Program-made: the position numbers and the translations under genes
Part shown: positions 1 to 64,000 of the stretch, in pieces
Position numbering within the stretch: position 1 is the stretch's first letter
How the letters are laid out: each line of letters begins with the position of its first letter
From: Nitrosopumilus sp.
GTDB lineage: Archaea; Thermoproteota; Nitrososphaeria; Nitrososphaerales; Nitrosopumilaceae
DNA: 64,000 bases
Direction: 5' to 3'
NCBI GenBank assembly: GCA_963662625.1
Contig: OY759726.1
Span: forward strand, 480,001-544,000
Notes under the pieces: generated by a model
What the model saw: only the letters and a program-made list of their open reading frames with translations
Database searches by the model: none
Told to the model about the DNA's origin: nothing

Positions 1-823
1 AGCCGAGGGGCTGGTTGAAGCCCGCGCCTGAGAACATCCCTGACATGTCGGTGACCGACGACACGTCCCAGGAGTCCAGGGGCTGGTTGAATGGCGTACC
101 TCTGAACATGCCGGACATGTCGGTGACGCCGGAGACGTCCCAGCCGCCTATGGGGCCGCTGAAGGAGGAAGACGCGAACATGCCGCTCATGTCCGTCACG
201 CCGGAGAGATCCGGCGCGTCGCTTGCGTTGTATGACAGGTTTAACGCGCCCTTGAATGCGGACTCCATGGACTCCCACTTGGTGCCGCCCCACTGCTCGA
301 TGGAGGCCAGCTTGAGGGCGTTGGCCGTGGCTGGCGTGCCGTCGTCCCACACCAAGCCGCCCAACCTGGGATCGAACGCCGCGTTGCCGTCCAGGCGGAT
401 CCTGGTAAAGTCGCCCGTTATCTGCACGGTGTAATGCCCGGGGGCGGCGTACGTGTGGGAGGCGTCGCCGGCATGCGCGGTCCGGCACCCGTCGCCCCAG
501 TCCACCGAATAGGCGCCCGCGGCGCCCCCGACCGGGATGGTGATCGACTCGTGCGCGGAGGCGATCCTCCACTGGGTGACAAAGGCCCCGCCTTCGGCGG
601 CCGGGGACTGCCAAAATGGCCCGTGTTGGGCGAGCCATAACATAAAAGTGGCAAAGGCCCCGCCTTCGGCGGCCGGGGACGGCTCCGCCGGCGCGCAGGC
701 GGGCGGGATCTGCGCGCCCGCGCCCATGCCGGCCTCCTCTGCCGGGGGCATGCCGTAGGCGTGGGCTACGGGCACGGCCAGCGCGCATGCCAGCACCGCC
801 AGGAATGCCGCGTATGATATCAT
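1..823 (-). CDS. DUF285/BspA-type repeat surface protein with signal peptide and PKD-like domain (5' part; runs off window)
   Basis: Manual translation from ATG 823: MISYAAFLAVLACALAVPVAHA (signal peptide), YSVDWGDG..HTYAAPGHYTVQITGDF (PKD-like), then WDVSGVTDMSGMF..FNQPL repeats; absent from ORF track because it is open at the window edge. Confidence 0.88.
   Translation of the reverse strand, partial: MISYAAFLAVLACALAVPVAHAYGMPPAEEAGMGAGAQIPPACAPAEPSPAAEGGAFATFMLWLAQHGPFWQSPAAEGGAFVTQWRIASAHESITIPVGGAAGAYSVDWGDGCRTAHAGDASHTYAAPGHYTVQITGDFTRIRLDGNAAFDPRLGGLVWDDGTPATANALKLASIEQWGGTKWESMESAFKGALNLSYNASDAPDLSGVTDMSGMFASSSFSGPIGGWDVSGVTDMSGMFRGTPFNQPLDSWDVSSVTDMSGMFSGAGFNQPLG
580..680. repeat. 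Perfect 29-bp direct repeat, 2 copies (580-608, 652-680), 43-bp unique spacer
   Basis: CAAAGGCCCCGCCTTCGGCGGCCGGGGAC twice; encodes SPAAEGGAF twice in the DUF285 gene. Confidence 0.9.
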
Positions 824-2169
824 GCAGTTCGTCGTTACTGGTTGCTTATGGCCTTTTTGTCAGACGCGCTGCGGCAGGTAGCGGAATCTGGCGTTCTGTC
901 AGCGCCTAACCCGTCGGAAAATCCCCCGGATCCCCGAGGCCCCCGCATCGTTAATACCGCCAGACTCGCAATACGTCTCATCCCTGTGATCACCGCTTGC
1001 CATATTCCCACATGCCCATGCGGCATGGATTTGTCACCCCCTCATACCGCGACTTTCCTGTCGTCGCCGTACATCGCATCACCGCCTCCGTAGCCGCATG
1101 ACACGTTGCCGGAGAAATTGGCCGTGGTGGCGCCTTTGGGGCGCGTGGTATCCGCGCATGCGCGGATGCCGGATCTCCGGAATCCTCCCTCGCATGAATC
1201 CAGCGCCCCGTTGCCGCCTTCGTCACGACAAGCCGTGGCATTTACAGTGGCAGGTTCGCGGCTCCGCGAAGCCTGGCGTCAGAATCGAAGGCCAGGAACG
1301 CATGGTTTGCAGGAGGGGCTGGCCACCCGCACCACTTCCATGGTTTCCAGCGTCCGGGTTTGCGCCACCGTGGAGCTCACGCTACCTCGACATATCCGGC
1401 AGAAACCGGGCTGCCGCCGCGGCGGCGCCGACAATCTCGTGCTTGCCCCCGGCGGCACACGCGCCAGACAGCGGCTCGCCCGTTGCGGGTGCGTCGGCGC
1501 CCGATTCAGCAGCACGCGCCATGGCGCTTGCACATGCTGATTGCCGGATGCCGGATCCCCGCCACTGCCCCCCCAGGCGCGGACGTTCTGGCGCAGTCCG
1601 CGGGCGCCGCATCGCTGGCTGCCGGTTCCGAGTAGCCGAAAAAGCCTCCCGGGGGATTGTGGGACTCCCGGACGAAGCGCCGTCCCCCGGCCCGCCGGAG
1701 CAGTGCGGCGCCTGGACGCAGTGCGGGGCGGCAAAGGACGTCGCGGGTGACCTCCCGTACGCGGGCGCCGCATGGCCCACAACCAGCCCACTGTGAAATC
1801 ACGCGGCAGAGGATCCGCGGATGTGCGCTGCTTGGATCGTGTCACGGATGCCGCTGCACGCAAAACGAAATGCGGTGCCCGGTCGAAACGAGCTGGAATC
1901 GGACGCGCCGGCGGCGGCGCGCCCACGCGGGCCGCCATGCGCCGGGGGACGTTCTGGTCAAGATGTGCGGTCGCGTGACGCGTTGGCCGTGGCGCCCGCC
2001 GCGGCGCGGGGACTCCATGGCGCGCCGTGCTGCCGGCGCGCGGCCCCCCAGCCGGCGTGGCGGCCGGGCCTGCCAGGCACGCGCGCGCCGTGCCTGCGCC
2101 GCGCCGCGAGCCCGTTTCCCGCCGCGTTCACGATCATGTTTTTATTGATAGGCATCGATAAAGAGGCAC

Positions 2170-3456
2170 TTGAAGGAAAAGCTGCAGGACCTGCAGGACA
2201 TAAAATGCCCGCTGTGCCACAGGACACTCGCGTCCTACGAATACAAGAAGGCGCTCTCGGAGCTGGAGGCCACTATCGTGCAGAGGTACGAAAAGGCGGA
2301 CAAGAAAAGGACCGAGGGCTTTGCGCAGCAGCTGAAAAGGATAAAGAAGCAGCACAGGCAGAAAGAGAAGAGCCTCCAGGCATCACATGACAACGAGATG
2401 AGGAAGCTGCAAAAGAGTTTGGAGGGATCGCATGACAGGCAGCTGGACGCGCTAGAAAAAAGCTACGACAAGCTGGCCGCCCAGAGCCAAAAACAGTTTT
2501 CCAGCATGGAGAGGAAGATAAAGCTTGACTTTGAAAAAAGAATGCGGGAGAGAGACAGGGAGTCGAAGGCATACGAGAGGGAAACGAAGGCGGCCCACAG
2601 GAAGGAGCTTGCGCACATGGCAAGGCAGATCCAGCAGTTGAAGAAAGAACGGGCGTCCGTCAAGAAAGAGGCGAGGGAGGGAGCCAGGACGGACTTTCAG
2701 GCAAAGTACGACAGACTGAACTCTGAGATGGCAGAAAAAGAGATCCAGATAAGGCGCTTCACCAAGGAGGTGGACGGGCTCAAGAGGAAGATCACCCAGG
2801 CGAAGCCGGGACCTGCGGGCGGCGCGGGAGAGCTGGACCTCTACGCGACTCTCACCCACGCGTTTGCCAACGACTTCTTCAGGAGGCAGAAGAAGGGGAC
2901 GTCCAGCGGCGACCTGATCCAGCAGATAAGGACCCCGACCGGCTCCCTTGACACGCTGATAGTGTACGACAACAGGGCCGCCGCCACGGTAACGAAGAAA
3001 GACGTCGAGAAGGCGAAAAAATACAAGAAAATCCACGGCACGAACTACGTCATCATCGTCTCGAGCAGCCTGCCCAAGAGATCCGTCCCGAACGGGATCT
3101 TCGGCGAGATGGACGGGGTGCTGCTGGTGCACCATTCCATAATAACCGAGGTGGCAAGGCACATACGCACCGGCATAATCGAGATATCAAAGCTGTCAAA
3201 GAGCAAGGAGGACCAGGAGGCAAAGCAGTCCAGGCTGTACGAGTACATAATCAGCGGCGAGTTTTCGATGATGCTCGAGTCGCTCTACGCGATAAGCGGG
3301 CAGCTGGCCAGCATCCAGACCAGGGAGGAGAAGGACCACGAGACCCTGTGGAAGACCAGAAAGTCGCTGTACGGCCAGCTGGTAAAGGCGGCCAACGACC
3401 TGTCAAGCGGGATAGAAAGCATCACCCAGAAAGAGATCACCGTGGAAGGCCGCTGA
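2170..3456 (+). CDS. DUF2130-like coiled-coil protein with N-terminal CxxC and C-terminal nuclease-like fold
   Basis: CPLC, long K/E/Q coiled coil, then GELDLY..L..AF.ND....KKG..SGDLIQQIR pattern resembling DUF2130/RmuC-like domains. Confidence 0.7.
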   Translation: MKEKLQDLQDIKCPLCHRTLASYEYKKALSELEATIVQRYEKADKKRTEGFAQQLKRIKKQHRQKEKSLQASHDNEMRKLQKSLEGSHDRQLDALEKSYDKLAAQSQKQFSSMERKIKLDFEKRMRERDRESKAYERETKAAHRKELAHMARQIQQLKKERASVKKEAREGARTDFQAKYDRLNSEMAEKEIQIRRFTKEVDGLKRKITQAKPGPAGGAGELDLYATLTHAFANDFFRRQKKGTSSGDLIQQIRTPTGSLDTLIVYDNRAAATVTKKDVEKAKKYKKIHGTNYVIIVSSSLPKRSVPNGIFGEMDGVLLVHHSIITEVARHIRTGIIEISKLSKSKEDQEAKQSRLYEYIISGEFSMMLESLYAISGQLASIQTREEKDHETLWKTRKSLYGQLVKAANDLSSGIESITQKEITVEGR

Positions 3457-3681
3457 GGGATCCCCGCGGGGCCGGATCTCCGGCGCCCATGCCAGCCAGC
3501 CGCCCAGTCCGGGTTTTTCCGGCCAGGTACGATCCAGCCTCCCAGCGAGCCGCGCAGCCCAGGCTCGGTTTTCCGGGATGCGCCCCCCCCCCCGCGCCGA
3601 ATGCCCGGGCATGCGCCACGCGCTCTGCCCCGCGGCGCCCCAAGATAGCGTTAAATGTAGCGCCGGGCGATTTTAACCGGA

Positions 3682-4875
3682 ATGGGGGAGTACGAGGAGT
3701 TTGCCGAGGCGCTCCTGGGCCAGCTGTCAGTGGAGATCAACGAGGAAAAAGAGATCATGCGGGCGGCAGAAAAGGCAAGAGACGACATGCCGGGGGCCGG
3801 GTTCGGGGACATAGAACAGGCGGCCGGCATGGTGTTCCCGGACCTGAGGGAAAGGGCCGGGCGGTTCCTCGGACTCGGCATCCCGGACGGGCTCAGGATG
3901 GAGTTCCCGGAACTGGCCGACCTGAAAAGGATCAAGGCGGAGAAGGTGTTCTCGGACGAAAAGTCGTCCCGGTTCGTGCAGAGGCTGTTCCAGGCGGTGG
4001 CGGAGGAGGACGCCGGGAAGATCGCCGGCCTCGTCGAGGAGGATCCCGCAAAGTACCTGGTGTATTCGACGTACGCGATCCAGTACATCTCGAAGATCTC
4101 CACCACGTACGGCGACTACCTGGACTCGGTGATCTACCTGAACAGGTTCATACTCTCCAGGTACCCCCAGATCATCCTCCACAGGCAGGGGCCGCCCTAC
4201 GAGGAGCGGTTTTCCAGGATCAACTCTGGCTACATGGGCGCAGTCAAGATGACCATCCTGGAGGAGACCGTGCATTCGGCGCAGGGGAACCTGCAGAGGA
4301 TCAACCGGGACGCCGCGATGCGGGTCAACCTGATCAACGAGGAGCTTGCCAGCATCGTCCTGGCGCTGGATCCCGGGACGGTCAGCGGCCTCGCCGAATA
4401 CCTGCAGCTCCAGGCGGTCCCGGACGACTTTCCCTTCGCAAAAAAGGCGAACCTGTTCTTCTTTCTGAACCCGGACCACTTCCTGATCGAGCAGATCGGG
4501 CCGGACGTGATGACGTTCACGCACGTGGAGATCGACCCGAAGATATCCGAGGCCATCCCGCAGCTGCTCGGCATCTACAAGAGGTGGCTCGGCCCCATAC
4601 AGCAGCACCACGCCGCGTTCAGCACCATGGAGGGGATGGCCGCGTTTGCGGTGGAGACCGTGCTAAAAGACGACGGGGACTTTCAGAACTACCTGACCAC
4701 GTTCATGGGCACGGACTTCTCGTCATACCGGGTGAGGAAGGACATCGGGAGGGACTTTACGATGGCCGTCCACGAGAGGCTCGGCACGGAGGCCTTCGGG
4801 AGGCTGGTGGAGGATCCGCCCAGCACTAGGGAGCTCAAGGACCCGCAGTCGTACATAGGCAGGGCGTGCAGGTAG
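3682..4875 (+). CDS. Zincin-like (DUF2342-like) hypothetical protein
   Basis: Strong coding bias; ILEETVHSAQ, STMEGMAAF and C-terminal PP..EL.DP..YI motifs resemble the DUF2342 family. Confidence 0.55.
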   Translation: MGEYEEFAEALLGQLSVEINEEKEIMRAAEKARDDMPGAGFGDIEQAAGMVFPDLRERAGRFLGLGIPDGLRMEFPELADLKRIKAEKVFSDEKSSRFVQRLFQAVAEEDAGKIAGLVEEDPAKYLVYSTYAIQYISKISTTYGDYLDSVIYLNRFILSRYPQIILHRQGPPYEERFSRINSGYMGAVKMTILEETVHSAQGNLQRINRDAAMRVNLINEELASIVLALDPGTVSGLAEYLQLQAVPDDFPFAKKANLFFFLNPDHFLIEQIGPDVMTFTHVEIDPKISEAIPQLLGIYKRWLGPIQQHHAAFSTMEGMAAFAVETVLKDDGDFQNYLTTFMGTDFSSYRVRKDIGRDFTMAVHERLGTEAFGRLVEDPPSTRELKDPQSYIGRACR

Positions 4876-4877
4876 CC

Positions 4878-5696
4878 TTGCGGGAAAGGTTCGATCCCCT
4901 CGTCGCCGAGTGGATCTCGTTCGTGGGAAGCCCGAACTTCAACCTGGCCGAAAAATGCCTCAAGTTCGCCCAGATCCTGGAATACCCGGACCTAGACGTG
5001 GAGTCGTACGTGCAGAAGATCAACCGCATCGGGAACTCGCTCAGGGAGTCGGTCGGCGGCGCCAGAAACCCGATCTACGTCATATCGCTGCTAAACGAGC
5101 ACCTCTTCCAGAACCTCGGGTTCGCGGGGGACAGGGGCGGCTACCACGATCCGAGGAACAACTTCCTAAACGAGGTGGTCGACAGGAAGTCCGGCCTGCC
5201 GATCACCATGTCGATACTGTATGCGGAGGTCGCAAAGTCCGTAGGCCTGGAACTGAAGCTGGTCGGGTTTCCGGGCCACGTCCTGGCAAAGTACGGCGAG
5301 GAGATGATCCTGGATCCGTTCAACGACGGGAAGCTGCTCGGCGTTGACGACCTGCAGGGGATGCTGCGCCGGAGCTTCGCGGGGCGGGTGGAGTTCGAAC
5401 CGTGCTTCTTGGACGAGATGGGGGAAGAGCAGGCCCTGATCAGGCTTGCGCGCAACCTGAAGAACTCGTATGCCCGGTCGCACTCCTACGAGAGGGCCGC
5501 GAGGTGCGCGGACATGGTCCTGGCGATCGAGCCGGACTCGCCGGAGGACGTAAGGGACAAGGGGGTCATCGAATGGCGCATGCTGAATCCCGACTCCGCG
5601 CTGGCGTACCTGAACAGGTACCTGGAGGTGAGCCCCAACGCGGAGGACGTGGACTTTGTCTTGGAACTGATACGCGACATCAGGGTGAAGGGGTAG
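4878..5696 (+). CDS. SirB1-family transglutaminase-like protein with TPR repeats
   Basis: GFAGDRGGYHDPRNNFLNEVVDRKSGLPITMSILY, GFPGH, ILDPFNDG motifs; TPR C-terminus; start TTG 4878 or GTG 4866. Confidence 0.88.
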   Translation: MRERFDPLVAEWISFVGSPNFNLAEKCLKFAQILEYPDLDVESYVQKINRIGNSLRESVGGARNPIYVISLLNEHLFQNLGFAGDRGGYHDPRNNFLNEVVDRKSGLPITMSILYAEVAKSVGLELKLVGFPGHVLAKYGEEMILDPFNDGKLLGVDDLQGMLRRSFAGRVEFEPCFLDEMGEEQALIRLARNLKNSYARSHSYERAARCADMVLAIEPDSPEDVRDKGVIEWRMLNPDSALAYLNRYLEVSPNAEDVDFVLELIRDIRVKG

Positions 5697-5732
5697 GACG
5701 GCGCGGGAACGCTTTGTTCCATTGGTGGAAAA

Positions 5733-5903
5733 TCAGGACAGTATGGAATCGATTTCGCGGCCCTGCTTTACCAGGGATATCTCGTGGCGGGCAATCTTGT
5801 TTTTGAGGGCCGCCTTCAGGATGTCCAGCTCGTTCCTGAGCAACGCTACCTCGTCCTCGAGTTTGGCCACCCGTTCATAGATCGTCTCGGCTTCTGAACT
5901 CAT
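5733..5903 (-). CDS. Small coiled-coil protein (56 aa)
   Basis: Manual translation MSSEAETIYERVAKLEDEVALLRNELDILKAALKNKIARHEISLVKQGREIDSILS; AT-rich TATA-like tract upstream. Confidence 0.75.
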   Translation of the reverse strand: MSSEAETIYERVAKLEDEVALLRNELDILKAALKNKIARHEISLVKQGREIDSILS

Positions 5904-6078
5904 GATTATGTATCATGAAGTGGTTCTCTTAAAAAGTTATGGTTGCGTGGGGCGCGGCGCGGCCCGGATTTCAGGCACGGGGATCGCCGCGCTTCGGCTG
6001 CCCGGGCACGCCCGTACTGCAGGCCGGCCCGGACGTGCTTGGGCACGCCCGGCCCCCGCATGCGGGGCGCCGGCGCGG

Positions 6079-6240
6079 CTATAATTCAAACTCCTGCCTG
6101 CATTTCTCGCATTTCCCCCTCTCTTGGCCCGGGGGGCCGAGCAGGAAGACCTTGCCTATGGTATGGCATTCGGGACACAGGCCCGTCGTGGCGTTCTTTG
6201 GGCCGGTTCTGATAATCTTCTGTCTTTTTCTGCGTCCCAT
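6079..6240 (-). CDS. Elf1-like zinc-ribbon protein (53 aa)
   Basis: MGRRKRQKIIRTGPKNATTGLCPECH...GKCEKCRQEFEL: basic N-terminus plus two CxxC; TATA-like tract ~25 bp upstream. Confidence 0.7.
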   Translation of the reverse strand: MGRRKRQKIIRTGPKNATTGLCPECHTIGKVFLLGPPGQERGKCEKCRQEFEL

Positions 6241-6431
6241 TGATCAGTCATGCCCCATCCAGACTATTAAATTTAGTTTTTTGGGGATCCGGCGCCCGTG
6301 GGAAGGGGGAAGCGCCTGCCTGCGGGCCAGGACGGCCGCGCCTGCCGCCGCGTGATCAGGGGCCGCGCCGTGGAACGGGCGTTCCCGCGGGCGGCACTGG
6401 AATTCCAGACAGGCCGGCTCCCGTCCCGCCA

Positions 6432-6926
6432 TCAGGGCGGGACGTAGCCGACGTTAAACGTCACGGCCTCGTTGACCGAGGGGGACGCGTACGTGTATGT
6501 GGCGGTGGTCGGGGCGTGTCCCGCATGGGCGGATTCCGGCCGGATCAGGCAGTACGCGGGCGGGGGCAGTATCTTGTCAAACGCGTACTCCCCGCTGGCG
6601 TCGGTGGTGGTGCGGACGATGGAGTTAGTCGCCGCGTTTATCACGAGCATCGACTGCCCGGGTATCCCGCGTTCCCCCGCGTCCTGCATCCCGTTGCCGT
6701 TGTTGTCCTGGAATACGGTCCCCGTCACCGTGCCGTATGCCCTGGGGGTTATCGCCGGGCTCTTCTGGGCCGGATCGAGCTTGTTCAGGAAGCCGACGAT
6801 CTCGCTTGAGCACGGATCTGGGCTGTTTCCGCACGTGGCCACGGTGTTTTGGATCCATCCGTGGTAGACGTTGGGAACGGCCAAGACGCCCTGGCCCCCC
6901 ATGCAGGCATCTCCTGATCTGGCCAA
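6432..6926 (-). pseudogene. SdrD B-like/Cna-B domain fragment, probably remnant of a larger surface protein
   Basis: GTVFQDNNGNGMQDAGERGIPG..TTTDASGEYAF motif; no signal peptide; in-frame TAA just upstream with the frame open beyond it. Confidence 0.6.
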
Positions 6927-7478
6927 GGCGGGTTACCGTTCTCCGAAGTGCCCCATCTCAGAATCTAACTGCGCCCGGCGATCCCTCAGATCTGCCTTGA
7001 GCGAAGGCAAGGCCTGCTTTTGGACTAGTTCTTTTGGCGATATCGTCGGCTCTAAAAATTCACCCTCACCGATGCTTCCACTTGGCCAATTTCCGCAGGT
7101 TTCGATCCGCGCTCAAGTTCGGGTGGCGCCTCCTCTTCCGTTTTTCCCGAAAACATGCGCCGTGCCGGGACCGCCAATCGTCCCGATTTCACGCCCCAAG
7201 CTTCTGTCCGGGCCGGGGTTGGCCGCGGGCCGGCTTAACGGAGTTTTTGCGTGACTTTGGCGCAACAATCTTGGGACATCGCAAGCAGTCATAGGCGTCA
7301 TGCCTTGAAGATGTGAAAATGCCGAGCGCGGTATCAGAAGCAATTACAGCCCCATGGGGTTTCTGACGCATGTTGGTTAGGCGCCAGGGGGCGCGACGAT
7401 CAGCCGGCAGGGAGAAGATCAGCCGGAGGCGAAACAGAGTCGCCATGAAGGCCTCCCCCAAGCAGCGCCGCTAGGAAC

Positions 7479-7487
7479 TTTTATAAA
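7479..7487 (+). promoter_or_regulatory. TATA box of radA (probably leaderless transcript)
   Basis: TTTTATAAA about 25 bp upstream of ATG 7511. Confidence 0.7.
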
Positions 7488-7510
7488 GTACCTGTACCGT
7501 ACTCTACGGT

Positions 7511-8623
7511 ATGGTAGAAGATTTGAGATTAGACAGTTTGGAGGGCGTGGGCCCTGTAACCACGAGAAAGTTGTCTGACGCGGGAGTCCACAACATAATG
7601 GATCTGATCGTCAGGGGTCCGGTAGAAATTTCTGAGATAACTGGAATGGAAAAAGACACTGCAGAAAAGATAGTCAACAAGGCACGGCAGCACTTGGTCG
7701 AAGGCGGCCTGCTGGCCAGGGATTTCGTCAGCGCTAGCGAGATATACAAGCACCGGCAGTTGATTGGCAAAATCACCACCGGTACAAACTGCCTCGATAC
7801 GCTGCTTGACGGCGGCCTTGAGACGCAGGCCCTGACCGAGGTCTATGGCGAATTCGGTTGCGGAAAGACCCAATTTGCGCATACGATGTCCGTCATGGTC
7901 CAAAGGCCAAAAGAAGAGGGCGGGCTGGAAGGCGGAGTCCTGTACATCGACACCGAAAACACTTTCAGGCCTGAAAGGATCATCTCGATCGCGCAGGCGC
8001 ACGAGCTGGATCCAGAGAAGATTCTCGACAACATCATCGTCGCGCGTGCGTACAACAGCGCGCACCAAACCCTGATTCTGGAAGAGGCAGGATCCATAAT
8101 AGATGAAAACAACATCAAATTGATTGTCGCGGATTCTGCAGTCGGCCTGTTCAGGTCCGAGTATCTTGGGAGAGGCACCCTGTCCAGCAGGCAGCAGAAG
8201 CTCAACCACTTTGTGCACCTGTTGTCCAGGATTGCAGAGACCTACAACTGCGCCGCGATAGCCACAAACCAGGTGATGTCGTCTCCAGACGTCTTCTTTG
8301 GGGACCCGACGCGCCCGATCGGAGGCAACGTAGTGGCCCATACCAGCACGTACAGGATCTACTTTAAGAAATCCGGCAAGAAGCGAATAGCGCGGATGGT
8401 AGACAGCCCCCACCACCCGGAAGAAGAGGTAATCTTCGCCTTGGGAGAAGCCGGAGTCGTGGATCCTGAAGAGGCTGAAAAGAAAAAGAAGGTCACAAAG
8501 GCCGGCAAGAAGGCCAAGGCAGACGCAAAAGCCCCGGAACCGGAACCAGATGCAGAAGAGATCCCCGATGCGGGTGCCGTTGCAGACTCCCAAGAGGCCG
8601 ACCCGGAGCCGCTAGAGGAGTAA
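7511..8623 (+). CDS. radA: DNA repair/recombination protein RadA with basic/acidic C-terminal tail
   Basis: N-terminal HhH, Walker A GEFGCGKT, YIDTENTFRPER, GGNVVAH. Confidence 0.98.
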   Translation: MVEDLRLDSLEGVGPVTTRKLSDAGVHNIMDLIVRGPVEISEITGMEKDTAEKIVNKARQHLVEGGLLARDFVSASEIYKHRQLIGKITTGTNCLDTLLDGGLETQALTEVYGEFGCGKTQFAHTMSVMVQRPKEEGGLEGGVLYIDTENTFRPERIISIAQAHELDPEKILDNIIVARAYNSAHQTLILEEAGSIIDENNIKLIVADSAVGLFRSEYLGRGTLSSRQQKLNHFVHLLSRIAETYNCAAIATNQVMSSPDVFFGDPTRPIGGNVVAHTSTYRIYFKKSGKKRIARMVDSPHHPEEEVIFALGEAGVVDPEEAEKKKKVTKAGKKAKADAKAPEPEPDAEEIPDAGAVADSQEADPEPLEE

Positions 8624-9458
8624 GCCCCCTTCCCCCTTGTACGGGCACGCATGCGCCGTAGTTCGGGATTCCGGCGGCATTCGTGTCACCGCCGCGCCGG
8701 GTTTTCAAAAGGGCCGGGTTCCCGCGCCGGCATTCTGAGGAGGCGGCCCCGGTGGTGGCACGGCCTGCGTGTCCGCACTGAACGCACATGTCCCGTTTTC
8801 CCACAGCCTGTCGGATCCCCAGGCCGGGGGCATGGCGGCCGGAGTTGCCAGGTGGCGCGCCGGCGCCCCCCCCCCACGGCTTTCCGACCCCCGTTCAGGA
8901 CGTGCCGACCAAGCGCGTGGTATGGACATGCATGCCCCGTGGCATTTCCCGCATCCCTCGGGCTCCCAGGTTCGGCGCGGCGTCTTTCAGCAGCTGGCTC
9001 CCTGGCGGCCAAGTCTTGGATTCGCTTGGGGGTCGCGCGCTGTCCCGATCCGGCCCGCACGGGCCGTCCAGGCCTTGCCTGCATGCGCGGTCGTTTTCGG
9101 GCCCCCGGGCGGGCTGTCCGGGTTGGCGCCTCCCCGTCCCGGAGCTCGGCGGCCCTGCTGCTGCGCGCCGCCCGCCGCCGGGGACGCGCTGCCTGGCGCA
9201 GGATGCCGTTTTGCTTCCGGTCTGGGATCCCTTCGGGCGGGATGTTTGGAGCTGCCGGCCAGGGCGGGGATCTTTGGCGCGCCGGGCAGCAGATCCCTGG
9301 CCCCGCCGTGCTCTGGTCTTGCGTGCTCGGGTCTTGCGTGCCGGGATCATCCCGGGATGCCGCCTTCATGCCTGAGGCGTCCCGGTCGCCCCGCCCGGCA
9401 TCCAAAACGGCCCCGAGTTATTGTAAGTATTAAAATAGGGCGCAGGGCGTTTCCATTC

Positions 9459-9758
9459 ATGGCAACCAAAAAGTCGTCTGGCCGTTCGCACGGGTTCAAG
9501 CACAAGTCCAGGTCCGTGATGAGGAAAAAATCCCCCCGCGGAGTCTCCTTCCTGCTGCGCGAGTACCGGGAGGGCCAGCGCGCGCTCGTCATAATCGATC
9601 CCAGGCAGCACAAGGGCCTGCCGCACAGGCGCTACCACGGGAAGGTGGGCACGGTGACCAGCGTGGGCAGGCGCGCGGTGACGCTTGACGTGAAACTGGG
9701 CGACAAATCGAAAACCTTAATCACTAGATTGGATCATATCAAACCGTTCGGTGTCTAG
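9459..9758 (+). CDS. rpl21e: 50S ribosomal protein L21e
   Basis: HKGLPHRRYHGKVGTV; true start ATG 9459 within the longer track ORF. Confidence 0.96.
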   Translation: MATKKSSGRSHGFKHKSRSVMRKKSPRGVSFLLREYREGQRALVIIDPRQHKGLPHRRYHGKVGTVTSVGRRAVTLDVKLGDKSKTLITRLDHIKPFGV

Positions 9759-10086
9759 CATGGAGGAAGTGAAAAAGAAGCAGGCCGTTTCAGTGTCGGA
9801 GGTCAAGGAGATCCTGGGCCAGGTTGACGTCGAGGAGATGGATCAAATCCAGCGCTGGACCTTTGACTATGTCTCAAAATTCGTAGCCACGGGGCCAGGC
9901 GACGCCAAGGAGATGAAGAGGCGGCTGATGAAGGAGTGCGAGCTCACCGAGGACGAGGCAGTCGAGATAGTGAACATCAGGCCCACGAGCCTGGCCGAGC
10001 TGCGCTCCTTTACGTTTGGCTGGAAGAAGCTTATCCTTGCTGAGACCCTGGAAAAGATACTCGGGATAATCAAGGAGCATTCCTAG
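9751..10086 (+). CDS. rpo4: RNA polymerase subunit Rpo4 (F)
   Basis: AVEIVNIRPTSLAELRS; conserved eL21-Rpo4-DUF655-KsgA order. Confidence 0.9.
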   Translation: MSSMEEVKKKQAVSVSEVKEILGQVDVEEMDQIQRWTFDYVSKFVATGPGDAKEMKRRLMKECELTEDEAVEIVNIRPTSLAELRSFTFGWKKLILAETLEKILGIIKEHS

Positions 10087-10106
10087 GGCCGGCGGAGATT
10101 CCCAGA

Positions 10107-10673
10107 TTGTCATCTGCGCAACCACCACCTAGGCGATACGAAGAGCACGCTTACGTCTTGGACTTCAACCCCAGGGGCAAGTCCTCCACGGTCAAGGGCA
10201 GGGAGGGGATCATAATAACCGCGATAGGCGAGGACAGGCTGACGCTGTTGGAGATACTCGGCGCGCAGAACTCCACGTTCGAGATCGGCGAGAGGATCTT
10301 CATCGGCAAGGAGGGGAGGACCAAGGTCCTTTCCGTCCTGGGCAAGATGGAATACAGCTGCGTCTCGTCGTCGGGGCAGAGCGAGCTTGCCAACGTGGTG
10401 GAAAGGATCGTGACTGACAACGAGCCAAGGTTCGTCGAGTACCTGAACAACGCGAGGCCCCTCACCCCGAGGATCCACGCGCTGGAGCTGATCCCGGGAA
10501 TCGGGAAGACGTACATGAAGAGCATGCTGGAGGAGCGCGAGAGGAAGAAATTCGAGAGCTACGCCGACCTGCAGGAGCGGGTCGGGTTCACTGAGCCGAT
10601 CAAGCACATATCCCAGAGGATCATGGACGAGATCACCGGCGAGAGCAGGATGAACCTCTTCGTGAAGAGATGA
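10107..10673 (+). CDS. DUF655 RNA-binding protein
   Basis: YEEHAYVLDF, LELIPGIGK HhH motif; synteny. Confidence 0.92.
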   Translation: MSSAQPPPRRYEEHAYVLDFNPRGKSSTVKGREGIIITAIGEDRLTLLEILGAQNSTFEIGERIFIGKEGRTKVLSVLGKMEYSCVSSSGQSELANVVERIVTDNEPRFVEYLNNARPLTPRIHALELIPGIGKTYMKSMLEERERKKFESYADLQERVGFTEPIKHISQRIMDEITGESRMNLFVKR

Positions 10674-11377
10674 CAAGGCGCAGGAGGCGGGGGCAGCACT
10701 TCCTGAACTCCTCCGGGGTCGCGAGGACCATGGTCTCCGAGGCCCGCATAACGAGGGGCGACACCGTGTACGAGGTAGGCACCGGCCGCGGCGCCCTCAC
10801 CCCGCTGCTGTGCGAGAAGGCCGGGAGGGTCATCTCGGCCGAGGCCGACAGGGAGCTGTTCGAGGGAGCCGCCGCCAGCCTCGCGCACATACCGAACCTC
10901 ACCCTGCAGTTTGGCGACGGCTTCAGGAAGGGCAACGCGTTCTCGGTCTTTGTTTCCAGCCTGCCCTATTCCAGCAGCAGGAGGGCCATGGAATGGCTGG
11001 CGCAGACCCCGTTCTCCCACGGGGTGGTGATGGTCCAGGAGGAGTTTGCCCGGAAGATCCTCCGCGGGCGGGCGCCCGGCAGGAGGGCGGTCGGCGTCAT
11101 CGCCAACCACGCCATGGAGATCACCAGGATATCCAGCGTCGGGAGGGCCAACTTCGACCCACCCCCCGCCGTGGACTCGGCCCTCCTGAGGATCCGCAAA
11201 AAGGCGACCGTCGGGAAGGCCCTGGTCCAGGCGGTCAACAGGATTTTCTCGTACAGGAGGAAGACCGTCCAGAACGTCCTCAGGCAGTTCGGGATGGAAA
11301 CCGTAATAGCCAAACGGCTGGACGATCTGTCAGACGAGGAGATAATCGGTATTGCCAGGGAAGCCATCGGGAAATGA
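10670..11377 (+). CDS. rsmA: 16S rRNA adenine dimethyltransferase KsgA/RsmA
   Basis: GQHFL, EVGTGRGALT, SLPY, FDPPPAVDS. Confidence 0.93.
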   Translation: MTRRRRRGQHFLNSSGVARTMVSEARITRGDTVYEVGTGRGALTPLLCEKAGRVISAEADRELFEGAAASLAHIPNLTLQFGDGFRKGNAFSVFVSSLPYSSSRRAMEWLAQTPFSHGVVMVQEEFARKILRGRAPGRRAVGVIANHAMEITRISSVGRANFDPPPAVDSALLRIRKKATVGKALVQAVNRIFSYRRKTVQNVLRQFGMETVIAKRLDDLSDEEIIGIAREAIGK

Positions 11378-11891
11378 CGGGTACGCGCCGGCTGAGGACA
11401 CCTTCTTCGTGGCCGAAAACATCGCGGGGGAGCGCGGCGAGGCGGCCCTGGACGTCGGCAGCGGCTCGGGGTACCTCACCAGGCTGCTGTCCGAGAACTT
11501 TTCCCTGGTGGTCGGGACAGACGTCGATTTTGGCGCCCTGAGGGGCCAGACTTACAAGACGGACAACCTGGTCTGCTGCAACGGGTCCGACGCCCTCAGG
11601 GCGTGCTTTGACCTGGTGGTGTGCAACATGCCGTACCTCGCCACCGACGAGATCCTGGACGCCGCCACGGACGGCGGGAGGGGCGGGTTCGAGGTCCCGA
11701 GGAGGATCCTCGACTCCGTCTGCGGCAACATCAGGGGCAACGGCAAGTTCATCTTCGTGACGTCCTCCCTGTCGGACTTCCGGAGGCTGATCGGCCACGC
11801 GCGGGGCCTGGGCCTGGCGTGCCGGATAGTCGCCAGGAAGAGGCTGTTCTTCGAGGAGCTCATACTGGTCGAGGCCAGGAAGCCCGCCTAG
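11352..11891 (+). CDS. HemK2/PrmC-like SAM methyltransferase
   Basis: Y.PAEDTFF, LDVGSGSGY, NMPYL, DGGRGG. Confidence 0.88.
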   Translation: MPGKPSGNDGYAPAEDTFFVAENIAGERGEAALDVGSGSGYLTRLLSENFSLVVGTDVDFGALRGQTYKTDNLVCCNGSDALRACFDLVVCNMPYLATDEILDAATDGGRGGFEVPRRILDSVCGNIRGNGKFIFVTSSLSDFRRLIGHARGLGLACRIVARKRLFFEELILVEARKPA

Positions 11892-11893
11892 GC

Positions 11894-12919
11894 CTACCTC
11901 CTCAGTTTTTCCTTGGCGAACTCCGCGATCGCCGCGGCCATCTCCCGCGTCCCCGAGCTCCCGCCGAGGTCGTACGTGACGGTCCTGCCCTCGTTGATTA
12001 CCCGGTCGGTGGCCTCGAATATCGCGTCCCGGATGTCGGGCTCCCCCAGGTACTCGGCCATCCAGGCCCCCGAGAGGATCGTCGCGGTGGGGTTGACCTT
12101 GTTCATCCCCTTGTATTTGGGCGCGCTCCCGTGCGCGGGCTCGAACATCGCGTAGGATTCCCCCATGTTTGCCGAATACACGTTTCCTATGGATCCTATG
12201 CTGCCCGAGGCGCACTCGGAGATGATGTCCATGAACAGGTTGGTGCTGATCAGGACGCTGTCGTTGAACCTCTCCGGGTTCTTCACCAGCTGCTGCGCCA
12301 TGTTGTCTATGTAGTACTCCTCGACTTCCAGCCCGGACGACTCGGCCGCCCTCTGCACCTCGCTCCAGAATATCCCGTCCGTCCTCTTGAGTATGTTCCT
12401 CTTGGTGATTGCCACTACCCTGGGCGTGCCGTGCCCCTTGGCCCACTCGAACGCGGAGTCCACTATCCGCGCGCAGCCCTTCCGGGTGATCTTCCTTATG
12501 GCCACCGCCGAGTCCTCCGAGGTGTCAAACTCGATCCCGGCGTACAGCCCCTCCGTCGCCTCCCTGAAGCATACAAAGTCCAGCTTCCTGTCCGGGGACA
12601 GCCTGTCAAACGTCTTGATCGGCCTCACGTTTGCAAAGAGCTCGAACTTCTGCCGGGTGGACACGGCGACGCTCCTGGGCGCCTTCGGGTCCGGAATGGT
12701 TGTGGTGGGCCCCTTGAAGCAGGCGTGGCTCTCGTCCATGATCCTCGAGGTCTCCTCCGGGATGTACGTGGCCCCGCCGTTTTTCTGCCACTGCTCCGAG
12801 CCCGCCTCGCACCGGATCATCTCGATCTGGGAGTTGCACGCGTTCAGGACGGCCTCCATCGCGTCGACGAGTTCGGGGCCCACCCCGTCCCCGTTGATGA
12901 CAGCTGCCTTCTTGCTCAA
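11894..12919 (-). CDS. Isocitrate/isopropylmalate dehydrogenase family protein
   Basis: GDGVGPE, FREATEGLY, EPAHGSAPKY. Confidence 0.93.
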   Translation of the reverse strand: MSKKAAVINGDGVGPELVDAMEAVLNACNSQIEMIRCEAGSEQWQKNGGATYIPEETSRIMDESHACFKGPTTTIPDPKAPRSVAVSTRQKFELFANVRPIKTFDRLSPDRKLDFVCFREATEGLYAGIEFDTSEDSAVAIRKITRKGCARIVDSAFEWAKGHGTPRVVAITKRNILKRTDGIFWSEVQRAAESSGLEVEEYYIDNMAQQLVKNPERFNDSVLISTNLFMDIISECASGSIGSIGNVYSANMGESYAMFEPAHGSAPKYKGMNKVNPTATILSGAWMAEYLGEPDIRDAIFEATDRVINEGRTVTYDLGGSSGTREMAAAIAEFAKEKLRR

Positions 12920-13020
12920 AACTGCCGGGATTTGGCCGGGTTATTATTTATGTCTACCTGATTCCCAGCCCCGGGATTCCCACGGTGACGGTTTATTAGA
13001 CGACGGCGCGGTGCAGGAAA

Positions 13021-13767
13021 ATGATAATCGTCCAGATTTCCGACCTCCACGTGGGCTCCCAGTTCCTGCCGGAAAAATTCGCCGAGATGGAATCCGAGAT
13101 CAACAGGATGAAGCCCGACGTCGTGGTGGTCACGGGCGACCTCACCAACGAGGGGCTCGTCGGGGAATACGAGGAGTGCAAGAGGCTGCTTGCGAGGCTG
13201 GACGCCGGGAAGATCATCGCGATCAGCGGGAACCACGACTACCGCAACACCGGGTACCTGCTGTTCAAGAAATTCTTCCCGTTTGACACGGTGAACGAGC
13301 TGGGCGAGGACGTGGTGCTGGTGACCATGGGGACCGCCCGTCCCGACAGGAACGAGGGCGAGGTCGGGTACAGGCAGAACCTCTGGCTGCAGCGGACCAT
13401 GCAGAAGTACAGGGACAGGGTGAAGATAATCGCGATGCACCACCACCTGGTGGCCATACCGGACACCGGCTCCGACCAGCTGACCGTGGTCGACGCGGGA
13501 GACGTGCTGAGGACCATCCTGGACTCGAACGTCGACCTGGTCCTGTGCGGGCACAAGCACAGGCCCTGGGTGTGGAACTTCGGGAAGCTCTCGGTGGTCA
13601 ACGCGGGCACCGCGACCTCCGAGCGCGTGCGGGGGCTGTTTGAAAACACGTACAACGTCATCACCGTCTCCGGGAGGGAGGTGCGGGTGGACCTCAAGAT
13701 CGTGGGCGGGAGGCGCGTCCCCCTGGGCGACATCGTGAGCAATTACAGCCGGTTCGGCGAAGAGTGA
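13021..13767 (+). CDS. Calcineurin-like metallophosphoesterase (CpdA-like)
   Basis: SDLH, GDLT, GNHD, HHH, GHKH motifs. Confidence 0.93.
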   Translation: MIIVQISDLHVGSQFLPEKFAEMESEINRMKPDVVVVTGDLTNEGLVGEYEECKRLLARLDAGKIIAISGNHDYRNTGYLLFKKFFPFDTVNELGEDVVLVTMGTARPDRNEGEVGYRQNLWLQRTMQKYRDRVKIIAMHHHLVAIPDTGSDQLTVVDAGDVLRTILDSNVDLVLCGHKHRPWVWNFGKLSVVNAGTATSERVRGLFENTYNVITVSGREVRVDLKIVGGRRVPLGDIVSNYSRFGEE

Positions 13768-13800
13768 ACTTATTTACAGACCGGTGCAAGGGTCTCTTGT

Positions 13801-13887
13801 GCGGGGATCGCCTAGCCTGGTAGGGCGTGGGATTGCTAATCCCATGTTCGCAAGGACACGGGGGTTCAAATCCCCCTCCCCGCGCCA
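13801..13887 (+). tRNA. tRNA-Ser(GCT), CCA encoded
   Basis: GCGGGGA/TCCCCGC acceptor stem, anticodon arm TGGGA-TTGCTAA-TCCCA, long variable arm, GTTCAAATC. Confidence 0.96.
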
Positions 13888-14059
13888 CACGCACTTCCGT
13901 CACGCCCGGATCGATTCTCCCGGCCCGGGAGGTTTGCGGGCGGCCGCCCCGTGCCGGCCGGCATGCGCGGCGGTGGCCCCGCCCCGATCCCCGCGCGCTC
14001 GCCGTGCCGGGACTCCCGCCGCCCTGGCGCCGCGAGGCGTGCCCGGCCGCGGCCCCCGC

Positions 14060-14296
14060 CTAGGACTGGGCGCGGTCGAATTTTGAAGACGTCCTGGAGG
14101 CGAGCCGGACGTCTTCTGCCCTGACCGTCTTGCGCCCCGCATGCGCCGCCATGTCCACCGCGCTCCCGGCTATGCAGTTTGCCAGGTCCTCGACCGTGCG
14201 CCTGAGCTCGTCGGCGGACTCCTCGCTGACCCTCTCGGCGCCGGCCTTCTTCAGGATCCGGTACATTGCAGACAGCCCGATCTCCGAGGACTTCAT
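14060..14296 (-). CDS. Archaeal histone (HMf-like)
   Basis: MYRILKKAGAERVSEESADEL...HAGRKTVRAEDV histone-fold signature; start ATG 14296. Confidence 0.93.
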   Translation of the reverse strand: MKSSEIGLSAMYRILKKAGAERVSEESADELRRTVEDLANCIAGSAVDMAAHAGRKTVRAEDVRLASRTSSKFDRAQS

Positions 14297-14387
14297 CGGT
14301 TTGCCGTTTCGCTTTGCGGATAAAAGACAGTCGGTGAAAAAATACCACCAAGAAATCGATTTATACAGACCACCTCCTAGATCAGCG

Positions 14388-15143
14388 ATGGCATGGGCAT
14401 ACGACGCGCACGTCCACCTGTCCGACCCGGAGTACGCCGGCGACATCCCCCACACGCTCAGGGCGATGGACGCGGCGAGGATCAGGGCGTGCTGCGTCTC
14501 GATGGACGCGCCAAGCTCGCGGCGGACCCTGGCCCTTGCAGGAATGAGCTGCAACGTGCTGCCGTTCATCGGCATCCATCCCGAGCGCGCCGGCGACGAC
14601 CTGGGGCAGATGGAGGACATGATACGCGACAACGTCGGCGCCATCGCCGGAATCGGCGAGATCGGCCTGGATCCCACGTTTGCCCGTTCCGGGGACGACG
14701 GCGGGAGGCAGGTCCGCGTCTTCGAGGCCCTCCTGGGCCTGGCCGAAAAGTACCAAAAGCCCGTGTCCATCCACTCCAGAAAAAGCCTCGACGAAGTCCT
14801 GGGGATAATGACCTCGTATACCGCAAAGCGCGCCCTGCTGCACTGGTTTGACGGCAGCAAGAGGCAGCTGGGGGCCGCGATGGACATGGGCTTCTTCGTC
14901 TCCTACGGGCCCGTGACGGTGTACGCAAACGACAAGCAGTCGCTGGTCGCGAAGACCGACCCGTCCAGGATGCTCGTGGAGACCGACGGCCCTGTGCGCT
15001 TTTCGAGGTGCTTCGGGTCAAGGCAGGCGCAGGTCAGCTTCATCCCCAGCGTGATCTTCTGCGTGGCCGGGATACTGAACAGGTCCTACGACGAGATGGC
15101 GTCGCAGCTGGAGGAAAACTCGATGGCGTACGTGGGAATATAG
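14388..15143 (+). CDS. TatD-family DNase
   Basis: DAHVHL, GIHP, GEIGLD, IHSR, HWF, ETDGP. Confidence 0.95.
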   Translation: MAWAYDAHVHLSDPEYAGDIPHTLRAMDAARIRACCVSMDAPSSRRTLALAGMSCNVLPFIGIHPERAGDDLGQMEDMIRDNVGAIAGIGEIGLDPTFARSGDDGGRQVRVFEALLGLAEKYQKPVSIHSRKSLDEVLGIMTSYTAKRALLHWFDGSKRQLGAAMDMGFFVSYGPVTVYANDKQSLVAKTDPSRMLVETDGPVRFSRCFGSRQAQVSFIPSVIFCVAGILNRSYDEMASQLEENSMAYVGI

Positions 15144-15171
15144 GTATAAAAAACCCCCGCCCTGCTACAGG

Positions 15172-15603
15172 GTGATGGACAGGGTCAGGAGCATCTCGCA
15201 CTCGGTGCTGGAGGAGCACAGGTCGAAGTTTGGCGAGGACTACGCCGACAACAAGAGGGCCCTGGACCAGGTCTCCGTCATCCGCTCCAAGGGCCTGAAG
15301 AACAAGATTGCCGGGTATATCACTAAGTTCATAAAAAAAGAGATCAGGGAGGAGAACGCGAAAAAGATCCAGGCCGAGGCTGCCAGCCGGCCCGACGACG
15401 TGGACGCGCCGGCGGCCCCGGCGCCCGAAGCTGCAGGCGAGGCCGAGGGGCGCGAGGCCCCCGTGGCTGGAGGCGGCGTAGACAGCCTGGACTGGGAGGG
15501 GAGGTCCGAGGACGACGACGGGGACGGGTCCCATGGCGGCCACGACGCAGGCGGGGCCCCGGGGCAGCCTGCCGGCGGGGACACTGGGACAGGGGCCGCG
15601 TAG
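15172..15603 (+). CDS. rps17e: 30S ribosomal protein S17e with acidic/Gly-rich C-terminal extension
   Basis: F..DY.DNK.AL....IRSKGLKNKIAGYIT. Confidence 0.92.
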   Translation: MMDRVRSISHSVLEEHRSKFGEDYADNKRALDQVSVIRSKGLKNKIAGYITKFIKKEIREENAKKIQAEAASRPDDVDAPAAPAPEAAGEAEGREAPVAGGGVDSLDWEGRSEDDDGDGSHGGHDAGGAPGQPAGGDTGTGAA

Positions 15604-15636
15604 CAGCCCCGGAAGCTGCCGCCCCCTGCCAGAGAG

Positions 15637-16413
15637 ATGATCCGGGTAAAGTTCGTCGGCGGCGCCAGGAAGTCGTTTGCCACGGAGTCCACGAGCATCG
15701 AGGGAGCAGGCATGTCGCTGGACGGGCTCCTGTCCATCCTCCTGCAGATGAAGCCGGAATCCACCCCCCCGCTAGACGTCGGGAACGTATTGGTGGCAGT
15801 CAACGGGGTCGACTCCTCGGCGCTCGGCGGCATGTCCGCGATCCTGGGGGACGGCGACGTGGTAAGCATAATCCCGGTGATCCACGGCGGCTCCCCGTGG
15901 GGGCTCAGGCTGTCCGTCCCGGGGACGCACGTCCACGTGGCAGAGATCCCGGGCGGCGGGCAGCACGGCGCCGCCCTGCTAGAGGAGCTGAGGGCGGGGT
16001 TTCCCAGGGTGAGGCTCCAGGCGGTATACAGCAGGTTCGTGCTCAACAGGCGCCACCTGGAGGGGATCGTCGCGATCTCGGCCAGCGCCGAGAAAAACCG
16101 CGCGCTGCTTTCAAACAAGTTCGAGACGGACCTCCTGATGCGCTTTGCCATCTCCCCGCAGATAGCCAGCGCGATCAGGACGGCCGGGATAAGGCCGGGC
16201 CGGGACTTTCTCCTGATCGCTGCGGGCAGCGCGGGTGCCCTGGACGCGTTCTCGAAGAAGGCTCCCCGCGCGGCGGGTTCCCTGTTTGCCAGGGACAACG
16301 CGCCGTTCCTGAAAAGGCACTTCGGCCTGACCAAGAGGCACCTGGACTCCGTCCTCTCCGACGATCCGCTGGCAGACGTCCTGGTCGAGAGGGCCGCCAC
16401 GCTATTCAGCTAG
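15637..16413 (+). CDS. Fusion: Urm1/SAMP/MoaD ubiquitin-like domain + KEOPS subunit Cgi121
   Basis: N-terminal beta-grasp ending GDVVSIIPVIHGG, continuing in frame into a Cgi121-like domain (SNKFETDLLMRFAISPQIASAIRTAGI..LVERAA). Confidence 0.82.
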   Translation: MIRVKFVGGARKSFATESTSIEGAGMSLDGLLSILLQMKPESTPPLDVGNVLVAVNGVDSSALGGMSAILGDGDVVSIIPVIHGGSPWGLRLSVPGTHVHVAEIPGGGQHGAALLEELRAGFPRVRLQAVYSRFVLNRRHLEGIVAISASAEKNRALLSNKFETDLLMRFAISPQIASAIRTAGIRPGRDFLLIAAGSAGALDAFSKKAPRAAGSLFARDNAPFLKRHFGLTKRHLDSVLSDDPLADVLVERAATLFS

Positions 16414-16923
16414 GCTCCGCTTTGCCTTCTCCGCGCTCAGGATGCCGTCCTTGGGGATCACCGCGACGCCGGCCTCGCCTCCCAGCACCTCCACCAGTAT
16501 GATCTTGTCGGGATCCTCAAGCGAGACCCTGTTGGGAAACTTTTTGGCGATCCTGGAGATCAGGTCCCGCCCGGAGATGTCCGAGTCCCTCTTCTCGATC
16601 GAGATCCTGTACGTGTCCCCCTCCGCGATCCCCCCGCGGACGGCCTCCACGGCCTCCTCTATCTCCTCGATCCGCGCCGCGGCGGCTGCCTGGACCGGTA
16701 TCATCCGGAGGCAGTAACGCAGGTGCCACGGCTCGTCGGCCAGGCGCTCGCGGGTCTTCCTGATCACCATCGACGGGTCCAGGCCCGTCTCGGCCGTCAG
16801 GATCCCAGGCATCCGGGTTATGGAGATCGCGTGGCCCGCGTCCCCGAGGCCCTCCAGGATCCCCCCGAGCTCCCCCGCGGCCTCCCGTTCCAGGCGCCTG
16901 GCGCACGTGACGATGAGGTTCAA
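16402..16923 (-). CDS. Stand-alone THUMP-domain RNA-binding protein
   Basis: TYRISIEKR..VSLEDPDKIILVEVLG. Confidence 0.9.
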   Translation of the reverse strand: MNLIVTCARRLEREAAGELGGILEGLGDAGHAISITRMPGILTAETGLDPSMVIRKTRERLADEPWHLRYCLRMIPVQAAAAARIEEIEEAVEAVRGGIAEGDTYRISIEKRDSDISGRDLISRIAKKFPNRVSLEDPDKIILVEVLGGEAGVAVIPKDGILSAEKAKRSLAE

Positions 16924-17522
16924 AGCGCCGCCAGGACCTCCTCCCTCGTGACCGCCCCCTCCCTGTGGATCCTCAGCTCGCCGCCGGCAAACTCGATGAT
17001 CGTGGACTCGCCGCCGCCCGCGAGCACCCCGCCGTCAAGAAGCAGGTCGTAGCCGTCCACGCTCCTCTCGCATTCCGCGGGGTCGGTGGCCGATCCCGCT
17101 CCCGAGACGTTGGCGCTAGTCCCGACCAGGTACCTGCACCGCCTCAGCAGATCCAGCGTGCACCTGTGGCCCGGCACCCTTACCGCCACCTTCTCCCCCA
17201 CGTTCAGCGTGTCCCTCAGCCTCCGGTCCCGGACGCCCAGGACGATCGTCAGCGGGCCGGGCCACAGCCTGTCGGCCACCTTCGCGGAGCTGCCGTCGAG
17301 GCGGGCAATCTCCCTGGCGGCCTCCGCGGAGTACGCCAGCACCGGCAGCGGGTTTGCCGGGTCCCTGTTTTTGATGCTGTAGATCCTCCCCACAGCGGCC
17401 TTGTCAAACGGGTCGCACCCGATGCCGTAGACCGTGTCGGTGGGGAAGACGACCACCCCTCCCCCGGACAGGATCCTGGCCGCCTCCGTTATGCCGCGCG
17501 GATCGCACCTGGCCCTCATCAT
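16920..17522 (-). CDS. tsaC: Threonylcarbamoyl-AMP synthase (short TsaC/YrdC type)
   Basis: FPTDTVYGIGCD, KNR...PL, WPGPLT, TSANVSG, STII. Confidence 0.94.
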   Translation of the reverse strand: MMRARCDPRGITEAARILSGGGVVVFPTDTVYGIGCDPFDKAAVGRIYSIKNRDPANPLPVLAYSAEAAREIARLDGSSAKVADRLWPGPLTIVLGVRDRRLRDTLNVGEKVAVRVPGHRCTLDLLRRCRYLVGTSANVSGAGSATDPAECERSVDGYDLLLDGGVLAGGGESTIIEFAGGELRIHREGAVTREEVLAAL

Positions 17523-17720
17523 ACACCGGGGGCGGCCATCTTTAATTATTCATTCCCCCGCGGCGCCTGGCGGCTCCCGCCTGGCGGCCCCTGCGGCGCC
17601 GCGCCGGGCGCGGGCCTCCCGCGCGCAGACCCGGCTCCCCCCGGCACGGCAGGCGCGGGCCCGGGCTCGCTCCCTCCCGCCCCCGGCAGGTTTTTAACCG
17701 CGGGCCCGGCGAGGAGACCC

Positions 17721-17780
17721 ATGCGGTCCCTGCCGCCCGACTTTGAGGACAACGACTTCGAGGACGACCTTGACGACTAG
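17721..17780 (+). CDS. Putative acidic micro-protein (19 aa)
   Basis: MRSLPPDFEDNDFEDDLDD; TTTTTAA box at 17691-17697. Confidence 0.4.
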   Translation: MRSLPPDFEDNDFEDDLDD

Positions 17781-18064
17781 ATCCTGAGGCCGAAGCTGTC
17801 TGCAAACCTGCTAAACGTGTAGTACGCCTGCAGGAACTCCCGTCCCGACGGGCTGATCCTGTACCTGCTGGATCCCTGCTGCCCGACCTGCTCGAGCAGC
17901 CCCTGCAGGACCAGCGTCTTCAGGATCCTCGAGATCCTCGAGTGGGAGACGTTCGCCTTCCTGATTAGGTAGGTCACGGTGGCCCCGTCCTCGCCCTCGA
18001 GGTCGTTGCACGCGGTGTACAGTATGTCCCCGATGATCCTCATGCGCGTCCTGTGCCCGGCCAT
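17777..18064 (-). CDS. Winged-HTH transcription regulator (ArnR1/HTH_45-like)
   Basis: RTRMRIIGDIL..LIRKANVSHSRI..Y.IS..GREFL. Confidence 0.88.
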   Translation of the reverse strand: MAGHRTRMRIIGDILYTACNDLEGEDGATVTYLIRKANVSHSRISRILKTLVLQGLLEQVGQQGSSRYRISPSGREFLQAYYTFSRFADSFGLRI

Positions 18065-18187
18065 GCTTACCCGTGGTAGCTAATGGCGCAATCCCTATGA
18101 TAGCGGGTTGATGTCTTGCAATATACCAAAAAGGTAAAAGAAGTTGACAAGGGTGCCCGAAGGCGCGCGGCAGGCCGCCGGGCCGCC

Positions 18188-18826
18188 CTAGGGGGCCCCG
18201 TCGAACCTCATCCGGGTCAGCGGGATCTTGCTTACCGGGATGAACAGGCAGACCAGCCCGGCTATCTTGATCGAGATGGACGCGTAATACAGGACTGGCT
18301 CCGGGACGACGAACGAGTACCACCCCAGGAACTCGCCGAACGCCAGCAGCGCGAGCCCCGCGGCGACGGATATCGCCCCCTTGTTCCTGTTCTCGGAATA
18401 CGACAGGATGGTCTCGATGGCGCCGTATGCCAGCAGGATGAACGACACGGAGCGGAAGATGTGCTCGATCTGCACCGAGGACACCAGGAACAGGGGCAGC
18501 GCCCCCACGCTCCGGAAGTACCTCGACTTTGGCATGAACGACTTGATGCTGTGCGACAGGGCGATGAAGAAATACCCCACCGTCTGGATCCCGATCCCCA
18601 GCGTCTGTATCCATTTCTCGATCCCCCCGGACTTTATGAAGAGGTCCTCTGCCATGTACCCCGTCCACACCACGCCGAACCCCACGCTGATCGAAAAGAA
18701 CGCGATCGTCAGCCTGAACAGCGTCGGGCTGCCGGTGTTCCTGAAGCCGATCAGCGACATCGCCCCTATCACGAGCCCCACCAGGAAGCCTATCAGGTTG
18801 AGTATGCTCTCGAACAGGAACTCCAA
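18188..18826 (-). CDS. Multi-pass membrane protein
   Basis: About 6-7 hydrophobic segments; coding bias. Confidence 0.8.
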   Translation of the reverse strand: MEFLFESILNLIGFLVGLVIGAMSLIGFRNTGSPTLFRLTIAFFSISVGFGVVWTGYMAEDLFIKSGGIEKWIQTLGIGIQTVGYFFIALSHSIKSFMPKSRYFRSVGALPLFLVSSVQIEHIFRSVSFILLAYGAIETILSYSENRNKGAISVAAGLALLAFGEFLGWYSFVVPEPVLYYASISIKIAGLVCLFIPVSKIPLTRMRFDGAP

Positions 18827-18869
18827 CAGTGCTAGGAGCCCCGCTCATTATTTTAACCTGCTGAGCGCG

Positions 18870-19082
18870 TCAGTCCCACTCGTCCAGCGAGCCCGACGTC
18901 TGGCCCTCCGTGCTGCCCGCATAGTCCCCGAGTATGTCCGAGTACGCCGCCTCGTTGTGCGCGACGAACTTCACGTACTCGCCGTAGCTCATGTCCAGGT
19001 CGCACTTTTCGCACGTGACGAACGCAAAGTCCATCGAGAGTTCCGCGTTTTCCTTGCACTTGGGGCACTTTATCTTCAACAC
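18870..19082 (-). CDS. Small zinc-ribbon protein
   Basis: CPKC..CEKC, acidic tail. Confidence 0.75.
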   Translation of the reverse strand: MLKIKCPKCKENAELSMDFAFVTCEKCDLDMSYGEYVKFVAHNEAAYSDILGDYAGSTEGQTSGSLDEWD

Positions 19083-19316
19083 GTGGGTTTGGCCCAGATA
19101 ACTATTATTGCTTTACGCGGCCCCCGCCCGGGGATCACGCCGCCGGGCCCGCGGGGCGGGGCCGGCGCGGGCATGCCCCGGGCGGGCGCGGACGCGCGGT
19201 GGCCGCCCGGGCGCGGACGCCCCGGCGGATCGGCCCCCGGGGGCTCGCGGGCCGTGCTCCCCCAGGCGCGGATCCGCTAGACAAGAGATAAAAGTGGTCT
19301 GCCCCGGAAGACCCCC

Positions 19317-19598
19317 ATGGGCAGCGCGTGCACGAAATGCAAGGCGGCCATCGCCGACGGCGAGGAGATCGACCCGGTCGCCGCAAAGTACCCCGCCTGC
19401 GGCAAGTGCTGGGCAGAGTGGAAGGAGTACCGCGTCATGGTCATGAACGAGATGAGGCTGGACATGTCCATGCCGGACCACAGGAAGCTGCTTAAAAAGC
19501 ACGAGAAGATCTTCGTCGGCGTCCTGTCCCCGGAGGGAGACGTGATCGACTATGCCAACGAGGACAACAGGAGTCCGGACAAGCCCCCTGAGCCCTAG
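19317..19598 (+). CDS. Fe(II)-trafficking YggX-like protein
   Basis: C..CWAEWKEYRVMVMNEMRLD...HRKLL. Confidence 0.8.
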   Translation: MGSACTKCKAAIADGEEIDPVAAKYPACGKCWAEWKEYRVMVMNEMRLDMSMPDHRKLLKKHEKIFVGVLSPEGDVIDYANEDNRSPDKPPEP

Positions 19599-20056
19599 AG
19601 CCCCAGGCGCTCCCTTGCGCCGTCCGGGACTACCAGCAGGACGGCCCTCTTCCGCCCCTCCGGGAGCCGGGCGACCACCCTCCCCACCGTCCTGGAGATT
19701 ACCGCCTGCTCCTCCCCGCCCAGCGTCAGGAACACCCCCAGTATGCCGTCCAGGTGGAATCGGATCAGCGTCTCCGGGGACCTGGCCGCCTCGTCGACGT
19801 ATGCGGCGAACAGCTCCTCCCGTTGCCCCTCCGGGAACGCCGCCACCACCTCCAGCCAGGTCTTGAACAGCCTTGAAAAGTTGTGGAACGGGATCGAGGG
19901 GCCGGCCTCCAGCGCGTTGACTATGACCTCCCTCCTCTCGGGCCCCGCCAGCGAGAAGAACTCCGCCATCCTCTTCCTCAGTATGGGCTTCCTGAGGAAA
20001 TCTGGGAGGCTCGCCAGGTTCACGATTATGTTTCCCGCGTAGTTGGGCCCGGACAC
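19595..20056 (-). CDS. Conserved hypothetical protein
   Basis: Coding bias; NLASLPDFLRKPIL; TATA-like tract upstream. Confidence 0.8.
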   Translation of the reverse strand: MSGPNYAGNIIVNLASLPDFLRKPILRKRMAEFFSLAGPERREVIVNALEAGPSIPFHNFSRLFKTWLEVVAAFPEGQREELFAAYVDEAARSPETLIRFHLDGILGVFLTLGGEEQAVISRTVGRVVARLPEGRKRAVLLVVPDGARERLGL

Positions 20057-20483
20057 GGCTGATCCACTCCCCCCTCGGATATTAAGCCATGCGGCGCGCG
20101 CCTCCGGGCCCAGTAGATCGAAATGCGCCCCGGCGGGATGCCGGCCAGCGTGTCCTGGCCCGGTACGGGAACGTTTTGGACAGAAAAACCAACTGGTCAG
20201 GCGCCCCCGTAACCCGTCATGTACCCACGAAGTGCCCCCCGCCGCCCTTGCACCGGTTCCCCGCCCCGGAAGCCTTCACGCGGTTCCTTGCCGGAGCCGG
20301 CAGCCCGTTTGTTTGCTTCCTGGAGCGCTTATGGCAGGTACCGCCCGGAGCCGGCTTCTTGCGGGGCACGCATGGTTACCGGGGCCCGCGCCCGGGCGGC
20401 CGGACGCGGCTCGCGTGCCCGTGACGCCGGCGGGCCCTGCGGCATCGCTTTAGCTTAAATACGCGGGGGCCCAGCCCAACACT

Positions 20484-21497
20484 GTGGCGTCCACTGTGGT
20501 CGTCGGCGGGTTTTTCGGCGACGAGGGAAAGGGCAAGATCATCTCGTACCTGGCCGCGAGGGACGACCCCGCGATAGTGGTCCGCGGCGGCGCGGGCCCC
20601 AACGCCGGCCACACCATAAGCGACGGCGAGAGGGTCTACAAGGTGCGGATGCTGCCCAGCGGGTTCCTGAACAGGCGATCCAGGGTGATGATCGGCCCCG
20701 GCGTCGTGGTCAACCCCGGGGTCCTGCTGGGCGAGATCAGCGACTTTGGGGTGGCGGGCCGCGCGTTCGTTGACGGCAACTGCGGCATCATAGAGGAAGA
20801 CCACCTGGCCAGGGACTCCAGGGGGGACCTAAAGGAGAAGATAGGCAGCACCGGCTCGGGGACGGGCCCCGCCAACGCCGACAGGGCCATGAGGACCCTG
20901 AGGCTCGCGAGGGACGTGGACTCGCTCTCCTCCCTGGTGGCCGACGTGCCCGGGGAGGTGAACCGGGCGCTGGGCTCGGGCGAGCGCGTCCTCGTGGAGG
21001 GGACGCAGGGCACGTTCCTCTCCCTGTGGCACGGCACGTACCCGTTCGTGACGTCCAAGGACGTCACGGCGTCGGGCATCTGCGCCGACGTGGGCCTGGG
21101 CCCGAAGAGCGTCGGCGAGGTCATAGTGGTATTCAAGTCGTACGTGACGCGCGTGGGGACCGGGCCGCTGGAAAAGGAGCTCACGCCCGAGGAGGCCAGG
21201 GGCCGCGGCTGGTCCGAGTTCGGCACCGTCACCGGCAGGCAGAGGCGCGCGGCGGACTTTGACTTCGGCCTGGCCAGGCGCGCGGTCATGCTCAACGGCG
21301 CGACGCAGGTCGCGATCACGAAGCTGGACGTCCTTTTTCCCGCCTGCGCGGGCAGGACGTCCTACGACGGGCTCCAGCCCGAGGCGAGGGGCTTCATACG
21401 CGGCATAGAGGAGGGGCTTGGCGTGCCCGTCACGCTCATCGGCACCGGCCCCGGGGCGGCCGAGGTCGTAGACAGGAGGGGCGGGGTTCTTGGATAG
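20484..21497 (+). CDS. purA: Adenylosuccinate synthetase (short archaeal type)
   Basis: GDEGKGK, GPNAGHT, EGTQG, GTVTGR. Confidence 0.97.
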   Translation: MASTVVVGGFFGDEGKGKIISYLAARDDPAIVVRGGAGPNAGHTISDGERVYKVRMLPSGFLNRRSRVMIGPGVVVNPGVLLGEISDFGVAGRAFVDGNCGIIEEDHLARDSRGDLKEKIGSTGSGTGPANADRAMRTLRLARDVDSLSSLVADVPGEVNRALGSGERVLVEGTQGTFLSLWHGTYPFVTSKDVTASGICADVGLGPKSVGEVIVVFKSYVTRVGTGPLEKELTPEEARGRGWSEFGTVTGRQRRAADFDFGLARRAVMLNGATQVAITKLDVLFPACAGRTSYDGLQPEARGFIRGIEEGLGVPVTLIGTGPGAAEVVDRRGGVLG

Positions 21498-21527
21498 GTT
21501 TAATTTGTCAGCGCGCGCAAGGCTTCC

Positions 21528-22190
21528 GTGGACAGGTTACCCCGCTACATCCAAGTCCATTCGACGCTGGAATTTTCCAGGATGGTCTGCGCCCTAGAGC
21601 ACTCCCCGCGCGTGTCCTTCCTCCACGAGCACGACGGGAGGAAGGTCCTGTCGGTGCAGATGGACATACTCAAGGAAAAGCCCGTGGTGTACTTTACCCC
21701 GCTCGAGCACCGCGGGGACTACCTGTGCTACGGCATGAGGGGCGGGAAGGAGGAGTCCACGGTGGTCGACTCCACCTCGGACGCCAGCAAGATGTACTCC
21801 CCGATCGTCAGGATAAAGTCGCTCCCGTCCACGCTGAGGCCCGGCAACGGCACGCTTGACAGGTACCAGCCCATAGAGCTCGAGGACGTGTCCAGCCTCG
21901 CGAAGCTCACCTGGGGGCTCGAGGACGTCCCGTTCCCGCTGTTCCTGTTCCCCAGGAACGACAAGTGGCTCATGGGCGTCTTCATGACGTTCAACGACGA
22001 CGGGCCGTCCTACTTTTGCCACGTGGTCCTTGACAGCGAGCCCGAGAAGCCGTTCCTGAAGTTTTCGGCCAACGGCGGGACGGAGCCCACGTTCGTGGAC
22101 GGGCCGTCGGATCACGGCTACTCGTACACCAAGATCATAAAACTGAAGGACACCCACCCGCTAGTCGACTATGGACACCTTCAGAACTAG
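21528..22190 (+). CDS. Conserved hypothetical protein
   Basis: Strong coding bias; between purA and pyrF. Confidence 0.8.
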   Translation: MDRLPRYIQVHSTLEFSRMVCALEHSPRVSFLHEHDGRKVLSVQMDILKEKPVVYFTPLEHRGDYLCYGMRGGKEESTVVDSTSDASKMYSPIVRIKSLPSTLRPGNGTLDRYQPIELEDVSSLAKLTWGLEDVPFPLFLFPRNDKWLMGVFMTFNDDGPSYFCHVVLDSEPEKPFLKFSANGGTEPTFVDGPSDHGYSYTKIIKLKDTHPLVDYGHLQN

Positions 22191-22899
22191 GCTGTCCCGG
22201 ATCTCCGGGAAGAACGGCAGGGTGATCCTCGCGTGCGACCACGGGGGCGGCTCCGGGGACCTGGAGGCGCGGGCGATCCGGAGCATAGAGGAGCTGCACC
22301 CCTTCCTGTGCGGCGTGAAGCTGAACTTCCACCTGCTGCTGCCGCTGGGCGCCGGGGGGATCTCGAGGATCACCGGCGCGGCCCGCAGGCACGGCCTGCA
22401 GGCGATAGCCGACATCAAGCTGAACGACATAGGGAACACCAACGGGATCGCCGCCGGGCGCCTCTGGGACATGGGGTTTGACGCGGTGATCGCGAACCCC
22501 ATAATGGGGCTGGAAAGCATGAGGAGGCTGGCGGCGTCGGCCCACGGGGACGGCAGGGGCGTCATCAGCCTGTGCCACATGAGCGCCCCCGAGGCCAGGC
22601 TTGCCTACGAGATGGAGGTCGGGCCGCGGCGCCTCTACGAGGTCTTCCTGGACTGGGCGATCGAGAGCGGCGCGGACGGGATCATAGTCGGCGCGACCTT
22701 CCCGGAGGTGATCAGGCGCTGCTCGCGGGAGGCGCGCGGGACGCCGTGGGTGTTCTCCCCCGGGGTGGGGGCGCAGGGCGGCAGGCCGTCAGAGGCGCTG
22801 TCGGCGGGATCCGACTACCTCATCGCCGGGAGGGGCATCCTGGACGACCCGGACCCGGCGGCGGCGGCCAGGAGGATGCAGCTAGAGTGCTTCCCGTAG
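22171..22899 (+). CDS. pyrF: Orotidine 5'-phosphate decarboxylase
   Basis: ADIKLNDIGNT, SPGVGAQGG, GR. Confidence 0.95.
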   Translation: MDTFRTRLSRISGKNGRVILACDHGGGSGDLEARAIRSIEELHPFLCGVKLNFHLLLPLGAGGISRITGAARRHGLQAIADIKLNDIGNTNGIAAGRLWDMGFDAVIANPIMGLESMRRLAASAHGDGRGVISLCHMSAPEARLAYEMEVGPRRLYEVFLDWAIESGADGIIVGATFPEVIRRCSREARGTPWVFSPGVGAQGGRPSEALSAGSDYLIAGRGILDDPDPAAAARRMQLECFP

Positions 22900-23301
22900 C
22901 CGCGCCCGCGACTTTGAGAGGACGCCCCTCGCCTTCTCGAACGTCAGCCTCCCCATCGCGGCCCGGTAGTCCAGCCAGGCGTGGCCGACGTGCTCGTGGG
23001 AGAGCGCCACGTCCCCGGTGCCGGTCTCGCCCAGGAAGAACACGACCTTCTTGTTGATCACCCTGCCCTTGTGCTGGAATCTGTACCTGATCCGCTCCTC
23101 AAAGCCCTCGACGAACTCGATGTCGGTGATCCCGGTCTCCTCCTCGGCCTCCCTGAGCGCGGTCTGGTGCATGGACTCGCCCTCCTCCATCTTTCCCTTC
23201 ACAAAGTCCCAGTGGCCCGCAGGGTAGTGCAGCAGCAGGAACAGCACGCGCGAGCGCTCCCGCCTGAACACCACTATCCCCGCCGACGTCTTCCGTATCA
23301 C
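22882..23301 (-). CDS. NUDIX hydrolase (Ap4A hydrolase-like)
   Basis: GHWDFVKG..E.GE....ALREAEEETG, LSHEH. Confidence 0.92.
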   Translation of the reverse strand: MIRKTSAGIVVFRRERSRVLFLLLHYPAGHWDFVKGKMEEGESMHQTALREAEEETGITDIEFVEGFEERIRYRFQHKGRVINKKVVFFLGETGTGDVALSHEHVGHAWLDYRAAMGRLTFEKARGVLSKSRARLREAL

Positions 23302-24089
23302 TTCCCCATCTTCCTCCTCCGCTTCTGGAACGTCCTGATGGCCCTCATCAGGTCGATCTTCCTAAAGTCCGGCCAGAAGATGTCTATGAACACCAGCTCG
23401 CTGTACGCGCTCTGCCACATCAGGAACCCGCTCAGCCTCTTCTCCCCCGACGTCCTCAGTATCATGTCCGGCGACGGCTGGGGCAGGTGCGAGGTGTACA
23501 GGTTCGACTCGATCTCCTTCTTGTCGATGTCGTCTACGTCGAGCGAGCCGTCCTTTATCTTGCCCCCGATCTTCTTCACGGCGTCGACCATCTCGTTCTG
23601 CCCGCCGTACGCCAGCGCGATGTTCAGGAAGTGGTCGTCGTAGCCCCTGGTGGCCTCGTCCAGCCTCCCCAGGACCCCCCTTATCGAGTCGGGCAGCAGC
23701 TCGATCCTGCCTATCCCCTTGACCCTCATCCTGTTCCTGTGGATCCTCGGGTCGGCGCAAAGCTTCTCCAGCCTGGCCAGTATCAGATCGTAGAGGAGGG
23801 CCAGCTCGCGGTCGTCCCTGGACAGGTTCTCGGCCGACAGCGCGTACAGCGTGATGGTCTTTATGTCGAACTCCTCGCACCAGTCCAGGAGGTCCTCCAC
23901 CGCGTTGGCGCCGTTCCAGTGGCCCGTCCTGGACATGCTGAGGTGCTTCCTGGCCCACCGCCTGTTCCCGTCCAGGATCAGCGCGACGTGGTTCGGGATG
24001 TCGCCGTGGCGGATCTCGTCTTCGAGCCTCCGCGAGTAGATCCTATACAGGCCGGACGCCTGCAGCAGGGCCTCCTTTATGTTACTCAA
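23298..24089 (-). CDS. uppS: cis-prenyltransferase (UppS family)
   Basis: ILDGNRRWA, RTSGEKRLSGFLMWQ. Confidence 0.96.
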   Translation of the reverse strand: MSNIKEALLQASGLYRIYSRRLEDEIRHGDIPNHVALILDGNRRWARKHLSMSRTGHWNGANAVEDLLDWCEEFDIKTITLYALSAENLSRDDRELALLYDLILARLEKLCADPRIHRNRMRVKGIGRIELLPDSIRGVLGRLDEATRGYDDHFLNIALAYGGQNEMVDAVKKIGGKIKDGSLDVDDIDKKEIESNLYTSHLPQPSPDMILRTSGEKRLSGFLMWQSAYSELVFIDIFWPDFRKIDLMRAIRTFQKRRRKMGK

Positions 24090-24161
24090 GTGCTGTCACT
24101 CGGTTCTTGCTACGGTTCCCATGAGATATCAGTGTTTTTTCAGAACTCTTAAATCATAGTG

Positions 24162-25307
24162 TCAGCCGGGCTCCATCTCCTGGCTCCTGTTCTTCCTGTA
24201 CTTCCTGTACAGGATCGTGACCGAGATCAGCATCGCCGCGAGCCCCGCCAGCAGGGGCGGGACCAGCGTGAACGAGTTCACGTCGTGTATCAGGATGTTC
24301 GTGAACTGCGCGATCGTGGGGTACAACGCGGCCAGCACTACCAGCCGCAGGATGTCGCTGATCTGCCTGGGCACGCCCCCGATCCAGTTGCTGAGCAGGA
24401 TGCCCGCGAAGATGGCGCCGGCGCCTATCCACAGCATGGGTAGCGCCCCCGCGACGAACTGGCCGATGATCACCTTGTCCGTGATCTGCTCGATCAGCTC
24501 CGCGTTTCCCTCGAGCAGCCGCGCGTCGACCGACTCGATCCCCGCCGGCACCGACGAGAGCATCAGCAGGATCCCCGCGACCATCGTGAAGATCCTGATG
24601 AACCCCATCGGCGTGGGCCTGGACCAGTTGGACAGGGCCCGGTCTATGTCGAACGCCCTGACGATGAACGCGCCGCCCAGGATGCTCAGGAGCACCGCGA
24701 AGATCTCGGTGGTGAGCCCGAGGACCACCCCTATGCCGCCGATCAGCAGGAGTATCCCCGGCACGCCCAGGAAGAACTTGGAGTACTTCGAGTCGTACGC
24801 GATCATCTTCAGGTACTTGCCGAATACCGCGTAAGAGTACTCCACGCTCCTGCTGACCTTCATCACCACCCGCTGGACCGAGATCACCGGCAGGACGTTC
24901 TGGACCACCGGGATGACGCTCTCGTCGTCCTCGCCGTCGGACACTATGACTGCGCCGTTGGCCGAGAAGGCCTGCAGGGCGGCCTTCGTCTCCCTGAGTA
25001 TCTTCTCGTCTGCCTGGACCCCCCTGTCCTTGACGCCCGCGATGGTCACGACCTCGACCTCGTACCCCTTGCTGATCAGGTCCTCGTACGTCTTGATCGC
25101 CGAGAATATCGAGTTGGAGTCGGCGTCCTCCGGATCCTCCAGGGCCAGCCTCTGCGCCGCCTCTATGCACGCGTCCCTGCCGATGACCGGGGTGGCTATC
25201 CCCGCCTTCTCGCCCACGTCGTTGTCCCTGTCTATGCAGATTACCAGCAGCTTGTTTGCGGCGGACGCGTTCACGTCCTTTTCGACCTTGTCGGACCTCT
25301 GGGACAT
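24162..25307 (-). CDS. DUF373 membrane protein
   Basis: CIDRDNDVGEK, DPEDADSN, SDGEDDE plus TM helices. Confidence 0.9.
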   Translation of the reverse strand: MSQRSDKVEKDVNASAANKLLVICIDRDNDVGEKAGIATPVIGRDACIEAAQRLALEDPEDADSNSIFSAIKTYEDLISKGYEVEVVTIAGVKDRGVQADEKILRETKAALQAFSANGAVIVSDGEDDESVIPVVQNVLPVISVQRVVMKVSRSVEYSYAVFGKYLKMIAYDSKYSKFFLGVPGILLLIGGIGVVLGLTTEIFAVLLSILGGAFIVRAFDIDRALSNWSRPTPMGFIRIFTMVAGILLMLSSVPAGIESVDARLLEGNAELIEQITDKVIIGQFVAGALPMLWIGAGAIFAGILLSNWIGGVPRQISDILRLVVLAALYPTIAQFTNILIHDVNSFTLVPPLLAGLAAMLISVTILYRKYRKNRSQEMEPG

Positions 25308-25471
25308 TCCTTAGCTTTGCGCGGGATGACCTTTTAACGATTTCCAACTTTTAAAAATATTATAGTTAGGTTTTGGCGCCCCTCCCGTCCCGGCCGTGGC
25401 CGGGGCGGGGCCCGCTGCCATGCGCGGGCGGGGGCCCGTTCCGGCCGGGGCGCCCGGGGCCCGCCCCGCGG

Positions 25472-25960
25472 TCACGGCCTGGCCCGGTCGGACAGATCCA
25501 CCAGTTCCCGGTATTCCTTCTTGAGCGCGGCGATCTTCTCCAGGTTCTCCGCCGGCCCGCCGCCCCCCTTCATCAGCTCGGCGGCCACCCTGGTCTCGAC
25601 GACGTAGGAGTTGAACTTCCTCAGGGCGTCCATGTAGTTGATGTAGCTCTCCTCCCACTCCCCGGGGGGGTTGGACTTTACGAACTCCGTGATCTGCGCG
25701 GTGACCTGGGACGACGTGGCCTCCGTCGTCTCGACGTACGCGTCTGGCAACACCTTGCCGTCCATCATGCTCTGGAACTCCATGTCGACTGACTCCTCTA
25801 GCACCTCGTGGATTTTTTTTACGCCGTCCAGGTAGTTTTCGTAGTCGCTCACCACGAAGGTGGACGGGTTGTCCTGCGGCACCATCCAAAATACAAAGCT
25901 CGCGCCGGTTATCGCAGCAAGTATGAGTACGGTGATTGCTATGCCCCGCTTGGATGCCAA
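25472..25960 (-). CDS. Membrane-anchored helical hypothetical protein
   Basis: N-terminal anchor GIAITVLILAAITGASFVFW; likely TTG start at 25960. Confidence 0.78.
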   Translation of the reverse strand: MASKRGIAITVLILAAITGASFVFWMVPQDNPSTFVVSDYENYLDGVKKIHEVLEESVDMEFQSMMDGKVLPDAYVETTEATSSQVTAQITEFVKSNPPGEWEESYINYMDALRKFNSYVVETRVAAELMKGGGGPAENLEKIAALKKEYRELVDLSDRARP

Positions 25961-26201
25961 TTTGCAGTGCTTACGGACAGGGTGGTTATAACTTGTGGGC
26001 ATCTCCAGATCGCATCATTGCTGCGGAAAACCGCAAAAAATTAGCACAATCGGCGCATAACTTACAATTATTGAACGAGTGCGCCGGACGCGGGGGATTC
26101 GGCGTCGCGGGCCGCCCGCGGCAACTTACGCGCGTCTATCGTGTGGTGAAATTATTTTTACAGACTCTTCCTAAATACCACTGCGTATGACAACTTTTAG
26201 G

Positions 26202-26348
26202 ATGGCAGAAGCATATTGCGTAAAATGCAGAGCTAAAAGGGAGATAAAGAACCCGAAGAAAACCACGCTAAAGAACGGACGGCCGGCATTGAAGGGAACA
26301 TGTCCCGAATGCAGCACGAACGTCTTTCGAATTGGAAAGGTAGACTAG
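26202..26348 (+). CDS. DUF5679-like small zinc-ribbon protein (48 aa)
   Basis: Manual translation MAEAYCVKCRAKREIKNPKKTTLKNGRPALKGTCPECSTNVFRIGKVD. Confidence 0.88.
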   Translation: MAEAYCVKCRAKREIKNPKKTTLKNGRPALKGTCPECSTNVFRIGKVD

Positions 26349-26390
26349 CCTACAAGCACTTCCACTCGATCCCTCTTTTTCAAAAACCGC

Positions 26391-26759
26391 GTGGCTGGGA
26401 CGGGCATGCCGGAAGCAACACGGGGCAGGCCGTCGCCAAAGGGAAGGCCGCGCGGAGGCTGCGCCGGCACGATGGCCTTGGCACGGTCCCCCGCGATGCG
26501 GGCGGTTTCCAAGGGGCAGGCCGCGCGGAGGCTGCGCCGGAGGAATCGCGCGGTGCCGGCGGCACCACTGCCAAAGCCCCCGCGCCAGACGCCATTGCCG
26601 GCCCCGAGAAGCGGGCCGCGCCGGGCCCCGGGGGCGGGCCGGCCGTCGGGAACGTCCCTGGCAGACGAGCTGGAAAAGATCTCCAAGTTGAAAGAAGACG
26701 GCGTGCTGACGGACGGGGAGTTCCCCAGGATGAAAAGCAGGCTGATCGACAAGTCCTGA
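26391..26759 (+). pseudogene. SHOCT-domain gene, probably degraded/frameshifted
   Basis: C-terminal SLADELEKISKLKEDGVLTDGEF..MKSRLI is SHOCT-like; an upstream repeat is present in two different frames (73-bp period). Confidence 0.55.
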
Positions 26760-27015
26760 GCCCCAGCAAAGGCGGGCAACGGCCCGACCGAGTGGCGCGC
26801 CCGGGAATGCGCGCCGGCCATCCGCCCGCCGCGGCCGGGACGCGTCCCGCCTTGCGTGCGCCGGCTGCGCGGGCCGTCCGGCGCCCCCGCCGCGCCCCTC
26901 CCTTGGGCGGCCGTCCGGCGCCCCCGCGGGGCGGCACGGCGCCGCGCCTGCCCGGGAAGCCGCGCCGGGGCGTGATTTCAAAACCCATATAGGGTCTGGC
27001 GTACCGTGGCATACC

Positions 27016-27438
27016 ATGACAAAGGCGGAGTACGAGGGACTGCTCAAGAGGATCCAGGACAGCCTGGGCGACTCCAAGGAATCGTCGTCCAGCAGGTTCG
27101 AGCTTCCCACCGTGGACGTCATGTGGGAGGGCCAGAAGACGTTCCTGAGGAACTTTTCGGAGTTCCCGAAGGTCCTGAGGCGCGACCCGGACAAGGTCCT
27201 CCAGTACCTCTCAAAGGAGTTCGCGGTCCCCGCGGAGAGGCTGGGCGACAAGGCCATGTTCATCGGAAGGAGGGACGCCGAGGACTTTACGAGGCTCTTC
27301 CAGATATATGTCAAGGACTACCTGGAATGCCACACCTGCAAGAGCCCCGACACGAAGATCGTCAAGGAGAACAGGATCATATTCCTGATATGCGAGGCAT
27401 GCGGCGCAAAATCCACTCTCAAGGGCAAGTACGCATGA
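27016..27438 (+). CDS. eif2b: Translation initiation factor aIF2 beta
   Basis: KTFLRNF..RRDP..YL.KE; C-terminal C2-C2 zinc finger with PDT. Confidence 0.95.
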   Translation: MTKAEYEGLLKRIQDSLGDSKESSSSRFELPTVDVMWEGQKTFLRNFSEFPKVLRRDPDKVLQYLSKEFAVPAERLGDKAMFIGRRDAEDFTRLFQIYVKDYLECHTCKSPDTKIVKENRIIFLICEACGAKSTLKGKYA

Positions 27439-27734
27439 TGGCGTTCTCGGTCAAGGTGTCCGACTACCAGCGCAACTCCATGCTGAACATCTGCGACGAG
27501 GAGCTGCTGGGGACAACCGTCACCCAGGGAGACCTGAACATGGACATCGCAGAGTCCTACTACGGCGAGAGGATCGTCGGGGAGCCTGAGGCCAGGAAGC
27601 TGCTGGAGGGCGCGTCCATAATCAACATGGTGGGGGAGAAGGCCGTCTCGCTCTCGATCGAGATGGGCATCGGCTCGGAAAGCGGCGTGAAGACCATCTC
27701 CGGCGTCCCGTTCCTGATAGTCTTCAAGATGTGA
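27435..27734 (+). CDS. DUF424 protein
   Basis: ICDEELLG, YYG, IINMVG, GVPF. Confidence 0.9.
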   Translation: MMAFSVKVSDYQRNSMLNICDEELLGTTVTQGDLNMDIAESYYGERIVGEPEARKLLEGASIINMVGEKAVSLSIEMGIGSESGVKTISGVPFLIVFKM

Positions 27735-27774
27735 AAGGAAATCCATTTTAATGCAGCGCGGGCTAGGTTAATTC

Positions 27775-28554
27775 TTGGCAGCCGACATAAGCAAAAAGCA
27801 GGAGTCGAGGATCGACGAGAAGCTGATCTCAAAGTCCAGGAGGGGCCCCCGCGACGACGGGTTCAAGAGGGGGAAGGTGGTCAACGAGGTCCTGGACAAG
27901 CCGACTGTCATGACGCTCTACAAGATGATAAAGAACCGCGTCGTCTCCTACGTGAACGGCGCGGTGAGCGCCGGCAAGGAGTCGCTCCTGTTCTGGGCCG
28001 TGGACGAGGGGGGCTCCGACGTGGCGCTGAAGGTCTACCTCGTGAGCACCGCGAATTTCAAGAGGCGCGAGTCCTACATGGCCGGCGATCCCAGGTTTTC
28101 CAGGCTGAGGGGGGGGACGAGGAACCTGGTCTACGCGTGGGCGAGAAAGGAGTTCCACAACCTCTCCCGGTGCCGGGACGCCGGCATCGCGGTGCCCGTG
28201 CCGATAGCCCAGTCAAACAACGTGCTCGCGATGTCGTTCGTCGGCCGGGACGGCAGGCCCGCCAGGAGGCTGCTGGAGTCCGAGGCGGGCAGGGACGACT
28301 ACCTGCAGGCGGTGTCCATCCTGAAGCGGCTCTACGCGGGGGCGAGGCTGGCCCACGGGGACTTTTCGGAGTTCAACATATTCAAGACCCGGCAGGGGCT
28401 GGTCGTCTTCGACCTGGGCGCCGCCGTGGACCTGGGGCACCCGCGCGCGCTGGAGTTCCTCAGGAGGGACGTCGAAAACATCACCAGGTTCTTCTCCAAG
28501 AGGGGGATCCCCGTGGACGACCCGTCGGAGGTGTTCGGGAACATCGTGAAATGA
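27775..28554 (+). CDS. rio1: RIO1-family kinase
   Basis: SAGKES, KVY, WARKEFHNL, HGDFSEFNI. Confidence 0.94.
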   Translation: MAADISKKQESRIDEKLISKSRRGPRDDGFKRGKVVNEVLDKPTVMTLYKMIKNRVVSYVNGAVSAGKESLLFWAVDEGGSDVALKVYLVSTANFKRRESYMAGDPRFSRLRGGTRNLVYAWARKEFHNLSRCRDAGIAVPVPIAQSNNVLAMSFVGRDGRPARRLLESEAGRDDYLQAVSILKRLYAGARLAHGDFSEFNIFKTRQGLVVFDLGAAVDLGHPRALEFLRRDVENITRFFSKRGIPVDDPSEVFGNIVK

Positions 28555-29123
28555 GCTTTGAGAAGATGGTCCGCATACCGGGCGAGCGGATCGCCGTGCT
28601 TATCGGCAGATCCGGGGGCGTCAAGGCGGGGATAGAGGAGGCGTGCCGCGTCGCCGTGGACGTCGACGGGGAGACCGGGGACGTCGTGATCAGGTCCGCC
28701 GGGGACGTCGGGCAGATCCAGCCCTTCAAGGCGACGGAGATCGTGACGGCGATAGGCCGCGGGTTTTCGCCCGAGAACGCGATGGCGCTGCTGGAGGGGG
28801 ACAACATGCTGCACGTGATCGATCTCAGGGAGTTCGCCGGAAAGTCCAAGGCGAATATTGAAAGGATAAAAGGGAGGATAATCGGAGAAGGTGGTAAGGC
28901 TAGGCGAAACATGGAAAACCTGAGCAGGACCAAGATATCCGTTTACGGCAAGACGGTCTCGATCATCGGCAACACCGGCAACCTGAGGCGGGCAGTCGAC
29001 GCGATATCCTCCATATCCAACGGGAGCATGCACGGCACGGTCTACGGCAAGCTGGAGGCAGCGAACAGGAGGGAGAAGCTCGAAAGGATGAGGCTGTGGG
29101 AAGATCAAGATGTCTTCTCTTAA
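28551..29123 (+). CDS. KH-domain ribosome biogenesis protein (Dim2/Pno1)
   Basis: IAVLIG, AIGRGFSPE, KGRIIGEGGK; follows rio1. Confidence 0.93.
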   Translation: MSFEKMVRIPGERIAVLIGRSGGVKAGIEEACRVAVDVDGETGDVVIRSAGDVGQIQPFKATEIVTAIGRGFSPENAMALLEGDNMLHVIDLREFAGKSKANIERIKGRIIGEGGKARRNMENLSRTKISVYGKTVSIIGNTGNLRRAVDAISSISNGSMHGTVYGKLEAANRREKLERMRLWEDQDVFS

Positions 29124-30948
29124 GGAAAAGTTCAACCAGATCTCACCCAGTGAGTTCTTTTACAGCAACAGGGACCTTGCCGGGTTCAGCAACCCGACGC
29201 GCTCGCTCTACACCGCCGTCCGGGAGTTCGTGGAAAACGCGCTGGACGCGTGCGACCAGAATGGCATCCTGCCCGACATCCACCTGACGCTCAAGGTGAT
29301 CGAGCCCGAAAAGTCCGATCCGCGCGCGTACATGCTCACCGTGAAGGACAACGGGCCGGGGATCGAGGCCAAGCACATCCCGCTGGCGTTTGGCACCGTC
29401 CTCTACGGATCCAAGTTCGGCCTGAAGCAGGCGCGCGGCATGTTCGGGCTGGGGGCGACCATGGCGATACTCTACGGCCAGATCACCACCAACAAGCCGG
29501 TGGTCGTGAAGAGCTGCGTCGACGGGAAGACCCAGGACGAGTTCGAGCTGCTGCTGGACATACAGAAGAACAGGCCCGTGATCGTCAGGCACAAGACGAG
29601 GGCGGCCTCCAAGAGGGGCCTCTCGGTGAGCATCTGCCTGGAGGGGGACTATTCCAAGGCGGGGGTGAAGATCCGCGACTACGTCTACCAGACCTCGCTG
29701 ATCACGCCGTACGCGACGATCACCTTCGACGATCCCAAGGGGCAGAGGTTCCACCACACCAGGTTCGTCAGGGAGATCCCGCCGCCCCCGACCATCATAC
29801 GCCCCCACCCGCACGGGGTGGACGTGGAAAGGATCAGGAGGATGATCCTCGAGTCCCAGTTCGAGATCCCCGCCATAGACGACAGGATGATCGAGAAGGT
29901 CAGGAAGGACCTCGGCCTCTCGAAGAAGAACCTGGGCTTCACGGCCATCATGCAGAGGGCGCGGAAGAAGTGGAAGAATCTCTCCAGGCAGGTCAGGGTG
30001 GTGGTGGCGCTGGTGTCCTTCCTGGGGATGGACTTTGAGAGGCTCAGCAAGATCAAGATCGAGGACATCGACGTGCCCAACAAGAAGCTGTACTACTGGG
30101 ACTTTGGGGACTCGCAGTCCAAGGCGGCCGAGATGGATCCGGCGAGCCAGTACTACAAGCAGCTGACGAACACCGTGCAGGGGGAGCCGCTCAACTCCTT
30201 CCTGACGAAGCGCTTCCAGCGGGTCGGCCCCACCACGGCCGTCAAGTTCGCGGAGTTCGCGGGGTTCAAGCCCGAGAAGCGGATGGGCACCATGGACAAC
30301 CAGGAGCTGGTGAAGCTCAGCGAGTCCCTGCAGAAGTTCGAGGAGTTCCTCGCCCCGGATCCCAGCTGCCTGGCGCCCCTGGGCGAGGCGCCGTTCGAGA
30401 AGGGGATCAGGAAGTTCTTCAGCCCCGACTTTACCGCCGTCGTCCAGCGTTCGGCCTCGGCGTACTCGGGGTTCCCGTTCATCATAGAGATGGGGATCGC
30501 CTACGGCGGCGACATAAAGCCGGGCGGCCCCCACGTCTACAGGTTCGCAAACAGGATCCCGCTGCTGTACGACGAGGGAAGCGACGTGGTCCTGAAGGTG
30601 GTGAACGACACCGACTGGGCGAGGTACAAGGTCAAGGGCGAGCCCCCGTTCATCATAGTGTCGCACATATGCTCCACGCGGATTCCCTACAAGACCGCCG
30701 GCAAGGAGAACGTCGCCGACCGGCAGGAGATCGAGCGCGAGCTGAGGCTGGCGCTGCAGTACCTGTCAAGGAAGCTCGCCACGTACATGTCAAAGAAGGG
30801 CCAGGCGGAGATGGCCAAGAAGAGGGCCAACCTTTACGCCAAGTACATACCGCTGATAGCCCAGTTCTGCACGGAGCTGGCAGGGAAGAAGAAGGAGCCC
30901 AGGTACAGGAAGATGCTGGAGGGGGAGGCAGTCGTTGAAGGGCAGTAA
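29110..30948 (+). CDS. top6B: DNA topoisomerase VI subunit B
   Basis: EFVENALDA, DNGPGI, GSKF, RFANRIPLLY. Confidence 0.97.
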   Translation: MSSLKEKFNQISPSEFFYSNRDLAGFSNPTRSLYTAVREFVENALDACDQNGILPDIHLTLKVIEPEKSDPRAYMLTVKDNGPGIEAKHIPLAFGTVLYGSKFGLKQARGMFGLGATMAILYGQITTNKPVVVKSCVDGKTQDEFELLLDIQKNRPVIVRHKTRAASKRGLSVSICLEGDYSKAGVKIRDYVYQTSLITPYATITFDDPKGQRFHHTRFVREIPPPPTIIRPHPHGVDVERIRRMILESQFEIPAIDDRMIEKVRKDLGLSKKNLGFTAIMQRARKKWKNLSRQVRVVVALVSFLGMDFERLSKIKIEDIDVPNKKLYYWDFGDSQSKAAEMDPASQYYKQLTNTVQGEPLNSFLTKRFQRVGPTTAVKFAEFAGFKPEKRMGTMDNQELVKLSESLQKFEEFLAPDPSCLAPLGEAPFEKGIRKFFSPDFTAVVQRSASAYSGFPFIIEMGIAYGGDIKPGGPHVYRFANRIPLLYDEGSDVVLKVVNDTDWARYKVKGEPPFIIVSHICSTRIPYKTAGKENVADRQEIERELRLALQYLSRKLATYMSKKGQAEMAKKRANLYAKYIPLIAQFCTELAGKKKEPRYRKMLEGEAVVEGQ

Positions 30949-32041
30949 GGGCAAGCCGCGCGGCGTCAAGGCCACCGAGAAGCAGAAGAAGATCCTGGCG
31001 CTGCTCAAGGGCCACGGCGCGGAGATATACGACGACCTGGACGGCGGGAAGTTCCCAAAGTTCTCCATACCCAGCAGGTCCGTCAGCAACATAGTCTACG
31101 ACAAGAAGCTCCGGCAGTACGTCCTGGGGGACTCGGCCGCCATCCGCAGCTCCAGGAACTCCTCGCAGCTGCGCTCGTTCACGCAGCTTATGTGGCTGGC
31201 GTTCTTCGCGAACCGGCTGAGCCAGGAGAAGAAATCATCCACCCTGAGGGACGTCTACTACTCGTCGCAGGCCTTCGCGATCGAGTTCGACGACCAGTCC
31301 GAGTCCGACAACATCATCGTGGACCTGGAGGCTGTGCTCTCAAAGCCCCGGGAGGACTTTCACATATTTCCCGAGGAGAGGAGCTCGATATTCGGCGACC
31401 TGGACGTGGAGTACACCATCCCGGGCTACGAGGGCAAGACCATGAACCTCTCGAACCACCCCGACGGCTACGCCATAGGGCCCAGCCTCACCACGGCGGA
31501 GCTGCTGGACACCAGCGCCGAGATCGTGATCGCCATCGAGAAGGGCGGGCTCTTCACCAGGTTCGTCGAGGAGCAGGTCGACAAGAGGTTCAAGTCCATC
31601 ATAATCAACACCGGGGGCCAGGCGCCCCGCTCCACGAGGACCATCCTCAAGCGCATACACGACGAGATGGGCCTCCCCGTGATCGTCCTGACCGACGGCG
31701 ACGTGTACGGGGAGCACATCGCCATGGTGATAAAGTCCGGCTCGGCCAACGCGGCCCACCTCAGGGAGCTCACGGTGCCAGACGCGAAGTGGGTGGGCGT
31801 CTGGGCGACCGACATCGAGAAGTTCAAGCTCCCCACGATACCGATGACCGAGTCGGACGTCAAGCGCTGCCACGACCTGAAGAAGGATCCCAGGTACAAC
31901 GAGGGGATATGGAAGAAGGAGCTGGACGTCTTCCTGAGGATCAAGAGAAAGGCCGAGCTGGAGGCGTTCTCAAAGTACGGCCTGACGAACATCACCGACA
32001 GGTACCTGCCGCAGAAGCTGGAGCTCGCGAAAAGCCTGTAG
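30935..32041 (+). CDS. top6A: DNA topoisomerase VI subunit A
   Basis: STLRDVYY, IEK, TDGDVYG, KAELEA. Confidence 0.97.
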   Translation: MKGSKGKPRGVKATEKQKKILALLKGHGAEIYDDLDGGKFPKFSIPSRSVSNIVYDKKLRQYVLGDSAAIRSSRNSSQLRSFTQLMWLAFFANRLSQEKKSSTLRDVYYSSQAFAIEFDDQSESDNIIVDLEAVLSKPREDFHIFPEERSSIFGDLDVEYTIPGYEGKTMNLSNHPDGYAIGPSLTTAELLDTSAEIVIAIEKGGLFTRFVEEQVDKRFKSIIINTGGQAPRSTRTILKRIHDEMGLPVIVLTDGDVYGEHIAMVIKSGSANAAHLRELTVPDAKWVGVWATDIEKFKLPTIPMTESDVKRCHDLKKDPRYNEGIWKKELDVFLRIKRKAELEAFSKYGLTNITDRYLPQKLELAKSL

Positions 32042-32497
32042 CTACTTTATCCTCAGGGTGAGCACGCCGTTCCTGTACTTGAAGTCGAAGATCTGCATCT
32101 CGTTTGACCCCTCTATCTGGACCTGCTTGGAGAAGCCTGCGGAACCGCGGATGTACAGGACCCCGTCGATCAGCCGCACCGAGATCTTGTCCTCGGGGCC
32201 CGGCACCTCGGCGACGAACACGAACTCCCCCTCGCCCCGGATTAGGTCGTAGACCCAGTTCTTCGTCTCCGGCTCCCGGGAGGAGTACAGCGGCTTTTGG
32301 TCCTTGGCCATCTTCTTTATGACCCTGGCCCAGTAGAACATCGTGATCGCCGCGACGCCCACCAGGATGAAGCTGACGAACCCCGAGCCCGCCCTCTGGG
32401 TCATTATGTAGATGATCCCGACAAACAGTATGATCATGATGGGGACCACGAAGTTTATCGACTGTTCGTTTGAATACGCGCCCTTGTACGATACCAA
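32042..32497 (-). CDS. Membrane-anchored Hsp20/alpha-crystallin-like protein
   Basis: Two TM helices, then VAEVPG..YRNGVLTLRI; start uncertain. Confidence 0.75.
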   Translation of the reverse strand: MVSYKGAYSNEQSINFVVPIMIILFVGIIYIMTQRAGSGFVSFILVGVAAITMFYWARVIKKMAKDQKPLYSSREPETKNWVYDLIRGEGEFVFVAEVPGPEDKISVRLIDGVLYIRGSAGFSKQVQIEGSNEMQIFDFKYRNGVLTLRIK

Positions 32498-32568
32498 GCA
32501 CCAAAAATCGGTCTTTGCCAAATATAAAGTATATTTGGTTTTTATTACCACCCGGCGCCACTACCGCA

Positions 32569-32784
32569 TTGGCAGATGACGACGCGCGGGACGTTTCCAT
32601 TGGGGGGATCGCCGTCCGCGCCTCTGCCCTTGCCGCAATAGCCACCATCCCGTCGCTTGCCGCGTTCCTGGTCCTGTGGTCGCTGCTCGACGACCTGCTG
32701 GCCGCGGCGGTGGCCGGCGGCGTGACGCTCTTCGTGATCATGGGGTTCTCGCCCAAGATCGCGCGCGCCCTCAACCTGTCGTGA
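32569..32784 (+). CDS. Small two-TM membrane protein
   Basis: Hydrophobic ORF, likely TTG start. Confidence 0.7.
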   Translation: MADDDARDVSIGGIAVRASALAAIATIPSLAAFLVLWSLLDDLLAAAVAGGVTLFVIMGFSPKIARALNLS

Positions 32785-32878
32785 GCGGGGGGGCGCCCCC
32801 GGGGGGCGCCGGCCCGCGGGGCCCCCAGAAAATTTTTAGGCAGGGGGGGCCGTGTACCGCCATGGGCGGGGCGCAGGC

Positions 32879-33235
32879 ATGGTGGACGTGTCCAGGATAG
32901 AGGCGGATCTCGTGTCGGAGATCAAGCTGGAGCCGCTGCAGGCAAGGGTGTACATCCTGGTCAACTGCCACGGCAGGATGCCCCCGCGCGGGATGGCAGA
33001 AAAGCTCGGCATCCCGGACGAGTCGGCCGCCAAGGCGGCCGGCGAGCTGATGGAACTGGGGGCCTTCATCGACATGCCGGGCGGCGAGTTCGAGGCGATG
33101 CACCCCAGGTTTACCGCCGTGAACATGTACAGGAGGTACTGCGAGCGGGAAAACGTCGAGTTCAAGAGGAACGACGTGGTCGACGGCATCGGGGTGGCCC
33201 TGGAGGGGCCGTACGAGAATGCAAGGACTAAATAA
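32879..33235 (+). CDS. TrmB-like winged-HTH protein
   Basis: L..LQARVYILL..G....MAEKLGI..L.ELG. Confidence 0.7.
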   Translation: MVDVSRIEADLVSEIKLEPLQARVYILVNCHGRMPPRGMAEKLGIPDESAAKAAGELMELGAFIDMPGGEFEAMHPRFTAVNMYRRYCERENVEFKRNDVVDGIGVALEGPYENARTK

Positions 33236-33257
33236 CGCGCGGCGCGGCTGGACAGCG

Positions 33258-33656
33258 TTGGCCGCGGATACCGAGTCATGCAGTCACCAGCCGGTGTACT
33301 ACGGGGTCGTAAACATCAACATCGACGAGAGGACCGTCGGATCGGTGGACGTCTGGAGGTGCGGCGCCTGCAAGAAGCGGTTTTGCGAGGAAAAGCAGCT
33401 GGGGATCGAGGAGCTTGCTGACCTGGTCGGCATGCCGAGGATCGATCCGGACGAGAAGTGGGGGGTGACCGTGTGCAAGCTGCAGCAGGGGAGGTACAAG
33501 TGGAAGCTGGTCAGGCTAAAGGAGAACGCCGAGATAAGGCACGAGTGCCTGAACGAGGAGGTCATCCCCCTCAAGGTGAGGGGCTTCAGGGTGGAGGACG
33601 GCCAGCACTGGAGCTTCCTGATAGACGACAACGTAAACAAGGCCGTGGAAATCTAG
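33258..33656 (+). CDS. Conserved hypothetical Cys-containing protein
   Basis: C.H..WRCGAC; coding bias. Confidence 0.78.
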   Translation: MAADTESCSHQPVYYGVVNINIDERTVGSVDVWRCGACKKRFCEEKQLGIEELADLVGMPRIDPDEKWGVTVCKLQQGRYKWKLVRLKENAEIRHECLNEEVIPLKVRGFRVEDGQHWSFLIDDNVNKAVEI

Positions 33657-33662
33657 CGCGCC

Positions 33663-33947
33663 ATGGAACTCAAGGTACACATAAACAACGTGCGCGGGAG
33701 CCAGATGGCCGCGAAGATCACCGGCAGGTTCTCCATAGGCGGGGATTCGTTCCGCTTCACCGCCATCGCGTTTGGCAGGATAGGCGGCCAGAATGTGGGG
33801 GCCAGCATCTCGCGGGAGACCGAGAAAAGGCTCCGGGGCCTGGGCCACGACGTCGACGAGGTGATAGCGTCCCTCCAGTCAAGCCTGCTCAAGGGCGACA
33901 TCACGCTCCCCGAGGGCCTGAAGAGGGAGTCGTTCGCGGACGGCTAG
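33663..33947 (+). CDS. Conserved hypothetical protein
   Basis: Coding bias; [14 protein letters not shown]. Confidence 0.8.
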
Positions 33948-34735
33948 AACTTTGCGTCCTCGAGCGCCTTGGCGCACGCGCAGCCCCTCGCCCGGGGGAT
34001 GCGCCCCACCAGCCCCGCGAGGAGCCGCCTCGTCCTCTCGACGTTCTTTGACAGCGTGTCCATGACCTCCCTGGCGGTGACCGGCTTTTCGGCCCAGACG
34101 TCGTAGTCGGTGACGGAGGAGACAGACGCGTAGCACATCTGCGCCTCCCTTGCAAGCTGGCACTCCGGGACGAGCGTCATCCCTATGACGTCTGCCCCGG
34201 TGGTCCTGTAGAACCTCGACTCGGCCTTCGTGGAGAACCTCGGCCCCTCGATGCAGGCGTAGGTGCAGTCCCGGTGGATCCTCAGGTCCTGCCCGCCGGC
34301 GACGTCCGCTATGCACTGCCGGAGTTCCGGGCAGAACGGGTCGGCGACCGAGATGTGGATCACGTTGCCCTCCCCGGAGAAGGTGGCCTTTCGCGACTTC
34401 GTGAAGTCCAGGAACTGCGCGGGCAGGGCAAAATGCCCCGGCTCGATCTCCTCCCTGAGGCTGCCTACCGCCGACGGGGCCACGATCCTGGAGACCCCCA
34501 GCTCCCCGAACGCCCATATGTTGGCCCGGTAGTTGATCAGGTGCGGCGGGATGCCGTGCTTCTTCCCGTGCCTCGGGAGGAACGCGGCCTTCCTCCCCTC
34601 GAAGGTGCCCACGGTGATCGGGCCCGACGGCCTTCCGTAGGGCGTGTCGACCGTGACCTCGCTGGCGTCCTCCAGCAGCCCCGACTCGTAGATGCCGGTG
34701 CCGCCGAATATCCCGATCTCGACGTCCCCGTCCAT
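33944..34735 (-). CDS. mtnP: 5'-methylthioadenosine phosphorylase
   Basis: IFGGTG, TPYG.PS, PRHG, EGPRFST.AES, GMT. Confidence 0.95.
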
Positions 34736-34736
34736 C

Positions 34737-35249
34737 TCAGTACCTTACCAGCGACTTGCAGTTGTACTTGGCCAGGCCCTTCATGCCGTTCAGTTCGGTC
34801 AGCTCGATGACGAAGGCGATCCCGGCGATCTCGCCGCCCAGCCGCTCGACCAGCCTGGCCGCGGCCTTGGCGGTGCCCCCGGTAGCGAGCAGGTCGTCGC
34901 AGAGCAGCACCTTCTCCCCCTTCGCGATGGCGTCCTTCTGGACCTCGATGGAGTCCTTCCCGTACTCGATCTTGTAGGACGCCTTGATCGTCTTGCCCGG
35001 GAGCTTGCCCGCCTTCCTGATTAGCACCATCCCCTTGCCGTACCTGACTGCCAGCAGCGACGCCAGGACGAAGCCCCTGGACTCTATCCCCGCGAAGACG
35101 TCCACGTCGTTGGGGTGGAAGTGCCTCGCGAACTCGTCTGCCACGCACTCGAGGGCCGACGGATCCCTCAGGAGCGGGCCGTAGTCCCTGAACAGCACGC
35201 CCTTCTTGGGAAAGTCGGGGTATTCCGAGATCCTGTCGCGCAGGTTCAT
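34737..35249 (-). CDS. apt: Adenine phosphoribosyltransferase
   Basis: [26 protein letters not shown]. Confidence 0.96.
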
Positions 35250-35299
35250 GTCCTGAACTTGGACGGGGGTGGAATAAAACTGTTTGAGGCGGGGCGGCG

Positions 35300-37471
35300 C
35301 TACCTGAACTCGTGGGCGGCCTGCGACTCGCTCCGCGCGTCGCTTGCCTTTATGGTGTACGTTCCGGGCTCCGTGCCCTCCGGTATCGTCCAGGGCAGGT
35401 GGATCTCCCCCGTCTTTGTGGACCTGGGCTCGAGCTTGGCCACCACCTGCCCGTCCGGCGAGAGGATCTCGATCTTGACCGTCTGGGACGGGGACGCGCC
35501 GATCACCTGTATCAGGATCCCGTTCCCCCCGTCGCGGTCCTCCACCGACACCACTATGCCCTCCCTGGTGGACGCCACGTTGATCTGCACCGTGTCAAAG
35601 TTGGGGCCGCTCGTCGCCTTGAGCGTCCATGCCCCGAGCTTCGCCTCGGACGGGATCCTAAACGAGCTCTCCGATATGCGCCCGTTCTTGTCCGAGAACG
35701 TGTCCGTGGTCTTGACGGTGTCGCCGTCCGGATCCATCAGGTCCAGCGTGAGCAGCGTGTTGGGGACCTCCGTCTCCCCCAGGATCAGGAGGGAGTCGCC
35801 CGGCGCATAGTCGGCCTTCGTCGTCAGGACCGAGATGTTCCCCGCGCCTATCTCCAGCCCCACCGTAAAGGTGGCCTTGCTCTGGGCGGTGCCCTTGCTG
35901 ATTACCGCGGTGTATACCCCCGACTTGTACCCGCCCAGATCCAGCACGTGCTTGGCCGTCCCGTCGGGCGCCAGCGTTATGGACACCGCCTCCCCCTTCG
36001 GCTTGTCCGACGGGTCGATGATCAGCAGGCTCACGAGCTCCGAGGCGGACCCGGTCAGGTATATGGTGGCCGTCTCGAACGACTTGTAGTTTAGCTTGTC
36101 AAACTCGAAGTAGATCGGGATCTCCGGCAGCTGGCCGAGCCCGACGAAGACGAACTCCCTGTGCTCCCCCTGCTTTGCGGTCAGCCTGTAGGTCCCCTCC
36201 TTGGAGTTCCGATCCGTCTGGTATTCGAACCCCACGGCCCCCGAGCCGTCCGTGTTGGTTATGACGGAGTCGATCTCGATCCCCAGCGGATCCTCCAGGA
36301 CCAGCTCGATCGCCTGGTTCGGCTGCGCGGTGCCGCTGTACCGTATCAGGTCGCCGGGCTCGAACCTCAGGCTGGCCGGCGTTATGACGATCACCTTGGA
36401 CGACTGGATCTCCCACGTCCTGAGTATGCTCTCCCGCCCGTCGGAGATCTCCACGTTGTACTTGCCAAACGCCGTGTCCAGCGGTATGGATATGGGCTCG
36501 GGCAGGCTCCACGTCCCCTTCGCGTCCACCTCGGCGGTCCTCGTGTTGATTATGTTGCCCGCCGCGTCCCTGACGGACGCCGTGATGGCGCTGTTTGGCT
36601 GCGCCGTGCCCGACATCTCCAGCACGTCCCCCCTGTGCAGCGTTGACGGGATCCTGTCTATCGTCAGCTTGACGTCGTCCGCGTCGGGCACCCTGGTCTT
36701 GACCTCGCCCAGCCTCAGGCTCACGCTCCTCTCGCCCCCATCCGCGTCGACCACGCGGAAGTTCACCCTGTCGGCCTTCTGCCCGTCGGGAACCTTCATC
36801 GTGGTTATGAAGTTGCCGTCCCCGTCCGAGAGGAACGTCCCGAGGTTCCTCGCGTCTATGTAAAAGCTGAACTGGTGGGACGCCGCAAAGCCCTCCCCCA
36901 CGACCCTTATGGTGGAGCCGACGTTCGGCTTTTCGGGGATGATCCTGAACGTCGATCCCTCGAGGACCCCTGCCGGGGCTCCGGCACCCGGGCCGGGGGA
37001 CGGCCCCGCCGCCGCGCCCGTGGACGTCTTCCCCACCCTGACCGCGTTGCCCGCCGCGTCCGCGGCCATCCAGTTTATTCCCGGGTTTGGCCCGTCCGTC
37101 TTGACCCCCAGCTTGACAGAGCCCCCGGCCTGCAGCGGCTCCGAGGCCGTGAAGGTTATCGTCCCCTCGGGGGACCTCTTGCCGATCCAGCCCTTCTCCG
37201 TCTTGAACTCCTCGAAGCTGTGGCCTGCCCCGAGCCAGAGCGTGAACGAGTGTACCGGCGAGCCCGAGTTGTTCGTGAACCCTATGATCGCGGTCTTTTC
37301 AAAAAACACGCCGTCTGCCAGGACGGCGTCCTGGCCAGGCGCGTGCGACGACGCGCCGGCCGTGGGCGTGCCGGGCTCCTGCGCTGCCAGCGCCGCGCCT
37401 GCGAGCAGGAGGACGGACAGTGCGGCCAGGCGGGCAGCGGCCCGCCTACCGGCGGCCGTCATCCCCGCCAC
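35300..37471 (-). CDS. Large secreted protein with tandem Ig-like domains
   Basis: Signal-like N-terminus; repeated beta-rich modules (P.D...G.Y.I). Confidence 0.85.
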   Translation of the reverse strand: MAGMTAAGRRAAARLAALSVLLLAGAALAAQEPGTPTAGASSHAPGQDAVLADGVFFEKTAIIGFTNNSGSPVHSFTLWLGAGHSFEEFKTEKGWIGKRSPEGTITFTASEPLQAGGSVKLGVKTDGPNPGINWMAADAAGNAVRVGKTSTGAAAGPSPGPGAGAPAGVLEGSTFRIIPEKPNVGSTIRVVGEGFAASHQFSFYIDARNLGTFLSDGDGNFITTMKVPDGQKADRVNFRVVDADGGERSVSLRLGEVKTRVPDADDVKLTIDRIPSTLHRGDVLEMSGTAQPNSAITASVRDAAGNIINTRTAEVDAKGTWSLPEPISIPLDTAFGKYNVEISDGRESILRTWEIQSSKVIVITPASLRFEPGDLIRYSGTAQPNQAIELVLEDPLGIEIDSVITNTDGSGAVGFEYQTDRNSKEGTYRLTAKQGEHREFVFVGLGQLPEIPIYFEFDKLNYKSFETATIYLTGSASELVSLLIIDPSDKPKGEAVSITLAPDGTAKHVLDLGGYKSGVYTAVISKGTAQSKATFTVGLEIGAGNISVLTTKADYAPGDSLLILGETEVPNTLLTLDLMDPDGDTVKTTDTFSDKNGRISESSFRIPSEAKLGAWTLKATSGPNFDTVQINVASTREGIVVSVEDRDGGNGILIQVIGASPSQTVKIEILSPDGQVVAKLEPRSTKTGEIHLPWTIPEGTEPGTYTIKASDARSESQAAHEFR

Positions 37472-37528
37472 GCCCGGGCCAGGCCGCCGCTTCCTTCCAT
37501 GGTGTGTCCTGCCGGGGCGCCCATCCTC

Positions 37529-39628
37529 CTAACCCCGGGCCTTTGCCTTCTGGAATCTGTCCAAATCCGCCTTTACCGCAACGTTCTCGTACTGCCTGAT
37601 CCTCTCGGCTATCATCCTGTACAGTGTCCTGAACTGGTCCTTCGTGTTGTCCGACAGGAAGTCGGTCTCCCCGAGGTAGATCTTCTCGCAGATGTACCTG
37701 GTTATCTCCTCGTTGTCAAACTCCCCCCAGTCGTCCTCCCCGTGCTCCGCCCAGATCTCCCTCAGGTTGTCCAGCATTCCAGCCATGCCCTTCGAGGAGA
37801 CGTCGCCCGGGCCCAGGTTGGAATACCCCTCGTGCCTCAGCTTGATCTCGTAGGTCTGGTTGACTGCGTGGAGGTAGTCCTCCAGGACTATGTAGTCCTC
37901 GATCGACTCTATGTTCTTGCCTTCCTTCTGGAAGAATATCGTCTGGACGGGGGAGAACTCGTTTGACGCCAGCTGGGCCGAGATCTGCTTCGACTCCTCG
38001 GAGTTGTCCATGAGGATGAACGTCCTGTAGCCGTGGTTCCTGTAGAAGATCGCCAGCGGCAGGACGGAGTTCTTGCTGTACGCGGCGACCACGTTCAGCG
38101 GGTTCATCGAGATGTTCGGATCCTGCAGGAACTTGTCAAACGCGTTGAGGTACATCGCGTCGGACATGGTCTCTACGATGATGACCGGCCTCGAGTTCGT
38201 CCCGATCTCCCGGTCCACGATCGACTCCACCAGCCCCCTCGACAGCCCGTAGAGTATGGGCGTCAGCGTCTTGTCCTCGGCGTTCCAGTAGTCGTAAAAG
38301 ATCCTGCTGAGGTGCCTCCGCTTGTCCAGCTCCACCACCAGCAGGTTTCCCGGCGTGTAGTCGAATATCATGAACGGCGAGTGCGTCGCGTACAGGACCT
38401 GGTTTGACCCGGCCAGGCTCTTCAGCAGGTCCGATATCCCCATCTGCTGCGTGGGGTGCAGGTTCCTAGCCGGCTCGTCCAGCAGCAGGATGGCCTCCTT
38501 CAGCTCGGCGCGGTGCGTTTCCGCGGCAAAGTTAACGATGAACGAGAACGTCCACTTGAAGCCCTCCGCCCTCCTGTTGAGCAGGCCCGTGTTGGTCACG
38601 GTGCCGTCCTTGTGGATGTCCGAGATCACCACGCTCATTATGTTCCCCGGGTTGTACCTCAGGTCCACGTGTATTGGGTCCCCCTTCCACGCGGGGTTCA
38701 GCTTGGCCGTCAGCCTGTTGCTGGCCGTGTTGAGCAGCTTGATGCACTTGGACGGGCTGTCGCTTGCCTCGTCCAGCTCCCTCACGTTCAGCTCGGCCAG
38801 GTAGAACAGGTTCCGCACGGTCTCTGCCTTGTCAAACTCCTCGACGTACTCGATGGAGCTGGCCTGCTCGCCCTTGGCCTCCCTCAGGTACTCGTCAAGG
38901 TTGATGTTGCCGTAGATTTTCTTGTAGTCTGAAAAGTACACGAACCTCGGGTGCAGTTCGCTTGCGATGAAGTTCTCCAGCATGACCCTCTCGCTGGCGC
39001 CGCTCAGGAGGTTCGAGAACTGGTTTTCGGGGCTCGCGTAGATCTTCTCCCATTCCTCCACCACCCTGGGCTCCTGCATGGCCACCAGGTGCAGCTGGTT
39101 GCTGAATTCCGCCATGCCGCTGTCGAACGACTCCTGGCTCTCCGGGGACCCGCCGTCAAAGAACGACGTGTCGATCTGTATCCGGATGTGGTTCGGGAGG
39201 GTGTCCAGGAACCCCAGCATGTGCCTGGTGAAGTTTTCCCAGGAGTTCAGCTTGGCGTTCTCGTCCTCGCTGACGTGGATCTCGTCGAACTCGTACTGGA
39301 CGTCCGAGTGCCTGTTGTCCCTGAACATCTTTATCGTCTTGAATTCCGGCAGCCCCGGGAACTTTTCCCTCACCATGCTGATCTCGCCGGGGCTAAGCTC
39401 GAACTGCCCCTCCACCAGCCTGATCTCCTCCTTGAGCTCCTCCGACATCTCGTCGCAGAGATCCAGCTCCGAAAGCTCCTCGTCCTTGTTCAGCAGCGTC
39501 AGCGCCTGCAGTATCGTGGTCTTCCCGCTCTCGTTCCTCCCGACGAACGCCGCCAGATCACCAACGGTAATCTCGCCGGAGTCGTGGATGCAACGGTACG
39601 CCCTGACCCTGAATTTCCTAAGCCGCAT
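37529..39628 (-). CDS. OLD-family ABC ATPase with C-terminal TOPRIM-like domain
   Basis: GRNESGKTT, LLLDEPARNLHP, ATHSPF, IIVETMSD, IESIEDY. Confidence 0.85.
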   Translation of the reverse strand: MRLRKFRVRAYRCIHDSGEITVGDLAAFVGRNESGKTTILQALTLLNKDEELSELDLCDEMSEELKEEIRLVEGQFELSPGEISMVREKFPGLPEFKTIKMFRDNRHSDVQYEFDEIHVSEDENAKLNSWENFTRHMLGFLDTLPNHIRIQIDTSFFDGGSPESQESFDSGMAEFSNQLHLVAMQEPRVVEEWEKIYASPENQFSNLLSGASERVMLENFIASELHPRFVYFSDYKKIYGNINLDEYLREAKGEQASSIEYVEEFDKAETVRNLFYLAELNVRELDEASDSPSKCIKLLNTASNRLTAKLNPAWKGDPIHVDLRYNPGNIMSVVISDIHKDGTVTNTGLLNRRAEGFKWTFSFIVNFAAETHRAELKEAILLLDEPARNLHPTQQMGISDLLKSLAGSNQVLYATHSPFMIFDYTPGNLLVVELDKRRHLSRIFYDYWNAEDKTLTPILYGLSRGLVESIVDREIGTNSRPVIIVETMSDAMYLNAFDKFLQDPNISMNPLNVVAAYSKNSVLPLAIFYRNHGYRTFILMDNSEESKQISAQLASNEFSPVQTIFFQKEGKNIESIEDYIVLEDYLHAVNQTYEIKLRHEGYSNLGPGDVSSKGMAGMLDNLREIWAEHGEDDWGEFDNEEITRYICEKIYLGETDFLSDNTKDQFRTLYRMIAERIRQYENVAVKADLDRFQKAKARG

Positions 39629-39807
39629 CTAGCGATAGTTGGTCGGCTTTGATTTAACTCATTCGTCAAATTCGTCCCGCGGGTGCGGACTCGCCCGCGC
39701 CCGGTCGGAGAACCGCCGCGCCGGTTTCGTGCCTGCGGCGTCCGGGGCCCGGCCCGCGCTCCCGCGGTTGCCAAATAGATATAAGGGAACCGCGGGGTTG
39801 GAATGGG

Positions 39808-40272
39808 ATGGCTGCAAGGGGGGCTCTTTACGCCGTTTTTCTTTTGCCCGTGGTGTTCTCGGCGGCCTTTGGCACCGCGGTGATGGCCGACGTGCTGCAG
39901 GAGCCGGACAGGGAGCTGAGGCTGTGGGGGTTCGCGGAGAAGGGCCACAAGGCGGGGCACGGGGGGCCCGTCGAGATCGTCGGCCTCCAGGGGGAGTATT
40001 CCGCGTCCCAGCCAGTCAGCCTTGGCGTCAGGGTCTCCGATCCCGCGTTCAGCTGCGGCGACCTGTACATTACGATATACTCCGGCGGGGAACCCGTCAT
40101 CCAGAGGGGTTTTTTTAACCAGTGCTTCGGGCAGGACATCCAGGTCTTGCCGGTAGGCGCAGAATTTTCCGAGATGATCGACGCCCCCGGGGCCTACGAG
40201 GTGGTCGTAGAGGTGACTGACAGGGACCAGCAAAGCAGCCTGGCCATGGGCGGGAAATTTACTGTTAAATAG
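39808..40272 (+). CDS. Secreted/membrane-anchored hypothetical protein
   Basis: N-terminal TM segment, beta-rich domain with a Cys pair. Confidence 0.78.
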   Translation: MAARGALYAVFLLPVVFSAAFGTAVMADVLQEPDRELRLWGFAEKGHKAGHGGPVEIVGLQGEYSASQPVSLGVRVSDPAFSCGDLYITIYSGGEPVIQRGFFNQCFGQDIQVLPVGAEFSEMIDAPGAYEVVVEVTDRDQQSSLAMGGKFTVK

Positions 40273-40325
40273 TAATGTAATGTTTGGGGAGTAGGAAATT
40301 TGGTTCTGTTGGTCAAGGTGGTACG

Positions 40326-41129
40326 ATGGTAAAGAAGGACGACGCCCGTGCGGATATTGAGAAGATACAGTCGGAGATAGAGGCGCTGAAGAGAAAGTCC
40401 AAGATCCTGGCCACAAAGCCTGCAAGGAAGGCTGCCAAGAAGCCGGCAGGGAAGCCCGCCGGGAAGGCAGCGGCCAAGAAGCCGGCAGGGAAGCCCGCCG
40501 GGAAGGCAGCGGCCAAGAAGCCCGCCGGGAAGGCCGCGGCCAAGAAGCCGGCAGGGAAGGCCGCGGCCAAGAAGCCGGCAGGGAAGGCCGCGGCCAAGAA
40601 GCCGGCAGGGAAGGCTGCCAAGAAGCCGGCAGGGAAGGCCGCGGCCAAGAAGCCGGCCGGGAAGGCCGCCGCCGAAGAGGCCAAGACGGAGGGAAAGACC
40701 CTCGAGGAGGAGCTGGAGGAGCAGCTGTCCGACGAGGAGATCGAGAACTTCCAGATCGAGAAGGTGGACATGGAGAGGCTGACAAACAGGGTCTACGACA
40801 TACTGGCCGGGAAGGAGTCCGACGGCATGCTGCAAAACGAGCTCTGGAAGAAGCTCAAGCTCACGGCCAGGGACGGTTCCCGGCTCGCGCTGAAGCTGGA
40901 GAGGATGGGCACCATCACCAGGGAGAAGATTCTTGAAAAGGGCCGCTGGACCTACAAGCTCATCCTGAAGAAGACCCCGATCAGCACACAGTCCATAGTG
41001 GACGCCCCGTGCCTCGTGTGCCCCGTGGAGCAGAAATGCTCCCTTGACGGCGAGATCAGCCCGAGGAGCTGCCAGCTGATCGAGGAATGGGTCATCGCGG
41101 AGATGAAGAGACCAAAGAAGGGCAAATGA
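40326..41129 (+). CDS. TFE-beta/Rpc34-like winged helix + Fe-S protein with Lys/Ala/Pro repeat N-terminus
   Basis: GMLQNELWKKLKLTARDGSRLALKLE wHTH; PCLVCPVEQKC..ISPRSC..IEEW 4-Cys motif. Confidence 0.78.
   Translation: MVKKDDARADIEKIQSEIEALKRKSKILATKPARKAAKKPAGKPAGKAAAKKPAGKPAGKAAAKKPAGKAAAKKPAGKAAAKKPAGKAAAKKPAGKAAKKPAGKAAAKKPAGKAAAEEAKTEGKTLEEELEEQLSDEEIENFQIEKVDMERLTNRVYDILAGKESDGMLQNELWKKLKLTARDGSRLALKLERMGTITREKILEKGRWTYKLILKKTPISTQSIVDAPCLVCPVEQKCSLDGEISPRSCQLIEEWVIAEMKRPKKGK
40416..40673 (+). repeat. Imperfect coding tandem repeat, main unit 27 bp (KKPAGKAAA)
   Basis: GCCAAGAAGCCGGCAGGGAAGGCCGCG and variants, about 8 copies. Confidence 0.9.
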
Positions 41130-41719
41130 AGCTAATCGACGCCAGGAAGGATCACTACAGGAGGCTTGCCCGCGAGCAGGGGTACCGGAGCCGGTCTGCC
41201 TACAAGCTGAAGGAGCTGAACAGGTCCTACAGGGTCATCGGCCCCGGCTTTTACGTGCTTGACCTCGGCTGCGCCCCCGGGGGATGGACCCAGATGGCCG
41301 CAAAGCTCGCGGGAAACACGGGCAAGGTCATGGGGGTGGACCTGGCATACGTCGAGGAGGTCCCCGGGGCCCGCATAATCCGCGGGGACATCGGGGACGA
41401 GTCGGTGGTCGACGAGGTCATGGAATACTTTGGGCGCAAGGTCAACGCGGTCATATCCGATCTCTCGCCCCAGGTTACCGGGAACTGGTCGGTGGACCAC
41501 GCGAGGCAGATTTCCCTGAACTACGCGTCGGCCAAGATCATAGACGGCGTCATGGCCCGCAAGGGCAACGCCATCTTCAAGGTGTTCGACGGCGAGTACT
41601 CGATGGAGTTCAAGGGCTACGTCGGGAAGAAATTTTCGCGGGTGAGCCTCACGAAGCCCAAGGCCAGCAGGAAGCAGAGCAGCGAGGTGTACTATGTCTG
41701 CCTGGGCTACACGGGCTAG
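41126..41719 (+). CDS. rlmE: 23S rRNA Um2552 methyltransferase RlmE/FtsJ
   Basis: GYRSRSAYKL, DLGCAPGGW, KPKASR..SSE. Confidence 0.95.
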   Translation: MKLIDARKDHYRRLAREQGYRSRSAYKLKELNRSYRVIGPGFYVLDLGCAPGGWTQMAAKLAGNTGKVMGVDLAYVEEVPGARIIRGDIGDESVVDEVMEYFGRKVNAVISDLSPQVTGNWSVDHARQISLNYASAKIIDGVMARKGNAIFKVFDGEYSMEFKGYVGKKFSRVSLTKPKASRKQSSEVYYVCLGYTG

Positions 41720-42849
41720 CCCGCAAACAGCCCCCTGATCTCTCCTACTGCGGCGTCAGTCCTGAACCCGGTGGGCCCCAGCGAGGTCGGGCTGGACGCG
41801 AACCCGCCGTCCCGCAGGCCGCCTATCAGGCTGTCGAGCTTCGGCGGCGAGGCCTTCATGCCTGCCGCGATCTCGTCGAGGGTGTAGTACGTCCCGGGCA
41901 TGTCCGCCTCCAGGGCCGCCTTTGCCAGGATCTTCCCGCACGCCTTGTCCACCGCCATCCCCGGCGCGGCCAGGGCCATGCCCCGGACGAACCCCCCGTC
42001 GAAGAGCCTCCCGGTCCACAGCGGGCCGGCGGCGGCGTTTGCCGACCCGCACTCCTCGCATTCCGGCTCCCGCCGCGGCGAGGTCTTCCTGCGCATGCAC
42101 GCGCGGCAGTGCAGGACGAAGCCCATGTTCTCCCGCTGGTCGGGCCTTTTGTCCACCCTGACATACGTCCTGTAGTAGTGCTGGTCGCTCTCCACGAACA
42201 GCGGGTCTATCCCCATCCCCAGCCTTGCCGCGACCGACCTGAGGCACCCCAGGACCAGCCTTATGGCCACCTCGTTGCCGTACGTCACCCTGACGGGGAC
42301 GCCGCCGTACCTCCTCCTGCACGCGCCCTGGAACATCCCGTTCAGGACCTGCAGGTCCGTGGCCGTGCACGACAGGATCCCGCCGTGCATCGTCGCCCTC
42401 AGGCCGCAGTCAAAGAACGGGGCCGGGGAGCCGAACGGGTCGATGTCCACCATCGATCCGCGCTTTCCCCTCTCCGAGAACCTAGAGAAGAACCTGCAGG
42501 CCTCGTCCCCGGAGAAGCTCACGTTGTCGGTGCCGTTCAGCCTGGCAGAGTCCCTTGCCATCCTGACGGCCGACGGGTTCAGGTCGTTGGCCGCCACGCA
42601 GTCCACGTCCAGCTCGTTGGCTACCCTCAGCCCCCGGGCCCCGGTCCCCGACATCCCCTCCAAGAGGGTCTTGGGGCCAGCAAGGCCCGCCGCGAACGTC
42701 CCGTATGCCACCAGCGAGAGGTCCCTGTTCAGCCTCGCCCTCGGGTTGAAGAACGCCGGCTCCCTCGGCGGCACCCCCCCGGCGACGGATCCGCGGGGGA
42801 CGATCAGGGTCGTCCTCCCCTCGACCACCTCCTCCAGATCCGCCTCCAA
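41716..42849 (-). CDS. trm1: tRNA (guanine-26-N2)-dimethyltransferase
   Basis: FFNP....NRD, G.RGLR, DIDPFGSP, TATD, GPLWTG. Confidence 0.95.
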   Translation of the reverse strand: MEADLEEVVEGRTTLIVPRGSVAGGVPPREPAFFNPRARLNRDLSLVAYGTFAAGLAGPKTLLEGMSGTGARGLRVANELDVDCVAANDLNPSAVRMARDSARLNGTDNVSFSGDEACRFFSRFSERGKRGSMVDIDPFGSPAPFFDCGLRATMHGGILSCTATDLQVLNGMFQGACRRRYGGVPVRVTYGNEVAIRLVLGCLRSVAARLGMGIDPLFVESDQHYYRTYVRVDKRPDQRENMGFVLHCRACMRRKTSPRREPECEECGSANAAAGPLWTGRLFDGGFVRGMALAAPGMAVDKACGKILAKAALEADMPGTYYTLDEIAAGMKASPPKLDSLIGGLRDGGFASSPTSLGPTGFRTDAAVGEIRGLFAG

Positions 42850-42912
42850 CAGCCTGACTGGCCAGGGCTGTCCCTATAATGGTTTAATACTCGCGCCCGT
42901 GGGACGGAACCC

Positions 42913-43533
42913 GTGCGGCTGTGCGGGGTTGACGACGCGGGGCGCGGTTCCATGCTGGGGCCGCTGGTGATCGCCGGGGTGTCCGTAAGCAAGTCCGGGC
43001 TCAGGGCCCTGCGCGAGCTGGGCGTCAGGGACTCCAAGACGCTCACCCCCAGATCCCGCGAGGAGCTGTACGGGAAGATCATTTCCGTGGTGGACGACTA
43101 CCACGTGGTCAGGATCCCCCCCAGGTCCGTCGACGCCAGCGTCAGGAGGCACGCCCTGAACCACCTCGAGGCCAGGCACATGGCGAGGGTGGTCTCCAGG
43201 CTGGATCCCGACGCGTCCTACGTCGACTCTTGCGACGTCAACCCGCGCAGGTTCGGGAGGGAGGTCTCGCGGCTTTCCGACAACAGGAGGATCCACTCGT
43301 ACCACCACGCCGACAGCAGGTTCGTGGTGGTCTCGGCCGCGTCGATAGTGGCCAAGGTGTCAAGGGACAGCTCGATCTCGCGCCTGCGGAGGGACCACGA
43401 CCTGGGCAGCGGCTACCCGTCCGACGCCAGGACGATCCGGTTCGTGTCGGAGTTCTACGCGGCCAACCGCGCGCTGCCCGCATTCGTCCGCAAGAGCTGG
43501 AAGCCCGCCCAGAGGATACTCGCCGGCGGCTAG
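42913..43533 (+). CDS. rnhB: Ribonuclease HII
   Basis: GVDDAGRG, DSK, AASIVAKV, GSGYPSD. Confidence 0.96.
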   Translation: MRLCGVDDAGRGSMLGPLVIAGVSVSKSGLRALRELGVRDSKTLTPRSREELYGKIISVVDDYHVVRIPPRSVDASVRRHALNHLEARHMARVVSRLDPDASYVDSCDVNPRRFGREVSRLSDNRRIHSYHHADSRFVVVSAASIVAKVSRDSSISRLRRDHDLGSGYPSDARTIRFVSEFYAANRALPAFVRKSWKPAQRILAGG

Positions 43534-44204
43534 CCCAGCGCCCTGGCAAGCGCTATCGCGTGGTCCTTGTCGTACGGGCGCAGGTCTATCACCTGCAGTA
43601 TCTCGAAGCCGGCCCTCAGCTTGTCCACCTCCCGGGCGATGACCCGCCCGGGCGCCTCCGCGACATTTATGCTCCTAGGCTTGACCACCAGGAAGAGCCA
43701 GCCGTTCTTCTTCAGGTACGCCCTGCAGTTCTCGATCGCGATGGCCGTCTGGTCCGGCTGCGCGATGTCCACGTAGACCACGTCTACCTTCCCGAAGGCT
43801 CCCGAGTACTCCTTGGGCTTCCTGGCGTCCTGGACTATCGGGATGACGTTCCTCCTGCGCGATGCGACCCTGTCGATGAACTCCCTGGCCACCCTGCTGG
43901 CGTGATCCACCCCGAAGACCGTCCCGCCGGGCCCCACTATGTCGGAGATGTGGCTGGCCGTCGTGCCGGTGGACACCCCCAGGTAGAGCACGGACGACCC
44001 CTCCGCGAACGGGAACTCCTCCAGCCCCTTCATGACCGCCGCCGCCAGCTTGCTCCTGAACGGGTCCCACAGCCGGTATTCCACGCCCTTCCTGACTACC
44101 AGGTTCTCCTTGTAGGCCCGGCGCCCCGGAACCAGGTTTTCCGTGGCGAGCCTCTCTTCTCCCTCGAACCTTATCCAGAAGATCCCCCTGTTACCGCCTT
44201 CCAA
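43530..44204 (-). CDS. flpA: Fibrillarin
   Basis: W.PFRSKLAA, VLYLG.STGTT.SH, DIAQPDQ. Confidence 0.96.
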   Translation of the reverse strand: MEGGNRGIFWIRFEGEERLATENLVPGRRAYKENLVVRKGVEYRLWDPFRSKLAAAVMKGLEEFPFAEGSSVLYLGVSTGTTASHISDIVGPGGTVFGVDHASRVAREFIDRVASRRRNVIPIVQDARKPKEYSGAFGKVDVVYVDIAQPDQTAIAIENCRAYLKKNGWLFLVVKPRSINVAEAPGRVIAREVDKLRAGFEILQVIDLRPYDKDHAIALARALG

Positions 44205-45441
44205 ACTTCTTTCGCTTCTTCTTTTTCTGGCCCGGCCTGTCCCCGGGCGCCCTCCTGCCGCGGCCCCTCTCGGGGGCCCTCCCGGAATTCTCGCCGCCCC
44301 TCCTTGCCGTCCCCGGCTTCCTCTCGGGGGGCTTTTCGTACCTCTTTCCTATCTCCGAGACCCTCACGTTGAGCTTCTCCAGCAGCATCTCGTTTATCCC
44401 CTCGCCGTACACGTCGACCCTGGCGGCGATCACGGTCTTTGCGGCGATCGCCCTTGCTATCTTGCCCCTCTGCCACCGGGGCGCGCCGTGGACCAGCTGG
44501 TGCTGGAACAGCAGCCCGTGCTTTGGCGGCTGCGATCCGGTCTTCAGCGCCCGGAACAGCGCCTTTTCGGCTCCCAGCACCTGTATGGTGCTTGCCGGCA
44601 GCGACGCCAGCCTCTTGAGGCTGCCCGCCTTCCTCATGAGCCTCGCCCCTATGGTGGGCCCCACTATGGCGGTCAGGTTCGGCGCGGTCTCCCTCATCTC
44701 GGCGTCTATGTGCATCTCCACGCCCCTCCTCAGCTCGTGGAGGCCGGCTATCTGCCTTGCCAGCGACTGGACCATCGACAGGTTGGCGTCGGAGATCTTC
44801 CCGCCTATGCTCTTTGAGGCGACCAGGACGACCATCTGGGCGTTGGACTCTGTGAACCCGGCCCCCTCGAAGAGATCCTTCGTCAGGTCTCCCCTCCTCC
44901 CGCCCAGGACGACCTGCGCGTACCCGTTTATGCCGTCGACTATGTTTTCGAGCTCCGGGAAGTGCAGCCCGTACCACTCGCGCATCCTCGAGCTCAGGAC
45001 GTTGGCGATCTTGTCGATCTCGTCTAGCGAGTCGATCGCCCTGACGATGTAGAGGTCAGGGCTCTCGAGGACCTCGGTCACCTGCGACGACGTCAGCCCC
45101 AGCGAAAAGTCCCTGAGCTTCCCGAGCGCGTCCGGGACGTCCTTTGCGAACCCCGAATCCACGATTATCTGCGGCTTTGACGACTGGATCTCCTCGAGCT
45201 CCTTCTCGTCCATCATCTGCGCGTCGATCGAGGACTTTTTTAGCAGCTCAAGCAGCGACGCGTCGCTGGTCTTCACGCCCCTCTGGAGCGAGTTGAGGTA
45301 CTCGACCAGCTGGTCCAGGCTGGCCTCTTTTTTTTTAATCGAGAGGTACTCGCCCACCACGTCCTTGAACGGGAACGTCCTGTCAACCACTCCCCCGCTG
45401 AAGACCGGTATCCCCAGTTCCGTCAAGATCACGGAGTACAT
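44191..45441 (-). CDS. nop5: Nop5/Nop56 box C/D RNP protein
   Basis: REWYGLHFPEL, QVLGAEKALF, PKHGLLF; start ATG 45441. Confidence 0.96.
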   Translation of the reverse strand: MYSVILTELGIPVFSGGVVDRTFPFKDVVGEYLSIKKKEASLDQLVEYLNSLQRGVKTSDASLLELLKKSSIDAQMMDEKELEEIQSSKPQIIVDSGFAKDVPDALGKLRDFSLGLTSSQVTEVLESPDLYIVRAIDSLDEIDKIANVLSSRMREWYGLHFPELENIVDGINGYAQVVLGGRRGDLTKDLFEGAGFTESNAQMVVLVASKSIGGKISDANLSMVQSLARQIAGLHELRRGVEMHIDAEMRETAPNLTAIVGPTIGARLMRKAGSLKRLASLPASTIQVLGAEKALFRALKTGSQPPKHGLLFQHQLVHGAPRWQRGKIARAIAAKTVIAARVDVYGEGINEMLLEKLNVRVSEIGKRYEKPPERKPGTARRGGENSGRAPERGRGRRAPGDRPGQKKKKRKKFGRR

Positions 45442-45528
45442 GCTAGGTGATCCGAACTGACCTTTAAAAAAGGTACCAGATTGGCCGCAGACCAACCGTT
45501 ATATTCAAACCCGGGATACCTGATCAGA

Positions 45529-46440
45529 GTGGAGCCGAGTCTTGCTACAACCATAGGTCCAATCTCGCTTGCCAGGCCCGCGATGCTGGCCTCGGGCATA
45601 CTGGGGATCTCCATGGAGGTGTTTGGCCGCGTCTACCGCGCGGGGGCCGGCGCCGTCGTCACAAAGTCACTGAGCAGGGAGCCGTGGGAGGGGTACCCGA
45701 ACCCCACCGTGGTCGGCGTCAAGGGTGGCGGGTGGATAAACGCGGTGGGCCTGTCGAACCCCGGGGCGTCGAACTTTGCTGGCATGATGGGGCCCGGCGG
45801 GGACGTCCCGGTCATAGTCAGCCTGGTGGGCTCCGCCGCCGGCGACTTTGAGTCCATGGTGGGGGAGTTTGCGGGCCGCGGGGTCACCGCGTACGAGCTT
45901 AACCTGTCGTGCCCCCACGTGGCCAAGGTGGGGCTCGAGGTGGGCGACGATCCCGGGCTGGTAAGGGAGATCGTCTCCGCCGTGAAGAACGCCTCCGGCG
46001 TGCCCGTGATCGCCAAGGTCGGGCTCGGGACGGTCCACTACCTCGACACCGTCGGCGCGGCCGTCGACGCCGGGGCCGACGCGGTGACGGCGATCAACAC
46101 GGTACGCTCCATGGCGATCGACGTCGAGACCCAGAGGCCCGTCCTCAGCAACAGGTTCGGCGGCCTCTCCGGGACGCCGATAAAGCCGATTGCGCTGCGC
46201 TGCGTCTACGAGATATCGTCAAGGTACGACATCCCGGTGATAGGCTGCGGGGGGATCTCCTCCTGGGAGGACGCCGTGGAGTTTTTCCTGGCGGGCGCGT
46301 CCGCGGTCCAGCTGGGCAGCGCGATAGGGGACGACTGGACAGGGGTGTTCGGCGAGATCAACCGCGGGGTGGCGGGGTACATGGGCAGGAAGGGCATCGG
46401 GAGCATAAGGGAGATGGTGGGCGCTGCCAAGGAATCCTAA
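45529..46440 (+). CDS. pyrD: Dihydroorotate dehydrogenase, catalytic subunit (family 1B)
   Basis: [25 protein letters not shown]. Confidence 0.95.
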
Positions 46441-47236
46441 CCGCCCGCACATAGTCACGGTCGAGAGGGTGGTCGACGAGACCCCGACCGTCAGGACCCT
46501 GGTCTTTTCTGACGACGTGATGTCGGCCGCGCGGCCCGGGCAGTTTGCCATGGTGTGGGTCCCGGGGGTGGGCGAGCTGCCGATGAGCGTGATGGTCTCC
46601 GGGGGGGACGGGGAGGCGGCATTTACGGTAAGGAGGCACGGGGAGGCGTCCACCGGGCTGTTCAACACCGCGGCGGGGCAGCAGATCGGCGTGCGCGGGC
46701 CCTACGGAAACTCCTTTGACCTGAGGGAGGGGAGGCTCCTGCTGGTGGGCGGCGGGACGGGGCTCGTCCCGCTGATGAGGCTGCTGGCGTCAGTCAGGCC
46801 GGACGACGAGGTCACCGTCCTGATCGGCGCCAGGACGAGGGACGAGGTGTTCTTCGAGGGCCTGGCAAACGGCCTGCTGGAGGGAAACGCCCACAGCGTC
46901 ATAGTCGCCACGGACGACGGCTCGTACGGGGAGAGGGGGAGGGTCACCGACGTCGCCCTGGGGCTCGTCGACGGGCGGCGCTTTGACGGCGTCTACACGT
47001 GCGGCCCCGAAAAGATGATGTACAAGGCGGTCAAGGCGGCGCATTCCAGGGGGCTCTTCGTCCAGGCCAGCCTGGAACGGGTTATGAAGTGCGGCGTGGG
47101 CATGTGCGGGAGCTGCTGCACGGGCAGCGACCTCGTGTGCAGGGACGGCACCGTGTTTGACGGCGACCACCTGCTCTCGAACCCGGAGTTCGGCCGTTCC
47201 CACAGGAATAAGGCAGGAATCTTGGAAAATTATTAA
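46424..47236 (+). CDS. pyrK: Dihydroorotate dehydrogenase electron-transfer subunit
   Basis: PGQF, RGPYGN, GGGTG, CGP, CGVGMCGSC; start CTG 46424 or GTG 46469. Confidence 0.93.
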   Translation: MPRNPNRPHIVTVERVVDETPTVRTLVFSDDVMSAARPGQFAMVWVPGVGELPMSVMVSGGDGEAAFTVRRHGEASTGLFNTAAGQQIGVRGPYGNSFDLREGRLLLVGGGTGLVPLMRLLASVRPDDEVTVLIGARTRDEVFFEGLANGLLEGNAHSVIVATDDGSYGERGRVTDVALGLVDGRRFDGVYTCGPEKMMYKAVKAAHSRGLFVQASLERVMKCGVGMCGSCCTGSDLVCRDGTVFDGDHLLSNPEFGRSHRNKAGILENY

Positions 47237-47278
47237 ACTTGACCAGCAAGGTTTAAAATAAATCACTGAATTATTGCG

Positions 47279-49012
47279 GTGAAGGACATGGGAACTCCAA
47301 AGATCGTGCTTACCGCGGACCGGACGCTGATGTCCCCGTACAGGGGGCTCTCCCTGGCCACGTTCTTCGGGTGCGCGCCGGCTCTGGACCCGCACCGGGA
47401 CAAGAAGAGCTTCTGGTACAAGATCCTGAAAAACCAGGTGACCCCGAAGATCCTGTTCGACTTTATCTGCAACTACATCCCCCACACCAACGGCGTGGCA
47501 AACTACGCCCCCTACGGGCTGAGGAAGCTGGAGGCAGGGCTGCTGCGCGACGGCTTTAGCAGGCAGGACGTCGTGGTGGCCCACCCGGACCACATCGAGA
47601 AGTTCATAGGCCCCGAGACGATGGCCGTCGGCACGTACGAGATGGACCCGCTGGGGATGGGGCCCGTGACCATGACCTTCACCTACGGGAGGAAGCAGAT
47701 CTCCTACGACGAGTACTACAACGCCGAGCTCCACCGCAGGATCAAGGCGGCCAAGGAGAAGACGGGGAGCAAGGCCAAGGTGATCTCAGGCGCCTCTGGG
47801 ACCTGGCAGTACAACTACGACCCGGAGAAGATCCGCGAGTTCGGGATATACGCGATACTCGAGGGGGAGCTCGGGGGGATCGCGCCCGAGATAGACGGCC
47901 ACGCCGGCAGGTTCTTCAACTACCTGATCAACGGCGACTTTGAGAACATGGACCCGTTCAGGAAGAGGAGCGACTTCAAGGTGAACATCAAGGAGTTCGA
48001 GAGGCGCGGGAAGAAGATCCACGGCAGGTTTGTCAACTTCTGGGACAGGCCCGAGCTGGAGGAGATCCCCGACATCGTCGAGCCCAGCATGCACGGCATG
48101 GTCGAGGTGATGCGTGGGTGCGGCAGGGGGTGCAAGTTCTGCGACGTCACGCTGAGGTCGCTCAGGTACTACCCCCCGGAAAAGGTCAAGAAGGAGATCG
48201 AGGTCAACCTGAAGAAGGGGGGCTCAAAGTCCGCGTGGATCCACAGCGACGACATCTTCGTCTACGGGATGGATCCCAGGACCTCCAAGGGGATGGAGCC
48301 GAACAGGGAGGCCCTCGAGGAGCTGTTCACCGCAATAATGGCCACGGGGGTGGCCCACACCAACCCCACTCACGGCACCCTGGCCGGCGCCATAGCCGAC
48401 GAGAAGCTGATCCCGAACATCTCCAGGATCATCAAGGCGGGCCCCGACAACATGATCGGCATCCAGGCCGGCTTTGAGACCGGCAGCCTCAGGCTGATAG
48501 GCAAGTATGCGGACAGGAAGCTCGCGCCGTACGCGCCCGACGAGTGGCACTGGGTGGTCAAGGAGGGCGTGAAGACCCTGAACCAGGACTACTGGATCCC
48601 GGCGTTCACCCTGATCATGGGGCTGGACAACGACGAGACCCCCGAGGACTCGTGGGAGACGGTCAGCCTGATAAGCGACCTGGAAAGGGAGCAGCCGGAC
48701 TCGATGTTCACCACCACCGCGCTCACGTTCGTGCCGATAGGGCTCCTGGAAAAATCCGACTTTTTCAACATCGGGAACGAGATGACCCCGCCGCAGCTGG
48801 GCGTGCTTTACAAGACCTGGCAGCACAACTTCAAGTACGGCATACAAAAGTTCATGAACAAGACCGGGGCGGAGGGCCCGCAGAAGTACTTCTTCAACAT
48901 GCTTGCTCGGTCCTTGGGCGGGGTCCCGCTGGGCGCGATGGAGCGCTATGCCCGCAGGAAGAGCAAGGAGCACGAGAAAGTGATCGAGACCATCAAGGCA
49001 AAGTACTGGTAG
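47279..49012 (+). CDS. Radical SAM protein, GDGT ring synthase (Grs)-like
   Basis: CxxxCxxC (CGRGCKFC); N-terminal LTADRTLMS, APYGLRKLEA and HPDH motifs resemble Grs-family proteins. Confidence 0.65.
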   Translation: MKDMGTPKIVLTADRTLMSPYRGLSLATFFGCAPALDPHRDKKSFWYKILKNQVTPKILFDFICNYIPHTNGVANYAPYGLRKLEAGLLRDGFSRQDVVVAHPDHIEKFIGPETMAVGTYEMDPLGMGPVTMTFTYGRKQISYDEYYNAELHRRIKAAKEKTGSKAKVISGASGTWQYNYDPEKIREFGIYAILEGELGGIAPEIDGHAGRFFNYLINGDFENMDPFRKRSDFKVNIKEFERRGKKIHGRFVNFWDRPELEEIPDIVEPSMHGMVEVMRGCGRGCKFCDVTLRSLRYYPPEKVKKEIEVNLKKGGSKSAWIHSDDIFVYGMDPRTSKGMEPNREALEELFTAIMATGVAHTNPTHGTLAGAIADEKLIPNISRIIKAGPDNMIGIQAGFETGSLRLIGKYADRKLAPYAPDEWHWVVKEGVKTLNQDYWIPAFTLIMGLDNDETPEDSWETVSLISDLEREQPDSMFTTTALTFVPIGLLEKSDFFNIGNEMTPPQLGVLYKTWQHNFKYGIQKFMNKTGAEGPQKYFFNMLARSLGGVPLGAMERYARRKSKEHEKVIETIKAKYW

Positions 49013-49080
49013 CGCGCCCCCATCCCTCGGCGCCCGGGCGCCATCCAAATACATAAATTCGTTAGGCCGCAACACAGGTC

Positions 49081-49263
49081 ATGGCAACCCACGGTTCGCT
49101 TACCAAGGCAGGCAAGGTCAGGGGTCAGACGCCCAAGGTGGAGGGCAGGAAGATCGTAGGCACCAACGCCAGCCTGAGAAACAAGAGCAACTTCAAGAAA
49201 AGGTTCGCCCTGGGCAGGGTCCCGGGCCAGAACAAGCCGGGGCAGAGAAGGAGGAGGCGCTAG
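49081..49263 (+). CDS. rps30e: 30S ribosomal protein S30e
   Basis: HGSLTKAGKVRGQTPKV. Confidence 0.97.
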   Translation: MATHGSLTKAGKVRGQTPKVEGRKIVGTNASLRNKSNFKKRFALGRVPGQNKPGQRRRRR

Positions 49264-49397
49264 CCGTCCCCGCGCGGCATCCCGGCGCCCGCGGTCCGGG
49301 CGCCCCAGCCGCGCAGCTTGCCCCGCGGCGCCGGCAGTCCCCGCGCGTGCTACGTATTTAGAGAGCCTTCACGTACACAATGCCGGGTTCTCCGGCG

Positions 49398-49823
49398 ATG
49401 CGTTTGGCAAAAAGATCAGTTGTTGCGGGGGTTTTGGTCGCGGTCGCGGCCGCCGCGGTGGCGGCGGCATACCAGGATCCCGGGGAGCAGGCCCCGGATC
49501 CCTCCCCGGAGGCCGAGGGCGGGATCGCCGCGGACGTGATCATGCCCACCAAGGTCTCCAGGCCCGGCTGCGAGGAGACCGACTCATGCTACGTCCCGGC
49601 CAGGATCACCGTCAGGCCCGGCCAGCCGGTGACCTGGCTGAACCAGGACTCCGCGTTCCACAGCGTGACCTCTGGCGCGTACGGCGACCCCACGGACGAC
49701 TTTGACAGCGGGTACATGGATCCCTACGAGTCATTCACCCTGACCTTTGAGCGGGCCGGAACCGTCGATTATTTTTGCACGCTTCACCCCTGGATGGAGG
49801 GCCAGGTCGTTGTGAGGGAGTGA
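49398..49823 (+). CDS. Membrane-anchored blue copper (plastocyanin-like) protein
   Basis: W.N.DSAFHSVTSG..YFCTLHPWM type-1 Cu ligands. Confidence 0.94.
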   Translation: MRLAKRSVVAGVLVAVAAAAVAAAYQDPGEQAPDPSPEAEGGIAADVIMPTKVSRPGCEETDSCYVPARITVRPGQPVTWLNQDSAFHSVTSGAYGDPTDDFDSGYMDPYESFTLTFERAGTVDYFCTLHPWMEGQVVVRE

Positions 49824-49830
49824 TGGTTCA

Positions 49831-49902
49831 AGGTGCCAGAGGGAGTCGAACCCTCTTGTATGGGCTTTGCAGGCCCACGCATAACCGTTCTGCCACAGCA
49901 CC
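49831..49902 (-). tRNA. tRNA-Cys(GCA)
   Basis: Reverse complement GGTGCTG...TGGGC-CTGCAAA-GCCCA...GGTTCGACTCC...TGGCACC-T. Confidence 0.95.
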
Positions 49903-50082
49903 GTTCTGAAGAGCGCAAGATCAACAATTAAATTCTTTAGGTCGCGGCAGGTCCCGCGGCATCTGGCGGCGGCCCGCAAGCCGCCGGGCCTGGCACCCGC
50001 CACGAATCCGGGCCCGCGGCCGCCCCGCCACGCTGGGGAACCCAGAATGTTTTTTATACCTATGAGGGATAGCAGGTACGGC

Positions 50083-50250
50083 TTGGGCTCCAAACAGAAA
50101 TGCGCCTTGTGCAACGAGCAGGTCGGCTTCCGCTTCAACCCGATGTCGGAGTGGGGGGTAGACGGGGTCATATGCGGGAAGTGCTACTCGAGGAAGATCG
50201 ACGAGCACTACCCGGGGGATCACGTCAGGGTGAACAAGGAGGGCGACTAG
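50083..50250 (+). CDS. Small zinc-finger protein
   Basis: CALC..PMSEW...G.ICGKCY; likely TTG start. Confidence 0.75.
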   Translation: MGSKQKCALCNEQVGFRFNPMSEWGVDGVICGKCYSRKIDEHYPGDHVRVNKEGD

Positions 50251-50834
50251 CCCGGCTTTGAGTACTTGTTGACGTACAGGCAGTTCCACGCGAGCGGGTC
50301 GTTTTTCGCGTCATCCTCTGTCAGGTAGGCTATGTCGGTGACCGTCTTCTTTCTACGCAGCAGGTTGACCTGAAAGCTCGAGAACCTCCCGCAGCCGCAC
50401 GCGTTGTACAGGCACGAGTCGCCGTCGTTTTCGTCGTGGTCGTCTGCTGAGTGGCCGCAGTTGCACAGGGCGTCCTTCTTTACGTCCGCGAGGCGTTTTT
50501 TGGCGTATACGCCGAGGCGCAGGTACGCCTCACCGCCGTGGCCCTTCTTGAACCGCTCGTAGTTTTCAGACTTCGCGAGCGCCTTGAAGAACGCCATGTT
50601 CGAGTCGGGGTTCAGGGAGTCGGATCCCATGACGAACCAGTACCTCTCGCCGACGTCGACGAACCTTATCTTGATTGACGGGTCTGGCCAGTGGTAGATG
50701 GTGTCGCGCCACAGGCCGGAGGCGTACTTCAGGTCGTCAAACAGGGGCACGACGTTCATCCTCAGGTCATAATACCTGTAGGCCACGCCCAGGAAGTTGC
50801 CAAACCACGGGATCGGTGACTGGGACAATACCAC
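50247..50834 (-). CDS. Conserved hypothetical protein with C/H metal-binding insert
   Basis: CNCGH...H...C....C.C; start approximate. Confidence 0.78.
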   Translation of the reverse strand: MVLSQSPIPWFGNFLGVAYRYYDLRMNVVPLFDDLKYASGLWRDTIYHWPDPSIKIRFVDVGERYWFVMGSDSLNPDSNMAFFKALAKSENYERFKKGHGGEAYLRLGVYAKKRLADVKKDALCNCGHSADDHDENDGDSCLYNACGCGRFSSFQVNLLRRKKTVTDIAYLTEDDAKNDPLAWNCLYVNKYSKPG

Positions 50835-51045
50835 ACAGGTCAGGGTGAGTGTATTTATCTTGATCCAAGCGGCGCGGGGCGCGGGGCGCCGTTTTTCACC
50901 AAAAAACGCCACATTCCGGCAAAAATCCGCGGCCGCCGGGGGGCCCCGCCGGCGCCCGGCCCGGCTGGTGCATGCGATCCTGGCCGCCGGGCCCCGATCG
51001 GGGGGCCGTTATACCCTTATATCGTGGTTGTGCCGCTAGTTACGT

Positions 51046-51327
51046 ATGGTAGCCTACAGGACAAGCATGAAGATCGTCGCCGATCTGCTGACCGTCACCG
51101 AGCAGTCGGGCATGGAAGGCATCAAGACGACGTCGCTGCTGACCAAGGCAAACCTATCGCACTCTAGGCTGTCAAAGTTCCTCGACAACCTGACGGGTTC
51201 CGGGCTGATCAACAGGATCGAGTTCGACGGGAAGAACGCGTTCGTGATCACCGAGAAGGGCAGGCAGTACCTGGAATCATACGCAAAGTTCGCGAGCATG
51301 GCAGAGTCGTTCGGGCTGGAGTTGTAG
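51046..51327 (+). CDS. Winged-HTH transcription regulator (ArnR1/HTH_45-like)
   Basis: RTSMKIVADLL..KANLSHSRL..ITEKGRQYL; paralog of 17777-18064. Confidence 0.9.
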   Translation: MVAYRTSMKIVADLLTVTEQSGMEGIKTTSLLTKANLSHSRLSKFLDNLTGSGLINRIEFDGKNAFVITEKGRQYLESYAKFASMAESFGLEL

Positions 51328-51328
51328 C

Positions 51329-51541
51329 CTACCTCTTGGATCGCCGCCTGGCGTTGGATCGTTGCCTCTCCTTTCTGCTCTTGTAAGAGTCGTAAAGCAC
51401 TATGGCCGAGATGCCACCGATGGAAAAGTAGAACAGGAGCAGGAACGGGGGGTCTCGGATCTCCCCGTTAGTGGGCGACACGAACGCTATGGGGATCCCC
51501 ACCACGAGGAATATCAGAACCACCATCAGGTACTTGTCCAT
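51329..51541 (-). CDS. Small two-TM membrane protein
   Basis: Two hydrophobic helices and a basic tail. Confidence 0.75.
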   Translation of the reverse strand: MDKYLMVVLIFLVVGIPIAFVSPTNGEIRDPPFLLLFYFSIGGISAIVLYDSYKSRKERQRSNARRRSKR

Positions 51542-51603
51542 GCACTGGGGTGTTTACAAAACCATATATCTTTTTGATTTGAGACCAAGGTTGCTGGAGG
51601 ATC

Positions 51604-51780
51604 ATGAGCAAGTTTCTTGACGTAATCGGGCTGGGGCTGATAGCCGTGATGATACTCGCGTTCGTCGGCGTAATCCCGGGGCAGGATCCCGGGCTGTCGC
51701 CGCTGTTCTGGGGATGCGCCGGGGGGGCGCTGGTGATCATATTCTACAGGAAAAGGATGAAAAAGCGGGAGGAGGGGTGA
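51604..51780 (+). CDS. Small two-TM membrane protein (58 aa)
   Basis: Manual translation MSKFLDVIGLGLIAVMILAFVGVIPGQDPGLSPLFWGCAGGALVIIFYRKRMKKREEG. Confidence 0.7.
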   Translation: MSKFLDVIGLGLIAVMILAFVGVIPGQDPGLSPLFWGCAGGALVIIFYRKRMKKREEG

Positions 51781-51857
51781 GCTCGGCCGCCACGCGCGGG
51801 CGTGCGGGGGCGCCGCGGCGCCCGCCCCGGGGGCGCGGGGCCGCCGGCGGGCCCGGC

Positions 51858-52133
51858 TCAGATCGAGTCCATGAACCTGGCCAGGTCCACGTCGTTCCGG
51901 GTTATGCCGCCCGCGTCATGGGTGGTCAGGTCGACTACCAGCCGGTTGTACACGTTGAACCATTCCGGGTGGTGGTTGGCCTTCTCGGCGTGCATCGCGG
52001 CCCTGGACATGAACCCGAACGCCTGGTTAAAGTCCTCAAACTCGAACTCCTTGTGCAGCTTTCCGTTGACGACCGTCCAGCCGTCCAGGCTGTCCAGTTC
52101 CCTCCCGACCGCCTCCGGATCCAGCTTTTCCAT
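51858..52133 (-). CDS. Pterin-4-alpha-carbinolamine dehydratase
   Basis: [21 protein letters not shown]. Confidence 0.95.
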
Positions 52134-52195
52134 GCACCTGTGAACCGGGATCCATTAGTTAAAGATTTGTGGGGCTGGCCCGCAGGCAGTCCGGG

Positions 52196-52975
52196 ATGGC
52201 TGCGTGTGCGGAGGACGGGTTGCTCGGGATGATAAGGCGGTCCGTGGCGGAGGCCGTCCCTGCGGGGAGGATCGGGATCGCGTTTTCCGGCGGGGTGGAC
52301 AGCTCCCTGATGGCCAGGGTGTGCTCCGGGATGGGCTACGACGTCACGCTGCTGACTGTCGGGTTCCGGGAATCCCACGACATCGCGTTTGCAAGGAAGG
52401 TGAACGAGTCGCTGCTGCTTCCGCACGGGATCCACGAGATCGACCCCGCCGCGTTCACGGGCGTCTCGGGGAAGATCAGCCGGGCGGTCGGCAGCCGGGG
52501 CATCTCGTGGATCGAGAACTGCATCGCGTTTTACTACGTCTCGCGCCTTGCAAGGGACATGGGGCTCGGGACGGTGGTCACCGGCAACGGGATCGACGAG
52601 CTGTTCTGCGGGTATGACGCGTACAGGCGCGCCATCCCCGGTGGCGATTCCCGGGTGATGGAGGTCATGGACGAGAAACTGGAAAACGAGCTCGGGATGA
52701 TGGGCGCGGTGGGCGCGGTCGCCTCGGAGTTTGGCGTGGGGGTGATCCAGCCCCTGCTTTCGGCGGGCTTTGTAAGGTATGCCCGGGAGGTGCCGGTGTC
52801 AGAAAAGATCCACGGCCCGGGAGACCTCCTCAGGAAGCACGTCGTGAGGAGGCTGGCTGCCAGGGTGGGGGTCCCGGCGCTGTCCTGCATGAAGCGGAAG
52901 AAGGCCCTCCAGTACGGCTCCAAGATACACAAGAACCTCATGAAGTCCCGGCGGGGGGCCCCGCCTGCCGCCTGA
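52196..52975 (+). CDS. Asparagine synthase C-terminal-domain protein (PP-loop)
   Basis: FSGGVDSS, G.GIDELF.GY, KKALQYGS. Confidence 0.88.
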   Translation: MAACAEDGLLGMIRRSVAEAVPAGRIGIAFSGGVDSSLMARVCSGMGYDVTLLTVGFRESHDIAFARKVNESLLLPHGIHEIDPAAFTGVSGKISRAVGSRGISWIENCIAFYYVSRLARDMGLGTVVTGNGIDELFCGYDAYRRAIPGGDSRVMEVMDEKLENELGMMGAVGAVASEFGVGVIQPLLSAGFVRYAREVPVSEKIHGPGDLLRKHVVRRLAARVGVPALSCMKRKKALQYGSKIHKNLMKSRRGAPPAA

Positions 52976-54317
52976 CCTGCCTGTTCACGTCGCTGATGAT
53001 CTTGGGCCCCGCGCCAAGGTGCCTCTCGGGGGAGAATATCGCGTCTATCTCCCTGGGCGTCAGCCTCGACGAGAACGCGGCGTCGCCCTTCACGGCGTCC
53101 GCGTACTGGATCCCGGCATCCCTTGCCTCAAAGGCGACCCTCTGCACGTCCCTGTAGGCCTCCATCCTCGGGACGCCCTTCCTGATGAGCGCCTCTAGGA
53201 CGAACTCGGCGAAGATCTGCCCCCCCGTCATGCGCAGGTTCTCGGCTATCCTCCCCTCGTCCACGCTGAGGTTCGAGATGATCCCGGACATCGTCTCCAG
53301 CATCTCGTCGGCGAGGATCGACACGATCGGGATGGTGAACCTCTCGTTTGCCGAGTTCGAGAGGTCCCTCTCGTGCCACAGGGGGATGTTCTCAAACGCG
53401 ATCCCCACCTGGCTGCGCATCATCTTTGAGAACGACGACACCCTCTCGCTCTTGATCGGGTTCCTTTTTACGGGAACCGCGCTGCTGCCCATCTGGCTCC
53501 TCTTGAAGTGCTCGGCCACCTCGCCTATCTCCGTCCTCTGCAGGTTCCTCACCTCTACTGCCATCTTTTCGAGCGTTGCGCCGATCAGGGCCAGCCCGAA
53601 CACGTACTCCGCGTACCGCTCCCTGGGGACCACCTGGGTAGTGACCCTGGCCGGGCGCAGGCCCAGGCGCTCCGCGACGCGCCTCTGCACCTCCAGCGAC
53701 CTCGCCCCCATCAGGGAGCCCGTGCCCACCACCCCCAGGGTCTTGCAGACTAGCGCCCTCTTCTTGATCCCCTCGATCCTCTCCAAGTGCACGGCCATCT
53801 CGGACGCCCAGTTTGCGAACTTTAGGCCGAACGGGATGATGCTCGCGTGCTGCCCGTGGGTCCTTCCCACCGCCGGGGTCTTGCGGTACCTGACTGCCTT
53901 CTCCGCCAGGATCAGGGCCACCCCTGCCACCTTCGGCCCTATGATCCCCAGCGCGTCCCTCATCTGCATCGAGTTGCTCGTGTCCACCAGGTCGTTGCTT
54001 GTCAGGCCGTAATGTATCCACGGCCTCGCGTCCCTCGGGCACGCCTCCCCCAGCGCCTCCACGAGCGCGGCCGTGTCGTGGTCGCTCTTGGCCTCCAGGC
54101 GCTTGATCCGCGCCGCGGTGATCTTCCCGGATCGCGCGGCCGCGAGTATCTTCCTCCCCGCGCCCCTCGGTATCACCCCGATCTCGCTCTGCGCGGCGGC
54201 CGCGGCCCCCTCTATCTCCAGCTGGTAGTCGACCTTGCGCTGCTCGCCGAATATCGCGGTCATCTCCTTCGTGCCGTAACGGCCGCCGTCTATCGGTAGT
54301 ATCGCCAACGGCTTCAC
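52938..54317 (-). CDS. purB: Adenylosuccinate lyase
   Basis: H.GLTSND, GRTHGQHA, GSSAVP.KRNPI, WHERDL. Confidence 0.96.
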   Translation of the reverse strand: MKPLAILPIDGGRYGTKEMTAIFGEQRKVDYQLEIEGAAAAAQSEIGVIPRGAGRKILAAARSGKITAARIKRLEAKSDHDTAALVEALGEACPRDARPWIHYGLTSNDLVDTSNSMQMRDALGIIGPKVAGVALILAEKAVRYRKTPAVGRTHGQHASIIPFGLKFANWASEMAVHLERIEGIKKRALVCKTLGVVGTGSLMGARSLEVQRRVAERLGLRPARVTTQVVPRERYAEYVFGLALIGATLEKMAVEVRNLQRTEIGEVAEHFKRSQMGSSAVPVKRNPIKSERVSSFSKMMRSQVGIAFENIPLWHERDLSNSANERFTIPIVSILADEMLETMSGIISNLSVDEGRIAENLRMTGGQIFAEFVLEALIRKGVPRMEAYRDVQRVAFEARDAGIQYADAVKGDAAFSSRLTPREIDAIFSPERHLGAGPKIISDVNRQVRRQAGPPAGTS

Positions 54318-54448
54318 TGTCCGCGCATCGAAAATAAACCTTCGTTGCGCGGCGGGCCGCGGCGGCCCGGAATCCCGGGTCCGGCCGGCCCCCGCGCGCA
54401 GCCTGCTTATGGTTTAAATTGTCTCTGCGCCGATTTCCACCTGATCTT

Positions 54449-55897
54449 ATGCCCCCCGCCGCCCCGGAAAAAATCGCAGAAAACCAGTACCAGATTGACG
54501 CGGACTCCGATCTCGGCATGAGGGTGCCGGTCAGGATTTACGCGGACGAGCCCCTGCTTGCGAAGATGCTCTCGGACAGGACGATCCTCCAGGCGAGGAA
54601 CGTCGCGGCCATCCCCGGGATCGTCGGCCAGAGCATAGTCCTGCCCGACGGCCACGAGGGGTACGGCTTTCCGGTGGGGGGCGTCGCAGCGATGGACGCC
54701 GACGAGGGGATGATCAGCCCCGGTGGCGTGGGGTACGACATCAACTGCGGCGTGAGGCTCTTGCGCTCGAACCTGACCGAGGCCGACGTCCGCCCGAAGC
54801 TGAAGGGCCTGGTAAACGACCTGTTCAGCTCGATCCCGTCCGGCGTGGGCTCCAAGGGCGCAGTCAACCTCAGCCCCTCGCAGCTGGACGAGGTCCTGGT
54901 AAGGGGCGTCGGCTGGGCGATCGACAACGGGTACGGGACCGCCGACGACTCTGACGTCTGCGAGGAGAACGGGCGGATCGACGGCGCCGACCCGAACAAG
55001 GTATCGGCCAAGGCCAGGAAGCGCGGCACCCCGCAGCTTGGGAGCCTGGGTTCCGGGAACCACTTCCTCGAGGTGCAGCGCGTGGCCGAGATCCACGACG
55101 AGGAGGCCGCGTCGAGGATGGGGATCCGGGAAGGGACGATCACGGTGCTGATCCACTGCGGCTCCCGCGGGTTCGGGCACCAGGTGTGCAGCGACTACCT
55201 GCGGGTGTCAGAGCAGGCCCTGGACAGGTACGGCATCAGCCTTCCCGACAGGGAGCTTGCGTGCGTTCCCAACGCCTCCGAGGAGGGGGAATCCTACAGG
55301 AAGGCGATGTTTGCGGCCCTGAACTTCGCCTGGAGCAACAGGCAGATGATCACCCACTGGACAAGAAAGTCTTTCCAGCGCGTCTTTGCCCAGTCCGAGT
55401 CAGATCTTGGCATGGGCCTGGTTTACGACGTCGCGCACAACATCGCAAAGGTGGAGCGGCACAAGGTGGACGGCAGGGAAAGGAGCGTGGTGGTCCACAG
55501 GAAGGGGGCCACCCGCGCGTTCCCGCCTGACCGCGACGAGGTCCCGTCCAGGTACAGGGACCTCGGCCAGCCCGTCCTGATTCCCGGCTCCATGGGGACG
55601 GCAAGCTGGATTCTGCTGGGAAAGCCCGGCTCCATGGACCTGAGCTTCGGCTCCACCGCGCACGGCGCCGGAAGGATGATGTCGAGGACGAAGGCGCGGA
55701 AGAGATTCTCCGAAGACGGGGTGAAGAAGTCACTCGGCGACAAGGGGATATTCGTCAGGGCGCTGACGCGCGACGGCGTGGTGGAGGAGACCCCGCAGGC
55801 CTACAAGGACGTGGATGCCGTGGTCGGCGTGTCCCACGACCTCGGGATAGCGACCAAGGTCGCCAAGCTAGTGCCAGTCGGGGTGATCAAGGGATGA
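54449..55897 (+). CDS. rtcB: tRNA-splicing ligase RtcB
   Basis: PDGHEGYGFPVGG, DINCG, GNHFLE, HRKGAT, HGAGR. Confidence 0.97.
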   Translation: MPPAAPEKIAENQYQIDADSDLGMRVPVRIYADEPLLAKMLSDRTILQARNVAAIPGIVGQSIVLPDGHEGYGFPVGGVAAMDADEGMISPGGVGYDINCGVRLLRSNLTEADVRPKLKGLVNDLFSSIPSGVGSKGAVNLSPSQLDEVLVRGVGWAIDNGYGTADDSDVCEENGRIDGADPNKVSAKARKRGTPQLGSLGSGNHFLEVQRVAEIHDEEAASRMGIREGTITVLIHCGSRGFGHQVCSDYLRVSEQALDRYGISLPDRELACVPNASEEGESYRKAMFAALNFAWSNRQMITHWTRKSFQRVFAQSESDLGMGLVYDVAHNIAKVERHKVDGRERSVVVHRKGATRAFPPDRDEVPSRYRDLGQPVLIPGSMGTASWILLGKPGSMDLSFGSTAHGAGRMMSRTKARKRFSEDGVKKSLGDKGIFVRALTRDGVVEETPQAYKDVDAVVGVSHDLGIATKVAKLVPVGVIKG

Positions 55898-56307
55898 GCG
55901 GCCACGACTCGGAGCTGGAGCGCCTTAAGGCAAAGCGCCTCGCAGAGATGCAGAGGAACATATCGTTCAAGGAGCGGTCAGAGGAGGCGGTCCGCGCCGC
56001 CCAGGAAAAAAAGCCCCCGGGCCCCCGCGAGATCGTCACGGCCAGGCTGGGCTACAGGGGGCTGGAGGTGCTGCGGAACGCCGAATCCCAGTTCCCGGGG
56101 GAGGCGAGGCTGGTGCTGGAAAAGCTGTCGGAGCTGATTGCCTCAGGCGAGCTGTCAGAGACGCTCGACGGCGGGAAGCTGCTGCTGCTGTTCCGGTCAG
56201 TCGGGCTGCACGTGAGGATGAACACTAAGATAAACGTGGAGAAGGACGGGAAGTTCGTCTCGCTGTCTGACAAGCTGCGCAGCGAATCGGGCGGCGGTGG
56301 CGCATGA
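55894..56307 (+). CDS. PDCD5-like dsDNA-binding protein
   Basis: D.ELERLKAKRLAEMQ N-terminus and helical core. Confidence 0.65.
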   Translation: MSGHDSELERLKAKRLAEMQRNISFKERSEEAVRAAQEKKPPGPREIVTARLGYRGLEVLRNAESQFPGEARLVLEKLSELIASGELSETLDGGKLLLLFRSVGLHVRMNTKINVEKDGKFVSLSDKLRSESGGGGA

Positions 56308-56615
56308 GCGTGGTTTTTGAGATCGGCACGAAGGACTATGCCAACGACCTGCTCCTGGTGAAAAAGGCGCTCTCCCACATGGAGACCCTGACGGGACACT
56401 ACAACGGCTACGTGGTGAGCGAGCCGTCCTCCAAGTTCGGCTGGACGTTCTTCAGGCTGACCCTGGGTCCGGAGCTGGAAGGGGGCATACGGGAGAGGTT
56501 CTCCGACATGATCAGCAGGTACCGGTGGAGCGACCAAGGCGAGAAATTCGCAAAGTTCATGGGGGATTATTTCCAGTCCAAGGGGTGCGGGATCAAGCTC
56601 AAGAAACTGGACTAG
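56304..56615 (+). CDS. Conserved hypothetical protein
   Basis: ATGA overlap with previous gene; coding bias. Confidence 0.8.
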
Positions 56616-57685
56616 ACCCTTCTTCCCCTCTTACCGCCTTTCTTCCTCGTGGTGTCGTGTGGAATCGGGGTGACGTCGTCGATCCTCCCGATCTTGAACC
56701 CGCCCCTCGCGAGCGCCCTGATCGCCGCCTGTGCCCCGGGGCCGGGCACCCTTGAGCCCACTCCCCCGATGGCCCTGACCCTTATGTGGAACCCCGCGAA
56801 GCCCTTCGTCTTGGCCAACTCCACGACCGCGTTTGCGGCCTTCATCGCGGCAAACGGCGACGACTCGTACCTGTCGGCATTGACGTGGATTCCGCCGGAA
56901 CTGATGGCGACCGTCTCGGCGCCCGTGAGATCCGTCATGTGGATGATGGTGTTGTTGTAGCTGCTAAAGATGTGCGCGATGCCCCATTTCTCAGGATCTA
57001 CCTTTTTGGCCGGCGGGGCCTCCTGCGGATCCTGTTTTTCAGGCGCCTCTGCGGTTTGGGGCGCCTCCGGTTTTTCAGGCGCCTCGGGGGTTTGGGGCGC
57101 CTCCGGTTTTTCAGGCGCCTCGGGGGTTTGGGGCGCCTCCGGTTTTTCAGGCGCCTCTGCGGTTTGGGGCGCCTCCGGTTTTTCAGGCGCCTCGGGGGTT
57201 TGGGGCGCCTCCGGTTTTTCAGGTGCCTCTGGGGTTTCGGGCTCCGGTTTTTCAGGTGCCTCTGGGGTTTCGGGCTCCGGTTTTTCAGGTGCCTCTGGGG
57301 TTTCGGGCTCCGGTTTTTCAGGTGCCTCTGGGGTTTCGGGCTCCGGTTTTTCAGGTGCCTCTGGGGTTTCGGGCTCCGGTTTTTCAGGTGCCTCTGGGGT
57401 TTCGGGCTCCGGTTTTTCAGGTGCCTCTGGGGTTTCGGGCTCCGGTTTTTCAGGTGCCTCTGGGGTTTCGGGCTCCGGTTTTTCAGGTGCCTCTGGGGTT
57501 TCGGGTTCCGGTTTTTCAGGTGCCTCTGGGGTTTCGGGCTCCGGTTTTTCAGGTGCCTCTGGGGTTTCGGACTCCTCCGGCGTGTCTGGCTGCGCCTCGG
57601 GGGTTTGGGGCTCCTCCGGTTTTTCAGGCGCCTCTGGGGTTTTGGGCGCCGGAGCTGTACCCTCTTCGGTCTTTTCTTCTGACAA
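56612..57685 (-). CDS. rps11: 30S ribosomal protein S11 with long repeat N-terminal extension
   Basis: [36 protein letters not shown]. Confidence 0.96.
57030..57572 (-). repeat. Coding VNTR: about 11 x 33 bp ([11 protein letters not shown]) plus 5 x 36 bp (APQT[P/A]EAPEKPE)
   Basis: Near-identical GGTTTTTCAGGTGCCTCTGGGGTTTCGGGCTCC units head to tail. Confidence 0.95.
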
Positions 57686-57751
57686 CGCTTACTCAGATCC
57701 CAAGGGGTTTAAAAAACATTGATTTTGCCCGTGGCCCGCCCGCCGCGCGCC

Positions 57752-58702
57752 CTACCCAAAATGCCGCCACCCCAGGGCACGCAGGCGCCTCTGCCTTCCG
57801 CCTGTCTCAACGAACACCCCGCTGCCCCTTGCGACGCGCCCGATCTCGAGGGCCGGCGTCCCCGTCAGCCGCGCGTTCCTCCGGACGATCCCCCTGCGCC
57901 CCTCCGGCACGGTGAACACGAACTCGTACTCCTCCCCGCCGTGGAAGACCAGCCTCTCCAGGCTGATCCCGTTTGAGCTGGCAAATTCCGCCAGGTCGCC
58001 GCCGGCTGGGATCCCGCATATCACGAACTTGCACCCGCTCTGCCTCGCCATCTCGTTTAGCGTGACCGACAGCCCGTCGCTGGAGTCCATCGACGAGGTG
58101 AGCCACCTCCTGATTTTGATCCCAAAGTCCAGCCTCGGGGACGGCCGTGCGAACGCCCTTGCGGCCTTGCGCCCCAGTCCCGGGGCCGCCTCCGCGCCCC
58201 CCTCCAGCATCTCTAGCCCCGCGGCCGAGTACCCGAACGGCCCGGAGGCAAAAATCAGGTCGCCCGGCCTCGCCCCCCTCCTCGCCACGATCCCCCGGGC
58301 CGGGCCAAAGACGCACACGTTGATGGCTATCTCCTCCCCCTCGTTGGTGTCCCCGCCGAGGAACCTGATGCCGAACTCGCCGGCGGCGTGGCCTATTCCG
58401 CGCGCGATCTGCCTCACCTCCGCGCGCGATATCCCCCTCGGGAGTACGAGCGAGACCATCCCGTACCGCGGCCTCGCCCCCTTTGCCGCAAAGTCGCTCA
58501 CGCATGCAACCACGCTCTTCCGTGCCGCGTCCCTCAGCGCCATCCCCGCCGGGATGTCGGTGCCCTGCACCATGGTGTCCACCTTGGCCACCACCATCGC
58601 GTCCCCGGTACGGAAATACTCCACGTCTTCCGGCGCGCGCCCCGAGTTCCCCAGGGCCCCCCGGAACACCTTGACGATGTCTGATTCACCTAACCTGCTC
58701 AT
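57752..58702 (-). CDS. thiL: Thiamine-monophosphate kinase
   Basis: SDFAAKGA.P, GGDTN, DSSDGL, GGEEYE. Confidence 0.94.
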   Translation of the reverse strand: MSRLGESDIVKVFRGALGNSGRAPEDVEYFRTGDAMVVAKVDTMVQGTDIPAGMALRDAARKSVVACVSDFAAKGARPRYGMVSLVLPRGISRAEVRQIARGIGHAAGEFGIRFLGGDTNEGEEIAINVCVFGPARGIVARRGARPGDLIFASGPFGYSAAGLEMLEGGAEAAPGLGRKAARAFARPSPRLDFGIKIRRWLTSSMDSSDGLSVTLNEMARQSGCKFVICGIPAGGDLAEFASSNGISLERLVFHGGEEYEFVFTVPEGRRGIVRRNARLTGTPALEIGRVARGSGVFVETGGRQRRLRALGWRHFG

Positions 58703-59981
58703 AACACCTGTTCACTAGCCTTACCGCGTCCTCGACGTGGCCCTCACACGCTTCACGGCTGCCCGATTCGCCGGACACCCTGATGGCGTCCTCCGTGTTT
58801 GACTTTCTTATCAGCACCCAGCTGTCCTCGTCGATGATCCCCTTCACGCCGTCAAGCGTGTCCACGTCGGAAAACTCCGCCGATCCCTCCAGGATTTTTT
58901 CGATTACCGCGTCGTGGTAACCGCTGCCGACTTCCACCTTCCTCCTGACCTGGTGGTAGCCCCCCATGTGGTCCAGGACCTCGTCGAACCCCGCGCCCCC
59001 CATCATCGACGCTATCAGCCCCCCGGTCAATATGCCGTCCCTGCAGTAGTTGAACCCGGGCAGGACGAACCCCGCGCTGCTGCCCTCGCCGCCGGCGTCC
59101 GCCCCCGACCCCAGCATCAGTTCGATGACGTTTGCCTCGCCTACCTTCGACCTCTGCACGCTGCCGCCCCTCTCCGTGACGAACTTTTCGATGGCCACGC
59201 TCGAGTCGATGCTGAGCACGAACTTCCTGCACCCTAGATCCAGCGATTTTGCGATCCCGAGCCCGAGCGTGACGTCGGGGGCCTGCTTCTCCCCGCCCCG
59301 TACTACGACCAGCCTGTCCCCGTCCAGATCGAACGCGAACCCCACGTCCTTGCCCCGTGACGCTGCAGCGAGCCCCGCCAGGCCGTCCGACGTGGGATCC
59401 GGCCCCCTGCCGCATCCCCGAAGGCTGTCGTTGATTGTGGACACCCCGCACCCCAGGCGCCCCAGCAGGGCGGGCGCAAAGTCCCTTGCGGCCCCCCCTC
59501 CGAGGTCCACCACCACCTCCGGGGCGTCGGGGATGTCGCCTATGAGTTCGGCCGCCTCTTCCAGGTACGCGGACGTGGCGCGTTCCTCCCCGCCGATACC
59601 CGGCTTCCGGGATCCCCGGCCCTCCAAGATCCGCGGCAGCTCGCCCTCGTTGACGCCCCTCCCGTCTACTATGAACTTGAGCCCGTTCCAGCTGGCAGGG
59701 TTGTGCGACGCCGTCACCACGACCCCGGCGCCGTACCGCCTTGCCTCGCGGAAGACCACCGGGGTAGGCGCCATCCCGAGGTCGTAGACGTCCACCCCGT
59801 TTGCCATCAGGGCCGCCTTTGCCGCCTCCATGACCATGCGTCCCGACTCCCGGGTGTCCCTCCCCACGACGCACCTGCCTGATCCCGCCAGCTGAGAAAA
59901 GTTGCCGCAGTACCGCATCGCGTCCTTCAGGCCAAAGTCGTCCCCGAAGACGCCCCTTATCCCGGAAATCGTTTTCTTCAT
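58686..59981 (-). CDS. Phosphomannomutase/phosphoglucosamine mutase family
   Basis: SGIRG, GRDTR.SG, TASHNP..WNGLK, DLDGDR, R.SNTE; start ATG 59981. Confidence 0.93.
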   Translation of the reverse strand: MKKTISGIRGVFGDDFGLKDAMRYCGNFSQLAGSGRCVVGRDTRESGRMVMEAAKAALMANGVDVYDLGMAPTPVVFREARRYGAGVVVTASHNPASWNGLKFIVDGRGVNEGELPRILEGRGSRKPGIGGEERATSAYLEEAAELIGDIPDAPEVVVDLGGGAARDFAPALLGRLGCGVSTINDSLRGCGRGPDPTSDGLAGLAAASRGKDVGFAFDLDGDRLVVVRGGEKQAPDVTLGLGIAKSLDLGCRKFVLSIDSSVAIEKFVTERGGSVQRSKVGEANVIELMLGSGADAGGEGSSAGFVLPGFNYCRDGILTGGLIASMMGGAGFDEVLDHMGGYHQVRRKVEVGSGYHDAVIEKILEGSAEFSDVDTLDGVKGIIDEDSWVLIRKSNTEDAIRVSGESGSREACEGHVEDAVRLVNRCYEQVR

Positions 59982-60034
59982 CTGTTCCAAATCGGCAAGG
60001 CTTTTTATTAACTCTGGTGGCACCCTTAGAGAGT

Positions 60035-60108
60035 GCCTCGATAGCTCAGCCTGGTAGAGCAAACGCCTCGTAAGCGTTAGGTCGCGGGTTCGTATCCCGT
60101 TCGAGGCT
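60035..60108 (+). tRNA. tRNA-Thr(CGT)
   Basis: GCCTCGA/TCGAGGC acceptor, AACGC-CTCGTAA-GCGTT anticodon arm, GGTTCGTATCC. Confidence 0.95.
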
Positions 60109-60134
60109 CCTTACAATTCCAAGTCCCGTTCGGG

Positions 60135-60212
60135 TCAATCCCCGGCGGCTTCGATGTCAGCTTGCAGCTCGTCCACCAAGCCTTCCCACCAGTTACCGGT
60201 TTTCTCCGCCAT
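60135..60212 (-). CDS. Putative micro-protein (25 aa)
   Basis: MAEKTGNWWEGLVDELQADIEAAGD; TTATTATAAA box about 30 nt upstream on the minus strand. Confidence 0.5.
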   Translation of the reverse strand: MAEKTGNWWEGLVDELQADIEAAGD

Positions 60213-60973
60213 GCCCCGATAGCTACCTTCCACACTCCTTTATAATAATTCGGGGGGAAAGGCCGCGCACCGCGGGTAAAAACCCCGCAAACCCCCGCGG
60301 CGGGCGGCCCGCAACCCGTGACGCCCGCGGGATGCAGCGGGCGCCGGTTGGGCGGGATGTGCCAGGTTCCGTCCCCGACGGAGGGGCTTGCCCAAGGATC
60401 CGCGCGGGATCGTCTTGCTGGGAGCGGCGGCCGCGTCACCGTGTCCCGCATGCGGCCGCTCCGCGAAGGCGCGGCCCTGATCACCGCGCGTTCGCCGCAC
60501 GCATGCGGGGAACAAAGGCGCGGCGCGCTTCCTGCGCGCAACCCCCGCCGCGGCCCCCGCCGCCCGGCACGCCGCCACGCCCCTCACCAAAGTCCTGCGA
60601 CGGGCCCCCGCGCCGGGGCGGTTGCTTGGCCGCCTGCGCTTGGAACCGCCTTGGGCCGCGGCCGCGCCGGCGCTCCCGGGCAGGACGGGCGCGCGGAGCC
60701 GTCCGGCGGGGCCGCCAAAAAAGGGCGCGCCCGGCGGCGCGGGCTCGCGAGCCCGGAAGGGGCGGGGGGCGCGATCCGGGATCCCTCGGGAATAGCCGCC
60801 CGGGGCTTTCCCCGCGCCCGGCCCGGACGCCCCGCCCAGCCGGGGCGCGGCCGGCACCGGCACCATCCCCGGGATGGCGCCGAGTGGGGCGGCGAACGTG
60901 CGGTCGGAGGCGAAAGACACGCACGAATCGTGGCCGGGAGCTGCATCGTGGCGGATCGCTCCAAAATACCCCT

Positions 60974-61084
60974 CCCCCGCGCGCCGCGGGGGCATCCACG
61001 CCTGCCGGGGCCCCGATCCCGTAGGCCCCGCGGGCAAGCAGCCAACCCCCGCGCGCCGCGGGGGCATCCCCGCCTGCCGGGGCC
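60974..61084. repeat. Palindromic 39-bp direct repeat, 2 copies (1 mismatch), 33-bp spacer
   Basis: CCCCCGCGCGCCGCGGGGGCATCC[A/C]CGCCTGCCGGGGCC at 60974 and 61046. Confidence 0.88.
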
Positions 61085-61204
61085 GGGCGCCACCGGTCAG
61101 ACCTGCAAGGGGGCGCCGCGCCCGGTCCGGACGCCGCTTTTCCCCACGGGCGGGTCGCGGGCTGCCGTGTTTGGAATGCCGCAGGGCCGCCCGGCTTGCC
61201 GAAT

Positions 61205-61558
61205 TCAGACTTCCAATATGTCCTGGCGTATCTTTTGCCTGGTTTTCTGGTAAAATTGTGGCGTTACCTTTCCTATACGCTTAATCGCCCTGCTTTTTAA
61301 TTGCGTAAAATAACGCTCGCGCAAGGCCCGGCTTGGTTTGTGAAATACGCCTTCTTGCGTATCTGATGCGTTGATATCCATTGCAAATTGATCGCCATAT
61401 AAGGAGGACGTTATGGGCAAACAGATGAACGTGTCGACGGAGTCGTCTTTTGAAAATTTTGAGATTACTAATACGGGGCGGTTTTTTGTATTTTGATCTG
61501 GAAACGTCACGCTGGTTAGAAGAATTTCTTGTGGTTCAAAGAGTATCCCAGAATTCAT
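61205..61558 (-). CDS. PemK/MazF-family toxin
   Basis: EILL..V.FPD....RPVLVIS..ICLPITS..IGKV. Confidence 0.85.
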   Translation of the reverse strand: MNSGILFEPQEILLTSVTFPDQNTKNRPVLVISKFSKDDSVDTFICLPITSSLYGDQFAMDINASDTQEGVFHKPSRALRERYFTQLKSRAIKRIGKVTPQFYQKTRQKIRQDILEV

Positions 61559-61835
61559 CTTCTTTGTTGTCCCACATTCTTCTCATTATTGTCTGGGTTG
61601 ATCCGTGTTGGTTTGCGGAGAGTTTGTTGAGTTTGATCTCGCATTCTTGGATTGGCGTCCGTAGTGCCCTGCCATCGTCTATCAGTTTCTGTATGTGTCG
61701 ATGCTGGATGCAGAGTACTTTGGTGATGCTTTCGTGGGCCTCCTGAGGCGTTTTTTCGCCGATCCCATACAGTTGATCAGCCGTCCACAGTGATTGTTTT
61801 TCTGCTCCCGTTTCGAACCCTGTCAGCATGGTCAT
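61536..61835 (-). CDS. Putative antitoxin
   Basis: Overlaps the toxin start; acidic aromatic C-terminus WDNKEDEFWDTL like antitoxins found upstream of MazF genes. Confidence 0.6.
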   Translation of the reverse strand: MTMLTGFETGAEKQSLWTADQLYGIGEKTPQEAHESITKVLCIQHRHIQKLIDDGRALRTPIQECEIKLNKLSANQHGSTQTIMRRMWDNKEDEFWDTL

Positions 61836-61838
61836 TTG

Positions 61839-62294
61839 TCATGCAAGCCCCACTGTCTTTTGGTATTTTTGCCATACGTGGAATTGATGGAAAGTTGCAG
61901 AGCATCTCAAATCCCTGAGGCGGCGATGTAATTCCGCGGGGTTTTTTTCAGCATGCGCGGAAATCAGTTCTTCGATCCCGCCGACCAGTTCATTCTTTAT
62001 CTCTTCCCTTTTTTCACGCGGTATTTTGCAAGCATGCGACAGCTCGTCCATTTCCCCAAGCAAGGCCTCGGAGACTTCGCTGATGAATACCTCGTCCTTT
62101 AATTCCAGCGTCCAGCCAAAATTAGTCAAGTTTTTTGCGACATTAAAACAGCCTGCATACTCTTCCGCTTTTACCAAGGCAGACATGTTTTCCAGCTGCC
62201 CCCTGTAGGCCGCGGCCGGATCCCTCATGCCTTTTGCATCCCATATTGGGATGTTAATGATCCCATGTTGGGCAGTCAGGCGAAATGCGCCCAT
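61839..62294 (-). CDS. Hypothetical helical protein in AT-richer islet
   Basis: ORF with atypical codon usage ending 3 bp upstream of the antitoxin; start uncertain (ATG 62228 plausible). Confidence 0.65.
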   Translation of the reverse strand: MGAFRLTAQHGIINIPIWDAKGMRDPAAAYRGQLENMSALVKAEEYAGCFNVAKNLTNFGWTLELKDEVFISEVSEALLGEMDELSHACKIPREKREEIKNELVGGIEELISAHAEKNPAELHRRLRDLRCSATFHQFHVWQKYQKTVGLA

Positions 62295-62417
62295 GGCCCA
62301 TGCGCGATCCAGACTGACGCGGGGCCTGGGCGCGTCCCCGGTGCCGGGCTTGGGCCGCCTTTCTCCCGGGCGGCGCGTGCAGAGAATTTATATACAGAAT
62401 GCAGTCAGGCGCAACAC

Positions 62418-63233
62418 ATGGCGTCGGGCCCGGCAGTCCTTGACTCAGACTTTAGGTACATGGACAAGAGGGGGAACCTAATGAGGACCAGGATGGAGCT
62501 TACCATAGCCCAGATGCTGTCGTTCCTCAGGGTGGACTACGAGTACGACTGCGAGGTCGCGCTGGGCGGCGGGGCGTCCGCGAGGGTCGACTTTAAGACG
62601 GGAAACGGCATGATCGAGGCGATAGACGGCGCCGGTGACGTGGAAAAATACAAGCGGATCAAGGAGGCGCTGCCCGGAGAGAGGATCATGGCGGTGGGGC
62701 GCCCAGAGTTCGCGGCGCAGATCAAGGAGCTGCAGGACATCGTGTACTATGACAGCGCGCCGCAGACGGGCTCCATATTCCTGGAGGACCCGTCGTTCTC
62801 GTTTGACTACGCGCACATACTCCCGCTGGTGGAAAAATGCTCCATACTGCACGGCCACACGTCGTCCGTGATGGTCGAGCTGGTCGGGCAGATGAAGGAC
62901 AACCTGCTCCTCGACTTCGGGGAGGCAAAGAGGATCATCAGGGACGTGATCCTGGAGTTTGACCACAAGTTCTTCATAAACGAAAGGTACCTCAGGGGCG
63001 GCGACGGCCCCCACTACAGGATCCAGTTCGACGGGCCAAAGGGCACGTTCGACCTGCAGGTGCCGAGGGACACGACGTACCTCCTGAAGGGGGAGGCCAC
63101 CGTGGAGAACCTGGCCGGCGAGATCATCAAGCTGCTGGCCCCCAGGATGCCGCCGAACGTGGAGGCCGTCGGGGTCTACATCTACGAGGGGCACGACAAG
63201 GGATCCCACATCATCTCGAGCATAGCGAGATAG
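62418..63233 (+). CDS. QueD/PTPS-family protein fused to an N-terminal nuclease-like domain
   Basis: C-terminal AH.L....C..LHGH, LLDFG, FDHK, TVENLA, YEG; N-terminal E..IA..L....YEY..DF..IE. Confidence 0.85.
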   Translation: MASGPAVLDSDFRYMDKRGNLMRTRMELTIAQMLSFLRVDYEYDCEVALGGGASARVDFKTGNGMIEAIDGAGDVEKYKRIKEALPGERIMAVGRPEFAAQIKELQDIVYYDSAPQTGSIFLEDPSFSFDYAHILPLVEKCSILHGHTSSVMVELVGQMKDNLLLDFGEAKRIIRDVILEFDHKFFINERYLRGGDGPHYRIQFDGPKGTFDLQVPRDTTYLLKGEATVENLAGEIIKLLAPRMPPNVEAVGVYIYEGHDKGSHIISSIAR

Positions 63234-63240
63234 CCTGGAA

Positions 63241-64000
63241 ATGGAGCCGAGGATCAAGGAAAAGGCATGGGATCCGGCCCTGGAGAAGGGGATCCTCAGG
63301 AGGTGGCAGGACGAGGGGATCTACGACTTTGTCCCGGGCGAGGAGAACTTTACGATAGACACGCCGCCGCCGTACCCGTCTGGCAGGCCCTGGCACATAG
63401 GGGCCGCGGTGCACTACTCCCAGATAGACATGATCGCGCGCACCGCCAGGATGGCCGGGAAGAACGTGTACTTTCCCGTCGGGATCGACAGGAACGGGCT
63501 CCCGGTGGAGATCTACACGGAGAAGAAGCACGGCATAAGGATGCGGGAGACCGAGCGGGGCAGGTTCCTGGACCTGTGCAGGGAGTCGCTGGACGACCTA
63601 GAGTCCGAGATGGTGCTCATCATGAGGAACCTGGGCCTGAGCGGGGACATCGAGAACCGCTACAGGACGGACTCCGAGGAGTACAGGGCGCTCACCCAGG
63701 CCACGTTCATCGAGCTGTGGAGGAAGGGGCAGGTGTACCTCGCAAACAGGCCAAACAACTACGACTGGGCCTCGGGGACGACCATCGCCGACGCCGAGAT
63801 AACGTACGAGGACCTTCCCACGAAGCTGGTATACATGAGGTTCGCCGTCAAGGACGCGGGCAGGGAGATCGTCATCGCCAGCACGAGGCCGGAACTGCTC
63901 TGCGCGTGCAGGGCGGTCATAGTGAACCCCGGGGACGGCAGGTACGCGGGGCTTGCGGGGAAGAAGGTCACCGTGCCCGTGACCGGCGCCGAGGTGGAGC
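63241..64000 (+). CDS. valS: Valine--tRNA ligase (5' part; runs off window)
   Basis: Manual translation IDTPPPYPSGRPWHIGA..GIDRNGLPVE..IASTRPELL. Confidence 0.93.
   Translation, partial: MEPRIKEKAWDPALEKGILRRWQDEGIYDFVPGEENFTIDTPPPYPSGRPWHIGAAVHYSQIDMIARTARMAGKNVYFPVGIDRNGLPVEIYTEKKHGIRMRETERGRFLDLCRESLDDLESEMVLIMRNLGLSGDIENRYRTDSEEYRALTQATFIELWRKGQVYLANRPNNYDWASGTTIADAEITYEDLPTKLVYMRFAVKDAGREIVIASTRPELLCACRAVIVNPGDGRYAGLAGKKVTVPVTGAEVE

Follow-up and report, generated by a model that had tools for sequence, protein, structure and literature searches.

A widespread in-frame fusion of a Urm1-like protein and the KEOPS subunit Cgi121 in Nitrosopumilaceae, a candidate for cleavage after its internal Gly-Gly

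The window, that is, the whole stretch of 64,000 nucleotides of Nitrosopumilus DNA that was analysed, encodes a single polypeptide in which an N-terminal ubiquitin-like (Ubl) beta-grasp domain of the Urm1/ThiS type is joined to the KEOPS subunit Cgi121 (Table 1). An earlier note on this DNA had described a beta-grasp domain that does not terminate at its IPVIHGG motif and runs in frame into a Cgi121-like domain; this observation is confirmed, and the fusion is real. Comparisons with relatives suggest, without proof, that a protease cuts the fusion into two ordinary proteins, and it appears reasonably probable that the fusion is a linear precursor cut after Gly85; between a JAMM-cut precursor and a permanent tether, the precursor is the better supported reading. 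The fusion is already known and has been in print since 2010: the accessible text of Makarova and Koonin (2010; Archaea 2010:710303, PMC2948915) reports that Thaumarchaea have the Ubl-Cgi121 fusion and that this fusion is linked to the ribosomal protein S17e gene, describes it as conserved in all thaumarchaeal genomes then available, links it to tRNA modification, and also lists a Ubl-E1-TBP fusion. Judged by that text, the gene in the window is a member of the set described in 2010, with the same N-terminal ThiS/Urm1-type Ubl followed by Cgi121, the same lineage and the same upstream S17e gene; the fusion has also already been named by annotation pipelines. Several findings go beyond the text of that article, although its supplementary tables may hold part of them: sister families have split and tailed forms, the gene has switched repeatedly between the fused and the split state, searches of the family yielded no free Ubl, and the hinge and JAMM docking have been modelled. 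Literature searches found no experimental follow-up of the fusion since 2010, and the terms "ubiquitin-like", "Ubl" and "Thaumarchaeota" do not occur in a 2021 review of KEOPS.

Table 1. The fusion gene, its parts and its neighbours, in positions of the window, and the candidate protease gene, in genome and contig coordinates.
Feature	Position	Strand	Description and evidence
Ribosomal protein S17e gene	15172..15603	+	Pfam Ribosomal_S17e E 1.8e-17, aa 5-72 of 143
Ubl-Cgi121 fusion ORF	15637..16413 (stop included)	+	258 aa; uninterrupted full-length matches in 43/44 family genomes
Urm1/ThiS-type beta-grasp domain	15637..15891	+	aa 1-85, C-terminal motif IPVIHGG; Pfam ThiS
Hinge IHGGSP, aa 82-87	15880..15897	+	AF2 pLDDT <50; HGG conservation; JAB1 contacts in complex model
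Proposed scissile bond Gly85-Ser86	between 15891 and 15892	+	
Cgi121 domain, aa 88-258	15898..16410	+	NF011465 match; Foldseek top hits are Cgi121 chains
Stand-alone THUMP-domain protein, 173 aa	16402..16923	-	Pfam THUMP E 2.3e-7
Short-form TsaC (threonylcarbamoyl-AMP synthase), 200 aa	16920..17522	-	TIGR00057 E 1.1e-44; Pfam Sua5_yciO_yrdC E 3.8e-47
JAB1, desampylase-like JAMM/MPN+ candidate	G000:C1:331845-332273		

The IPVIHGG motif corresponds to aa 79-85, with the two glycine codons (aa 84-85) at 15886-15891, and the frame of the beta-grasp domain reads on into the Cgi121 domain without a stop. In the gene product as translated, the Gly-Gly is therefore internal (aa 84-85 of 258) and not C-terminal; it would be free only after proteolysis. 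Both halves were assigned by profile matches over curated cut-offs: Pfam ThiS (PF02597) matched aa 4-85 with E 1.4e-7 (32.4 bits against a cut-off of 22.5), and NCBIfam NF011465 matched the Cgi121 domain with E 6.4e-31 (107.5 bits against a cut-off of 40). Two further models scored below their cut-offs, NCBIfam Urm1_like at 19.9 bits (far under 70) and Pfam CGI-121 (PF08617) at 17.3 bits (under 25); a precomputed PF08617 match is present in most relatives of the fusion. In a profile search with NF011465, the Cgi121 half of the fusion was the only Cgi121 in the genome.

The structural comparisons agree with these assignments. The AF2 model of the fusion had a mean pLDDT of 86.8 and a pTM of 0.64, and the hinge of residues 82-87, which holds the HGG, was the sole segment with a pLDDT below 50. 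With this model as Foldseek query, the top 12 matches were Cgi121/TPRKB chains, for example 8up5_C (E 1.6e-7, TMt 0.72) and 7kjt_H, followed by the beta-grasp proteins Urm1, MoaD, CysO and SAMP1, among them Trypanosoma brucei Urm1 (2k9x; 34% identity). Profile A1 matched the same T. brucei Urm1 with E 4.9e-6 in an alignment that reaches the HGG of 2k9x, Urm1 of S. solfataricus (4wwm) with 2e-5, and yeast Urm1 (2ax5) with 0.0012. In mjCgi121, the surface that binds the tRNA 3'-CCA end comprises F21, K56, M60, Q71, I72 and G80 (PMC7718258). By profile alignment, the counterparts of Q71, I72 and G80 in the fusion are Q175, I176 and G184, each either invariant in A1 or conserved there to 90% or more, whereas K56 and M60 align with the differing residues N160 and T164, and F21 falls outside the aligned stretch.

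Uninterrupted fusions were found in 43 of 44 genomes of the Nitrosopumilaceae, the genome under study (a single contig, 99.5% complete) included, and in all 40 family genomes of a second survey, which bears out the suggestion of the earlier note that the fusion is lineage-wide. In the rest of the order, the Ubl and Cgi121 genes lie side by side as separate genes. Database searches yielded 409 clusters with an E-value of 1e-5 or lower; of the 120 that were listed, almost all have a length of 255-259 aa. An assembly or sequencing error, by which a stop after the Gly-Gly would have been lost, has in its favour only that relatives with a stop at exactly that place exist, such as family genome G108; set against the same open frame in so many family genomes, many of them single contigs, and against the uniform length of the listed clusters, this explanation is extremely improbable and for practical purposes refuted. 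A contig of run X1 (16.6 kb, depth 23.5) is likewise identical over 15100-17600, although X1 may be the source sample, so that this match does not count as independent support. Record 4 of run X2 shows no differences over 15538-15907; it ends 16 nt past the Gly-Gly codons and does not bridge the junction. Other parts of the window are left uncovered by run X2, and a look for RNA evidence over the region returned no record.

The fixation of the fusion in the family also speaks for a permanent fusion, in which the chain would stay uncut, the Urm1-like domain would be a tethered extra module of Cgi121 and KEOPS, and the conserved Gly-Gly could simply be a hinge. The tethered Ubl might then dock non-covalently on the E1, on NcsA or on another tRNA enzyme, physically coupling the s2U34 and t6A37 modifications. 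This arrangement, for which the accessible text of PMC2948915 leaves room in that it weighs regulation or coordinated function too, is considered rather unlikely. HGG is found at the junction in 75 of the 76 loci examined, which comprise 30 family fusions, eight fusions outside the family (seven with HGG), 32 split loci and six further loci. H83, G84 and G85 are invariant in all 33 aligned fusions; HGG is an E1-directed tail, and the residues directly following it vary, a pattern that argues against a permanent tether. That conservation extends over the whole last strand VVSIIPVIHGG and not over Gly-Gly alone tells in the other direction. The fused relative L049 (genome G315) has LHCS in place of HGG and keeps its Ubl domain despite the loss of Gly-Gly; at least one lineage thus retains a fusion that could not be processed by a Gly-Gly-directed cut, which is a point in favour of permanence.

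The split loci speak in favour of cleavage. Their Ubl ends exactly at HGG in 21 of 32 cases; the other 11 continue for 1-7 residues past the Gly-Gly (TVE, MAG, TVDL, MVGV, S, SNEV, SRRQQ, WHEVDVI, IP, GTFV), and these short tails would have to be trimmed ahead of E1 activation. In family genome G108, the junction reads HGG-A-TGA and is followed directly by TTG and a Cgi121 reading frame, so that even within the family the linker can carry a stop codon, contrary to what a permanent tether would lead one to expect. A tree of 75 loci requires at least six changes between the fused and the split state, four of which follow necessarily from well-supported branches; as an example, the fused locus L048 and the split locus L065 are sisters on branches of 0.071 each. 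On account of this repeated switching, the fused and split forms look interchangeable among close relatives, again at odds with permanence, as is the AF2 model, in which the hinge is not confidently placed.

The complement of Ubl, E1 and tRNA-modification genes in the genome fits a precursor. Searches with PF02597, PF09138, TIGR01687 and a lineage HMM run over 23,405 frames found no free Ubl; the matches were limited to the fusion gene and one Ubl-E1 fusion. Nor was a free Ubl found in 61 family genomes, where the 110 ThiS matches lie in frames of at least 245 aa, bar one frame of 108 aa at a contig end. That the second Ubl of the genome is likewise fused, to the E1, can be read in favour of a permanent tether, since Ubl domains that act in cis may be usual in this genome. 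If the tether were permanent, however, Gly85 could not be adenylated, and E1 and NcsA would be left without a canonical Ubl substrate in a family in which no free Ubl was found. The sulfur donor of NcsA-type enzymes may also be another one. The genome has one E1 (PF00899, E 5.2e-71), whose best NCBIfam models are MoeB, ThiF and UbaA, each at about 1e-63 and under its equivalog cut-off, and NcsA orthologues occur in all 61 family genomes; NcsA and JAB1, like the E1, fall short of the equivalog cut-offs curated for their NCBIfam models, which counts against the precursor reading. Two KEOPS partners of Cgi121 are encoded in the genome, with Kae1 at C1:595680-596453 (PF00814, E 1.3e-67) and Bud32 at C1:594494-595084 (TIGR03724, 196.6 bits against a cut-off of 125). 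A TcdA-type (ct6A synthase) identity of the E1, which would link the Ubl to t6A, was rejected, the TcdA model reaching only 3.9e-19 against about 1e-63 for MoeB, ThiF and UbaA. A role of the Ubl as molybdopterin sulfur carrier is unlikely, because MoaE (PF02391) was not found in the genome.

Candidate proteases are at hand. The earlier note had raised the possibility of processing by a JAMM protease, and three Prok-JAB (PF14464) genes scored over the cut-off in the genome, all with the E...HSHPx7Sx2D or HxHPx7Sx2D motif as read by eye; the eukaryote-type JAB (PF01398) had no match there. Of 61 family genomes, 60 have Prok-JAB genes, as do all 52 high-quality ones, and most family genomes keep two JAMM types. 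In JAB1, the residues E29, H87, H89, S97 and D100 are invariant in 21 orthologues. As a caveat, genomes with free Ubls commonly have JAMM genes too; the presence of these genes thus fails to refute cleavage and does no more than that. The neighbourhoods of JAB1 and JAB3 show no tie to Ubl or tRNA genes; the genes around them encode a cyclophilin-like protein, an H+-PPase, a weak copper-binding-domain match below the Pfam cut-off, and ORFs without Pfam matches.

In three runs, a complex model of JAB1 with Ubl residues 1-90 had an ipSAE of 0.87, whereas the best of three controls stayed at 0.00. Of 80 solved complexes, 58 reach the ipSAE mark, as do 2 of 110 mismatched pairs, a calibration that is only approximate here, since custom alignments were used. 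The runs share at least 94% of contacts with a partner pLDDT of at least 88, and the Ubl tail 79-89 sits on E29, H87, H89, S97 and D100 of JAB1. On this model, which is a prediction only, JAB1 would bind the Ubl and accommodate the Ubl tail in its active site. The JAB1 profile matches the solved "JAMM1" chains 5lda_A and 5ld9_A at about 2e-22, and since 5lda is probably a similar complex, the passing score may stem from likeness to a JAMM structure that is already solved.

The two JAMM types in most family genomes and the JAB1-Ubl model that passes its controls would also suit regulated processing, in which the fusion would be an inactive store and the JAMM cut a switch that releases active Cgi121, Ubl or both under certain conditions; a controlled switch of this kind is proposed for SAMP1-MoaE and HvJAMM1 in the accessible text of PMC4443979. 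Sequence data do not separate constitutive from regulated cutting, and many relatives make both proteins separately, without a switch, which argues against a regulatory role of the fused state; regulated processing is accordingly regarded as quite improbable. A precursor cut by a JAMM protease remains the favoured reading, on the strength of the HGG invariance, the split and short-tailed relatives, the repeated switching, the flexible modelled hinge, the failure to find a free Ubl in the family, the family-wide JAMM genes and the JAB1-Ubl model.

The S17e gene lies 33 nt upstream of the fusion in the same direction, and it precedes the fusion or Ubl locus in 28 of 29 family loci and in 32 of 40 loci outside the family; S17e and the fusion probably form one operon, and their co-transcription was proposed by Makarova and Koonin (2010), according to the accessible text (PMC2948915). 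The C-terminal tail of S17e is of low complexity, acidic and Gly-rich. On the other side, the convergent THUMP gene shares 12 nt with the 3' end of the fusion and is found beside the fusion or Ubl locus in all 29 family loci and in 28 of 40 others; a search among solved structures gave no sequence match for its product. TsaC, present in 25 of 29 family loci, overlaps the start of the THUMP gene by 4 nt and does not reach the fusion. Of the overlap of both genes with the 3' end of the fusion, as described in the earlier note, the THUMP part therefore stands, and the TsaC part does not; the internal Gly-Gly and the synteny, on which that note had placed weight, are conserved. The Sua5 C-terminal domain is absent from this short TsaC, and its model PF03481 had no match in the genome.

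Among the closest known counterparts of the fusion, read as a precursor, are the SAMP1-MoaE and MoaD-MoaE carrier fusions. HvJAMM1 cuts a linear SAMP1-MoaE fusion in vivo precisely after the C-terminal glycine and leaves a variant without Gly-Gly uncut (accessible text of PMC4443979), and the natural MoaD-MoaE fusion of D. radiodurans is cut by DRJAMM (accessible text of PMC8832034). As described in these texts, they share with the Ubl-Cgi121 fusion an N-terminal beta-grasp carrier that is joined through Gly-Gly to a functional partner, a JAMM/MPN+ protein in the genome, and a carrier C-terminus that is freed only by a cut after the last glycine. In contrast to SAMP1-MoaE and MoaD-MoaE, for which cleavage has been demonstrated, the cut in Ubl-Cgi121 is predicted; further, its partner is a tRNA-binding KEOPS subunit and not an enzyme that uses the sulfur of the carrier, so that the pairing has no obvious chemical reason. 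The Ubl half resembles eukaryotic Urm1 and archaeal Urm1/SAMP2-type proteins in its beta-grasp fold, its HGG end, and the E1 and Ncs6/NcsA-type thiolase in the genome; unlike these free-standing proteins with a free Gly-Gly, it carries its Gly-Gly internally. In the eukaryotic ubiquitin-ribosomal protein genes, ubiquitin is encoded only as in-frame fusions, is released after Gly-Gly, and is tied to translation; since the Ubl family, the protease class and the partner all differ, the comparison with the archaeal fusion is an analogy only.

On the precursor reading, translation yields the 258-aa chain seen in sequence and model, with the Urm1-like aa 1-85, the flexible hinge IHGG-SP, and a full Cgi121 at aa 88-258. 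A JAMM/MPN+ metalloprotease, with JAB1 as the best candidate, would then cut the Gly85-Ser86 bond. By comparison with Urm1 and the SAMPs, the freed Ubl with its C-terminal Gly-Gly would be adenylated by the single UbaA/MoeB-type E1 and would serve as sulfur carrier for the NcsA-type tRNA 2-thiolase, as protein modifier, or as both. Going by what is known of its family, the freed Cgi121 would join Bud32 and Kae1 in KEOPS and recruit tRNA through the 3' CCA end for t6A37 formation. The outcome would be equal amounts of two parts of anticodon-loop modification from one gene, much as in the eukaryotic ubiquitin-ribosomal protein fusions. A more far-reaching version, which must be called improbable, holds that the Ubls of the Nitrosopumilaceae are made only as fusions (to Cgi121 and to E1), all of them JAMM-dependent as eukaryotic ubiquitin depends on its proteases, and that the Urm1-like half stays with KEOPS or is re-attached to it, coupling U34 2-thiolation and t6A37 on shared tRNAs such as tRNA-Lys UUU.

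The fusion joins two pathways that modify the anticodon loop, 2-thiolation of the Urm1/NcsA type and t6A formation by KEOPS, and the archaeal family in which it does so is among the most abundant on Earth. Whether archaeal JAMM proteases mature Ubl precursors in the way that eukaryotic deubiquitinases do could be tested cleanly on this natural case; and if the family truly is without a free Ubl gene, all of its Ubl chemistry would hang on one proteolytic step.

The gene that lies between those for S17e and a THUMP-domain protein runs in one open frame, without a stop, from a Urm1/ThiS-type ubiquitin-like (Ubl) domain into a Cgi121 domain, which confirms the in-frame Ubl-HGG-Cgi121 fusion of the earlier note. 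Pfam ThiS covers residues 4-85 (E 1.4e-7, above cut-off), and the domain ends in ...IIPVIHGG; the Cgi121 domain scores 107.5 bits with NCBIfam NF011465 (cut-off 40) and 17.3 bits with Pfam CGI-121, under the cut-off of 25, and it is the sole Cgi121 match in a whole-genome search. The AF2 model, computed from an alignment of 33 fusions (mean pLDDT 86.8, pTM 0.64), consists of two confident domains, and residues 82-87 (IHGGSP) form its only segment with pLDDT <50. Its top Foldseek matches were Cgi121 chains (8up5_C, E 1.6e-7, TMt 0.72), followed by Urm1, MoaD, CysO and SAMP beta-grasps, including Trypanosoma brucei Urm1 (2k9x, 34% identity). The alignment profile likewise matched Urm1 chains of T. 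brucei, S. solfataricus and yeast; in the alignment to T. brucei Urm1, the HGG motifs of the two proteins coincide. Residues Q71, I72 and G80 of mjCgi121, which belong to the set of residues contacting the tRNA CCA that an earlier study mutated (PMC7718258), correspond in the profile alignment to Q175, I176 and G184, which are invariant or nearly so among fusions; mjCgi121 K56 and M60 are not conserved.

Coordinates of the fusion gene, its neighbours and related loci; positions without a genome handle are those of the window, and G000:C1 is the window's own genome and contig
Feature	Length	Position	Strand	Remarks
S17e	143 aa	15172..15603	+	Pfam match at residues 5-72; 33 nt upstream of fusion
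Ubl-Cgi121 fusion	258 aa	15637..16413	+	ORF translation, Pfam, NCBIfam
THUMP-domain protein, stand-alone	173 aa	16402..16923	-	
TsaC, short form	200 aa	16920..17522	-	
Small winged-helix regulator	95 aa	17777-18064	-	HTH_45/MarR-like; just beyond TsaC
E1 (L033), MoeB/ThiF/UbaA-like	445 aa	G000:C1:663667-665004	-	outside window; N-terminal SAMP1/MoaD-like Ubl
JAB1, desampylase-like JAMM/MPN+ candidate		G000:C1:331845-332273		
Second JAB1-type JAMM paralogue (L035)		G000:C1:139550-140548	-	outside window; end of a 349-aa GC-rich open frame
Stop-start junction (L105)		G108:C9, ~925-940	-	

The fusion itself is already known: it was described as conserved across all thaumarchaeal genomes then available, and, in N. 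maritimus, as apparently sharing a transcript with S17e (Makarova and Koonin, 2010; PMC2948915). Relatives carry the public names "KEOPS complex subunit Cgi121", "sulfur carrier protein ThiS", or both; with 8000 candidates scored, 409 database clusters reached E<=1e-5, and nearly all of the 120 clusters listed have a length of 255-259 aa. Within open-access papers and bioRxiv, PMC2948915 alone contains both "Cgi121" and "Nitrosopumilus", and no experimental test of fusion processing was found; "ubiquitin-like", "Ubl" and "Thaumarchaeota" do not occur in a 2021 KEOPS review (PMC8565320).

The surrounding gene block is conserved. At 29 Nitrosopumilaceae loci, S17e was present in 28, THUMP in all 29, TsaC in 25 and TatD in 27; at 40 loci outside the family, for which only ~400-500 nt of flank were fetched, S17e was found in 32 and THUMP in 28. 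The THUMP gene shares 12 nt with the 3' end of the fusion, an overlap previously noted; TsaC, for which the same had been claimed, overlaps only the start of THUMP, by 4 nt, suggesting translational coupling of these two genes. The THUMP protein had no sequence match among solved structures; that it might be a tRNA-binding partner of TsaC or KEOPS is speculation. The Sua5 C-terminal domain (PF03481), present in the control archaea Sulfolobus acidocaldarius and Methanosarcina acetivorans, was not found anywhere in the window's genome; the Kae1 and Bud32 genes are located elsewhere in it. The C-terminal half of S17e, outside the Pfam match, is a low-complexity tail rich in Ala, Gly, Glu and Asp, and the family genome G108 shows a comparable acidic tail ahead of its fusion locus.

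Searches with the 258-aa protein bore out the suggestion that the fusion is lineage-wide: in a phylum-wide sample of 301 genomes, all 43 other family genomes had a full-length match, uninterrupted in 42 and with an internal TGA in G108, and sampling 201 genomes across the order gave 40/40 for the family (the order-wide tallies take in one unpublished genome, G397, on which no claim depends). In the rest of the order Nitrososphaerales, Ubl and Cgi121 are encoded by neighboring genes that often share a frame and are separated by a single stop; uninterrupted fusions outside the family occur in six genomes of one genus (g166) and in G342 and G315. A quick maximum likelihood tree of Ubl and Cgi121 from 75 loci (SH-aLRT support only; L076, missed by the Ubl HMM, omitted) requires at least six changes between the fused and split states, four of them forced by well-supported branches, with gains not separable from losses since the root was not inferred; every locus in it that comes from outside the order is split. 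Fused L048 (G342) and split L065 (G359), from one genus, group as sisters, each on a branch of 0.071; L048 reads VVHGG-CNERYEM... without interruption, and in L065 the Ubl ends in HGG-SNEV-stop, with Cgi121 in another frame.

The junction was translated in 70 loci and six further ones. All 30 family fusions read ...IIP[VI]IHGG, followed by a variable linker (S/A/T/L-x-K/R...), and VVHGG is kept in seven of eight fusions outside the family; among 32 split loci, a stop follows HGG directly in 21 and a tail of 1-7 residues in 11. The six further loci, one fused (L106) and five split (L105, L107-L110), all have HGG. In G108 (L105) the sequence ...IIPVIHGG-A-TGA-TTG-AAA... places a stop-start junction within the linker, so that the Cgi121 frame begins at the codon directly after the stop; this could be real fission or a sequencing error. 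HGG, the tail on which E1 enzymes act, is retained under fusion, the linker behind it varies freely and can even take a stop codon, and fused, tailed and exact-GG forms interchange among close relatives; together with the flexible hinge of the model, these observations argue for a precursor cut after Gly85. Against this reading counts one fused relative that lacks the GG, L049 (G315:C77, from another family of the order), and the GG may also be kept as a hinge. L049 has LHCS at the HGG position, unlike all other loci, and conservation of its Ubl half is weak (tblastn E 7e-6); this fusion may be degenerate and no longer undergo processing. A permanently tethered Ubl domain, the other alternative of the earlier note, seems rather unlikely.

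The remaining Ubl system also bears on the precursor reading. The window's genome, one contig and 99.5% complete, yielded only two Ubl domains in searches with PF02597, PF09138, TIGR01687 and a lineage-specific HMM (23,405 stop-to-stop frames): that of the Cgi121 fusion and the N-terminus of the single E1. The latter ends in ...ILPAVAGG followed by SGQ, so both domains carry an internal GG and then Ser. ThiS matches occurred in 59 of 61 family genomes (27 genera; completeness of the other two, 72% and 74%). The 110 matches lie in frames of at least 245 aa, bar one 108-aa frame at a contig end, with lengths clustering at ~257-271 aa (Cgi121 fusion) or ~437-460 aa (E1 fusion); no free-standing Ubl was seen in the 61 genomes with the ThiS model. 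A Ubl-E1-TBP fusion had been listed for Thaumarchaeota (PMC2948915). MoaE was not found in the window's genome; an NcsA-like PP-loop protein was (NF047749, E 1.6e-51, under the equivalog cut-off), and its orthologues occur in 61/61 family genomes. The expectation that a fused-only Ubl system requires a JAMM protein in every genome could have failed and did not, Prok-JAB being present in 60/61 family genomes, including 52/52 high-quality ones. Enzymes that would need a free Ubl are universal in a family in which no free Ubl gene was found, which favors the precursor reading. Two Prok-JAB matches per genome are usual in the family, compared with three above the Pfam cut-off in the window's genome, where all three proteins show HxHPx7Sx2D when read by eye. 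The long Arg/Gly-rich N-terminal part of the L035 frame has no obvious domain and may be untranslated.

A complex model of JAB1 (alignment of 21 orthologues) with Ubl residues 1-90 supports predicted binding: ipSAE was 0.87 in three runs versus 0.00 for the best of three controls, a mark attained by 58/80 solved complexes and 2/110 mismatched pairs, although this calibration holds only roughly since own alignments were used. Contact agreement between runs was at least 94%, partner pLDDT at least 88, and Ubl residues 79-89 lie against JAB1 E29, H87, H89, S97 and D100. The JAB1 profile also matches the solved "JAMM1" chains 5lda_A and 5ld9_A (~2e-22), and the docking result, which counts less for the precursor reading on this account, may therefore reflect likeness to a solved complex.

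JAMM proteases are known to cut Ubl-partner fusions, both natural and engineered, precisely behind the final Gly (PMC4443979; PMC8832034), which is a further argument for the precursor reading; PMC6043591 deals with precursor processing by an archaeal Rpn11. That processing of the fusion is regulated appears improbable; the best fit to the data is a precursor that is probably cut after Gly85, the first of the earlier note's two alternatives, and that note's interpretation is partly supported. What the finding still offers is a well-posed, inexpensive experiment on how Ubl proteins mature in an abundant archaeal family.
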